This document shows, piece after piece, positions 1 to 64,000 of a stretch of DNA of 64,000 nucleotides. Source of the DNA: Dendrobates tinctorius. Taxonomy: Eukaryota. How positions within the stretch are numbered: the first letter of the stretch is position 1; every line of letters starts with the position of its first letter. The position numbers and the translations under genes were made by a program. The DNA is taken from NCBI RefSeq assembly GCF_039654945.1, contig NW_027361677.1, positions 21,638,001 to 21,702,000 of the forward strand. The letters run 5' to 3'. A model generated the notes under the pieces. The model did not search any database. It saw only the letters and a program-made list of their open reading frames with translations, and was not told the DNA's origin.

Positions 1-1329
1 TTCAGTCAGGAGAAAATAAAAGGGTGTTCAGGAGAATCCTGAAAATCTCAGTCTTTGCTTGTGCTGTAAAATGCTGTAAACTTCTTATTTGCAGAAGAAA
101 AAGCTTCAGAAATTCTGCCTATGAACATGGCCAAGAGCGGCTTTTTAAAGTGCCAGCAAAACATATGAGATTTCTGAAATCTCCTGCATGCGCTTGTTTT
201 TTTTTCTGACTGAATTTCAGAACTGTAGCGCTTTTTATATCTGCAACGTGTCACTTCTTTCAGTGTGTTTTCACCTGTAGAAAGCAATGAAAGAATATAA
301 GAAAGAAAAATGCAGATATTGAACGGCATTTTTCGCTGCAATTTTTTAAGTGGTTTTGGTGAATTAAACTATTAGGTCTCGTTTACATGTTTAGTATTTG
401 GTCAGTATTTCACATCAGGATTAGTAATGCAGAAACAGCAGTGGAACAATGAGAGGAAAAGTATAGTAGAAACGCAGCACCACTTCTGGATTTATCACCC
501 TCCTGGTTTTGACTTGCACATACTGATGTGAAATACTGACCGAATACTCAACGTGTGAACGTGGCCTTACACATACTGCAGACAAAGCAAACATCCTCAC
601 TTTAAAAAAAGCTGAAAAAAGTATAAAGAAAACAAGCAACGCAACAGAACAGGTTTTGGCTACTGAAAAAATGCTTGTGAACATAGCCATAGCGTTTCAG
701 AGTAAGACTATCTGTGGTGTTACATAGGACTGCAGGTGACATGTACTACATTATCTGTTCTCAAAGAGTTATCACTGTGCTATCTGTGGTGTTACATAGG
801 ATGAGGTCACAGTCATGTGACTAGTCACATGAGCCGGGGAGGGCTTCTGTTCTGCAGTGTGCTGTGCTGAGGGAATTGTATGGCGATCGGTACACACTCC
901 TTTCTGAATTGACATGTGGGCACGGTGGCTGATTCGCAGTGCGGGAAAACTACAATCCCGGCTGGGATAGCGGGTGGGAATGTCAAAATCGGGACTGTCC
1001 CGCTGGATCCAGGACAGTTGGGAGCCCTGCTGTGCTATCTGCAGTGTTAAAAAAAAAATTAAGAGGGGGTTGGGTTACAACTCTTTGTCTTGGGGCTTGG
1101 GCCCCCCAATCTTTTCTGACCATAGCAACGCTCCTGTGTAATGCTAATAGTGGCAGACCCGTTGACTGATATAAGGCCCCTGAATATGAGGGCCACAGTG
1201 CCAGCACAGGTCCCTCTGCCACCTGTATCCGCATACTGCTCATGTAATGTAACCTAAGTGTGTGATTTTACAATGTTAACATTTGGGGCCCCACTTTAAA
1301 CTTTTGCCTAGGGCCCCACTTTGTCTAAA

Positions 1330-2530
1330 ACCGGCCCTGCTCGTCGGTCCAGTGCTCCTGCTGCCATTTTTCTTCATCTCAGTTCCCATGTTTTTGTGCA
1401 TAGTGGAGACACTTGGCCTTGTTCCCATGTGGAAGGTACGGGCTTTTTGGCTGCAATTCTTCCATGAAGACCACTTTTGCTAAGACTTCTCCAAACAATA
1501 GATGGATGTAGCTTGGTCTTCCTCAGTTGGTGCCAGTTCTGAAGTGATGGCACTGCTGGACAAATTCAGATTTTGAAGGGAAATAACATGATATGTCTTT
1601 CATCTGCTGCACTAAGTTACTTTGGCCGACCACTGCATCTACGATCTTCAGCGTTGCCCGTTTCTTGGTGTACTCCATAACTATCAGTAAGAACTATCTT
1701 CAGAGAAGTACAAGGAGTCCTGGGAGTGATGATACGGCCTGAGAGAGCCCTGATCTCATCATCATCGAGTCTGGGATCACATGAAGAGACAGAAGTATCT
1801 GCACAAGCAACATCCACAGAAGATCTGAGGTCTGTTCTCCAAGATGTTTTGAACAACCTCCTGCCGAGTTCCTTAAAAAACTGTGGGTAAGGGCCCTGTT
1901 ACACACAACGATACTGTGAACGATATCGTTGCAACGTCACCAGTTTGGTGACGTTGCAGCGATGTCGAAATGACATTGTTGCATGTGACACGTAGCAACG
2001 ATCAGTTGGCTGATCGTTAATTGTTGCCTAATGGTCTGGGCCATAAATCTATCATTTGTCTCCTGCTGGGCAGCACACATCGCTGCGTGTGACAGCGAGA
2101 GACCAACGATCAGCGAGTTCCCAGCACCATACAGCAGACTCTGGGAGCTGGTATCCAGGGTAAACAGCGGGTAACTAAGCGCCGCGCTGTTTACCCTGGA
2201 TACCAGCGTGCTCGCTGATCCTGATCGCTGGTGAGTCTGCCTATGTGACAGCTCACCAGCGTTCAGCTAACTATGTCCCAGCGATCCCATCCACGTCGGA
2301 TCGTTGGGACATTGAAGCGTGTAACGAGGCCTTTAGTGACAAGTTCCTAGAAGAACAGATTGTGTTTTAAAGGCGAAGGGCAGTCACGAAATATTGATTT
2401 GATTTAGATTTCTTTTATTTATTCACTTAGCATTTTGTTTTTAAAGCTTTCTTACTTTGCATCATTTTTTTTTCCAAACCCACTGATGTCTTTGGGACTG
2501 GTCTACAGCCTTATGTTTATGGCTGTCTCC
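1330..2530. mobile_element. Degraded Tc1/mariner-like fragments interrupted by a MITE
   Basis: Resembles Tc1 transposase and 3' end remnants (e.g. ...AAGGCGAAGGGCAGTCACGAAATATTGATTTGATTTAGATT). No intact ORF; boundaries approximate. Confidence 0.4.
1891..2332. mobile_element. PIF/Harbinger-like MITE
   Basis: Imperfect TIR GGGCCCTGTTACAC / GTGTAACGAGGCCT, flanked by TAA/TTA; CpG-rich internal repeats. Confidence 0.7.
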
Positions 2531-3650
2531 AAGGGCAGATCTTTTGGGGTTGGACAAAGGATTGAGCAGTTGGATTTTAACATGTCCAATCCTTTTATTC
2601 TCAGGGGAGATAAACTGGCTCTCTAAGGGTCTAACCAAGACTTATTCACCTCTCACCTTTCTGAACAAAGAGAGACTCCATGTGTATGGAAGGGATTGGT
2701 GAAACGGTTAAGGCCAAACGGTCACTAATGTGTATGACCAGCTTAGGAATAGATCTTCCTCTGGTGGACCTGGATGTCCATTTATTTCAATGGCTGACTT
2801 GTGAGACTAATGGGGATATGTGAACTTCTAAACTTTATTTTTACAGCCTTGGAGATGCCCTTTAAATGGTATCAGAAATATAGGGGGTGACCGTATCCCC
2901 ATCTGATGCACCCTGCAGCATCTACATGCAGTTCATTATAAGATCACTATGGTTTTAGGCTTTGAAGCTTCTGATCCTGACTTTAGAAGTTCAAGCCGTA
3001 GACCTGTAACCTGTCATTAGGTGCCCCCTCCTCGTCATACCGTGCTTTTGAAGACTCTTTGTTCCTTTAGATGTTCCCTTGCAGGTAGCTTTTTCATTTC
3101 CTCCTTTTCTTCATTACCCTGATAATTAGTAAGACTATTTGACAATCCCACAAAACTCTTTTTCTTTCTAACATTAATAGGAGTATAGAGGATCTGACCT
3201 CCGCGATACGCGTGACCTCCTCAGAAACAATTCTGGATCCAAATGTAACAAATTTTAACTCCAATGGGACAAAATAAGACCAATAAAACCACATTTGACC
3301 TGGTAAGATTGGCAGCATGGCTGCCGGGTGACAGGTCTTTTTCTGACTGCTAAGTTTAGAACAATTCATCTGAGAATTGAGGTTTGCAGAAAATAAAAAA
3401 AAATCAGCCCTGCACCTCTAAATAAGAGGATTCGACAAATGTAGCCGTAATTTTGGACATAGGGTGCCATAAGTAATGCTTAAAAGTTTGAGAACTTTTG
3501 CAGAAAGTAAAGTGAGTATATAATTAAAGTCATTACTGCCCGTAGGTCCGCTAGAGTTGGCACTGGTGGAGTGGCATGTGTTGACTTGGTGCTGCAGTTA
3601 TGTGTGGGCGTCCCTACTTACTTTCTCTCTGCTTTATTCCTTTGGCACAG

Positions 3651-6600
3651 ATGCCTGGACGGCTGAAGACGGCCCTGAAGATCCTAGGCACAAGCCTGTT
3701 TGCAGTGCTGGTGCTGGGGGGCATCCTCGCTGCTTATGTGACCGGGTACCAGTTTATACACACTGACCGCCATCACCTCTCCTTCGGGCTGTATGGAGCT
3801 ATTTTGGGGCTTCACCTCCTCACTCAGAGTCTTTTCGCTTATTTGGAGCACAAACAAATGCGGAAAGGTGGCGAGGGTCTTGTCGGGACCTCCAGGGTGG
3901 CACTGTGCATTGCGGCCTATCAAGAAGACCCCGAGTACCTAAGGAAATGTCTGCAGTCGGCACGACGGATCTCCTACCCGCACCTCCGAGTCGTCATGGT
4001 CATTGACGGGAACTCGGAAGACGATAGGTACATGATGGACATTTTCCGAGAGGTCATGGGATCAGAGGGCACATGCTGCTATGTGTGGGACAACAACTAC
4101 CACGATGCCCAAGAAGGCGGGCAGGAGGGCGAGCGGGGGGTGCAGGAGCTGGTGCAGAACTTCCCGTACACTTGTATCATGCAGAAATGGGGAGGAAAGC
4201 GAGAAGTGATGTACACCGCCTTCCGGGCTCTTGCCGATAGTGTGGATTATGTGCAGGTAAGAAACTGCAGATTATTTCCGCATGTTCACACAGCGCAATT
4301 GCTACGTACAACTTTAAGGACTGACCCTTTTGTACTACTCACCTGATGCCCAATATATCACTAATGTGCCCTTACACCTTAGAGTCTGGTGACAGTATTC
4401 CTCCCAACCTCCCCATACACATGGACGCTCACTTTAGCTGAGCATGCATGTGCTTTTGTTGACTAGAAGGGAGCAAGCAGCTAACAGACACCTCTGATGC
4501 CATTTCTCAGGGGTGCCAACGTTGTCTTTCTGGGGAGAGTAAATGCCTCATCAAAATTAGTGGGTTTGGCCAACATTAATCTAAGGCTATGCTCACACAG
4601 AGGTTTCTGAGGCGGTAAAAAGCAAAAAAAATTTTCTTAAGTGAAAACTGCTTTATTAAGCGCTCAGTTTTTAGAGGAGCCCCCCCGGAACAGTTTTTTT
4701 TGGCGGCCTTGTGATCGGACAGTGGTTAGATTGGAGGTTTCCGCTTTATCTTTTTCCACCAGGCGTTATTTAAAACCTCTTCAGGAAAAAAAAGCTCCAA
4801 AAACACATCATATGAACAGTAAGGATATTTTTTTATGGTTTTTCGGAGCAGAAACTAAGCGGAAACTCATAGTTTTTCTTAGAAGTTTTTAAATTTGCAG
4901 GAGGATTTGGAGAGTTTTCTCTCCAAAAACTCTTTGAAACAACAAGTGTACACAATGCCTAAAGAGGATTAGCCGTAGAATTGAATAGGAAGAGTTTTCC
5001 AAGTATTTTTGAAGTAGTTTCTTCTCCAAAAAACCTCTGTGCATGTGGATGTAAAGCAATGTCCTCCCTCACGTCTTGTGATCCTGAGACCTTGTGCGTT
5101 GTCATTCCCGTCAGCCATAATATAGATATACTGACCGTGAACACTCGTGTTCTGTCCTTCACCGAAAGGTAACAGATTAGAGGAACATATGAGAATGTAG
5201 GAACATTCAAAATCGTAATGAAAACGCTACTAAAAATGTAGTAACATCACAGACACTTTTTTTGGTACAGTTTTCTGCCGGTACGTGTGAACGTACCCCT
5301 AGCTAACAGTGTATAGTCAGTGTCACAGTTTCTGCGAGTTGCATGCAGATTTTGTGGCAGATGTGGCTCTAATTTCACACCTTGCAGTCTTAAGGCCCCG
5401 TCTCACATAGCGAGATTGCTAAATGCGTCACCGATTTTGTGACGCAACAGCGATCTCGCTACATGTGACACATAGCGGCGACCGCCCCCCTGCCGGATAT
5501 CACGGATCGTGCTCGAATGTCCTGGGCCATTTTTTCATCGTCGGTGTCCCGCTGGCCAGCATGCATCGCTGTGTTTGACGCCGACGAGCGACCTAGTTGG
5601 CGACGCAGAACTCAGGGACGCAGGCTGGAATCGTTCAGAATAGCTGCTGTGTGACAACGCACCAGTGATCCTTACCAGGTCGTATCGTTATCGGGATCGC
5701 TGGTGCGTTGTTGAAGAGATCTGCCTGTTTGACATCTTACTAGCGATCATTTAGCGACGCACCAGCGATCCTTACCAGGTCGTATCGCTGTCGGGATCAC
5801 TTGTGCGTCGCTATGTGAAACGGGACCCTTAGTTGCAAAAAATTTCTGCACCTGAAAAATCAGTTCCATTGAATGGGAGAGTTGCAAAAATGTCTGCAAT
5901 AAATTCCACAGCAAATATGCAATGTATGACCACAACCTTCATCAATACGAAAAAGGATCGGGGGAAATGGCACATTTCACACATTACTTTGCATAGGGTA
6001 AAATTTCCAAATTTGCACCTAAATCTGCAGCATAAATTGACAGACTACAGATCCCAAACCTGTGACTCCGGTAAATTAAGGTGATGGAGATATTTCCCAG
6101 TATGTGCATGAGATCTCTTAAATGTTGATGCGCTATGCCGCCACTGTAGAACGCAACGGATTTCCGGAAAGTGAATACTCGGGACAATCTGCTGTGTTTT
6201 TGCACAGTAAAAGCCTTGAAATCTGCCTCAAAGGTCAATTTCTGTGCAGAAGTTTTCAGCAATGTGTAGATGAAAGCTCATCTGCTTAGTTCATACTGTA
6301 ATTTTATGAGAAAATCTGCACCAAAGACAGACAGTTGCATTTTTAGGTTTATGTTTTGGCAATTCAAAAAATGCATTAAAAAAAAATCTACATCAAATCC
6401 GCACCAAAAATAAAAAAACATAAAAAAGTACAAAACTACAATTTGACAGCAACAAAGCAGCATTCCTGCTCCTGGGGAACATGGCCTAAGACTGTACCAA
6501 CCGATTCATGTTAGTGATTTGAAAAAATGAATTTTCCACTTCCCAATTCCCCATCACCAATTCATGCTTTCTTTTACCCCTGGCTGTAGGTTTGTGATTC

Positions 6601-7786
6601 CGACACAGTACTTGATCCGGCGTGTACCGCAGAGATGCTGCGTATATTGGAGGAGGACAGTAAAGTTGGTGGGGTTGGAGGAGACGTGCAGGTGAGAAGT
6701 TTTCTGCTTTCTGCAGTCACAACTTTTATATTTGGTATAGTCAGGGTCATCATCAATCTTCACATAATGGTACCAACGCATTTCGCACTTTTTATTTTTG
6801 CAACTTAATCACAAGTTTAACTCAACTCCACCATAATGTCCTTCTCTCCCACACAGATATTGAACAAATACGACTCCTGGATCTCCTTCCTGAGCAGCGT
6901 CCGGTACTGGATGGCATTTAATGTAGAACGAGCTTGCCAGTCCTACTTCGGCTGCGTCCAGTGCATTAGTGGTCCGTTGGGGATGTATCGGAACAGCCTT
7001 CTGCAGTACTTCTTGGAAGACTGGTACCATCAAACCTTCCTGGGTCAGAAGTGCAGCTTCGGAGACGACCGACATCTCACCAATCGAGTGTTGAGCATGG
7101 GTTACAGGACTAAGTATACAGCACGCTCCAAGTGCCTGACTGAGACCCCCACCAAGTATTTGCGCTGGTTGAACCAGCAGACCCGGTGGAGTAAGTCCTA
7201 TTTTCGGGAATGGTTATACAACGCGCTTTGGTTCCACAAGCATCACCTATGGATGACCTACGAGTCTGTGGTCACCGGCTTCTTCCCTTTCTTTTTGGTG
7301 GCCACAGTGGTGCAGCTCTTTTACCGTGGTCGTATCTGGAACATAATGCTTTTTCTTCTGACCGTCCAGCTCGTGGGCATAGTGAAGGCAACCTACGCCT
7401 GCTTCCTACGTGGCAATGCTGAAATGATCTTTATGTCTTTGTATTCTCTCCTCTACATGACCAGCCTCCTACCCGCTAAGATTTTCGCGGTGCTCACCAT
7501 CAACAAGTCAGGATGGGGAACGTCAGGGAGGAGGAAATTGGTGGTGAACTTCATGGGTATGGTGCCGGTGTCCGTCTGGTTCTGCGTCCTCTTGGGTGGT
7601 CTTGTGTATACAGCATACTGCCAAAGTCAGGATCCCTTCACCGAGACTGAACTCTTATTCCTGGTGACTGGAGGCATCCTTTATGGCTGCTACTGGCTGG
7701 CATTGCTCAGCTTGTACCTGGCAATAGTCGCAAGGCGGTGCGGGAAGAAGCAGGAGCTGTATAGCTTGGCATTGTCGGAAGTGTGA
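3651..7786 (+). CDS. has3: Hyaluronan synthase 3; coding exons 3651-4256, 6590-6691, 6857-7786 (545 aa)
   Basis: Spliced translation [17 protein letters not shown]...[19 protein letters not shown]...[34 protein letters not shown]...GDDRHLTNR...QQTRW shows HAS family motifs. GT-AG junctions are all phase 0 (606+102+930 nt). Position next to CHTF8 identifies it as HAS3. Confidence 0.97.
5393..5828. mobile_element. PIF/Harbinger-like MITE in HAS3 intron
   Basis: TIR AGGCCCCGTCTCACATAGCGA / TCGCTATGTGAAACGGGACCC with TTA target-site duplication (5390-5392, 5829-5831). Confidence 0.85.
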
Positions 7787-9718
7787 ATGGAAACCGTTTT
7801 ATAGATTATTGAGGATATGGCGGAGTCAACCAAATATAAGACTGGTAGGCCTTGCTTCCAAAATGGTAGAAGTGCGGTCCTATTTGAGGGTCAGTTCTCA
7901 CCAGCAATGTCTTACTATGCAAACATATACCTCAGGCAAATCGAAAAAGAAAGAGAGCAATTTGCCAAAGCAATACGAGCCATAATCGGCACAGCCTTAA
8001 CATATCCGTAAAATGTTGTAACGGTACGGTGCCACAAACCTGCAACTGTGAGAAAGTTCTACGAAGCCCCACCGCCGGCGGGAAGAGGCTACTCAAACGA
8101 CGCTATCCATAACCCATGCCAAAAATTACCGTAAAATCCTGCAGGACGATAAAAGGACACGTCTCTCCTACCAGGCTGTCGAGATGATTATTCCCAGCAT
8201 GAATGAGATTTGCATGGCATTACATTTTGGGGATGTGATCGCTGTGGTAATTCTCTAATAACACAGGGATTAGTGCAATAAGATCCATGTATTATCCCCT
8301 GCCTCCATATTTATAGATGGGGGTATATAAACAGCAATGGCACAATATCTTTTATTTATGGTGTACTCACGTATTCATATCTAGTTTTGGGAAGGCCACT
8401 GACCATAAAGGATGCCATTGACATGAATGATTGACCATCTAATGTGTATAGTGGTGCTCTGACTATCCCCGACAGCATAGGATTACGCAGCGCCTCTCGT
8501 TTTTACATTGGGTATTAGGTAGGGGACAGTTGCAGTATACGTGCCATGGTATCGCCTTGCGAGCATCAGGGACTCTCAATGCCCTATGCAGAAATGAGAA
8601 GCACTTCACAACCCCTTTGTGTTGGATCTTTTGTTCTCAGGTATAATGGAGGCTTATTTCTCTTTCCCATGGACACTTGGCTTAGTGGTCATGCGTTTGT
8701 ATAAAGGGGGTAAGCAGCACTAGCGGTGGGCCTAACGGATCAATCAGCTCTAATCTGTCTTCTGTGTTTCACAGTCCATGCACGGCCATCTTTGGGTCTC
8801 ATATATGCCTATGAGTCTGCTAGGTCAAATCCAGTCGGAAAACTGGACTCGGTGCAAAGCTATGAAATGCAGATGTTTGAAGCAGGCCTTTAGGCTAAAT
8901 TCACACGTAGAGTATCTGAAGCAAAATTGTGCGGATTCACTGCAGCTTTCACCCTTTTGCATTTAAAAGTGTTCATGAAATCTGCACAAAGAATTGACCT
9001 ATTGCAGACTTTAACGTCAGCCCCTTGGGTTAATTTCTATGCAAACATACCTATCAGTGTCCACAGATTGTATCACTATCATTAAGATGTGCAGATAAAC
9101 ATCAGATTCTTCTGTCCACCTTCCATGGGTATAATCTGCGATGCACAAAGCTTATGGTGGATACACTCAGACCCGCCTCATATAACATCTCCTTAACAGT
9201 AGAATGATGTATCATCCCTTTATGCTGTGGCTATGCAATCCCCCCCACATAAGTGCAACTTGAACATTTGCTCAGGGCTATGTCTCATCTCCCATGCTTC
9301 TATGTTTTCTGGTTTACAAGGAATATGCATCGTATATATGACACCAGCAGCCTCGGCTCCAGCTCTCAGGGTTTCCTAGATACAGGCGAGGGTTGGGTCG
9401 GTCCTATTACATGTAATTTAGAGTAATATGTGGACGATTCAACAGCTTCACGCTGTATAAAAAGGGTTGGGCAGAGATCGATCGTGTTTTGCAGGTTCCA
9501 TTTTCATCCGTCCTCGGTAGTCTTCCACCACGTGCCATAAAGCAAACTCTATGCACATGGCTGGATTCGGGACGGTCTCTGCATGCAGCATGAACAAGGA
9601 CAAGTTCCAGGGTCCACGTTAGTACGTTTTAACTTTGTACAAGTTTGGAATCTTTTACAAAAATGTATTTATTTTGTGATTTGCATTTTGGAAATCGTTC
9701 TTTTTACAATGTTCATAG

Positions 9719-9724
9719 AATAAA
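9719..9724 (+). terminator. Candidate HAS3 polyadenylation signal AATAAA
   Basis: Canonical hexamer ~1.9 kb after the HAS3 stop, preceded by U-rich/TGTA elements. No transcript support. Confidence 0.4.
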
Positions 9725-11017
9725 AAGACGGATTCAGAAAAGACAATGTTCTTCTCCGCACACCATACTGGACCAGCAGAGTCGCAAGGTGTAGATTCTG
9801 CAGACATGATCCAATCACCCATAACATATTCCTACACAGGAGTATCTCACGCAACGTTCCTATAGTCCTTAATGACTCATTATGACTTATGACCCTGCAT
9901 GATCATATCGGTGTGTTTTTGCCACCCTGGTATCAATGGATCAGCACAAAAGGTTCATCCATGCTTTAGGGGTTCTTTCTCCAACTGCATAAGAAGCCTG
10001 AGGTCTAGAGAAAGACAGACCTACAGGAAAAAGTGTTGTGCCTGTGTTACAGCCGAATGTCCAAGCCAAAGTGCGAGTTAAAGGGGTTCTCTGGCACCAC
10101 TCATTTCTGCACTGATCCCCAATGCCTGTCTGGACATGTGCATGACCAGCAGATATTGTCGACACGTCCCTGCAGGCATCCGACTACACAGCTCACCTGT
10201 TGTTTTAGTGTGCAGTGCTAGAGAGCCTCTTTTGGCCAGATATCTGACAATAGGCTTTAACTCTTTTCTGTATTGCCACGTGGACTTCATCGAGGAGGGT
10301 CCATCCGGTCTATTACACAGAATGGTTATAGCAGTCCTGGTCCCTTATTACCCATAAATTTTAATTATTTAATACAAGTGAGGGTTGGTTTTCTTTATAG
10401 CAAAACATATTATACATTTTGGATACAAAAATCAGAAAATTGAAGCAAAAAAAAAAGAAAACTTTCTTTTTTTTACAAAACGCATCACTACTATGCTCAG
10501 TGCCCCATTACTGGACCTGTGAGATTAATATTTCCTGGGAATTGAAGATCTCAGTAATGGGTGTAAGAAATAGTCCTCCTACTAAAAAGTAGCAGTTAAC
10601 AGGGTTGCCCAGCTCAAACACGTTCTAGGTGGTAACTTATTGATAAAGAATGAATAAGAGTGGCTGTCGGGGGTGTGACCTGCTGCCCCATCTATTAAAA
10701 GGATAAAAGTTCCCATATTGGTTCGTTTCCAGACGTTCAGACCCAAGTAAGTTATGACCTAGATTGTAAACATTAGATAACTTGTTTTCCCTGGACAACC
10801 CCTAGAGAATTCCCACTGACTAAACATTTTACAGGTGCCCTAACAAATACATGATGCGATTTCACCTACTCGGTGGTCTTAGGTGTGCCAACTGGGGAGT
10901 TGGAGGAATATGACAGACTGCAAATCAAGGCTCACATCTCCTGGTCCCTAAGGAGTCCAGGGTTGCAGACGAAGTTCTGCTCCACCACACTGCACCACAC
11001 TGCCCGTCTCCTGCTCC

Positions 11018-14000
11018 TCACACCTTCTTGGGCACATTAGTGATGATGGGTTTTGGGCGGGTTTTAAAAATGATCTTCCTCTTAATCAGCGCGGTGACAT
11101 TGTATTTTGTCTCTGTCACATCTCCCGTGTCCATTGCGTCTGATGAGGAGGACCTGGTGCTCTTCACCAGAACTGCAAACGGCTTCTCAAGACGAACAAC
11201 TTTACCGTATAAGATGTGATGTCCGATGATAAGAACAGGAACCCCCTGGAGAAGAACAATACAAAATAGCAATAAGCTCAGGGGAGGAGAAATATATGTC
11301 CTCCGTATATAGAGTATTCATTAAAATGTTGCACTGGGCACCTCCGTGTGATATGGCATTGCAGCGTGTAGATCACTGTAAAGAAAAAGTAGCCTGTGAT
11401 CTGAATATTGTGGATGCATATGACACCTAGTGGCTTCATATAGTATTACACTCAAACTCGATATACAGTGGAGAGAATATTTGATACACTGTCGATTTTG
11501 CAAGTTTTCCCACCTACAAAGAATGGAGAGGTCTGTAATTTTTATCATAGGTACACTTCACCTGTGAGAGACAGAACCTAAAAATAAAAAACAGTAAAGC
11601 ACATTGTATGATTTTTACATAATTAAATTGCATTTTATTGCATGAAATGAGTATTTGATCACCTAGCAACCGGTGAGAATTCTGTCTCTCACAGACCTGT
11701 TAGTTTTTCTTTAAGAAGCCTCCTACTCTGCACTCATTACCTGTATTAATTGCACCTGTTTGAACTCATTAGCTATATAAAAGACAACTGTCCACAAGTT
11801 CAATCACTCTCCAACCTTTCCACCATGGCCAAGACCAAAGATCTGTCTAAGGGATGACAATTGTAGACCTCCATAAGGCTGGGAAGCGCTGCAGGACAAC
11901 AGGCAAGCAGCTTGGTGAGAAGGCAACAACTGTTGGCACAAATATTAAAAAATGGAAGAAACACGAGATGACTGTCAATCTTCCTCGGTCCGGGGCTCCA
12001 TGTAAGATCTCGCCTCGTGGGATAAGTATGATTCTGATAAAAATCAAGACTCAGCCGAGAACTACACGGGAGGACCTGATTAATGACCTTAAGAGAGCTG
12101 GGACCACAGTCTCAAACATTACTGTTAGGTAACATACTACGCCATCATGGATTAAAATCCTGCAGGGCGCGCACATGTCCAGGCCCGTTTGAAGTTCACC
12201 AATGATTATCTGGATAATCCAGAGGAGGCATAGGAGAAGGTCATGTGGTCAGATGAGACCAAAATAGAACTTTTTGGTATCAACTCCACTCGCTATGATT
12301 GGAGGAAGAAGAAGGATGAGCACAATCCCCAAAACACCGTCCCGACTGTGAAGCATGGTGGGGAAACATTTAACTTTGTGGGCGCTTTTCATCAAAGAGG
12401 ACAGGATGACTGCACCGTATTGTAGTGAGGATGGATGGGGTCAAGTATCACAAGATTTTGGCCAACAACCTCCTTCCCTCAGTAAGAGCATTGAAGAGGG
12501 GTCATGGCTGGGTCTTCCAGCATGACAAAAAACAAAAACACAGCCAGGGCAACTAAGGAGTGGTTCCGTCAGAAGCATTTCAAGTTCCTGGAGTGGCCTA
12601 GCCAGTCTCCAGACCTGAACCCAAGAGAAAATCTGGAGGGAACTGAAACCCAATGAGGACACACTGAGGAAGAGGAGCCATGAACTCCTCGAAACACGTT
12701 GGTTAGTTTTTAGGTCACTACTGGCCTCCATACTTTTTTGTGAGGTCACGCTCTCTCCGAGTACCAGATGACATTTTTCTGCGGCTGGAGCGCTCCCGAT
12801 TCTACAGTGTGGACCTCAACCCCTAATACGATAGACTAAATATAGGACGGACACACTGCCGCAACTATTTCCATTCGGAACTCCACCATCTGTATATCGG
12901 TCCTTATTAGCAACAGCACAAGCACCTTCAGTGCCAGCTTAATTTGCAGTATATCAAATAATTATTTTCTCCACTGTAGATATACATTTTTTTTTCCACT
13001 TTTCCTGGTTTGAAAGCCCACAAATTAATAATTTTCCAGCAATTACCAACTATTACATCTCCAGGCACAAGTATCTGATAATACTGTGAGAGCGCCAACT
13101 TCACAGGATGCCAATAATCCTATTAATAGATTTTTGGGGTAGAAGATTCAACGCAGATCGTGAACTGGCACTGTTCACATCTGTGACACCATATCACCAA
13201 TGCTCTGCTGCTCTTTAGAGATATTTTGCTTTTTGTGCACTTGGACGCAGTGTGTCTTGCTGAGACTTGTACTTTTCTAACAGCTGAAAATAATAATTAA
13301 AAAAAAAAAAAAAAATACAGCCCACTGACAGCCTGTAGCCTGCCCACATATGGTCATTCAATCACAACGCTAACCTATGATAACCTATGAACCAGACAGG
13401 CCATCAATATGAGACCAGTGGGAGGTTTGATCACTGCCACCTCGATTAGCTGCTGATAATAGCAGAGCGGTGGGGGTGTTGGACCCCCACCAATTTAAAG
13501 ATTGGTCATCAATATTACATGTCCTGATAGCCTCTTTAGGGTATGTGCACACGTTGCGGATTCGTGTGCGGAATTTTCAGCGCAGAATCTGTTTTTTACA
13601 GATGTGGATTCCTATAATAGAATGGGTGTTAAAAATGCTGTGAAATCCGCACAAAGAATTGACATGCTGGGGAAGAAAACCCGCAGCATTTCCACGCTGA
13701 TTTTTCCGCAGCATGTGCACAGCGTTTTTTTTTCCCCATAGAATAGCATTGTACTGTACATCACTTGCAGATCCGCAGCGGCAAATCCTCTGCGGATCCG
13801 CAGCAAATCCGCAATGTGTGCACATACCCTCAAAGGAAATGCTTATTAGGCTGGCATTGCAGCCCATTAGTGTCGTGAGGTGACACAGGTAGCACTTGCT
13901 ATTGAAGCTGTGGTCACTGAGGGGTTAAACATCCCGGATCAGAGTTATTGGAAGGTCCCAGAAGATGAATTGATGGCTACTCTCTCACTTGTGGTTTTGC

Positions 14001-15061
14001 ACATTGTGTGGAGGTCTGTACCAGATGCCGCACACTGGTGACGGACGGTCCCGGCTCACCTCCATGGTGTAGTGCAGGTCGCCCATCACCTTCCCGGCTA
14101 ATCCATCCTGTTCCCGGGCTTCGATCTCTCCCTGCAGCTCCATCAGTAACCACTCCGCAGGCTGCCCCTGGACGTCCCTGTAATGACAGAGGGTGAGATC
14201 AGCGCGGCCGGTACCATCATAGTCTGGGATACGCACTGACAGCAAAGGGTCATTTACATCCTGGCAGACTGGAGGCACCACCTGCAACCTCTGCAGGATC
14301 TCACACCCACAGGGCATGATGGGAATTGTAGTTCTACAACAGTTACAGAATCAATAGCTGTACGTGCTGGGATTTATAGTCGCACAGCTGTGACGTTATA
14401 TACCACAGGGCATGCTGGGATTTTTAGTCCCAACTGAATCAACCACAGGGCGTGCTGGGATTTGTAGTCCCAACTGAATCAACCACAGGGCATGCTGGGA
14501 TTTGTAGTCCCAACTGAATCAACCACAGGGCATGCTGGGATTTGTAGTCCCAACTGAATCAACCACAGGGCATGCTGGGATTTGTAGTCCCAACTGAATC
14601 AACCACAGGGCGTGCTGGGATTTGTAGTCCCAACTGAATCAACCACAGGGCGTGCTGGGATTTGTAGTCCCAAATGAATCGACCACAGGGCATGCTGGGA
14701 TTTGTAGTCCCAACTGAATCAACCACAGGGCATGCTGGGATTTGCAGTCCTACAATAGGCCCATAATTAGAATGACAGGACATGTTGGGAACTGTAGTTA
14801 TCCCGCAGCTACAGAATGAAAGGCAGGGCTTGATGGGACTTGTATTCGCCTTTACATAAAGCATGGTTGGGACTACTGGAACTTATGGAATTCTACAGGA
14901 CTTACAGAATCAGGAAAACAAGACATGCTGGGACGTGTAGTACTACACGTCTGTAGGAAGGGGATTGGACAGGCGATGTGTGCAGGGTATGAGTGAGACA
15001 GGACGTGCTGGGACTAGTAGTTCTACAGCATAACTGACCTGGACACAACTATCTGCACCAT
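11018..15061 (-). CDS. chtf8: Chromosome transmission fidelity factor 8; coding exons 15061-15039, 14177-14060, 11245-11018 (122 aa)
   Basis: Spliced translation [29 protein letters not shown]...[23 protein letters not shown]...[17 protein letters not shown] is recognisable as CTF8. Exons of 23+118+228 nt, GT-AG, in phase. Confidence 0.96.
11466..12976 (+). mobile_element. Tc1/mariner transposon relic in CHTF8 intron 2 (frameshifted transposase)
   Basis: TA-flanked TIR CAGTGGAGA..ATTTGATA.ACTG at both ends. Transposase remnants MAKTKDLS (11825), [38 protein letters not shown]. Confidence 0.9.
12661..12703 (+). ncRNA. Degenerate minimal type-I hammerhead ribozyme (PLE type) inside the Tc1 relic
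   Basis: CTGAGGA-A-GAGGAG(ccatgaa)CTCCTC-GAAA-CACG-TT-GGT: intact core and 6-bp stem II; stems I and III imperfect. Confidence 0.7.
13539..13829. mobile_element. Harbinger-like MITE (GCGGA/TCCGC-rich family)
   Basis: TIR GGGTATGTGCACACGTTGCGGATT / AATCCGCAATGTGTGCACATACCC; TTA on the left flank. Confidence 0.8.
14401..14750. repeat. 40-bp minisatellite (~8.7 copies) AACCACAGGGCATGCTGGGATTTGTAGTCCCAACTGAATC in CHTF8 intron 1
   Basis: Exact 40-bp period visible. Each unit contains the reverse complement of ACTACAAATCCCAGCATGC. Confidence 0.95.
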
Positions 15062-15201
15062 CCTGCTCCGCGGCCGCCCCTGAGGGAACTGAACTTGGCG
15101 CCTCAGCGAGGAGGGGCGGGACCTGAGCGGTGACGTGTTTCCGCTTCCGGTTCACTGAGCAGCACACGTGAGGAGGAGCGGGAGCAGCGCCGGTGGAGAC
15201 G
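15062..15201. promoter_or_regulatory. CHTF8/UTP4 bidirectional CpG-rich promoter, including probable non-coding UTP4 exon 1 (donor GTGAGT at 15202)
   Basis: Head-to-head genes. GC box GGGGCGGG 15113-15120, half-CRE TGACGT 15131-15136, tandem ETS/GABP-type TTCCGCTTCCGG 15139-15150, E-box CACGTG 15165-15170. Confidence 0.8.
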
Positions 15202-16063
15202 GTGAGTGTGCTGTATACCGACTGTACCTGGCATTATATATTCCTTCCCCCAATACTGGAGCTTTCTGAGGGTCTGTGCTCAGCAGTTCGTGGCTTTCCA
15301 GTCATGGCAGAACTACAATTCCCAGCGTGCCTTCACATCTCAGGACATGCTGGGTGCTGTAGTTCTGCAGCCTGTGAAGAATTCCACATTGCTGACCACT
15401 GACATCCATAGACCCAATACCTCCCCAGCATATGGGGCTCGGACCCCTCCATCGGCCGCTGTGGGGTGAGCTGTAGGGTTGGGGTGTTCTGTGTTCCTTG
15501 CGGGTTGTTGAGATGTCGCTCGCGGTCTTCAGTGATTGCAGCGTCTGGAGGGGGATAAGACCGGATCAGAGCAATCTCCAATCCCGGCCATTGCTGCAGG
15601 GTGTCCATTATATGATATGGCAGCCTGCGCCGTACATGTGGGGTTATAGAGCCATGTAGGGGGCCGCTCCGGGGCTAGACGGGCCCTCAGTCGCTTTGTT
15701 TCTTCTCTTCCTCGCCTTCGTTTGTATTTTCGGGTCCATCCGGCTGTGTCCGGCCCGCTCTGTGCGGTAAGAGCTGTGGTTTTTATCGTTACCATTGTGG
15801 GGCCTGTATGACGTTCTGATCCCTTTTTATTCTAATTCTTTTGGAGATGAAGTAGCGTTTAACTTGTTTTTACATTTCTCACTTGTGCAACACATTGCAA
15901 TACTATAATATCACAATCTTTTGAAAAAACTATCCCTCTCCTATGGAGCCCAGTTTCACAATTGACAGCAAGCAACTAAGAGGTTAACCTGCTGTGGTCA
16001 GACATTGATGTAGCAAATGTCTCGGTGACACTTTGCCACCAGCCCTGGTCCGTGGGCTCATAT

Positions 16064-16295
16064 GGGCTGCTCAGTGGTTAGCACTGTTGCCTTGCAGTCC
16101 TGGGTTCAAGTCCCACCAAGGACAACATCTGCAAGGAGTTTGTATGTTCTCCCCGTGTTTGTGTGGGTTTCCGCCCTCATTCCAAACACATGCTGATAGG
16201 GAATGTGGATTGTGAGTCCCAAATGGGGACAGTGATGGTAATGTATGTAATGCACTGTAGAATATAATGGCGCTATTTAAGTAATGCATAATAAT
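16064..16295 (+). mobile_element. tRNA-derived V-SINE in UTP4 intron 1
   Basis: A-box-like GCTCAGTGG, B box GGTTCAAGTCC, V-domain GGAGTTTGTATGTTCTCCCCGTGTTTGTGTGGGTTTCC, and an L2-like tail ending GGCGCTATTTAAG...ATAATAAT. Confidence 0.8.
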
Positions 16296-16328
16296 TGCCA
16301 AATTCGTTTCTTATGTTATTTTGTAAAG

Positions 16329-19300
16329 ATGGGGGAATTCACGGTGCACCGCGTCCGCTTCTTTGACTATGTCCCGTCTGGCGTGCGCTGTATGGCATAT
16401 TCAGACCAGACCGATAGACTCGCTGTGGCTCGTAATGATGGATCTATAGAAGTTTACAACTTTTCTGCCAACTACTACCAGGAAAAGGTATAAAAATAAA
16501 TGCACATAGTGTTGTCGATGTCCAGCTATTTCGAAACTACAACTCCCTGTATGGATTTTTTTTTTGTTAACGGAAAGTTAGTATATGACCGTGTTTGTTG
16601 TGCAGATTATTCCTGGAGATGACAGGAGGTCCACGGAGTCCATTTGCTGGGCGGCCGCCGGTGAGCGGCTTTTCTCTTCTGGTCTGAATGGAGAGATCAT
16701 TGAGTATGATCTGAACAGGCTCTGTGTTAAATATTCCTTGGATGCTTTCGGAGGACCCATCTGGGGCATTGCGGCCAATCCCAGCAGCACCCACCTTGCT
16801 GTACGTACCACGTCCTTCACATTTGTACTTAATCCTTGTTTTAGTTGTGTGATCTCCATTCATTTCATTGCTGCTGCATTTCTTTACATTGTAGGTTTGC
16901 TGTGAAGATGGCTCTGTGAAGCTTTTTAGCATTACACCCGAGAAAATTGTCTTTGAGAAGATCTTGGATCGGCAAAAAGGTGATTGCTGGACGATTATTT
17001 GATGTAGTCGCCTTCTTCTGGCTGATGCTGATGGACAAATGTCACCTAATTTTTTTTTTCTCTATCTCCCTGTGCAGATCGTATCCTATGTCTGGCGTGG
17101 CATCCATCAGGATCTCAAATTGTCACTGGTTCTGTCAATGTCATCAAAGTATTCAGCGTCTCATCAGGTGAATATGACGCAGGGTGTGTGGTCACATCAA
17201 AGTAGAAAGCTTTTGCAACTCTGGTCATATTGGGATACTGCACTGGATTTTACTGTTGTTGTATCCTTTTTGAGGATTTGAAGTGGTTTTCCAAGCTTGG
17301 GGTTCAAGTGTGCAGTCACTCTGTGACTGTAGACTTGTATGTCCTTACAGTTTGCTGGCAGTATAGTGACCGCAGAATTAAACCCCAAGCCCGGAAACAC
17401 GTTTAATGCTTAATTACATAGTCCCATCTTAAAAAGTACAGGTATATGGCGAGGCTTGAACCTCATTTAATGATCTGTCAGGGTCCGACCTGCAACACTG
17501 GTTCCTGCAGTGTTCCTCTGGCTGAAAACTGTGCAGAGAAACATGAGCCACCCTAATAACTTTATAGAAGCTGCACTTAAACAAGTAGCCTTGAACACCC
17601 CAGCTGCTCAAATCTTGTCTGTAAATCTATGTACAGTAATGGATCAAATGAAACCTGCTGCCTGTAACAGTTTATGGAGAGGGAATGAAGGCAAAGCTGG
17701 AGGGTACTAATAGCATTAAAAAAAGCACAAGGTTAAATTGCTGAGCTTTCTAGTGCAGAGCGGAAAGTGCAAAAACTGCAGGACACAAGTAATGTAATGG
17801 CCAAGCCCAGTACTAGTGTTATTCCTTGTGTACACTCGATACCTTATTCTGAAATGGCACATGAAATTACTGGTATGGCATATGCTATAGATTGGAGCAA
17901 ACGTGTCTCTAGATGTAAGAAGAAACCCTTAGGAGATTAATGTAAATGCATTGGATTAAAGTTTATGGCCAACTTTTTAAAAGGGAGAGATACCCCGCAG
18001 CCTGCACCCGCTGGGCATTAGGCACCACACAGTGATTCAATTGTTTTTTTTGAGTGTTTCTCTTGAAGGGAGTCTGTCACTGCAAAATGACTTTTCAAAC
18101 CAAGCACAAACGTTCGGTGCACCCTTGGGGTGGCTGAGCAGTTCAATGCACTACCAAGCTTGTTTTCGATTTATCTCTATTCTCTTGCAAAGCCAGAGCT
18201 GTCAATCAGAGAGGAAGAGGAGGAGGTGAATGAAGAAAAAAAAAAAGTTGATGGGAAGTTGCACTGAACTTCTCTGCCATCCCAAGGGTGCACTGAACAA
18301 CTGAGCCTGGTTTGATCAGTCATTTTGTACAGACTGATAAAATATCATATCTATATGACACTGTTGGTGTCTTGGGAAATCCTGACTCTGGGCACAAACG
18401 CACTCTGCACCCAGCTTAGTCTAACATATGTTGATTCACATTAGGTCACCTTCTACATACAATGAAGCTGGACCTCCGGCCGGTGAGTGGGAGGAAGCGT
18501 GAATGCATTGTGTGGAGTGTGGCCGTCCTCTCCTGCGGAGAAATCGTCAGTGCAGATTCAACAGGAAAACTGCAGTTCTGGGAGATAAAGAACGGAACTC
18601 TTCTCCGCACGTACAACGTGGCCAGCTGTGACCTCCTGTGTCTCGCCGTGGCCAAGGTGATACTCCTGCTCACTGGGTGTTTGTGTTATAAGCTTCTGAA
18701 TTACAATTCTCACCCGTCCTGTTGTTTGTCCTGCAGACAGAGGACAGCCTGCTGGTGGGCACGGCTCAGGGCGTCATCTTCCAGTTCCAGCATTTGTCCG
18801 TTCAAGCAGGAAAACCAGAACAGCAGTGGATTTGCACAAAGCCATTTCGATATCACACTCACGACGTAAGAGCTGTAGCGCACAGCAGCACCGCTCTCAT
18901 CTCTGGTGGTACGTCAGACACCCACCCCCCACCTGCGGATTAGTTTAGAAGTCACTTTCTCCTGCATTGTTTCTAAAGCTTCTCCTTGTCTTCACAGGTG
19001 TTGATGGTCACATTGTTTCCCGGCCGTTGATGGAAAAGGTGCAAACTAAATCCTACGAAGCTGCTCTAAGAAAAATAACTTTTCCACACGTAAGTCTGGA
19101 TATGGCTGATAAAAGTTACTATCCCATGCAGGGATGTTTATTGTTAATCTGTCTCTTTCAACAGCGCCATCTTATATCTTGTGCCCAAGCCTCCCGACTG
19201 CTTCTCTTCCAGTTCCCTGAACATCTTGAGTTGTGGCGACTGGGACAGACAAATGAATCAGGTAAGCGGGTCAAAACATCAAATACCTATATTAATGAGG

Positions 19301-22300
19301 AAGCTGTGAGCTCACAATTTATGCATCAGGTATTTCTAAGAAAGTCAGACTTGTTGCTTCCTCTGTACTGTACACTGCATCTCTGCTTATTCCCATTTAA
19401 TAATGTATGAGCACGAGGGAAGTGGTTAAAGGGGTAGTTTCTTTTCAATAAGGCTAGTGTAAAATAGGAACTACACCCCCTAGTCAGAGAGAGAGATTAA
19501 ATACTGTATTTTGCAGATTATAAGACACACCTCAAATTTTTGGAAGAAAAATAGGGACATTTTTTAAAAATAAAATGGTGGTGCTTGTTATAACAAGCTT
19601 TTACAGTAGCTAACCTGAGGCATGGCTGTAGAGTGGGGTCCCAGGTGGTAGGGTTGCTGCCGCAGAAAGTTGGGGAGGCAGGAGATGCTTTGGGCCCCAG
19701 GCTGGTTGGATGTGGTGGTTTTTGTGAAAGCCCGCATTGAAAAGCATGGAAAGTGCGGGACCGCTGGCTTTCACAAAATGTCGGCGGAGCCCTTGCACCA
19801 CCAACCACCCCCTCTTATCAGCCTGGGACTCACAGCTTTGCCCCACTCCTGCTGCCAGCTGGGATTCCGTTCCACCACAGCCGGGAAGCTACATTCGGAT
19901 GAAAAGATCCACCCCCAATTTCCCCCCAAATTTAAGGGGGGAAAAAGTGCATCTTGTAATCCAAAAAATATAGTATTTGCTACATGTGTAATAACCATTA
20001 AGGGGGTTAACTAGGACTAGTTAATTTCTCCTTCCCCCATAATGTCACCCGTACATCCGTGGTGCCATCACGGGTTCTGAGAAATCCTGTTACCGGTAAG
20101 TATCTGTGTCTTTCTCCTTCCCCCATGACTGCACCACGGATGTACAGGTGCCGTCATGGGCTCTGAGAAGTTCTGTTACCGTTAAGTGTCTATGTCCTTC
20201 TTTTTTTTTTTTTTCTTTTTTTTTTTTTTAAACTATGGCCCTAAGAACTTAAGAGGCTGGTACCTACTGGCCTCTTGTGCTTGGCGCTGATCTCAGCAGT
20301 CACAGACCTCCTCTGCTGGCAAGTCTGTGGCTTCCACTGACATCACATTAACAGAGTAGCGGCTTCTTTTCCGCTCTGCCCTGATGACGGGGCAGGCGTG
20401 ATTGACGACGTAATGTTGATAGGCAACGGGTAGCTGGCAGTCAGTGTGCATGGAGCCGACTGTCAATCAGCATGATGCCAGCAGTCATGCCCTGTTGACA
20501 AAGCAGCCCAGAAGAAGAGCTGCTGTGTTGATGTGAAGCAGCAAAATCGTTGGGAGGAGGTCCATGACAGGTTTGAGCCGACACCGGATAGAGCAGGCAG
20601 GTAGTTAGCAACTACCTGCCTGTTTACTTTTTAGGCCCATAGTAAGAAAAAATATATATAGACAACCCTTTTAAATAAGCGTGAATCCTGGAAATTTGCA
20701 ATAAATATTTACATCATAACTGCTTTGGTCGCTCAAAAGACAGTCCAGACGGTGAAATACTCATCAAATAAGAAAACTTTAGAAAGCCAGTTGGATAGGA
20801 TAAGTGATAATTTATTATGTATAGCCTACAAATAATTGGCGCCGTCAGATAATTATGAAAGCTTTCATTTTTGGAACTTTGTTGTAGGTATCGATGGGGA
20901 TCTTCTAAATGTCAGTCAGGAAGAAGAACTTCTTTTGCAGCTGAAGAGAAAGGTGAGCAATGCCAGTGGGTGGCAGCACTGAGTCACTGGAGCGAGGGGT
21001 TGGAGATATGCGTGGTTCATGCAGCCATCTATATATTTTGCACTGGCTCTTCGGTGCAAAAACATAAGGAAAAAATGCTAAAAAAAATATCCCAACTGTG
21101 TGTGTGCGCAAATATATATGCACATACATATGTCAAAGCATTGCCTAATGTGTTTAGGTTTGTTGGGGGTGACCACTCTCATTTTCTTTCTCTTTCAGGG
21201 GTCTGAGTGTATTCGCTGTAGCGCCATCTCCCGCTGTGGCTCATGGCTTTCTTATGCCACAACCTCCCGTCTGTTTCTTCATAGGCTGCACTACGACAAC
21301 AACAATATAAGTATCACCCGGGTGAGTTTGATCTGCCGAGCGCCAAACACACGCAGACTCAAACACTGTATATTATATATCCTCACATAATAAATGTCTT
21401 TTATCTTGAAACAGGTTCCCAAAGTGCCTCAGACTGGAGCTCTGCAGCTTCTTTTCTCCCCTGACTCTAAACGGCTCTACATAGGGTCAGAGGGGGGACG
21501 CGTTCATGTCCTAGAGCTATCGGAGGGTGCTTGCCAACACCGTCACACCCTGGAGCCGCCAACAGGTACTGGAAATCATATTGTTATATAGAAAAAAAAA
21601 TCTGATCAGAAGAACATCATGTCCGCGGTGCTGGCTGGCGCGGTTATCAAAACCAGCGGCACTTCTGTACACGCACCTTTGTGCTTTTTACTGAGGCCAT
21701 TTTGTTTTGCTGTTTTGGAGGTTTCTGGAGTATAACCCTCAACAGCCTCAAATTGATTAAGGTCACCAATTTGTGATTCCCTAAAAACCTCCCATAGTGT
21801 ATGTTCACTTGATGCCTATTTCACTGATTTTGGCTCATAATTCTGCTTAAAATCTATTGATCAACCACCTCCAGCTTCAACTAGTAAAGTTGTCCACCTC
21901 TGATTTTAAAATCTACGTCATGGGGGGGGGAAAAAAAAAGAATAGTTAACTTGTTAAGGTTTGTTCACATGGATTTTTTTGTTTTTTTAAAGCTGAAAAA
22001 TGTAACCTGGATTTCCATGTCAAAATCCATGCATTTTTGGGGGGGAATTTTAGCTACTCCGTGCCTTTTAGATGCCGGGGAACACGCTGAGGTTTTGTGC
22101 CCCTGAGTGATCTGTCCCTGTTCACATATTGGGAGAGACCTGTCAATCAAGGGCAGCGGACAAGCCTGTTGGACTAGTCTCTTATGCGGCTCTGTAGTTT
22201 GTAAAGTGTGTTTTTCCCTGATGCATACTGCCTGTAGATTGAGCTGCATGTATCAGGTTCCTTTTTAAGCTGTTAAAATAAGCTCAGAAAGGCTGAACAT

Positions 22301-25300
22301 GTGAACAGTAAGTCATTTTGACATTGCCGGGCATCTGTTCATTCTTTTTAGTTATTGTAAATGTTTTTCGAGTGGACTCTGCCTGAAAAAGACGTCGTGT
22401 TTCACATAACCTTATGCTGTTTTAGAAGTGGTTTTGAAGAGGTTTTTGAAGCTTTTACTGGTTTTCTTTTGATTATGTTTGGAGTGGATGATGTAAGGAA
22501 TCTGCATCAAAGTAGTAACTTGTCCCTTTTATTTTGTTCTCTTTCCCCACTGCAAGATTTTCAAAATAAGGAAGCATGTTGCCATAAAATACGCATTGCT
22601 TTATTAAAGTACATACAAGACACACATACATAATAAAAGGAGATGTGTATACCAGTGGGTGTCACAGATACATAGCATCCAAAAAATGGAGAATAGAGGG
22701 CTCAAAACACAATACTGTACCGCCAAAAAAGAAATACAATATGATCATCATGTGGGCGCTGTATTATAATTTACTGTAGTCATGCGCCCAAATGTATCAT
22801 ATACTACTATAATTGTATACCATTCACCACCCAGGACGAAGCTAAGGCGAAACGCGCGTCGGGGATTGCGGTGTCACAGGTCATGTATACTCCTTTATGA
22901 GGGACTGCTACCATATAAATTTAATGGGGGTAAACTTGTTTGTATTATGCCCCCTGACTTACCGTCAGGATGATGTTCACACTCAGGATTTTCCATGTAT
23001 ACAATTATAGTAGCATATGATACATTTGGGCGCATGACTACAGTAAATTATAATACAGCGCCCACATGATGATCATATTGTATTTCTTTTTTGGCGGTAC
23101 AGTATTGTGTTTTGAGCCCTCTATTCTCCATTTTTTGGATGCTATGTATCTGTGACACCCACTGGTATACACATCTCCTTTTATTATGTATGTGTGTCTT
23201 GTATGTACTTTAATAAAGCAATGCGTATTTTATGGCAACATGCTTCCTTAGTCTGTTAGGTTTACATATTTGGTGGGAAGCGCCATGTTTTCTAAGGCCC
23301 TTGTTGTGGGAAGATTTTCAAAATGTTGGTAAAAAAGAGAGCAAAACATGCAAAAAAGATGGATTTTTGGTTCTTACCGTAAAATCTCTTTCTTGGAGCC
23401 TTCATTGGGGGACACAGAATACCATGGGTGTATGCTGCTGCTGCTAGGAGGCTGACACTATGCAAAAACAGAAAATTAGCTCCTCCCCGGCAGTATACAC
23501 CCACCGACAGGCACCAAGCACCTCAGTTGGTGAAAAAGCAGTAGGAGAAGCAACGAGAAAAACTCGAAACATATGTACCAACCCAACAAGGGACTCTAAG
23601 ACCCAACACGGTACAACTTAAACAGGGAGGGTGCTGTGTCCCCCAATGAAGGCTCCAAGAAAGAGATTTTATGGTAAGAACCAAAAATCCATCTTTCTTT
23701 ATCGCCTTATTGGGGGACACAGAATACCATGGGACGTCCCAAAGCAGTCCCAAGGGTGGGAACAGCAAAAAGGAATGAAAGTAACCGAAAGGCTCAGGTC
23801 GGCCGGTGCGCCACCGCCGCCTGCAGAACCTTCCTACCAACCACAGCATCAGACGAAGCCTGGGTATGAACCCTGTAGAACCTCGTGAAGGTGTGCAAAG
23901 ATGACCAGGTTGCAGCCTTGCAAATTTGCATGCCCGAGGCCTGGTGACGAGCAGCCCACGAAGCCGCCACAGCCCGGGTGGAGTGAGCTCTTACTCCCGG
24001 AGGGGGCCGCTTTTCCTGAAGACGATACGCTTCCAGAATGGTAGAACGAATCCAGCGAGCGATCGTGGATTTGGAAGCCGGAAGGCCCTTCTGACGACCT
24101 TCAGAGATGATCAGCAAGGAATCGGACAGACGAAAGGAAGAGGTCCTGGCAAGATAGACACGCAGGGCTCTAACTACGTCCAGTTTGTGGAGAGACTTCT
24201 CAAGAGGATGAGACGGAGCGGGACAAAAAGAAGGAAGGACGATATCCTCATTGATATGGAAAGCACCTTTGGAAGAAAAGAAGGAACGGGCCTGAGGACG
24301 GCTTTGTCCTGATGGAGAATGAGGTAAGGGGAACGACATGACAAGGCCGCCAATTCAGAAACCCTTCTGATGGATGAAATGGCGATCAAAAAGGTGACCT
24401 TCCAAGAGAGAAGGGACAAAGGGATGTCCTGGAGAGCGCCAAGAACGAGGTTGAGATCCCACGGATCTATTGGCGAATGATGAGGAGGAGCCACGTGGGA
24501 AACCCCTTGCAGAAAAGTTTTGACCTGTGGTAGAGAAGCTAGCTCTCTTTGGAAGAGGATAGAGAGAGAGGAAACTTGGCCCTTGAGCGTACTGAGGGAC
24601 AGACCCGCGTCCAACCCAGACTGAAGAAAACCAAGGATAGATGGGATAGAAAAGGACATTGGGAAGACTCCTTTATCATCACACCAACGGAAAAAAGCCT
24701 TCCAGTACCTATAGTAAATGCGGGAAGAAGCTGGTTTCCTGGCTCTGATCATAGTTTGAATAACCTGACTGGACAGACCTGATTACTTCAGAATTGCGGT
24801 CTCAACGGCCATGCCGTCAAACTCAGAGACTGAGAATTCTCGTGGTAAAGGGGGCCTTGCGAGAGAAGGTCTGGACGGTCCGGAAGCCTCCAGGGAACGT
24901 CCGCGAGCATGTTGACCAGTTCCACGTACCAAGGCCGTCTTGGCCAATCTGGAGCGACTAGAATCACTGGTACGCCTTCCGATTTTATCTTTTTGACCAC
25001 CCGAGGGATCAATGCCCGAGGCGGGAACAGATACGGAAGTTGAAACTGGGACCACGGAGTCACCAGTGCGTCGCATGCGACGGCTAGAGGGTCCCTGGAC
25101 CTGGCTACGAACTGTGGCACCTTGTGGTTCATCCGAGAAGCCATGAGATCGACATCCGGGGTGCCCCAACGGTCGCATATCTGAGAGAAAACCACGGGGT
25201 GCAGGGACCATTCGCCGGACGCTAGGCCCTGGCGACTCAAAGTCGGCTGCCCAATTTTCCACCCCTGGAATATGGACGGCGGAGATTGTCGGAACGTAAC

Positions 25301-28300
25301 GTTCTGCCCAGCGTAATATCTTGGCCACTTCTGACATTACTTGTTTGCTGCGCGTGCCCCCCTGATGGTTTATGTACGCCACAGCCGTGGCGTTGTCCGA
25401 CTGAATACGGACCGGCTTGCCGGAGAGGAGGGGCTGCCAATAAAGAGGGGCCAAGAAAATTGCCCTGATCTCCAAAAGATTGATTGGAAGGAGAGACTCC
25501 TGTGGCTTCCAGCGGCCTTGGGCCGCTTTCTGATGGAACACGGCTCCCCATCCTAGGAGGCTCGCATCGGTGGGGATGATTTGCTACTGAGGCGGAAGAA
25601 AGGACCTCCCTTGGAGAACTGACGCTGGCCGTAGCCACCAAGCGAGAGACTGCCTCACTCTGAGAGGAAGCCGAATAGGACGGTCCAAGGACATCGTGGT
25701 CTTGTCCCAGGCTGAAAGCAGAGACAGCTGGAGGGGGCGAAGGTGAAACTGCGCAAAGGGCACTGCTTCCATGGAGGCCACCTTCTTCCCCAGGACCTTC
25801 ATGCAGAACCGAATAGGAATGGGAGCAGGCCTCTTGAGAGTTCTGATGCCCTTGGACAGAGTTGTAAATTTTTCCTTTGGAAGAAAAACACGGGCTAGCT
25901 CCGTGTCGAATTCCATACCCAGAAAGGTCAGACGCTGGGAGGGGATCAGAATGGACTTCTCCTTGTTGACCAGCCAACCTAGGCGGCTGAGAGTGTCCAG
26001 GGTTATCTGAAGGCTCCGGAGACAGTCCTAGAGAGACGAACCCTTGATCAAAAGATCGCTCCAGAGGGATGCTCATCATCCCTTATCTGGACGAAAGATG
26101 GCCATGACGGTCGCCATCACCTTCGTGAAAACCCGGGGCGCTGAAGCCAGGCCGAAAGGAAGAGCTGTGAACTGAAAATGGTCTCCCTGAAACGCAAATC
26201 GAAGATACTTCTGATGTTGCACACATATTGGAATGTGCAGATAGGCATCCCGAATGTCCACCGAGCAGAGAAATTCCCTGGGCTCCATGGAAGCAATCAC
26301 CGACCGAAGAGACTCCATCCTAAAATGAAGAATCTTCACGTGGCGATTGAGCAATTTGAGGTCCAGAATAGGACGAAGAGAGCCGTCTTTCTTCGGGACT
26401 ACAAAGATATTGGAGTAGAACCCGGAAAACCGTTCGTCTGAGGGAACGGGAACAATGACTCCGGCGGAAAGGAGGGAGGAAATGGCCTGCAGAAAACCCG
26501 GAACCTGGGCCCGCTGTCGCGGAGGCCGAGACCGGAAAAACCGTCTGTTCGGGAGTGAAGCAAATTCGATTTTGTAACCGGATGCGACGAGTTCTCTGAC
26601 CCAAGCGTCGTCTACAACGGACAGCCAAGCATCCGCGAAAAAGGAAAGTCTGCCGCCCACCCTGGAAGAAATTCCAGGTGGGGGTGACCCGTCACTTAGA
26701 CGAAAATCTGCCGGAATTGGCTCCTGCAGATCTGGAATATTGTCCTCTAGATCTCCAGCGAGGAGCGGGTTTGTAGGAAGGTTTCCTCTGATCCCGCTCC
26801 CTGGTGGCAGGCGGCCGATCCTGTTGAGTGGCTCTCTCCGTGGCAGGGAAGGGACGAAAGGGCCTGAATGGTCGAAACCCCCTTCTGTTGAAGGGACGTT
26901 TTGGTCGAGACTGGGGAAGCGAAGTACTTTTACCTCCAGTGGCATCGGAAATTATCTGATCCAGCTTTGCTCCAAAGAGCCTAGAGCCATGGAATGGCAG
27001 ATTGGTAAGCGACTTTTTCGAAGTAGTGTCCGCATTCCATGACTTTAGCCAAAGGACTCGGCGTACAGCTACTATGTTGCTGTTAGCCCTTGCTACGCAG
27101 CCGGCCGCGTCCAAGGAGGCGGCCAAAAGGTATTTTCCCGCCTGGTTAATCTGATCTGCAAGATCTGCTAACTCGTCTTGAGGAGCTGACGCTAAGATGC
27201 CTCTGCGAAGAATTTTTACCCAAGCGGAAATGACCTTCGCCACCCAGGCGGATGCGAAAATAGGGCAGAGAGAGGCGCCAGATGCCTCAAAGATTGAATC
27301 TCTGGCTAAGTCTATCTGCCTGTCAGTAGGATCTTTGAGCGATGCCCCGTCAGGCAGCGAGAGTACCGTTTTAGAGGCTATCCGGGATACTGGAGGATCT
27401 ACCTCTGAAGCCTTGGACCACTTAGAGAGCAGTTCTGCGTCAAAGGGGTACAGAACGTCCAAGTACTTGCGGCCTGAGAAACGTTGCTCAGGGCGCTCCC
27501 AGTGTTTGGATAAGGTAGTATCGAAATCGTTGTGATTGGAAATGTTCGAGACGGAGGTCTGGCTCGTCTAAGGAGAACCGAGCTTTCCTGAGCTGGAGCC
27601 TCATCCTGTTTAAGCTTTAGTGTTTGGAAGATAGCTGCAAGAAGACTATCGACCATGTCCCGCGTTTTAGAAACGCTGTTCCCCTCTGAGCTAGCTTCCG
27701 AATGAGAATCATCGCCTGACTGAAGGCTGTCCTCTGAGGAAGGAGAAGGAGGCCTGGGAGCGGAAGGGCCCTGCGAGCTCGAAGACGAAGTGGACAGAGC
27801 CCGCTTCCTAGAAGTCCTTCCCTGTCTGTCTCTCTGAAGGTCGCGGTCAGGTGCGGACGACTCACCCCGAGAGGTGGTCGGGGCAGAGGTGGCTGAGGAT
27901 AGCTGAGGTAATCGTTCTAAGACCTGGACCAGCGACTGTGATACTTTTGTCAAGTCAGAAACAGACTGTGACATTGTAACGGCCCACTCCGGAGGGAGAG
28001 AGGAGGGAAGAGCGCCCTCCGCCCGAGATTCTGTGCGTTCCTGAGATGCTGACATATTGGAAGGACTGCAGGGGGGGCAGAATGGGGACGACTGACCCGA
28101 TGCCCACTTCTTTTTACAGCGCGCACAGGCGTAATAGGTAGCGGTGGGCCTGAAGCAGAGATCCCCTGAAGGGTTGGGCATAAGTGAACTGCACTGAATG
28201 GCCGCAGAAATTAGGGAATAACTGCCGAGGAGAGCTAATCCCTGTCCCAGAGCCGAGCCTACCGAGATTCTGTGCGAGCAGCAGAAGAAACGCCGAAGTG

Positions 28301-31300
28301 TCCCCCAAGCAGCGCAGGAAGGAGTGAAAAACCAGGAAATCCTTGTGCTGGAAGATGGGGGGCGGAGCTTAGCGGCTGCGCCGTGATTGGCTACCAGCGA
28401 CGGAGGGGGCATGACAGAGAGGGGAGGCTGGCATTCCAAAGAGAAAGAAGCCCTGTGATGGGCTAGAAAAGGCGCGCTGAGGAACGGAGGAGGGAGCAGA
28501 GAAATTCCCCTGGCTGAGGGGAAAGTGAAAGTGACGGCGCCCGCGCCGGCGCTGCAACCCCTTGCCCACCCCGACATACCGCGCTCAGGAAGTAATATGA
28601 AGCGGTCCCCTGCTTGCGACGCTGCTGCGGTGAGTGAAGGGATCCGCAGCGTCTCCCTGACTAGAAGAGGGGAAGGGATAGTGTCCGCATTCCATTGTGT
28701 GAGCGCGCGGCAGGCAGAAAGGGCGGGAGATTCAAAAACAGTGGACCTGTAATCCCAAGGTCCAACTTCTCCCTTGCACTGAAGCCTATGCGGGGCCGGA
28801 GGGAACGTACAGGCACTTACCTGACGTCCCTGAAGAGGATGACCACAGGGGCTCACGGGGAAACGGCAGGCCGCTGGGGGGAAGGGAGTCCTCTGTACCC
28901 GCATCCTGCAGAAGACGGCTTGAACCACCTGCGATCGCCGTCTTCCTCTCAGCCCTGTCCCGAGAGGGGTGAGGAGGGGGATTCGGCAAGGACCAGCCAC
29001 CTGTCCACAACCCTTATCACCGGAAGGTGATAGGGAAAAGTCCTGCCTGCGGTACTGAGAGTTGCGATGTGGATGACACCACACTGCTCGCTCAGCCGCA
29101 TGATATAGGAAATCAGGGTGATAAGTATACCCTGTTTCCCAACGGAAAAACCTAAAAGATAAAAAGAAAAGATTAAAAAGTTCAAACTAAACCCTGAAAG
29201 GAAAAATTGGATTAATAACTGCGGATCTGGGAGATCCCGGTCCGCCTCCTACAGACACTAAGCACAAACTGGGGTGCTTGGTGCCTGTCGGTGGGTGTAT
29301 ACTGCCGGGGAGGAGCTAATTTTCTGTTTTTGCTTAGTGTCAGCCTCCTAGCAGCAGCAGCATACACCCATGGTATTCTGTGTCCCCCAATAAGGCGATA
29401 AAGAAATAACGCTCACTGATTAGCAATGTGGATTTCCAATTGAAATCAATGTGAAGAGTATTGGAAAGCAAATCCACATAGAAAAAAATATCGTCATTTG
29501 GAAACCATAGCGGGTGGCCATGTACCAGTTAGCGCCATTGAATGAGGCTATTCCACATCCAGACTATGGCAAAGCCGCAGCATAACTGATCCTTTTTACT
29601 ATTTCATATATTTGTCACATGTTGTGTATTCGTCTCCACAGGGTCCTCCCATCCTGTGCATCTTTTGGCTGCAAGTTCGGATGGATCCCTGCTGGCAGTG
29701 GCTTCTGCCAACTCTCAGATTGATGTATTTAATGTGAAGGAGCTGAAGGTGCGTGGCATCTCCTTTATTAATGCAGTTTGCAGAAATTACCAGTGTGTTA
29801 TGTTCTTTGAATTAACCCCATGATGTCTTTACTGTAGTATGAATGTTCAGTACCTCAGTACAGTTCTCCTCCTACTGCAATCAGTATCCATCCATCCATT
29901 AATGACCTGGTGATTGCTCACGCCGATCAGCAGGTAGGTGCAACTCCGTCCTGGGAAACACGTTCTTCAGGTGTGGCCGTAGGATACAACTTTTGATGTT
30001 CCGTCTCTCGCCCCCCAGGTCCTGGAGTTCAGCATTGCTAAAAAGCAGTACACAGACTGGAGTCGAAAAGTTCTACAGTATGGCCTCCATCGCGATTGGG
30101 TGGAGCGTGATACGCCAATCACGGGCATCACGTTTAACCCCTCGCGGCCTGATCATATTCTTATGCATGATAACTATATGTTCTGTGTCTTGGACAAGTC
30201 CTTGGTAAGTAGCAGTACTGCATGAGATCTGCATCGACAGAGAAATTACATTTTTTTTTTTTTTCTGCTGTTGGTTGCCGATGAAATAAAATGTTATATT
30301 TTTTTTGATCATTTAACAATAAGAAGTTTTCATGGTTGGCCAATAGCAAAAAAAGAAAAGACTACTTTTTTTTTTTTTCATATATATATTTAAAAAAAAA
30401 AAAATGTTTTTATGTTGTAGCATGCATCCATATATCATTGTATTTACTATTTTTTTCCAGCCTCTGCCAGATGATAAAACAGCCCTCGTCAACCAGAAGT
30501 CGCTGAAGCAGCTTTCGGAGAGTGCGAGGCGAAGTCACGCTCATGCCTTTAAAATAACCAGAAAGTTTCAGGTAGGACATCGATCCTTAGTTTTCAAAAG
30601 TTTGGAGAGTTATCTGATCTGTGATAGATCAAACATTGGGACTCACAAATGATCCCTAAAACAGGGATGTCAGAATAGACAGTTTACCACACGTCCCACT
30701 AAAGGGGTATTCACACTTTAAATTTAGGCTGAGTGCACACGTACTTTTTTGCCCTGCGGATTTTTCCGCGCAGAATGGAAGAAATCCGCAGGTCAAATGA
30801 CCTGCATTTTTCCTGCGGATTTCTTCCATTTTTTTCATGCGGTTTTCCATTGCGTTTATCCCCCTGCGGATTTGGTGACAGGGGAGATGGGAAAACCGCA
30901 CAAAAGAAGTAACATGCTGCAGATTTTGTACCGTGGAAAAATCCGCAGCGTCTGCACAGCGTTTTTTTTCCATTCATTTTAAGGCTACTGTACATCACAA
31001 TGCTGATATGCAACGTTTCTGCGCGGTAAAATCCGCTGCGGATCCGCTGCAAATCTGCATCGTGTGCACACAGCCTAAAGCTTTCTTGTTTTATAAAGAG
31101 AAGTTCTGAAACTTATTCTAATATACGTTGTGCTTCAGTTTCTCAATATTGAGATTTCTGCTTATTGTCAGTGAATAAAAACCCGTATAGGTCTCGATAC
31201 TGAAAACCTCCATAATAGTAATCTGAGTATTTGCGACACTATTGTCCAGACTAGACATTACTTTGAGTAACACAATCTATATATTTTTAAGGTTTTTATT

Positions 31301-31514
31301 TGATTTTTTTCCTTTTAACTGACATTTATTTTTTTTTCTCTTCCCTTCTCCCCGTTTTATTTATTAACCCTTCCGGTTGTTGTTGGACGCCCTGCAGCCT
31401 TTGCTTTTCATGGACTTGTTGGACGACGGGGAGTTAGTTCTGGTGGAGAGACCCTTCACTGACATCCTGACTCGGCTGCCTCCACCGATGAAACAGAAGA
31501 AATTTGCAACGTAA
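16329..31514 (+). CDS. utp4: UTP4 small subunit processome component (cirhin, WD40); coding exons 16329-16487, 16606-16800, 16895-16979, 17078-17167, 18445-18656, 18737-18908, 18998-19089, 19165-19261, 20888-20952, 21199-21321, 21415-21565, 29642-29748, 29838-29933, 30019-30204, 30461-30571, 31398-31514 (685 aa)
   Basis: Starts MGEFTVHRVRFFDYVPSGVRC, contains HTHDVRAVAH, ends LVERPFTDILTRLPPPMKQKKFAT*. Sixteen GT-AG exons sum to 2058 nt in a continuous frame. Confidence 0.96.
19504..19973. mobile_element. Tc1/pogo-type non-autonomous element
   Basis: TA-flanked imperfect TIR CTGTATTTTGCAGATTATAAGACACAC / GTGCATCTTGTAATCCAAAAAATATAG. Confidence 0.65.
20025..20196 (+). mobile_element. Miniature DIRS-like element: two 86-bp units built from terminal-type sequences, core inverted between units
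   Basis: Units 20025-20110 and 20111-20196 begin with TTTCT and end with ...TTACC(G/T)GTAAG-like sequence, resembling the termini of the DIRS at 23355-29406. Confidence 0.55.
22567..23250 (+). mobile_element. Non-coding Penelope-like relic with inverted 5' duplication (254-bp arms) and degenerate hammerhead
   Basis: Arms 22567-22820 and 22997-23250 are reverse complements with one mismatch seen. The spacer starts with CCCAGGACGAAGCTAAGGCGAAACGCGCGTCGGGG; AATAAA at 23212. Confidence 0.75.
23794..24790 (-). pseudogene. DIRS tyrosine recombinase, frameshifted
   Basis: ARKPASSRIY, WDLNLVL, SIRRVSELAAL, LDVVRAL, RAHSTRAVAASWA, ATWSSLHTFTRFY (R-HxxR-Y residues) spread across two frames. Confidence 0.9.
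24788..26700 (-). pseudogene. DIRS RT / RNase H / adenine-methyltransferase-like region, disrupted
   Basis: GFYSNIFVVPKKDGSLRPILDL, VDIRDAYLHIPI, LPFGLASAPRVFTK, INLLEIRAI, IQSDNATAVAYINHQGGT, VDLMAS, YLFPP. Broken by an inversion, a stop codon and frameshifts. Confidence 0.9.
26692..28181 (-). pseudogene. DIRS ORF1 (gag-like), frameshifted near 27400-27540
   Basis: N-terminal CxxC...CxxC (YYACARCKK...FCPPC), Ser/Pro-rich linker, then VDPPV...LKDPTDR...VRRVLWLKSW...LPFHGSRLFG typical of vertebrate DIRS ORF1; split over two frames. Confidence 0.8.
30727..31075. mobile_element. Harbinger-like MITE (related to 13539-13829)
   Basis: TIR GGCTGAGTGCACACG / CGTGTGCACACAGCC, flanked by TTA/TAA. Confidence 0.75.
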
Positions 31515-31683
31515 AGCTGCATCCAGATCTTTCTGTACAGATTTATCAAATTGTCTTATTATAACGAGGAGGTCCGAAGATTGGACAGGAGACCGGGAAT
31601 GGACCGTGTGTAAAAAGCTGCACAAGAGGTTAATTATTTTTTTTTTTTAAGGACTGAAAATGACGTCTCTGTCCATTTCCACC

Positions 31684-31689
31684 ATTAAA
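31684..31689 (+). terminator. Candidate UTP4 polyadenylation signal ATTAAA
   Basis: 170 nt after the stop codon, followed by GT/T-rich sequence. No transcript support. Confidence 0.4.
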
Positions 31690-34501
31690 CATCTACATGT
31701 GGCCTTGCTTTGGTTCCAGAGTTTTTTTTATGTTTGCTATGGAATATTTAGCCCAAGCATTAAAGTATTTGTGGGAAACATAAACCAGGGAGGAGGGTGA
31801 AAACTTTTCCTTTCTGTATGGGAAGCTGCAGGGTTAACGGGAAATTGTAATCAAAACTTCCTGCGTTATCGGCTGCTGTTGGTTGAACGCCTGGTGTCTT
31901 TACTTTGTGGTTTGTTAGAAAATTAGTTTTTTGTTTTTTTTTTTTTGTAACAATATTACAATTCTGATGACCTGGGCGCAGCGATTGAATAGGACCACGT
32001 CCATGACGGTCAGCCTGCTGGCCGGGGTCAGAGCACTTAGCAACCACTAATTGTTGGTAAAACTCCCTCATTATTTATTTACAGCAGTCATTTCACGCTG
32101 GGTTCTTCATTAAGACTGCCGGCTGACGTTTCCCTTTACAAACTGCAATAATAGCATTATACGTGGTGAATTGATTCGTATGAGCAAATGTCAAGGAAAG
32201 GAATCGGCATCAAATCACTTTTTGTAGAAAGTGACCAAGTGAAGAATGCTCTTTTTGCAGAAATGAAGACAAAACCTTAGTCTATATTTCTTTATCGCTT
32301 CCTACTAACTACTGTTAACCGTCATTCAGACGTCCGATGTTTCTACGAAGGAGAAAAAAGGGACCATTTTGTTAAATCGGATTTTTGTGGTCCAAGTATC
32401 ATCGCCAAGAAAAAAAATTCCCCGCCTTGTCTTTGTAAATTGAACCGCACTCTGATGTCATCTGAGCACAGTTCGATATTTTATTTTTCACAGGCCCATA
32501 CACTTGCATTGCCGATTTTGATCTGACTCTCTTATCAGTCGGATGTGTCTTCGTGATTTTCCGCGGACTGAAGAATCACAGACATGTGAAATGCCCCATA
32601 GACTATCACACGTATGAGTGCTATCCGTGAAAACCACAGAGAGCGCTCGGACACAAAAATCTGTTGTCTGACTGAGCCCTAGCTCTGTATATAGGACAAA
32701 CAACGGCTCCTGCAAAACCCTAAAAGATGACCACGTTGTGTTGCAATAAACTGCCACCATTATTGATTATGTGCGGGGTCTGAGCAGCAAATAGGATGGG
32801 GCTAAACAAGACAACCCTTTAACAATAATTCTCTGAAAATAGCATCCTTTAACATGGCGTGAGAATAATCAGGATTCATGAGTTCCTGGCATAGGGATAG
32901 CGAAGGATGTTTTCACTATTTCTGCACTTGAAGTTCCGCACCTAAATTAATTTTTGCGGATATCGCTGTGGTTGCTGTTGCGGATTTAGCGCCAAATTCA
33001 TCCTTTCAATTGAGAAAAGTAAGATCATGATATCCGCGGCATAAATTGACATGGAGCAGATGTAAAATCTCCCAGTACTTCTCTCCGCAGCACGTGGATG
33101 AGATTTGATAATGGTGCTGGTGCTATAATCCCCTGCGGCGTCTTTCTCACTTTTATTAGTCCTGGCTCATCTGTGTTTATAGTGATCATTGTACTTTGCA
33201 GGACGTGTGTGAGTTAAATTTGCAGATCTCGGAGAGTGCATCCTCAGGAAGGAAGGAAGGAACGCCTCGTGTTCGTGCCGGGCTTCCCAGATAAGCAGCT
33301 GTCACAAGTCACAGATTCGCTGTGTGCAGTTCACTTATTTCTTGTATCTGGGAATGGAGCTTTTGAGGGCTGAGCGTTCTGGGAAGTTATATGCTGGCAG
33401 CTATGGGATGTTTTCCTATAGTGCATTGCCACGTAGTAAACACTAGTCCTGTTCTTGTACACACAGCACTGACAAGAAGGGTGAATTAAAGTGATGAGTT
33501 AAAAATGGGGCTATGCTCACACTGACGGCAGTGCGTATTACATATCCCCCCTCTATTTAGTCTCTATCCCATTTCCAAAATGGATAGAGACTAGAAATGA
33601 GCGATTTGCTAGACACTGCACCCGTCTGGCATCCAGTCCTGAGTTGAGTCATGACATCGTAAGAGGCCACGGAGGACTGGCCTGGATGCCGCACTAAGCC
33701 AGTGTGTTATCAAAGTGCTCAGACCTTATAAATACAGATACAGACCCTTGTATCCCTCCCCATTGTAAAATGATTCTAATATTACATCTCGTCTTGTATG
33801 CACAGACCCCCAATATATATAATAGGGAAGACCTCCCTGAAAAAGTTAGACTCCCCTTGCATTATACAGCCCCCTAAAATGTACACATGAGCACATTGTC
33901 TCAAATAGCAGTGCCCTATAGCTATACTGGCTACAAGGGCAAGCTTCCATTTCCTTCCCCCATACCCCCAGAGTAAGAAGCACTGCCTGAGCTATTGCGA
34001 TAAGTGGGGCTCTCCAGAGTCTGTCCTGTGGCCAGTAGGGTCCTAATATGGGCTTGAACCACTTTGGGTTATTTCATTTCATTTTCTACGGCTGCCCCAA
34101 ATCATAATGCTGCTCCCTAGTAAGGTTTTCAGATCTGATGCGACTTTATATACGGTTTGGAAAAAGTTATTTGAAACTCTTTGAAAGTTTTTTGATTATA
34201 AGCCGTGTAGAAGAAGTGACTTTTTCCATGGCAAAGTATCATCACTTCATCAGGGGAAAAGAAAAAACATGCCACTCTCCAAATCCTTTACATATACCAC
34301 AGGAGAAATCTTAAAAGAAAAAAAAAAAGAATAAAAGTCGAGAAAAATCTGGGAGTGAAACTGTGTGTGCAGCAGGAAATATTTATACTTTGCAGAACTG
34401 TGAACATTCACAATGATTGTGAGATCTGCTAATCGCCTGACCTCACAGGAAGCCTCGCTAAGAGACCGCAGCAGAAAACTGGGCCGGCAGTGACACTCTT
34501 G

Positions 34502-34802
34502 GGCTATGTGCACACGGTGCAGATTTTTCCGCAATCCGCAGGTCAAAAGACCTGCAGTTTACCTGCGGATTAGCCTGCGGTTTTGCCCAGCGGTTTATCA
34601 CCTCCACAATGGAGGAGATGGTAAACCGCAGCGGAATCCGTAGAAAAGAATCACATGTCTATCTGCGGATTTGAAACCGCAGCAAAAACCGCGCAGAAAA
34701 ATCTGCACCGTCTGCACAGCGGTTTCAATTTTGCATAGGCTAGAATGGTACTGTACATCACCTGCAGTTCTGCTGCGGATCCGCACCGTGTGCACAGAGC
34801 CT
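34502..34802. mobile_element. Harbinger-like MITE (same family)
   Basis: TIR GGCTATGTGCACACGGTGC / GCACCGTGTGCACAGAGCC; TTA on the right flank. Confidence 0.75.
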
Positions 34803-36779
34803 TACTCTGAACATTCGGGATTATATTCTCTATGCGCAGCTACTCAGACCGAAAAGTAAAACTCTGGTTTGGAGCAATTTAAAAAAATCTGAGGGAATTG
34901 CTCAAATGGCAATTACCTGATATAATCCAAGGTTACATTAGGAGAATAAAGACTTTTTTTTTGGCTCCTGCTCGTGGATTACCCTCTATCCTGCCCCACT
35001 TATGTGCAACTACAAATCCCAGCATGCACAAAGCTGCAGAAAGTCATTGAGACTTGTATTTTTTTTATTTTTTCCAGATTGATGATATAACTTCTTCCAC
35101 TTGCAGATGTTATAATAGTTGCAATCGCTTCTTATGCAAGTTCCAACCCAGATTCACGTACATGACACAAGAGAGCGCTTCCCCTTTTTTTCTCTGTATT
35201 TGTATTTCTAGTTTCCCCTTTGAATAATTGCACTACCAGATCCAGCCTACTGACCGGAGAGGCGCTGTTTCCTCTGATGATCTGCACTATGTCAAGCAGT
35301 GACTGTTTTTTCACTTTCGCTTGGCATGTTTTCCCTTTATTAAAAATAAAAAAAAATGCAGATATTTGGCAGGGGAGTATGCAGATGATATCCATCAGAG
35401 GCCGTACACCTGCTTGTGTAGCGCCTTCACCCCCCGGGCAGCGCGGAAAGAAGAATGCAAATAATCAACATCGGCTTAGGCTTGGACGTGACCTTCAGGA
35501 AATTCTCATAAGGCTTCAGGGAGAATGTGATATGTGGGCAGGATAAATGGTGGCATTATTAACGGGTGTCTGCAGAGGGTGTGCTGGTCATAGATGGGCC
35601 CTAAAGTCTAAGGGGGTCCACAAGATCCCCCCGCCACATAGGGGACCAGTACGTGAACACCATTAAGCGCTCCGGATTTTAACATTGTTGGGTCAGATCA
35701 TCGATGCCGTGGGCCCATAGCGGCATAGGGTGGTCTACACCTGAGCTGTGCCCCCCAGTGCAGTCTCGGAGCGTCGGCCTGGATGGGGTCGGCTATCTGC
35801 TAACGTGCAGACGGCTGGAACACCTCCAGAATGTCAGCTTTAGTGTCTGGATCATTTTCCTAGCGGAGAGGATCTTACATACTTTAAGATCTTTAATGGG
35901 GTATTCAGATTAAAAATATATATATTTTTCACCCTTTAAATCCCTCATCTGATCCTGCAGCGACATCTCCTTGTTGACCACTGCAGCCAATCACTGACCT
36001 CAGCATTGATACTTGGGGTCACCACTGTGGCTATTGATTGGCTGCAGCGGTTAGGAGAACTGGACCTATTGGACCCTTCCAGGACCCGAGTGCACCTATC
36101 ATAGTCCTCCCCTGCATAGAGCTGATCTCAGCCAATGACTGAGAGGAAGGTGATTCCTAATGGATCGGCCATCAAACCGCTATATCCGTGCGGTGGGACG
36201 TGCGGGGTCTTGTCGCTGCCCATACATGAGTGGTCCGGCCCTTCTCTCTCCATAGCGGCCATCTGCAGGCTATGGGGGTCTTCACTCCTGGAGCCGCACT
36301 GATCACAATTAGCCTATGTTCACACAATACGGTTTTTTTTTCTGCATTCAATAACGCCCATTTTGCAGCATTTTTTTCGCTTTTTTTGCGCTCAGATTAC
36401 ATTTGTGCTCTGTCTACACTCCGTGTTTATTAAAGTCAGTTTTATGCACCAGAATCGGGTTTTTTCCCATCGTTTCGTCACTTTCTCATTGCTTTTTATG
36501 GGTGACAAATGCTGAAAAAAGACCAAAAGAATTGATATAACAAACTCAGCAGTTCTCATATTCATCCAGGATTAAAAAAAAAACATTGAATTACTGACAA
36601 CGCCTAGCTTCTGTTTGCACTGCCAAAAAAAATGCAGAAAAAAATGCTGCATGTGAACACAGCCTTAGGAGGAAACTTTAGAAAAGCCATTTCTTCAGTT
36701 GTAATAAATATAAAGGCTCTAGAAAGTTTGGGAACAATTACTTCATGGGGGATACAAGTATTTGGTGGATCAGGAGGGA

Positions 36780-36969
36780 GGAGAGGTGTAAACTGATGGA
36801 CTGGGGTGCGTTATTAAACCGCCTCTGTGGGACGTGTGACCTGTGCCTGGCCCCCTGCTGGCATGTGTGCTATTAGCCACCAGGTGGCGCTGCGCAGCGT
36901 GTGCGGGAGGAGGGAGCCGCCGCCGCCGCCGCTGACACTGGCAGGAAGTGTGCACGGGAGGCAGCGACC
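36780..36969 (+). promoter_or_regulatory. SNTB2 CpG-rich promoter/5'UTR with two CTCF-like motifs and an ETS site
   Basis: GCCCCCTGCTGG 36850-36861 (CCAGCAGGGGGC on the minus strand), CCACCAGGTGGCGC 36877-36890, CAGGAAGTG ~36942-36950, and a GCC run before the ATG. Confidence 0.65.
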
Positions 36970-39900
36970 ATGGCTGTGTGGACCCGAGCCTCCAAGTCCG
37001 GGCTCCTGGAGCTGCTGCTGCAGGACCACTGGGTGCGGGTGCAGGCGGAGCTCTCCGGGGAGGCCCTGAGCCTGACCTCGGAGCAGGAGCCGGCGGCACT
37101 CAATGGCATGAGCAATGGCACGGAGGTGGCCCCTGGCAGCCCCCGCAGGGGCCCCGGCCGCTCCGGGACCAGCTCCCCCCAGGCAGGCTCGGACTGCGGC
37201 TCGGAGTCAGGACTGGGGAGCCCCGGGGCCAGGTTCCCCCTGGACAGCCCGGAGCCGGCGAGGAGGGTGAGGGTGGTGAAGCAGGAGTTTGGCGGACTGG
37301 GCATCAGCATCAAGGGCGGCCAGGAGAACCACATGCCCATCCTCATCTCCAAGATCTTCCCGGGACTGGCGGCGGACAAGAGCCAGGCGCTGAGGGTGGG
37401 GGACGCCATCCTGTCCGTGAACGGTGCCGACCTGAGGCATGCCACCCACGACCAGGCTGTGCAGGTGCTGAAGAAGGCGGGCAAGGAGGTGACACTGGAA
37501 GGTGAGCTGCCGGGGGCTGTCTGCCAGGGGATAACAAGAGGACTGTCTACCAGGGAATAGCTGCCGGGGGACTGTCTACTGGGGCGCTGTCTGCCGGGGG
37601 CTGTCTACCAGGGAATAGCTACCAGGACTGTCTACCAGGGAATAGCTACCAGGGGCTGTCTACCAGGGAATAGCTATCAGGGACTGTCTACCAGGGAATA
37701 GCTATCAGGGACTGTCTACCAGGGAATAGCTATCAGGGACTGTCTACCAGGGAATAGCTACCAGGACTGTCTACCAGGGAATAGCTACCAGGGGCTGTCT
37801 ACCAGGGAATAGCTACCGGGGGACTGTCTACCGGGGGCTGTCTGCCAGGGGATAACAAGAGGACTGTCTACCGGGGGACTGTCTGCCAGGGGATAACAAG
37901 AGGACTGTCTACCAGGGAATAGCTGCCGGGGGACTGTCTACCGGGGGCTGTCTGCCAGGGGATAACAAGAGGACTGTCTACCGGGGGACTGTCTGCCAGG
38001 GGATAACAAGAGGACTGTCTACCAGGGAATAGCTGCCGGGGGACTGTCTACTGGGGCGCTGTCTGCCGGGGGCTGTCTACCAGGGGCTGTCTACCAGGGA
38101 ATAGCTACCAGGGACTGTCTACCAGGGAATAGCTACCAGGGACTGTCTACCAGGGAATAGCTATCAGGGACTGTCTACCAGGGAATAGCTACCAGGGACT
38201 GTCTGCCAGGGAATAGCTACCAGGGACTGTCTACCAGGGAATAGCTATCAGGGACTGTCTGCCAGGGAATAGCTACCAGGACTGTCTACCAGGGAATAGC
38301 TATCAGGGACTGTCTACCAGGGAATAGCTATCAGGGACTGTCTACCAGGGAATAGCTATCAGGGACTGTCTACCAGGGAATAGCTATCAGGGACTGTCTA
38401 CCAGGGAATAGCTATCAGGGACTGTCTACCAGGGAATAGCTATCAGGGACTGTCTACCAGGGAATAGCTATCAGGGACTGTCTACCAGGGAATAGCTATC
38501 AGGGACTGTCTACCAGGGAATAGCTATCAGGGACTGTCTACCAGGGAATAGCTATCAGGGACTGTCTACCAGGGAATAGCTACCAGGACTGTCTACCAGG
38601 GAATAGCTACCAGGGGCTGTCTACCAGGGAATAGCTACCGGGGGACTGTCTGCCAGGGGATAACAAGAGGACTGTCTGCCAGGGACTGTCTACCGGGGAC
38701 TGTCTACCAGGGGATAACAAGAGGACTGTCTACCAGGGAATAGCTGCCGGGGGACTGTCTACTGGGGCGCTGTCTGCCGGGGGCTGTCTGCCAGGGGATA
38801 ACAAGAGGACTGTCTACTGGGGCGCTGTCTGCCGGGGGCTGTCTACCAGGGGGCTGTCTACCAGGGAATAGCTACCAGGGGGCTGTCTACCAGGGAATAG
38901 CTACCAGGGGCTGTCTACTGGGGCGCTGTCTGCCGGGGGCTGTCTACCAGGGGCTGTCTACCAGGGAATAGCTACCAGGGACTGTCTATCAGGGACTGTC
39001 TGCCAGGGAATAGCTACCAGGGACTGTCTACCGGGGGGCTGTCTGCCAGGGACTGTCTACCGGGAGACTGTCTACCAGGGGGCTGTCTGCCAGGGAATAT
39101 CTACCAGGGACTGTCTACCGGGGGACTGTCTGCCAGGGAATAGCTACCAGGGACTGTCTGCCGGGGGCTGTCTGCCAGGGACTGTCTACCAGGGAATAGC
39201 TACCAGGGACTGTCTACCGGGGGACTGTCTACTGGGGCGCTGTCTGCCAGGGAATAGCTACCGGGGGGCTGTCTGCCAGGGACTGTCTACCGGGGGACTG
39301 TCTGCCAGGGAATAGCTACCAGGGACTGTCTACTGGGGCGCTGTCGGCCAGGGAATAGCTACCAGGCACTGTCTGCCAGGGAATAGCTACCAGGCACTGT
39401 CTACTGGGGCGCTGTCTGCCAGGGAATAGCTACCAGGGACTGTCTACTGGGGCGCTGTCTGCCAGGGAATAGCTACGGGGGGCTGTCTACCGGGGGGCTG
39501 TCTACTGGGGCGCTGTCTGCCAGGGAATAGCTACCAGGGACTGTCTACCAGGGGACTGTCTACTGGGGCGCTGTCTGCCAGGGAATAGCTACCGGGGGCT
39601 GTCTACCGGGGGGCTGTCTGCCAGGGACTGTCTGCCAGGGAATAGCTACCGGGGGACTGTCTACCGGGGGCTGTCTGCCAGGGAATAGCTACCGGGGGAC
39701 TGTCTACCGGGGGCTGTCTGCCAGGGAATAGCTACCGGGGGACTGTCTACCGGGGGCTGTCTGCCAGGGAATAGCTACCGGGGGACTGTCTACCGGGGGC
39801 TGTCTGCCAGGGAATAGCTACCGGGGGCTGTCTACCGGGGGACTGTCTGCCAGGGAATAACTACCGGGGGCTGTCTACCGGGGGACTGTCTGCCAGGGAA

Positions 39901-42900
39901 TAACTACCGGGGGCTGTCTGCCGGGGGACTGTCTGCCAGGGAATAACTACCGGGGGCTGTCTACCGGGGGACTGTCTGCCAGGGAATAGCTACCGGGGGA
40001 CTGTCTGCCAGGGAATAGCTACCGGGGGACTGTCTGCCAGGGAATAGCTACCGGGGGACTGTCTACCGGGGGACTGTCTGCCAGGGAATAGCTACCGGGG
40101 GACTGTCTACCGGGGGACTGTCTGCCAGGGAATAGCTACCGGGGGACTGTCTACCGGGGGACTGTCTGCCAGGGAATAGCTACCGGGGGACTGTCTACCG
40201 GGGGACTGTCTGCCAGGGAATAGCTACCGGGGGACTGTCTACCGGGGGACTGTCTGCCAGGGAATAGCTACCGGGGGACTGTGTGCCAGGGAATAGCTAC
40301 CGGGGGACTGTCTACCGGGGGGACTGTCTGCCAGGGAATAGCTACCGGGGGACTGTCTACCGGGGCACTGTCTGCCAGGGAATAGCTACCAGGCACTGTC
40401 TGCCGGGGGCTGTCTGCCGGGGGCTGTCTGCCGGGGGCTGTCTGCCGGGGGCTGTCTACCGGGGGACTGTCTACCAGGGGGTGTCTACCGGGGCACTGTC
40501 TACCAGGGAATAGCTACCAGGGACTGTCTACTGGGGCACACCGATCATGGATCCAGTGTCATTTCACTGGACTTCTCACTGGAACTTGCACTCCTTTTTT
40601 TTTTTCCTTCTAGTGGTTTTAGAATAAGTTTTTGGCAGAAACTGCGCCCCCTCTTGTCCATTGGCGGTGCCTGGTATTGCAGATTGGTGGCAAGATTGGG
40701 CACAACCCGTAGACACACAGCAGTATGTTATAAGAAAGTGATTCCTTGTACATGATTTCTATCAGCCACCAAGTGGGAATTTAAGAGACCCCCAGAAAGA
40801 ACCTGACATGCCCATACACCTCCAGTCGCCCCGCATTACATGAACGCGCAGCTCGGACGAGTGCTGGATTTTTCCGATTGGCAGAGGGGAATAAGCTGAC
40901 GCCGGACACTTCTGGGGAGCATTTTTCTCACCGATGGGACATGCTGAAATACAACATGCCCGATCCTTTCTCCCCATCATTATCATCCACAAGTAGAATG
41001 ACAGTTATTGTAGGCTTTTCCCAAACTGATGGATCTATATATAATGGGGCAGTCCAGAAGCTGAGAGCGCTGGGTTGTAACGTCGGCCATGTTGGCTGTC
41101 ACCCAGCTTTCCCAGCACCAGATATAACTTGGAGGTGACAGAAAAACATTTTTACCAGCTATTACTATTCTTACTCCTCTCCCGGTAACATTTCCTAAAT
41201 ACTATTGCACCACATAAAATGAAACTTGTGTTATACTGACCACACCCGAAACTTACTGGTTTCAAATTGCATAGATTTTCCTTGTTTTTTTGAATACCTG
41301 ATTTTTAGTCATTTTCTTGCACTTCTGTCTATCACTTGTAAAATCTTAAGCAATAGGCAAAAAAAAAGTTAGTAGAAAACTGGATATTCGTGTTCCACTG
41401 ACATGACTTGGAGAATATATCTGCCTGTATTATACTCACTATTCTGCTGGTGCAGTCACTGTGTACATACATTACATTACTGATCCTGAGTTACACCATG
41501 TATTATACCCCAGAGCTGCTCTCACTAATCTGCTGGTGCAGTCACTGTGTACATACATTACATTACTGATCCTGAGTTACATCCTGTATTATACTCCAGA
41601 GCTGCACTCACTATTCTGCTGGTGCAGTCACTGTGTACATATATTACATTACTGATCCTGAGTTACATCCTGTATTATACTCCAGAGCTGCACTCCCTAT
41701 TCTGCTGGTGCAGTCACTGTGTACATACATTACATTACTGATCCTGAGTTACATCCTGTATTATACTCCAGAGCTGCTCTCACTATTCTGCTGGTGCAGT
41801 CACTGTGTACATACATTACTGATCCTGAGTTACATCCTGTATTATACTCCAGAGCTGCACTCCCTATTCTGCTGGTGCAGTCACTGTGTACATACATTAC
41901 ATTACTGATCCTGAGTTACATCCTGTATTATACTCCAGAGCTGCACTCACTATTCTGCTGGTGCAGTCTTTATTTTTTATTTATTTATTTATTTTTTTTA
42001 ATGAAGCTTAAAATAAAGCCTAGTGAAAACACAAAAAACCTGCAGGTCAGTTCTTATAAGCGAATCCTGGAGGAAATGTTTCCAAATTAGACACTATAGA
42101 ATCAAAAGGCTGCAGAGCACACCTCAGGAAAATAACTCTTAAAAGTTTCTTCAGCAAAGAAATATTATGTTCACCCAGCTGTAGTTTACTGTACATGTAT
42201 TAACCCAATAAATGAAAAACGTGCAGTCCCCCCCCTTTTTTTTTTTTTTTATAACCAGCAAAGGTAAAGTAGACAGCTGTGAGCAATATTATCAGGCTGG
42301 GAAGGTCCATGGTTATTGGGCAATTCCCATCCTAAAAATACCAGCACCAGCCCGCAGCCGCCCCAAAAGTAGTGCATGACACTTCGCCTCAGCTCTTGGA
42401 GCAGTGGCAATTTGGGTAATGGTAGTTCGAGTTAATAACAGCTGTGGTTTGTCAAAATTCCCAGCTGCCATCAACCCCTGGGGTTAGTGATAGGGAGGTG
42501 TCTATGAGACACCCCCATTACTAACCCAGTAATTAAATGAAAAAAACACATAGGAAAAAATAGCGGTCACGTTCCTGCTATTCGCAGACGCTGGAGGCAA
42601 CGCGGAACGTAGACTGTATCGGACTTGGGTGGAAACATTTTGGGTAATAATTTGGCGAACAAGGGATTGTCTCCTTTTTTATTTTTTTTTTAGTTTTCCA
42701 TTTCTTTACTACTTTGCATTCGTTGGATTATGGCAGACCTGCATAGGATTTTTTTTTTTTTTCAATAAATTGGTGATAGAGGGATTTTTCTGTGTATATG
42801 TGTTATTACCAGGTTAGTAATGGGGGTGTCTGATGGACACCTCTCAATTAATAACGCAAGGGCTTGATCACAGCTGTCAACAACCCCAACTACCATTACC

Positions 42901-45900
42901 GCGATCGCCACCGCATCAGGGCAAACAGGAAGAGCTAGGCAAAATGCAGGAATTGGCGCATCGAATGTGACGTGCCAATTCTGGGGTGGCTGGGATGGGT
43001 CCAACAACCAGAGATCTTCCCAACCTGATATTAGCCTGTAGCTGTCTGCTTTACCTGTACTGGTTATTAAAAAAAAAAAAAACGGGGGGACTCAATGTCG
43101 TTTTTTTAAAATATTTATTAGGTTAAATCGGGCTAAACAAGACACCTGATTTAAACGCCCTCATAGCACATGTACTTTTTTCGCAGTGGCAAAAAAAAAA
43201 CTACAGTAGGCATGAGATTTCAATTACCGATAATCCCATTCACATATACTGTACGATGCAGTGAAAATACGCTTTGTCCAGAATGCTAGTATTCCTGATC
43301 CTGGGCATGCAGCCTTAGATGCCGACCGTAACTTGAAGACACGTCGGGAAACCGGTGGTGTGTGTTTTTTGTTTTTGTTTTTTTTGTTTATTTTTTTTAT
43401 TGTATTGTCTTTTGCAGTAACTTTTTTGTTTTATACATTTCATATATAACATAATGGTGGTTTCAGGCTAAAGAATGGAAAGGTCATTTCTTTTAGCCTC
43501 TTCACGGCTGAAAGAAGTGACAAAAGAGGAATCATGTGTATATCAAAGTCGTTAGGACATTACAGTATATTTGCTCGTTCTTTTTCTGGTGTGTTGTAGG
43601 CGGAATCTGTTTGAAAAATACACCGGAAAAAAATAGGTAAAAAACTTAGAATTTTGGGAAGAGTTTCCCAAACCTATTTAGGAGCATTTTGGACTGATTC
43701 TGCTCTATAACAAGTAAAAAAGAAAAACTGTCCCAAAAAAACCCCAATGTGAACATAGCTAAAAGCTCTCCAAAAACTTCCCCCTCCACTTCCCCAAATC
43801 AAAGGTTCACAAAAGAAAAAAATCCATATGCAACATCTTGGTTGCATCGGGTTTGTATGGGTACGTTGCAGGTATTACCCTAGGGAGCTGTATTTCATTG
43901 TGTAACATTATAAACTATTGATGTATAAAATCGGATTTCATGTGGACACACGGGTGAAAATCGTCCTCGTTTTCTGGATGAAAATCTAATGATTTTTTTA
44001 ATAGGCTCGTCGTGACTCTGGACAAAGGCGATTCCATTTGGAAAAACACCTCGTTTTTAAAATTTTCATAAAAAAAAAAAGCTCAGTGTGAACATAGCCA
44101 AAGACATCACACATCATCTGGCAGCCTCCGAGAGGAGAAACTGTCCCCTCAAAATCTGATTTCCCAGATGCCTGTTTGCACTCATTCGGAATCGTTGATG
44201 CTGTCTATTAAGCTCCGAGGGTCGCCCCGATCCGGCAGACTATTCTTCTTATATCTGTGGGCTGTAAATACGCAGGTTTGTCCCAGAAATCAGGGTGCGT
44301 TCCTGTAAAGGATTTTTATTTATTCATTTTTTTTTTTAGTAGACGCTCCTCTTTGCCCAGTTCCATGGAGCTGCCAAAAAAACAGAACTTTTCTGCAGCC
44401 GCCTTAACCCTTTCCATGCAGAATTCTCCCCCGCGGCCTCGCGCTTGGCTACCAGAACGGACAGATTTGCGGAGTCCGCTCCTGACAATACTAATCGGTC
44501 TTAACTCGGCATTAATATTAATACCCCTCCAGCCCCCGCTGATGGCTGCTGTCGCCTTATAGAGAACATCTGTGTATGCGATTTCACCCGAAAAGTGGGA
44601 AGATTACAGCAGCGGTGTCGTTACAGTGGGATTATTTCATTCTCTGGGTCCCTGATTGGTGGAACCCATAGGGTAGGCTACGACGGGGCGCCGATAACCC
44701 TAATCCTACACAATTACAGGAATTAGGGCTCCATGAAATGGTTAAAAAAATGGGGGTTTGGTAGAGGGAGCTGCAATATTTTAACATTTTCATAAACTAT
44801 TAATGGCGGTGATGCGGTCTGCGATACTTAAGATTTGGCGCCATCTTTCACAGCATTGAAAAGTATCCACCAAGTCTTAGGTTTTACAAGGGACTGCCTG
44901 CTGTAGGACTACAACTCCCAGCATTGGCAGCAGCACAAATCTCCTCTTCTTGCGGTTTGCTACAATGTGTCAGTCTGTAGTCTTTCTTAGTTTTGCCCTT
45001 ATGTAGCAAACATTCAGGATATGACTTGGGCTGTGTGCACACATGTAGTATTTGCAGCAGATTTTTCTGCACCAAAAGCCAGACTACTGGCAAAAAGTGT
45101 CTCGGTGCCATGCTCCCATCCCCATAACTATGATCGCGGATGGTAAGGACATGCTGAGAGTTGTAGTTCTACAAGCACTGGAGAGGCACAGTTTTGAGAC
45201 CACCGGTGTAACGATAAACTACAGACCTCCATGTCCCTCTCCCCCCACAGATGGAGGCATGTAGAGAGCTCAGCAGCTGGGAGCGGCCAGGTCTCTCGGC
45301 GCTGGGTGTGCCGTGTATGGAGCCAGCATATGCTCCACATGTGACCAACACATAAATGTTACAAGATGCCGATGTTTACTCGGCGCTGTAAAACTTTCGC
45401 AGATGGTTAAAGTTTGGGAGTTCTCATGAAAAACACAGCACCAAATATCATGTAAATTGTAGTATACATAGATCTGCATTGGAGCTGTATACACAAAACA
45501 GTATATATATATATATTTTTATTTTTTTTGTAATATTGGAAAGTTGCACACTTTTTTTTTTTTATTATTTCCTTCTGTTTCAGATACTTGATAAATATAT
45601 TTATTTTCCTTTTTGTCACGTTTTGAGAATTTCATATGCAATGGGGAAAATAGCATTGCAAGTTTGCCCAGAACGAGAGGTGCATTTCTTCGCTGGCGTC
45701 CCTAGTATATCTGATCATGGGAAAAACATGGCTGTTTTCTTGCCAAATCAGGGACATGGGTCCACAGGTTGTCAAGTATTGCAGATTTATTTCTTGGAAC
45801 TGCAATACCATGCACAACCTGCAGTAAAGGGTGGCGCCATTTCTGGAATGTTGAATTTTTAATCCTAAGTAACCGTGTTCATGATATTGGTAAAGTGATG

Positions 45901-48900
45901 ATCCATGTGAGGGTGAATATTCGCCTCCAGAGGAAAGGTAATTTCTCCTCCTTCTAGTAAATGCTGTATCGTACAGTGTTTTATATGTTGCACTTTGATC
46001 CGCTCTCTAATAAATGTGGATTATAGCAGTGTCCTTCTGTTCTCTGCATCTACTGGCTAGTGCCTCTAGAAACTACTTATGCCATATTATCTATAGTCTT
46101 ACCAGTCTACTTTTTAAATCTAGTCTAAAGGGTGACATGCCAGTGTAAGGAGACTTTAAGGCCATGCAATGCTCATCTGTGGGGAAAAATGTGCAACTTG
46201 CCTCTTCACAGAGCTCAAATTGACTTTTAGGATAGCTTCTTCCATCCAGGAGGTGTCAGTAGAGTACAAATCCTCTTCCCCTTTATATTACCCTTTAAAT
46301 GGTGTAACCAGTAGTCTTGCCAAATCCTTTGGGGGCAGCAGCAGAGTCATCAGAATCCTAAAACCTCAGGCAAAAGGGATTTGGCAAATGCCTTTAGGTG
46401 ATGCCAGTCAGCTTCTTCAGTATAGGTTCTGGTGGGGTATATTGGTTTACTCAAGGGTGTGCAGATAGCACTAATTGAAGAGCACCAGAAATCAATTCAG
46501 GGGTATTGAGTGCAGCCTGCAGTCCTTCTGGAAAGGACAGGTGGGTGGAGCTTCTGGAATAGAGCCCTGTCAGTCATTGGCTTCCCTCCAATCAAGGCTC
46601 ACATGGTTCTTCCCCCTGAAGTGCTGCTGACATGTCCTTTTCAGAAGGACTCAAACCTTTATTCAGGAATTTCTTACAAGTGACAGCCATGTATAAATGG
46701 TGATGCAATTAGTCCCCCCAAAGAAAGTGGTGCCCCACAGTCAGTTGATTGCAGGGGAAAGTATGTGTTACACAGCCGTTATTGGGAAAAATGGGACAGT
46801 CACTCATTCCAGTACCTCTTCTCTGGGGGTACTGAATGGTCCACCGAACTAACATCAATTTCTTTTGGCTCAGATGGACAACTATGAAATTTTCTTTATC
46901 TATCTTCTTGCCAAATTTGGCAGAAAAATCCCAAAAGTAGGAACATTGGGTACAAGAGTGACCTTAGCGTTCATGTCGGATACAAAAACGCTGTTGTGAA
47001 ACCAGGGCTGTGGAGTCGGTAAGCCAAACCTGCGACTCCGACTCCTCAATTTCCCTTACACCGACTCCAACTCCGACTCCACGACTCCGACTCCGACTCC
47101 ACGACTCCGACTCCGACTCCCACACATATTGCTTATATTTAAGTGAAAAATTTATTGTAGTACAATGTGAACCTCAGACATTTAATCATTTTTATGATCC
47201 AATAATCAAGATATTTAGATAGAACAGAATATATATTGTGTACTACCTGGTTTTCATTCTTTTTGGTACAGATACGATATGGATAGACAGATATGGATAA
47301 ATGGATAGACCAGATTTCTAATCTGCTTTTGCTATTGAAAACATTATCTATGAGCTCAAAAACCTTTCAGGAGATGCAGTTTTTTAAAAAGATGATCAAC
47401 TTTTGCAGCTGAAAAACGTATCCTGAAAAAACACAGGAAAAACGCTGTGTGTGAATGTAGCCTTAGATCAGGAATAGAACAGTCATTTATAGGACATTTC
47501 ATAACTTTCCCAAACTTCTATGAAAAAATATTCAGCACATCCTGCATTGAATTACTGTACCCAATTTATTATATATTTTAGGAGTCGGTCCATTTTATAC
47601 CGACTCCAACTCCGACTCCGACTCCACCAAAATGAGCACCGACTCCACGACTCCGACTCCTACTCCACAGCCCTGTGTGAAACTACAACCTCCAACATTT
47701 AGGGTCAAGACATGCTGTGAGTTGTAGTTCCACAACAGCTGGAGCCCACTGATAAACAATGCCACTGCCTCCCTCGTCACCCAGCTGTGGACCCCAATCT
47801 CCTCCTCCTTCTGGAGTCAGGTTATGCTGGGACTTGTAGTTTCACAACAGCTGGAGCCCACTGATAAACAATGCCACTGCCTCCCTCATCACCCAGCTAT
47901 GGACCCCAATCTCCTCCTCCTTCTAGAGTCAGGTTATGCTGGGACTTGTAGTTTCACAACAGATGGAAATCCACAGACTGTCGATGATAAACAATCAATG
48001 CTCTGGGTCACCCACCTTTATCAATATCCAGCTTTTCAGGAGTTTTTGGAAAGCTGAGTGGTGCCTTAAATGGGGGTCCATCACCCAACTTTCCATGAAA
48101 CAGATTTTTAGCAAGAATGGCTGTGGAATACAGCGACTTATCTTGGCTGCACATGACCGTTCTATCCTTAGCGGCTGCTGGTATTGGAGCGAGACCCTTC
48201 GGTGCCCCCCTTTCCCCTTGTCTGCGCCTCTCCATTTATAACACCATGCGATCCCTCTCTCCCTTATATGGAGACTCTCCCTAATCCTCCCTTATTCTGC
48301 AGCAAGCCATATAATCTGCAGTGAGATAGCAGCTTCAGACCAGATTAACCCCTGATGTCCCCGAGGAGCGAACCGGGCTGGCAGAGGCGTGGGGGGGATG
48401 TAAGACGCCTGGCAGCCTCCATCAGTTTGGCATCATTCTTTCACGCTATATTTATTCTGGGGACCCCATTTAAGAGAAAATTGTGAAGTTTTTCTTAAGC
48501 CTTTTTTTTTCCTCCCCCCGCTTTGTCGCATTACTCGCATCTTATGCAACATCCAGGAACAATTTCATTGTGAAATCCATAACATCAGCAGTCATAGAAA
48601 ATATGAGTCATTAAGGTGATAAAAATGTTCCAATAAGTGTAAGTGACCTCAATTACAGCTTTAACCAATGTTGTCACCAAGCTTTTCCAGGATCCTGAAT
48701 GGCAATGTAATTGCTGTATGCATGCGCCATATTAACCCTCTAATTCTCCAACCTTCTCTTCTCCACAGTGCGTTTCCTGCAGGACGTGTCCCCCTATATT
48801 CGGAAGGCGTCCCTGGTGGGTGATCTTCCCTGGGACAGTGGTGACCTCCGCAGTCCAGCGCACAGCGATGCATCTGGTTCCCCCAAACATGGTCCCAGGG

Positions 48901-51900
48901 ATTGCAAGGTCATTCCCTTAAAAATGTGTTACGCTGCGAGAAATCTGAGCATGTACGATCCCGAGGGACGGTCAGTGACACTGTGTGCGTGGCTCCAATG
49001 TTCCTGTTTGTCTCCGTAGGAGGTACATGTAGCGGTGTGCCTCGCGCCTCTGCTCCGTGCCTCTTATGTCTACATCTCTTCCAGGCTGGTAGAGCTGCGC
49101 TCGCCGGATGGATGTCACTCTCTGGTGCTCCGCTGCAGGGATTCGGCTTCCGCTCTGTCATGGTCACAGGCCTTGCACAATAACATCACAGCTCTGCTGC
49201 CGCAGGTCCTGGCGGAGACCCAGTGCATGCTGGGAGCTGCGACCGATGAACTCAGATATTTAGGCTGGGTGGCTGAGCAGGTGCGTATATGGTCTAATAT
49301 GTACTCCATACATGATCGCCGAGGAACTGACGGCCGAGACCCCCTCCGATATTGAGAACAGTGTCCACGCTGACCACCACTCCATTCACTTATATGGGAA
49401 AGATGGCGACCATCGATCCTGTACACAGTGAGTGGAGCAATAGTTACGCATATATGCTCTGTTTGTTCACACAGCGGACTTTGGGGTCCGTTTTCTCAGG
49501 ATTGGTGGGGGTCCTAGCAATTATATGTTTATCATATATTCTGTAGCTATATTAATGCAACAACCCCTTTAAAATGATATTGATAAATTTTGCATATTTC
49601 TAGTCAGTGTTATATTTCACCATTATGAAGAACTCTGCCTGCTGTCAGTAAATGAGGACGATTTACAGATCTAGCACTTCTCACAACTGAGAAGCCCTCA
49701 CATATACCCTATATACATTGAGTCCCACAAAGCCCCCAATATACATTGTGAGCCCCACATAGCCTCCTATATACAGTGTGAGCCCCCATATAGCCTCCTA
49801 TATACAGTCTGAGCCCCTACATAGCTCAATATATTCAGTATGAGGCCCCACATAGTGTTCTATATACATTGTGAGCCCCCACATAGCCTCCAATATACAG
49901 TGTGAGCCCCTATGTATAGTATGATCCCTGACATAGCCTCCTATATACATTGCAAGCATGCATTTGCCTCCTATCTACACTGTGAGGGAGCACATTGTCC
50001 TAAAATACAGTATGAACTCTGACATGGCCTCTTATATACATGCATATATCCCATACATGGATAAAAAAAAGAACAAAACACATACTCGCCTCGCTCCCGT
50101 TCCTCCAGCGCTCTGCTCCTTTGCACTGACTCTTCGCACAGTAGACACAATGTAATGACGTCATCACATCTGCTGCCTCAGTGATCGGTAGAAGGAGCCG
50201 GCCGCTCTCCTCCACCAATGTATTCACCGTTGTCTGCATCCTGAGGATGGGGGTAATATCGGGACATGGGCCATTGTAAGCGTGGACATGATGCGGCCCA
50301 TGGGTCACTGTTTTCAGCCCTTTGGTTGTCTCAGTCCGCGGCCTGCATCAGCCAGAGGACCAGATGTGACCCACCGTCCTCACTTTGTCCAGGTCTGTTC
50401 TAAACTGAATGCATTAATGCAAACTCCAGGCTATGATAACTATTGCAGTATTTTCGCTTTTGACTAAAGTGGCTGATAACCGAGGCCTGTGTACTGACCC
50501 TCATTATTTTCCACCCCAGATCTCTCAGGACGATGGACGGGCTTTATGGCATGCCATGCTTGCCGTTGTTTCCCAGAAGGATTTTCTTCTCTTTGAGGCA
50601 ATGCCCAAGACTCGGGAAGAGTGGGCGCACCCCAAGCACAAGCTGCCGCTTATCTCCACAAGGTAATAGTCATGAAAATGTAGCTTTGGAAACCCACGGA
50701 ATTCATTATCTTAATGCTCTACTTATCTTTTATGTTTGCCCACTGATTGGAGTGTATAAGGACGGGGACTGTCATGTTCTTGGGTGTCCGATGGAATTAA
50801 CATAAAGGGGTTGTCCACTACCAGAAAATTCCCTAATAATGACCCTAGGCAGGTGAAAAATATAGAAAAAAAAATTTAAACTCTCCTCCCGCACCAGCGC
50901 TGCTAGTTCGTCTGCCGGGTCCAATATCCAGCATGTGAGTAATGCAGACTCTCAGCGGGAGGGTGACTTTAACAAAAAAAATTTGTTTTTTTTTTTTCCA
51001 CTTTTTTTTTTTTTTTCCCCCACTTCCTTTGGCCTAATAATAAGGGTTTCCAGTTGTGGACAACCCCTTTGATATAAAATCTTCTGCTGTCTTTTTTAGA
51101 GGTGAAATTTGCTTAGATTTCTGCAGCAAGATCTGCACGATTTTGCTACAGACCTTCCCACAATTTGGAATCTTGATTGTTGCTTTTGGCAATATCTGTA
51201 ATTTTCCCAGAAATGGCACCACTCTTTGTTTAAATCTGTCACTTTTTTTTTCTTTTGACTCTCAGCTGCCGCCACTGACATCAGGGGCTTATCTACAGCA
51301 TTCTGTAATGCTGTAGATAAGCCCCCGATGTAACCTGAAAGAGAAGAAAAACACGTTAGATTATACTCACCGGGGTGGGGGGGCAGTCCGGTCCGATGGG
51401 TGTCGCGGTCCGGTCCGACACCTCCCACCTTCATACAATGCAGTCCTCTTCTTCCCTTCCTGTAGTGGCTTTCCCTGTTGAGGGCAGAGCAGTGTCCTGC
51501 AGTGTGCAGGCGTCGGGAGAGGTCTGGCGCCTGCGCATTGCAGTATTGTGCTCTGCCCTCAACAGGGCAGAGCAGTGCGCCTGCGCCGGAGCCACTACAG
51601 GAAGGGAAGAACAGGACGGCATCGCATGAAGATGGGGGAAGCCGGGCCGTGACACCCATTGGACCGGACCTCCCCCTCCGGTGAGTATAATCTAGCGTGT
51701 TTTTCTTCTCTTTGAGGTTACATCGGGGGCTTATCTACAGCATTACAGAATGCTGTAGATAAGCCACTGATGTCAGTGGAGGCAGCTGAGAGTCAAAAAA
51801 AGGGTGACAGATTCCCTTTAAAGCCTGGTATTACAGCTCAGGCCGGGCAGTAATTCCAAACTCAGCCCGTAGACCAGAATGGTGCTATGGTCACATCTTT

Positions 51901-53926
51901 CACTACCTAGTATATTGTATCGTTGTGTTATTGTGCCATGTATCGCTTTGTCTTTCTCAGGTTGGTGCACTCGGGACTCGGGCAGAACTCGCCTTCTCTC
52001 GGGCCACATCTAACATTCGCCACTCGTACAGGGTATCCTCAGGGAATCGATATGCGCGTTTTCCGCGTGGAGAATCAACGGGATCTTTCCGCCTGGACGA
52101 GAGCGCTGGTGCAGGGGTGTCACACGTCGGCTGAACTCACGAGAGAGGTCACAGTTAGTAAGTGTTTTTTTTCGGTTGTACATAACTGTGCTTGCTGTCA
52201 ATAAATGAGAAAATTCATGTTTACGTGCACATGGTGATTAGGGTCTGAGTTTTCCAGGGTGTTTAATTTATAGAGAATCATCTACAATAGGTGCAATTGT
52301 AGCAAACTCTCAGCTGTGAGAAGTATCATCTAATGGGGAGTGTCTTTTCTGTTTCTTGTATATATTCTAGTAGACCCCTTAAATTTAGGCCAGCCTGAAT
52401 TATAAATGCTCACTGCTAATACATATACCAGTGCACATACTTCTTGACGATCTTTGGGCAAGATTCCTTAGTCCTGCTAAGGATTCAGGAATACTGTCGG
52501 AGTTCCCAGCATTCTGTCATCACCCCATATATAACATTGGGAGGATTTGGCTATGAAACCATTTACATGAGAGAAATTGTGGGTCCCCTTGAAGACACAT
52601 GGTGCGTGGTATTGGCCTTCATATCCTTTTAGCCTCTTGAATTATAGAAAATTTAATTTACAGATGGATAAAACAATCTCCAGTATTCCATGTATTCCTC
52701 ATGTCCTAATGTATCACCATAACACATTGCTATTCTACCTATCACCAGGCTGCTCTTTACGCGGGGAATCAGTCTCTCTCTCCATCCATTATGACACCGG
52801 ATTCACATTGTGCCGGGGAGGCCCTTCTGGTCCCGTCATGTACAGATACCCGTTCGAGAAGCTTCGTATGTCAGCTGATGATGGGACCAAAAATCTTTAT
52901 CTGGACTTTGGTGGACCAGAAGGAGAACTGGTAAGAGATGAGTGTATTAATATAATTAATATTTAGTGTATAACATACTGATGGAGCATCTGTACCTGAC
53001 ACCCATAGACAAATGCATATGTAGCCGTGCTGCTTATGGCGCCTCTGGTCCACAGGCTCTGCCCCCTGATTGCACTGGCTGCTGACCCCCAGACGCTACT
53101 CCTGATTGTGCTGGCTGCCAGTCTCTACCCCCTGATTGCACTGGCTGCTGACCCCCAGGCTCTGCCCCTTGACTGTGCTGGCTGCCAGGCTCTGCCCCCT
53201 GATTGCGCTGGCTGCTGACCCCCAGGCTCTGCCTCCTGATTGTGCTGGCTGCTGGCCGCCAGGCTCTACCCCCTGATTTCACTGGTTTCTGGCCCCCAGG
53301 CTCTACCCCCTAATTGCACTGGCTGCTGTCCCGATTGTGCTGGCTGCTGGCCGCCAGGCTCTACCCCCTGATTTTGCTGGTTGCTGGCCCCCAGGCACTG
53401 CCCCCTGATTGCGCTAGCTGCTGGCCCCCAGGCTCTGCCCCCTGTGATGGCCGCTGGTGCCTAGTCTCTGCCCCCCTGATCATTTGGGCAGTTTCGCCCA
53501 GGCTGTGCACACTGATCGTGCCAGCCACTGGACCCCAGAATCTGGACACTGATTGTGCTGGCTGCTGACCCCCAGGCTCTGCCCCCTGTGATGGCCGCTG
53601 GTGCCTAGTCTATGCCCCCCTGATCATTTGGGCAGTTTCGCCCAGGCTGTGCACACTGATCGTGCCAGCCACTGGACCCCAGAATCTGGACACTGATTGT
53701 GCTGGCTGCTGGTTCCCAGGCTCTGCCCCCTGATCGTGACCACTGATACGCCTTCCTCTAGCTATATTGAACTTCAATCATATAGTAGTTATATCACTTC
53801 TGTAGTAATAATTTTTTTTCCCCAACTTTTTAGGCTCTGGATTTGCACACGTGTCCGAAACCAGTTGTTTTCCTGTTACACACATTCCTTTCTGCTAAGG
53901 TCACCCGGATGGGTCTGCTGGTGTGA
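36970..53926 (+). CDS. sntb2: Beta-2-syntrophin; coding exons 36970-37501, 48769-48970, 49085-49280, 50520-50662, 51961-52157, 52749-52930, 53834-53926 (514 aa)
   Basis: Starts [17 protein letters not shown]. Split PH domain plus PDZ ([19 protein letters not shown]...DAILSVNG) and C-terminal SU domain ([13 protein letters not shown]...[29 protein letters not shown]). Seven exons sum to 1545 nt in frame. Syntenic after UTP4. Confidence 0.96.
37505..40540. repeat. ~3-kb composite G-rich minisatellite of 13-14-bp modules (CTGTCT[A/G]CC[A/G]GGG and AATAGCTACC[A/G]GGG) at the start of SNTB2 intron 1
   Basis: Directly visible; local higher-order periods of about 27 and 41 bp. Confidence 0.97.
41426..41968. 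repeat. 86-bp tandem repeat (~6 copies)
   Basis: Unit TGTGTACATACATTACATTACTGATCCTGAGTTACATCCTGTATTATACTCCAGAGCTGCACTCACTATTCTGCTGGTGCAGTCAC; ORF starts recur every 86 bp. Confidence 0.95.
42200..43130. mobile_element. Degenerate foldback (long inverted repeat) element
   Basis: ATAACCAGCAAAGGTAAAGTAGACAGCT (~42251) versus AGCTGTCTGCTTTACCTGTACTGGTTAT (~43040-43067), plus inner matches such as ACCCCCATTACTAACC / GGTTAGTAATGGGGGT. Confidence 0.7.
47003..47675. mobile_element. hAT-type MITE with (CCGACT)n subterminal arrays
   Basis: TIR CAGGGCTGTGGAGT / ACTCCACAGCCCTG with a perfect 8-bp TSD TGTGAAAC (46995-47002, 47676-47683). Confidence 0.92.
47712..47962. repeat. 112-bp tandem duplication (~2.2 copies) containing GCTGGGACTTGTAGT
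   Basis: Period visible at 47712, 47824 and 47936. Confidence 0.85.
49690..50040. repeat. Degenerate ~30-bp minisatellite (TATACAGTGTGAGCCCCACATAGCCTCC)
   Basis: Directly visible in SNTB2 intron 3. Confidence 0.85.
51233..51817. mobile_element. Near-perfect ~580-bp palindromic (foldback) MITE in SNTB2 intron 4
   Basis: The two halves are reverse complements; each arm carries an internal hairpin GGCTTATCTACAGCATT..AATGCTGTAGATAAGCC. Right end CCCTTTAA. Confidence 0.9.
53050..53740. repeat. Degenerate ~38-bp minisatellite (CCCCAGGCTCTGCCCCCTGATTGTGCTGGCTGCTG) in SNTB2 intron 6
   Basis: Directly visible, with a larger internal duplication. Confidence 0.9.
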
Positions 53927-54606
53927 CCCTAGAGTGCCCTCTGCAATCTCTGCCTTTCAGCGACAATCACAACACGTAATGAAGGACCACGCAGAGCTAT
54001 CGCTCATACCAAATGTATTATGACCTGGGAGCCATACTGTCTTACGAGAGCGCTGATCCACAGGACCCCCTCCTCCCAAAGATGTGAGCGCACTAGCTAC
54101 AACCAGAATTTACCGTTATACTGAGACTTTTGCTGTTCGTTTTGTCTGGCGAGGTCCGCCTTACCCTAGAACTACGGTGTTCGTCCCCTTTTTTCACTAC
54201 AATGACTGAAGTTTTCCTCTGGGAATATGAAGCCATATTGTTTTTATGACCAAAGTGCCTTTTATGTTATTGCTGCCTTAAATTTTTATTACGCACAAAT
54301 CATATTTATAGAGGATATAGATATATATATACATACGTATAGATCTACACACATTCCTGCACCACTACATAACACATATACAATATCTAGACGCAGGTTC
54401 CCCGCGAGCAGCCATGAGACACCATTTTAGGATTCTTTGGCCGCCTCCGGGTCTCTGTTTAGACCAAAGATTATACTGAGCAGGAATATCTGTTATGTAT
54501 TGTGCAAAAGATGACTTGCTTCAACAAAAAATATACAAAATATACATCATTTTAAAGGATTTATTTTGTCTCTCATTTTTCCATAACTCTTCAACAATTA
54601 CGCATA

Positions 54607-54766
54607 CAGTGGGTACCGAAAGTATTCAGACCCCTCTAAGTTTTTCACTCTTTCATTGCAGCTATTTGGTAAATTCAAAAAAGTTCATTTTTTTTCTCAT
54701 TAGTGTACACTCTGCACCCCATCTTGACTGGAAAAAAAAACAAATATAGAAATTTTTGCAAATTTA
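54607..54766 (+). mobile_element. Left end of a Tc1-like element, interrupted
   Basis: TA followed by CAGTGGGTACCGAAAGTATTCAGACCCC, a Tc1-type TIR start; partner end not in the window. Confidence 0.7.
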
Positions 54767-54770
54767 TTAA

Positions 54771-55008
54771 CCCCTTAAGCCCCAAGGGTGGTTTGCACGT
54801 TAATGACCAGGCCAATTTTTTCAATTCTGACCACTGTCCCTTTATAAGGTAATAACTCTGAAACGCTTCCATGGATCCCGGTGATTCTGGCATTGTTTTC
54901 TCGTGACATATTGTACTTCATGTTAGTGGTAAAATTTCATTCAAATAACTTGCGTTTATTTGTGAAAAAAATGGAAATTTGGCGAAAATTTAGAAAAAAA
55001 AAAAAAAA
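54771..55008 (+). mobile_element. Left end of a TTAA-inserting (piggyBac-like) element, interrupted by the PLE
   Basis: TTAA followed by CCCCTTAAG...; truncated at an A-run (54994-55008); partner end not in the window. Confidence 0.55.
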
Positions 55009-55441
55009 TCAAATCTAAAAGTGAATAATTTGCGCTAGCAGGATACCATTCAGAGGTTTCAAAGAAATATCTACAGTAAAGCTGGTTCACAAAGTATATG
55101 TGCCGATACCTTTGTTCAGATGAATGAGGAACTGGTCGAAGGATGCTTCCTCAAGCAGGGTCCCGGTGCCAAGATGACGCTGAAAGCAGTAGTGATGCTG
55201 ATGAAAATGAGCTTGAAAGCGTTAGAGTTCCGTTGGTGAATGCAGGTATTGGACGCTGCTCCGGCCGGTAGCAAGCGTCCTTCTAATGGCGTGACCGCCG
55301 CCGACACCCGGCGAGTATAACGGCACGAGTAAAATCAAAAAGCCGGCAAGGTAGCAAAAACGTGCAGGACCTTGCGTGACGTCACGGTCACGTGGAACAC
55401 CACGTGACTGGCTAGTGAGCACGAAAACGACCAAAAAGCTG

Positions 55442-55481
55442 TCTTACGCGTTTCGGAATCACCGGATTCCTTCTTCAGAGA
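55442..55481 (-). ncRNA. Minimal type-I hammerhead ribozyme (inverted copy)
   Basis: Exact reverse complement of 63719-63758. Confidence 0.92.
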
Positions 55482-55536
55482 TGGTCCATGGTGCTCAATT
55501 ACGTTCATATATACCCGCGGTCTCCAAACTCCATGT

Positions 55537-57963
55537 TTATTGATTAAAGGCAAACAATTCAATCTCGCTGTTTAGCCCATTAGGAACAAGTGTATTCATT
55601 TCAAAAATCAGTCTACTTTCTTCTCTGGACATTTGTTGAATAAAGTTCCCCTTCCGCCAGCTTTTTTTAACCACTTTAATACCCGTAACTTTAACATTTT
55701 TAATAGAGCCTCCATGCTGATTAGCAAAATGGTGTGATAGAGGGTGACCCATAAATCTTTTTCTAATATTGCGCAAATGCTCTGCTAACCGGACATGCAA
55801 TGGGCGTTTTGTGCGTCCTATGTATAGTTTCCCACAGGGGCATGTAATACCATATATAACCCCTGTGGTGTCGCAGGTAATAAAATCTTTAATTTTTACC
55901 TCCGCAAATTTGTTAGTAATCCCTCCCTGTTTTTTAGAGGTCAGTTTTTTACAGGGGCCACACTTTCCACACGGAAAAAAACCCCCTGGTAATTTGTCCG
56001 GATTTGAATTGATACTACTTAGTGGTTTAGAAATAGAGGGGGCTATAAGATTTCCCAAATTTTGTGCCTTCTTAAAAATAAACCTCGGGTATGTCGGTAA
56101 AGATTCCCCTATAACCTTATCATTTCTCAGGATATTCCAATGTCTCCTGACAATTTTTTTAAAAATAATACTATTAGAGTTATATTGTGAAATTATGGGG
56201 ATGTCTTCCATAAGAGCATTGGCATTTTTTCTCATACGTTGTTCCAATAATTGATCCCTTGGAATTTTTTCCACTAGTTTTTTTGTTTTCACTAAAGATG
56301 TTGGATCATAGCCCTTACTGGAAAACTTTTTCATCATTGCTTCTGCCTCTCTATCAAAATCCTCCCTTTTCGAACAGTTGCGATGAGCTCTAATTAATTG
56401 GCTTTTTGGAACATTCAATAGCCAGCTAGGTAAATGGCAACTGTCGAGTGAAATAAAATTATTAGAGTCTGTAGGCTTATGGTATAGTCGTGAGCCAATG
56501 GCATTGTTTTCTACAAAAATTTCTAAATCTAAAAAGTTAACTTCTTTGGAACTCGTGGTCATAGAAAATTTTAAAAAGTAGGAATTTTTATTTAGTGAAT
56601 TAAAAAATTGTTCCAATAACAAAGGACCACCAGACCATATAAAAACAATATCATCTATAAATCGATGCCATAGCACGAGGTTCGCTAGTAATCTGCCGTC
56701 GGGATATATGGTTTCCTGTTCCCATTTTCCAACGTACAGATTTGCATAACTAGGTGCGAACCTCGTGCCCATAGCTGTACCCCACTGCTGGGAGTAGTAG
56801 TCCATCCCATATCGAAAAAAATTGTGAGTTAAAATAAAATTTATACACTCAAGAAGATATTCAATTTGGTCAAGCGGCAGTGAACCATCCTTCCTCAGGA
56901 AATGTTCCACTGCTTCGCATCCCTTTTTATGCTGAATAACTGTATACAAGGAAGTAATGTCCAGTGTGCCCAAGATATAATGATCACACCATTGTATCTT
57001 CTTTAAAATACCTAAAATATGGGTGCTGTCCCTAAGATACGCCGGGAGATCCGGTATCAATCTTTGTAAATGACAATCAACAAATTTGGATAGATTTGAT
57101 GTTAAACCCCCAATAGCAGAGATAATCGGTCTCCCGGGTGGTTGGCTCATGTTTTTATGCACCTTAGGTAAATAATAAAAGTACGGCACTCTAGGGTGAG
57201 GTGTATTAATAAAATCAATTTCTTTTTTATTTAAAATACCCTTTTCAAAGCCCTTGTTTAGCAATTCCCGCATCTCTACCAAATAATCATTAGAAGGATC
57301 ATGGGTTAGTAATTTATAAGTTTGTCTGTCGTCCAAAATCCGCAGTGCTTCTTTCTCATGATCCAACGTGTTTAGTATTACTATACCGCCCCCTTTATCT
57401 GCTGGTCTGATAGTAATCTCCCTATTCTCCTTAAGTTGCTTAATGGCTATTCTTTCATTATGTGATAAATTGTGTTTAAATTTGTTACATCGCTTGTCAG
57501 AAATTTTTCTAATTTCGAGTATAACATTATTTTGAAAAGCTTCAAATGCCTCCGAATACTCCTGTATAGGATTAAAGTTAGATTTTTTCTTTAGACCAGT
57601 GTGTATATATAGATCAGGAGTATTCATGGGGTCATCAGTATTGCTACTAATTTTCTTTTTCATATAGTGTTTCTTCAGGGCTAGTTTCCTCATGAACAAT
57701 TTTACACCCACAAAAGCCTGAAATTTATCAAATTTAACACTGGGAGCGTACTTAAGACCTTTATTTAATAAACGGGTTTCATTGTCTTGTAGGGGATATT
57801 GACTTAGATTGAATATTTTTTGTGGTTCAGGGGCTGATATTTGATCTATCTTTGATGGGGATTGTTGTATGTTCTTTTTTTTGGTAGATTCCCCGCCCCT
57901 ACACCCCCTTTTTCGTTTCTTTTTTGGCCTAACTGAAAAAAAGAAAGATGACTCTGCTTTGTT
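55537..57963 (-). CDS. PLE ORF2: reverse transcriptase + GIY-YIG endonuclease (inverted copy; frame open from 57963, no early ATG)
   Basis: IFNLS..LLNKGL, ADKGG, YLPKVHK, GRPIIS, LDITSLYT, GTAMG, RFIDD, FLDL, CGKCGPC, VIYGITCPCGKLYIGRTKR. Confidence 0.93.
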   Translation of the reverse strand, partial: NKAESSFFFSVRPKKKRKRGCRGGESTKKKNIQQSPSKIDQISAPEPQKIFNLSQYPLQDNETRLLNKGLKYAPSVKFDKFQAFVGVKLFMRKLALKKHYMKKKISSNTDDPMNTPDLYIHTGLKKKSNFNPIQEYSEAFEAFQNNVILEIRKISDKRCNKFKHNLSHNERIAIKQLKENREITIRPADKGGGIVILNTLDHEKEALRILDDRQTYKLLTHDPSNDYLVEMRELLNKGFEKGILNKKEIDFINTPHPRVPYFYYLPKVHKNMSQPPGRPIISAIGGLTSNLSKFVDCHLQRLIPDLPAYLRDSTHILGILKKIQWCDHYILGTLDITSLYTVIQHKKGCEAVEHFLRKDGSLPLDQIEYLLECINFILTHNFFRYGMDYYSQQWGTAMGTRFAPSYANLYVGKWEQETIYPDGRLLANLVLWHRFIDDIVFIWSGGPLLLEQFFNSLNKNSYFLKFSMTTSSKEVNFLDLEIFVENNAIGSRLYHKPTDSNNFISLDSCHLPSWLLNVPKSQLIRAHRNCSKREDFDREAEAMMKKFSSKGYDPTSLVKTKKLVEKIPRDQLLEQRMRKNANALMEDIPIISQYNSNSIIFKKIVRRHWNILRNDKVIGESLPTYPRFIFKKAQNLGNLIAPSISKPLSSINSNPDKLPGGFFPCGKCGPCKKLTSKKQGGITNKFAEVKIKDFITCDTTGVIYGITCPCGKLYIGRTKRPLHVRLAEHLRNIRKRFMGHPLSHHFANQHGGSIKNVKVTGIKVVKKSWRKGNFIQQMSREESRLIFEMNTLVPNGLNSEIELFAFNQ

Positions 57964-58922
57964 TTAGGTTGTGATTTTCTCTGTTGTGGTTCCCTCGGAC
58001 CAACCTTCTCTTTTCTACTATCTACTGTAGGCTTGTCTTTATATTTATCGCTCCCAATAGAAGGAATATTTTCTATGTTTTCTATAACCGTAAATCGGTT
58101 ATGAGTACTAATGGAGGGTAATGGTGTGGAAATGGCTGGTAGTTCTGCACCCTGTACCTCAGTAATGACCCCACTATTAGCTCTTTCCATGTGTGTAAGA
58201 TTTTCCATATCAGAGGTCAGATGAATAGAAAATCTTTCACTTGATGTAGGGAGAGAAGTCTCCTCTCCATGTATCTCATCTAGAGTCAACAATGGACCTG
58301 AAGATTTAGGAGAGTGTTGTTCTTCATATTGATGTGCAACTTCGCCTCTGGTTATTTGGCTATCCCCATGGTTAGATGTTATAGATATTAAATTTTTATT
58401 AGTAGTAAAAACCGAGTCCCTCCCAAACTTTCTACGTTTTTTCTCTACTATTTCCTTTTCTTTATTACGTATCCTCTTTTTAATGTTACCAGAAAGGTAT
58501 ATAATTTCAGGGTGGAGCTCGTAAGGTTTGATCTCTTCAAATAAATTCATAATTTCTCTGCGTATCCTCAATAGTTCACTCCTCCTCTTCTCAATAATGA
58601 AGGATACAGTTCTTTTAGAAAATTCCTTAAACATGACATCCCATTCAGCTAATGTTTCTGGGTCCCCAATATCACCCATCAGGGGTTTGTACACCATTAA
58701 CCCCTTTGGTATACAATCAGAGGCTAAATATCTTTCCAGTGTGGATATCTCCCACAAGTCTCTCATTTCTTTCAATAAGTATTGCTCCAACGTTTTGAGT
58801 GATTTAATCGTCTGAGATATTTCCACCTTATTGGGGTTAGCCACAGATGCATGCTGTTCGAAATTGAAAAATCTCTGGATATTATATATCCTTTCTTTCC
58901 TATCAGACCATAAAGTGGCCAT
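57846..58922 (-). CDS. PLE ORF1 / N-terminal region (358 aa from ATG; inverted copy)
   Basis: Intact ORF identical to the forward copy; LERYLASDCIPKGL motif, helical/basic region, acidic low-complexity tail. Confidence 0.8.
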   Translation of the reverse strand: MATLWSDRKERIYNIQRFFNFEQHASVANPNKVEISQTIKSLKTLEQYLLKEMRDLWEISTLERYLASDCIPKGLMVYKPLMGDIGDPETLAEWDVMFKEFSKRTVSFIIEKRRSELLRIRREIMNLFEEIKPYELHPEIIYLSGNIKKRIRNKEKEIVEKKRRKFGRDSVFTTNKNLISITSNHGDSQITRGEVAHQYEEQHSPKSSGPLLTLDEIHGEETSLPTSSERFSIHLTSDMENLTHMERANSGVITEVQGAELPAISTPLPSISTHNRFTVIENIENIPSIGSDKYKDKPTVDSRKEKVGPREPQQRKSQPKTKQSHLSFFQLGQKRNEKGGVGAGNLPKKRTYNNPHQR

Positions 58923-59601
58923 AGTATGCAGACAACCTACAAATTTAATATAAACAAATAGCTTAATTAATTTAGAATAAGGATGAACAACGCTGCCTCT
59001 GTGAGCGGTGGTGAAACCTTTTTTAAAACCATAAAAACATAAGCACAAAGGCGCAAGTTCCTATATGATACCGCCTGCAGCTGCAAATAAGGACAACAAC
59101 CACCCAATTTGTCCAACAATAAAAGCCCCTGTAAAAAACTGACCTCTAAAAAACAGGGAGGGATTACTAACAAATTTGCGGAGGTAAAAATTAAAGATTT
59201 TATTACCTGCGACACCACAGGGGTTATATATGGTATTACATGCCCCTGTGGGAAACTATACATAGGACGCACAAAACGCCCATTGCATGTCCGGTTAGCA
59301 GAGCATTTGCGCAATATTAGAAAAAGATTTATGGGTCACCCTCTATCACACCATTTTGCTAATCAGCATGGAGGCTCTATTAAAAATGTTAAAGTTACGG
59401 GTATTAAAGTGGTTAAAAAAAGCTGGCGGAAGGGGAACTTTATTCAACAAATGTCCAGAGAAGAAAGTAGACTGATTTTTGAAATGAATACACTTGTTCC
59501 TAATGGGCTAAACAGCGAGATTGAATTGTTTGCCTTTAATCAATAAACATGGAGTTTGGAGACCGCGGGTATATATGAACGTAATTGAGCACCATGGACC
59601 A

Positions 59602-59641
59602 TCTCTGAAGAAGGAATCCGGTGATTCCGAAACGCGTAAGA
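59602..59641 (+). ncRNA. Minimal type-I hammerhead ribozyme in the PLE pseudo-LTR
   Basis: TCT-CTGAAGA-A-GGAATC(cggt)GATTCC-GAAA-CGCG-TA/AGA: 3-bp stem I, 6-bp stem II, palindromic ACGCGT stem III; predicted cleavage after 59638. Confidence 0.92.
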
Positions 59642-60277
59642 CAGCTTTTTGGTCGTTTTCGTGCTCACTAGCCAGTCACGTGGTGTTCCACGTGACCGTG
59701 ACGTCACGCAAGGTCCTGCACGTTTTTGCTACCTTGCCGGCTTTTTGATTTTACTCGTGCCGTTATACTCGCCGGGTGTCGGCGGCGGTCACGCCATTAG
59801 AAGGACGCTTGCTACCGGCCGGAGCAGCGTCCAATACCTGCATTCACCAACGGAACTCTAACGCTTTCAAGCTCATTTTCATCAGCATCACTACTGCTTT
59901 CAGCGTCATCTTGGCACCGGGACCCTGCTTGAGGAAGCATCCTTCGACCAGTTCCTCATTCATCTGAACAAAGGTATCGGCACATATACTTTGTGAACCA
60001 GCTTTACTGTAGATATTTCTTTGAAACCTCTGAATGGTATCCTGCTAGCGCAAATTATTCACTTTTAGATTTGACTTTTATTGTTGGACAAATTGGGTGG
60101 TTGTTGTCCTTATTTGCAGCTGCAGGCGGTATCATATAGGAACTTGCGCCTTTGTGCTTATGTTTTTATGGTTTTAAAAAAGGTTTCACCACCGCTCACA
60201 GAGGCAGCGTTGTTCATCCTTATTCTAAATTAATTAAGCTATTTGTTTATATTAAATTTGTAGGTTGTCTGCATACT

Positions 60278-61354
60278 ATGGCCACTTTATGGTCTGATAG
60301 GAAAGAAAGGATATATAATATCCAGAGATTTTTCAATTTCGAACAGCATGCATCTGTGGCTAACCCCAATAAGGTGGAAATATCTCAGACGATTAAATCA
60401 CTCAAAACGTTGGAGCAATACTTATTGAAAGAAATGAGAGACTTGTGGGAGATATCCACACTGGAAAGATATTTAGCCTCTGATTGTATACCAAAGGGGT
60501 TAATGGTGTACAAACCCCTGATGGGTGATATTGGGGACCCAGAAACATTAGCTGAATGGGATGTCATGTTTAAGGAATTTTCTAAAAGAACTGTATCCTT
60601 CATTATTGAGAAGAGGAGGAGTGAACTATTGAGGATACGCAGAGAAATTATGAATTTATTTGAAGAGATCAAACCTTACGAGCTCCACCCTGAAATTATA
60701 TACCTTTCTGGTAACATTAAAAAGAGGATACGTAATAAAGAAAAGGAAATAGTAGAGAAAAAACGTAGAAAGTTTGGGAGGGACTCGGTTTTTACTACTA
60801 ATAAAAATTTAATATCTATAACATCTAACCATGGGGATAGCCAAATAACCAGAGGCGAAGTTGCACATCAATATGAAGAACAACACTCTCCTAAATCTTC
60901 AGGTCCATTGTTGACTCTAGATGAGATACATGGAGAGGAGACTTCTCTCCCTACATCAAGTGAAAGATTTTCTATTCATCTGACCTCTGATATGGAAAAT
61001 CTTACACACATGGAAAGAGCTAATAGTGGGGTCATTACTGAGGTACAGGGTGCAGAACTACCAGCCATTTCCACACCATTACCCTCCATTAGTACTCATA
61101 ACCGATTTACGGTTATAGAAAACATAGAAAATATTCCTTCTATTGGGAGCGATAAATATAAAGACAAGCCTACAGTAGATAGTAGAAAAGAGAAGGTTGG
61201 TCCGAGGGAACCACAACAGAGAAAATCACAACCTAAAACAAAGCAGAGTCATCTTTCTTTTTTTCAGTTAGGCCAAAAAAGAAACGAAAAAGGGGGTGTA
61301 GGGGCGGGGAATCTACCAAAAAAAAGAACATACAACAATCCCCATCAAAGATAG
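60278..61354 (+). CDS. PLE ORF1 / N-terminal region (358 aa from ATG)
   Basis: ATG in strong Kozak context (ACTATGG); intact ORF; overlaps the ORF2 frame by 118 nt. Confidence 0.8.
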   Translation: MATLWSDRKERIYNIQRFFNFEQHASVANPNKVEISQTIKSLKTLEQYLLKEMRDLWEISTLERYLASDCIPKGLMVYKPLMGDIGDPETLAEWDVMFKEFSKRTVSFIIEKRRSELLRIRREIMNLFEEIKPYELHPEIIYLSGNIKKRIRNKEKEIVEKKRRKFGRDSVFTTNKNLISITSNHGDSQITRGEVAHQYEEQHSPKSSGPLLTLDEIHGEETSLPTSSERFSIHLTSDMENLTHMERANSGVITEVQGAELPAISTPLPSISTHNRFTVIENIENIPSIGSDKYKDKPTVDSRKEKVGPREPQQRKSQPKTKQSHLSFFQLGQKRNEKGGVGAGNLPKKRTYNNPHQR

Positions 61355-63663
61355 ATCAAATATCAGCCCCTGAACCACAAAAAATATTCAATCTAAGTCA
61401 ATATCCCCTACAAGACAATGAAACCCGTTTATTAAATAAAGGTCTTAAGTACGCTCCCAGTGTTAAATTTGATAAATTTCAGGCTTTTGTGGGTGTAAAA
61501 TTGTTCATGAGGAAACTAGCCCTGAAGAAACACTATATGAAAAAGAAAATTAGTAGCAATACTGATGACCCCATGAATACTCCTGATCTATATATACACA
61601 CTGGTCTAAAGAAAAAATCTAACTTTAATCCTATACAGGAGTATTCGGAGGCATTTGAAGCTTTTCAAAATAATGTTATACTCGAAATTAGAAAAATTTC
61701 TGACAAGCGATGTAACAAATTTAAACACAATTTATCACATAATGAAAGAATAGCCATTAAGCAACTTAAGGAGAATAGGGAGATTACTATCAGACCAGCA
61801 GATAAAGGGGGCGGTATAGTAATACTAAACACGTTGGATTATGAGAAAGAAGCACTGCGGATTTTGGACGACAGACAAACTTATAAATTACTAACCCATG
61901 ATCCTTCTAATGATTATTTGGTAGAGATGCGGGAATTGCTAAACAAGGGCTTTGAAAAGGGTATTTTAAATAAAAAAGAAATTGATTTTATTAATACACC
62001 TCACCCTAGAGTGCCGTACTTTTATTATTTACCTAAGGTGCATAAAAACATGAGCCAACCACCCGGGAGACCGATTATCTCTGCTATTGGGGGTTTAACA
62101 TCAAATCTATCCAAATTTGTTGATTGTCATTTACAAAGATTGATACCGGATCTCCCGGCGTATCTCAGGGACAGCACCCATATTTTAGGTATTTTAAAGA
62201 AGATACAATGGTGTGATCATTATATCTTGGGCACACTGGACATTACTTCCTTGTATACAGTTATTCAGCATAAAAAGGGATGCGAAGCAGTGGAACATTT
62301 CCTGAGGAAGGATGGTTCACTGCCGCTTGACCAAATTGAATATCTTCTTGAGTGTATAAATTTTATTTTAACTCACAATTTTTTTCGATATGGGATGGAC
62401 TACTACTCCCAGCAGTGGGGTACAGCTATGGGCACGAGGTTCGCACCTAGTTATGCAAATCTGTACGTTGGAAAATGGGAACAGGAAACCATATATCCCG
62501 ACGGCAGATTACTAGCGAACCTCGTGCTATGGCATCGATTTATAGATGATATTGTTTTTATATGGTCTGGTGGTCCTTTGTTATTGGAACAATTTTTTAA
62601 TTCACTAAATAAAAATTCCTACTTTTTAAAATTTTCTATGACCACGAGTTCCAAAGAAGTTAACTTTTTAGATTTAGAAATTTTTGTAGAAAACAATGCC
62701 ATTGGCTCACGACTATACCATAAGCCTACAGACTCTAATAATTTTATTTCACTCGACAGTTGCCATTTACCTAGCTGGCTATTGAATGTTCCAAAAAGCC
62801 AATTAATTAGAGCTCATCGCAACTGTTCGAAAAGGGAGGATTTTGATAGAGAGGCAGAAGCAATGATGAAAAAGTTTTCCAGTAAGGGCTATGATCCAAC
62901 ATCTTTAGTGAAAACAAAAAAACTAGTGGAAAAAATTCCAAGGGATCAATTATTGGAACAACGTATGAGAAAAAATGCCAATGCTCTTATGGAAGACATC
63001 CCCATAATTTCACAATATAACTCTAATAGTATTATTTTTAAAAAAATTGTCAGGAGACATTGGAATATCCTGAGAAATGATAAGGTTATAGGGGAATCTT
63101 TACCGACATACCCGAGGTTTATTTTTAAGAAGGCACAAAATTTGGGAAATCTTATAGCCCCCTCTATTTCTAAACCACTAAGTAGTATCAATTCAAATCC
63201 GGACAAATTACCAGGGGGTTTTTTTCCGTGTGGAAAGTGTGGCCCCTGTAAAAAACTGACCTCTAAAAAACAGGGAGGGATTACTAACAAATTTGCGGAG
63301 GTAAAAATTAAAGATTTTATTACCTGCGACACCACAGGGGTTATATATGGTATTACATGCCCCTGTGGGAAACTATACATAGGACGCACAAAACGCCCAT
63401 TGCATGTCCGGTTAGCAGAGCATTTGCGCAATATTAGAAAAAGATTTATGGGTCACCCTCTATCACACCATTTTGCTAATCAGCATGGAGGCTCTATTAA
63501 AAATGTTAAAGTTACGGGTATTAAAGTGGTTAAAAAAAGCTGGCGGAAGGGGAACTTTATTCAACAAATGTCCAGAGAAGAAAGTAGACTGATTTTTGAA
63601 ATGAATACACTTGTTCCTAATGGGCTAAACAGCGAGATTGAATTGTTTGCCTTTAATCAATAA
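61237..63663 (+). CDS. PLE ORF2: reverse transcriptase + GIY-YIG endonuclease (frame open from 61237; first ATG only at 61507)
   Basis: Same motifs as the inverted copy. The upstream extension encodes RPKKKRKRGCRGG and IFNLSQYPLQDNETRLLNKGLKYAP. Confidence 0.93.
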   Translation, partial: NKAESSFFFSVRPKKKRKRGCRGGESTKKKNIQQSPSKIDQISAPEPQKIFNLSQYPLQDNETRLLNKGLKYAPSVKFDKFQAFVGVKLFMRKLALKKHYMKKKISSNTDDPMNTPDLYIHTGLKKKSNFNPIQEYSEAFEAFQNNVILEIRKISDKRCNKFKHNLSHNERIAIKQLKENREITIRPADKGGGIVILNTLDYEKEALRILDDRQTYKLLTHDPSNDYLVEMRELLNKGFEKGILNKKEIDFINTPHPRVPYFYYLPKVHKNMSQPPGRPIISAIGGLTSNLSKFVDCHLQRLIPDLPAYLRDSTHILGILKKIQWCDHYILGTLDITSLYTVIQHKKGCEAVEHFLRKDGSLPLDQIEYLLECINFILTHNFFRYGMDYYSQQWGTAMGTRFAPSYANLYVGKWEQETIYPDGRLLANLVLWHRFIDDIVFIWSGGPLLLEQFFNSLNKNSYFLKFSMTTSSKEVNFLDLEIFVENNAIGSRLYHKPTDSNNFISLDSCHLPSWLLNVPKSQLIRAHRNCSKREDFDREAEAMMKKFSSKGYDPTSLVKTKKLVEKIPRDQLLEQRMRKNANALMEDIPIISQYNSNSIIFKKIVRRHWNILRNDKVIGESLPTYPRFIFKKAQNLGNLIAPSISKPLSSINSNPDKLPGGFFPCGKCGPCKKLTSKKQGGITNKFAEVKIKDFITCDTTGVIYGITCPCGKLYIGRTKRPLHVRLAEHLRNIRKRFMGHPLSHHFANQHGGSIKNVKVTGIKVVKKSWRKGNFIQQMSREESRLIFEMNTLVPNGLNSEIELFAFNQ

Positions 63664-63718
63664 ACATGGAGTTTGGAGACCGCGGGTATATATGAACGTA
63701 ATTGAGCACCATGGACCA

Positions 63719-63758
63719 TCTCTGAAGAAGGAATCCGGTGATTCCGAAACGCGTAAGA
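63719..63758 (+). ncRNA. Minimal type-I hammerhead ribozyme (second forward copy)
   Basis: Identical to 59602-59641, 4117 bp downstream. Confidence 0.92.
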
Positions 63759-64000
63759 CAGCTTTTTGGTCGTTTTCGTGCTCACTAGCCAGTCACGTGG
63801 TGTTCCACGTGACCGTGACGTCACGCAAGGTCCTGCACGTTTTTGCTACCTTGCCGGCTTTTTGATTTTACTCGTGCCGTTATACTCGCCGGGTGTCGGC
63901 GGCGGTCACGCCATTAGAAGGACGCTTGCTACCGGCCGGAGCAGCGTCCAATACCTGCATTCACCAACGGAACTCTAACGCTTTCAAGCTCATTTTCATC

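Follow-up and report, generated by a model that had tools for sequence, protein, structure and literature searches.

We propose that a Penelope-like retrotransposon (PLE) of Dendrobates tinctorius uses programmed -1 ribosomal frameshifting at positions 61258-61264, a reading to which we assign a probability of about 0.8 from comparative analysis of the sequence. The window analysed is a 64,000-nt stretch of the forward strand (GCF_039654945.1, NW_027361677.1, 21,638,001-21,702,000), and positions refer to this window (Table 1). The element appears to be a recent insertion, in which a first open reading frame (ORF1) overlaps a reverse transcriptase (RT)/GIY-YIG endonuclease frame by 118 nt. In the proposed mechanism, ribosomes would slip back one base at U_UUU_UUU and enter the RT frame at 61264, yielding a predicted 1128-aa ORF1-RT-endonuclease fusion with the transframe peptide QSHLSFFSVRPK; most ribosomes would stop at 61354 and release the 358-aa ORF1 protein, which would be made in excess over the fusion. 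The frame would be changed by the ribosome, and not by the polymerase or the spliceosome. The -1 overlap is neither an assembly error nor a product of copy decay. Its coordinates, the register of the RT frame and the lack of an RT-frame ATG before 61507 had been noted in a sequence-only reading of this DNA and were confirmed, as were both in-phase heptamers, the 7-nt run in the inverted copy and the length of the fusion.

Table 1. Features of the Penelope-like element and its flanking copies, in window coordinates.
Feature	Position	Strand	Remarks
ORF1	60278..61354	+	ATG 60278, TAG 61352-61354; 358 aa
RT/GIY-YIG frame	61237..63663	+	-1 relative to ORF1; 808 aa stop to stop
Slippery heptamer T_TTT_TTT, ORF1 phase	61258..61264	+	putative -1 shift site
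Second in-phase heptamer A_AAA_AAA	61318..61324	+	3' of conserved RT-frame segment
Basic RPKKKRKRGCRGG segment, RT frame	61270..61308	+	possibly NLS-like
Zn-finger-like linker motif CGKCGPC (CX2-5CxxC)	63229..63249	+	between RT and endonuclease
GIY-YIG core GVIYGITCPCGKLYIG	63337..63384	+	two Cys between the motifs
5'-truncated upstream repeat (endonuclease ORF end and pLTR)	59125..60170	+	identical to 63242-64287
Minimal hammerhead-like motif, pLTR	59602..59641	+	CTGAAGA, 6-bp helix II, GAAAC...GTA; repeated 63719-63758
Inverted full copy	54998..59125	-	ORF1 58922-57846, heptamer 57942-57936, RT frame 57963-55537
Target-site duplication, left half, 13-14 bp	54984..54997	+	right half after element end, window-equivalent 64287, outside window

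The RT frame contains the motifs IFNLS (61384), ADKGG (61798), GRPI (62065), GTAMG (62419) and RFIDD (62536), followed by a C-terminal GIY-YIG with its Cys pair, the order expected of an endonuclease-bearing (EN+) PLE; the first RT-frame ATG lies 3' of the conserved IFNLS block. Sequence searches of Pfam and PDB returned nothing for the RT/endonuclease frame, so the EN+ PLE assignment is based on its motifs and its resemblance to related elements. The basic segment between the heptamers precedes the ORF1 stop, no AUG stands upstream of it in the RT frame, and a third in-phase heptamer, A_AAT_TTA at 60805, falls outside the overlap. The pLTR arrangement and target-site duplication of EN+ PLEs are present as a direct repeat, an inverted full copy and a 13-14 bp duplication, and the full copy draws its 5' pLTR from the truncated repeat. 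The inverted arms (55200-59125 and 60075-64000) differ at only 2 of 3926 bases, so the inverted copy is no independent evidence. The hammerhead-like motif, which was read by eye, agrees with the min-HHR description (PMC4209133); a search against Rfam returned no match, and the MFE fold did not recover it. RNA contigs from three runs match other parts of the element, outside 61051-62319, and speak neither for nor against the frameshift.

At the T-run, codon-level selection leaves the ORF1 frame and passes to the RT frame. In 31 distinct blocks, synonymous and non-synonymous changes upstream of the site stood at 17:5 in the ORF1 frame and 0:25 in the RT frame; downstream, the corresponding ratios were 7:30 and 27:12. 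For RKRGCRGG, an RT-frame segment between the two runs, we counted 14:1 in the RT frame and 1:16 in the ORF1 frame, which indicates that this segment is under protein-level selection as RT-frame sequence. As this selection lies between the two runs, the T-run is favoured over the later A-run; A_AAA_AAA at 61318, being 3' of the selected segment, is an unlikely main site and was rejected in that role. The two Phe codons of the T-run are TTC in none of 47 distinct ORF1s, compared with 12 of 14 control Phe columns in which TTC occurs. Together with the heptamers of distant families described below, the selection switch and the missing TTC lend support to the suggestion of the sequence-only reading that the shift takes place at the T-run.

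A run of seven T residues followed by CAG is found in all 30 fetched loci of 84-100% identity, a set that includes the two copies in the window, and the RT match is in the -1 frame in 29 of these; the exception (L026) has lost 1 nt further downstream, a deletion private to that copy. A single ORF restored by an extra base, named earlier as the outcome that would speak against frameshifting, is not the majority state of these copies. Over a broader range (55-100% ORF1 identity), the ORF1 phase is followed by -1 in 59 of 86 loci, with the others out of register through indels, and a full-length single frame was seen in 2 of 150 matches. Six hand-picked long-frame copies (L061-L066) change frame after RGCRGG, at positions that differ among them. 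The slip site varies among related copies to T_TTT_TTA and G_TTT_TTT, and never to TTC. In one set, 16 copies are open throughout; 13 of these have the imperfect G_TTT_TTT, 12 of them with A_AAA_AAA 12 nt later, so the exact shift site may differ between subfamilies. The figure of 16 is no test of the offset, as these copies were defined by an open -1 frame. The heptamer rule for eukaryotic -1 frameshifting is X XXY YYZ, and the G_TTT_TTT variant matches a GUU exception to it (PMC4411683).

The association of a -1 register with an in-phase heptamer extends to distant families, which were collected without slippery-site bias. A strict X XXY YYZ heptamer in the ORF1 phase occurs in 12 of 13 split groups with RT in -1 and in 2 of 14 single-ORF groups; the two other phases gave 1 and 1 among the split groups. 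The heptamers are A_AAA_AAC, A_AAA_AAT and T_TTT_TTA, and shuffling of RT-frame codons alone produces 5.5 of 13, because Lys-Lys-Arg makes A_AAA_AAC. Metagenomes yielded 18 split RT loci, all at -1 and none at +1, of which 13 have a strict in-phase heptamer (0 and 1 in the other phases; 1 of 26 in fused loci). These heptamers include T_TTA_AAC (U_UUA_AAC) immediately 5' of the ORF1 stop, and G_TTA_AAC occurs at locus L356. Because the groups are related (three label changes on the tree) and many metagenome loci share a record prefix, these counts lack independence, and the Fisher P of 7e-5 overstates the significance. On an RT tree of the elements of this genome alone, with no named reference, split families occupy deep branches; a +1 offset is never a family-level state. 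A pattern search demanding a T-run gave 113 matches against 277 in the control and thus no enrichment; its loci, with T-runs lacking AG in -1 families, were kept as a lead only and left out of the 12/13 count. Families with one ORF of 1017-1160 aa that contains the same ORF1 domain occur in this genome, and a single chain of ORF1 domain and RT is therefore a natural product.

The phase of the heptamers bears on transcriptional slippage, in which RNA polymerase II would add one base within the T6-7 or A6 run of some transcripts to give the same fusion. Viral precedents exist in potyvirus GA6 slippage and Ebola GP editing, and both the homopolymer runs at the sites and the lack of a folded stimulator in the window copy are compatible with such a process. 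Slippage is phase-independent, yet the sites keep to the ORF1 phase in the distant groups (12/13) and in the metagenome loci (13/18), and T_TTA_AAC and G_TTA_AAC contain no run longer than 3. We consider this explanation improbable.

Splicing had been listed by the sequence-only reading as an outcome that would refute frameshifting, and in the window family the site does read as a 3' acceptor: the pyrimidine tract and CAG at 61250-61267 could be joined to an upstream donor, so that the RT frame would be spliced onto ORF1 or the leader. The CAG is retained in 82 of 86 loci and 29 of 31 blocks, and introns are known in PLEs (PMC8557442). Against this, no ORF1 donor is conserved among 55 distinct copies, and none scores above 2 in the window family with the donor matrix applied; just 3 of the 14 family representatives have an acceptor-like YAG 5' of the RT N-terminal motif, and the leader has no ATG from 59700 to the candidate 5' donor. 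The tract is also never C at the Phe third positions, which an acceptor would tolerate. As A-type sites lack acceptors, splicing is not a general route, and we regard it as quite improbable here.

Separate initiation, either of RT alone from Met 61507 or by re-initiation past the ORF1 stop, is very unlikely. The first RT-frame Met does keep a distance of 40-42 aa downstream of IFNLS (47 of 50 copies), and in many families ORF1 stops cluster just 5' of the RT N-terminal motif; such a start would nevertheless lose the IFNLS...KGL block present in all families, and it leaves unexplained the RT-frame selection on RKRGCRGG, which lies 5' of the ORF1 stop. The RT frame of 9 of 14 representatives has no Met before the N-terminal motif. 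Decay or misassembly of a single-ORF element, with a 1-nt homopolymer deletion passively copied, could draw on the A-rich basic PLE linkers described as prone to frameshift mutation (PMC8557442) and on the single-ORF families in this genome, but is largely refuted by the identical offset in near-identical young copies and deeply diverged families, by the lack of any family-level +1 state and by purifying selection on each frame on its own side of the site.

The G-run tract (61292-61309), pointed out earlier between the two heptamers, found no support as a folded stimulator: the 70 nt 3' of the slip site in the window copy fold no better than shuffles (z +0.6). Folding predicted no stable structure 5-9 nt after the site in the window copy, and no alignment-wide structure was found. 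In 22 representatives the sequence 3' of the site shows only slightly more structure than that 5' of it, with a mean fold z of -0.85 compared with -0.05, and values below -1 in 9 compared with 3. Hairpins are predicted in the relatives L100, L227, L232 and L356.

Retroviral and Ty3/gypsy gag-pol genes use -1 frameshifting between structural-type and enzyme ORFs. The PLE resembles them in that a short -1 overlap, between a structural-type ORF and the enzyme ORF that follows it, has an in-phase heptamer at its 5' end; it differs in lacking a stable stimulator 5-9 nt downstream in the window copy, in an ORF1 without a Zn knuckle or any recognised capsid fold, and in having no protease, integrase or LTR. 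Likenesses are also found among the Neptune-clade EN+ PLEs (Craig et al., 2021; PMC8557442), which share the GIY-YIG at the C-terminus with its Cys pair, the pLTR-type partial tandem with inverted copy, the target-site duplication and, putatively, the hammerhead-like motif. The CGKCGPC linker at 63229 fits the CX2-5CxxC motif defined there for Neptune and Nematis. Unlike in these elements, the N-terminal domain here is a separate ORF1 overlapping RT in -1.

The sequence-only reading noted that EN+ PLEs are usually given a single ORF. Canonical EN+ PLEs are so described (PMC8557442 and PMC6431247), and single-ORF families occur in this genome; the window family has two overlapping frames, and a frameshifted ORF1 is already in print for some PLEs, the Fig. 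1 legends of PMC8557442 and bioRxiv 10.1101/2021.04.23.441226 giving 'ORF1 separated by a frameshift with a pseudoknot'. From the wording and the abstract, these are probably the EN-minus Athena/Coprina elements. According to the legends, they likewise have a long-helix ORF1 5' of RT with a frameshift between; in contrast, the element described here bears an endonuclease, and the general RNA folding applied to it brought out no pseudoknot. Our literature search found no ORF1 frameshift reported for EN-bearing PLEs, although Arkhipova 2006 or Repbase may already describe one. The killifish Neptune element repeat.CL27 (PMC12602865) similarly has an ORF1 (420 nt, no database match) 5' of an RT ORF2, but these are reported as two non-overlapping ATG-defined ORFs, and 'frameshift' is absent from the main text.

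We lean slightly towards a broader reading, in which -1 frameshifting would be an old and widespread route to RT in animal EN+ (Neptune-type) PLEs, retained in deep lineages with interchangeable sites (U7, U6A, U6C, A6C, and U_UUA_AAC plus stop) and differing ORF1s (the helical domain, or NADAR plus GDSL esterase); single-ORF families would then be derived, and a classical folded stimulator may be dispensable at some sites. If this is true, much of the EN+ PLE class would be wrongly represented by the 'single ORF' picture. Should the frameshift proposed for the window family be real, amphibian proteins now listed as 'uncharacterised' would, in thousands of cases, be ORF1 of such elements, RT models starting at the first ATG would miss the real N-terminus, and Neptune RT biochemistry would need the transframe fusion. 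The elements would then also offer natural -1 frameshift sites of non-viral origin, present in high copy number in a vertebrate, where split families can be compared directly with fused ones; a reporter insert of ~120 nt suffices for a direct test. The RTs of PLEs form the sister group of telomerase, and to our knowledge their expression has barely been studied.

The N-terminal ~180 aa of ORF1 form a conserved all-helical domain, followed by a low-complexity linker that ends KTKQSHLSFF at the slip site. A full HMMER search identified 212 homologues at E<=0.001; a word-index search with ORF1 gave no match, Pfam has no family for it, a PDB fold search returned nothing at E<=0.001, and viral contigs contained no relative. 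The AlphaFold2 model of ORF1 (pLDDT 89.5) has four long helices. Modelled as a homodimer, the ORF1 domain scored 0.45 (best control 0.01; runs sharing at least 70% of contacts; pLDDT at least 69), where 21 of 30 solved microbial dimers attain the homodimer mark and none of 23 microbial monomers does; among eukaryotic structures it is attained by 17 of 29 dimers (7 of 16 from animals; 1 of 7 lacking an older solved relative) and by none of 30 monomers. By analogy with Gag or L1 ORF1p, the ORF1 protein may be a self-associating helical packaging protein or RNP scaffold.

The overlap at the T-run, the heptamer T_TTT_TTT at 61258-61264, is a real and conserved feature of the element, and we give a probability of about 0.8 that it works in the manner of gag-pol -1 frameshifting, although folding predicts no stimulatory structure after the slip site in the window (z +0.6) and relatives display only a mild excess of structure. 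From its motifs the element is provisionally assigned to the Neptune-like endonuclease-bearing (EN+) Penelope-like elements (PLEs). ORF1 and the RT frame overlap by 118 nt, the first ATG of the RT frame is at 61507, and in-phase heptamers start at 61258 and 61318; these coordinates, taken from the sequence-only reading, were all right on re-check. The inverted copy, the truncated repeat and the full copy are one young insertion, with a 13-14 bp duplication flanking the whole structure. Its arms are identical but for 2 of 3926 bases, and the inverted copy therefore gives no independent support.

Features of the element and its insertion in the window
Feature	Position	Strand
ORF1, 358 aa	60278-61354	+
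RT/GIY-YIG frame, -1 relative to ORF1	open 61237-63663	+
Inverted full copy	54998-59125	-
5'-truncated repeat with terminal repeat (pLTR)	59125-60170	+
Full copy	end at window-equivalent 64287	+

A DNA search of the 6.36-Gb host genome, with 40 of 238 candidates scored, retrieved 30 loci of 84-100% identity, including the window's own two copies. All 30 carry seven T followed by CAG, and 29 have the RT match in -1; the exception, L026, has a private deletion farther downstream. The family keeps the run and the offset and is not single-ORF, in agreement with the earlier proposal. From a protein search (150 of 8846 candidates scored) 90 loci were examined, 30 of them returned, largely the same copies, and 60 hand-chosen, six for long frames; four had no RT match. 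Among the remaining 86, the ORF1 phase is followed by -1 in 59, by 0 in 11 and by +1 in five, while 11 are out of register already upstream of the site, which reads TTTTTTT (41), GTTTTTT (34), TTTTTTA (8) or otherwise (3). L061 and L062 have one frame open end to end; their RGCRGG zone remains in -1, and the change of frame comes farther downstream, at positions that differ between the two, as would fit private indels in A-runs. G_TTT_TTT occurs in 13 of the 16 copies with a fully open -1 frame, and GUU is an allowed exception in the slippery heptamer (PMC4411683). Twelve of these 13 have a perfect A_AAA_AAA 12 nt downstream, a run that the window family lacks there; this complicates the placing of the slip, and the two could possibly be tandem slip sites. 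L069-L073, L078, L081, L088, L097, L098, L112 and L114 represent these subfamilies with the imperfect G_TTT_TTT.

Codon differences locate the change of frame. For single-base codon differences across 50 copies (31 distinct blocks), the synonymous to non-synonymous numbers upstream of the T-run are 17:5 in the ORF1 frame and 0:25 in the RT frame; downstream they are 7:30 and 27:12, and in the RGCRGG zone alone 1:16 and 14:1. The closest RT-frame stop lies 3-87 nt upstream of the T-run in every block, and this, with the switch in selection, indicates that the RT-frame protein begins between the T-run and the basic segment (RKRGCRGG), an interval with no AUG. TTC is used at the two Phe codons of the T-run in 0 of 47 distinct ORF1s but occurs in 12 of the 14 remaining conserved Phe columns, so the run is preserved as DNA letters. 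The switch in selection and the conservation of the run place the frame change at 61258-61264 or at most about 12 nt after, and the switch and the avoidance of TTC support the slip originally proposed at this heptamer. The 61318 heptamer is unlikely to be the main place of change, given the RT-frame selection upstream of it.

Three ORF1 homologues, serving as queries free of slippery-site bias, gave 130 loci of the same genome, from which representatives were hand-picked; of all 250 loci, 222 contain both domains. With 65% ORF1 identity as the grouping level, the unbiased loci sort into 13 split groups, each with RT in -1, alongside 14 fused groups and one broken singleton in +1. At 60-150 nt upstream of the RT N-terminal motif, a strict in-phase heptamer is found in 12/13 split groups versus 2/14 fused groups; in the split groups the other two phases hold one each, and 1.2/13 would be expected by base shuffle and 5.5/13 by RT-frame codon shuffle. 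The types are A_AAA_AAC, A_AAA_AAT and T_TTT_TTA. A midpoint-rooted RT tree, with 29 rows after two short ones and six broken singleton groups were excluded, has split families on deep branches. The split/fused label must change three times on it, so that the groups are non-independent and the tree gives no direction of change. High-copy families (L181-L210, L238, L252-L254, L259 and L268) that encode this ORF1 domain and RT in a single ORF of 1017-1160 aa lie mostly on one branch.

An RT alignment against metagenome contigs yielded 254 relatives, 80 of them retained; with six lacking the N-terminal motif and 11 lacking upstream DNA, 63 were classified by a test symmetric for both frames: 18 proved to be split with RT in -1 and none with RT in +1, while 26 were fused and 19 unclear. 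The strict in-phase heptamer is present in 13/18 split loci versus 1/26 fused (other phases 0 and 1), the 18 being fewer independent cases because many loci have a common record prefix. T_TTA_AAC with the ORF1 stop immediately 3' is among the 13; G_TTA_AAC is present in L356, and T_TTT_TTG in both L292 and L340. Loci of sufficient length carry the linker zinc-finger and GIY-YIG motifs. Six of the ORF1s have weak GDSL matches under the curated cut-off, and three of these have NADAR above it; the type of slippery site is thus kept with a different ORF1. L345:3-2468, L347:57-2468 and L307:240-2468 are EN+ PLEs (motifs seen in L345), with NADAR above the Pfam cut-off and a weak GDSL esterase match in a long ORF1 that ends at T_TTA_AAC with the stop directly after.

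Splicing, with the T-run and CAG as a 3' acceptor, would account for the pyrimidine tract plus CAG of the window family, but ORF1 has no conserved donor, an acceptor-like site is present in only 3/14 representatives, and C is never used within the run. Polymerase slippage in the run predicts neither the heptamer phase nor T_TTA_AAC, and a separate RT start at Met 61507 would leave out conserved sequence that is under selection. Conservation excludes decay of a single-ORF element.

Canonical EN+ PLEs are described as single-ORF (PMC8557442). The Fig. 1 legend of that paper allows ORF1 to be split off by a frameshift accompanied by a pseudoknot, to which the legend in the preprint adds 'often', tying Coprina to Athena; we infer that the clade so marked is EN-minus. 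PMC6431247 sets single-ORF EN+ against two-ORF EN-minus elements. Two ORFs are reported for killifish Neptune, without a frameshift in the portion available (PMC12602865); esterases are mentioned for Neptune-like PLEs from fish and molluscs (PMC5408684), and minimal hammerheads in pLTRs (PMC4209133). The available portions of PMC3846280, PMC6515669, PMC5718144 and 10.64898/2026.07.22.740005 contain nothing on EN+ PLE frameshifting, and no description of a programmed frameshift in EN+ PLEs was found in the literature searched, Repbase and some key papers lying outside that search.

The N-terminal 181 aa of ORF1 are predicted to form four long helices (pLDDT 89.5), and ORF1 has no match in Pfam or PDB. 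Its two-copy model scores 0.45 against 0.01 for the best control, with runs agreeing in at least 70% of contacts and pLDDT of at least 69. This mark was reached by 21/30 solved dimers and 0/23 monomers from microbes and by 17/29 dimers and 0/30 monomers from eukaryotes, but by just 1/7 eukaryotic dimers without an older solved relative. The model supports self-association of ORF1, which by analogy may act as a scaffold and would be made in excess over the fusion protein. At E<=0.001 there are 212 ORF1 homologues, mostly stand-alone proteins of 230-450 aa, those named being from frogs and salamanders; FF or FL lies within the last 75 residues in 37/119, versus 16 expected. Up to and including the slippery FF, ORF1 reads IKNFF, INSFF or LEDFF (L129, L139, L142, L149) and QSHLSFF in the window (61238-61264), which we take to resemble the core of the PCNA-binding PIP box, with the window spacing one residue short. 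In two database proteins, P0001 and P0133, the ORF1 domain precedes C2H2 zinc-finger arrays; these are either gene-model chimeras or recruited ORF1 domains.

Upstream of ORF1, a candidate 290-nt 5' intron (59974-60263, AAG|GTATCG ... TTTGTAG|G) would take out three ATGs before 60278; its acceptor is found in close subfamilies only. Read by eye, the pLTR has a CRE-like TGACGTCA and two CACGTG boxes at 59670-59710, a possible internal promoter. Elsewhere in the window are several short inverted repeats and minisatellite arrays at 14322-14841, 37471-40601, 41348-42030 and 53015-53771, with units of about 40, 14-15, 86 and 37 nt, respectively.
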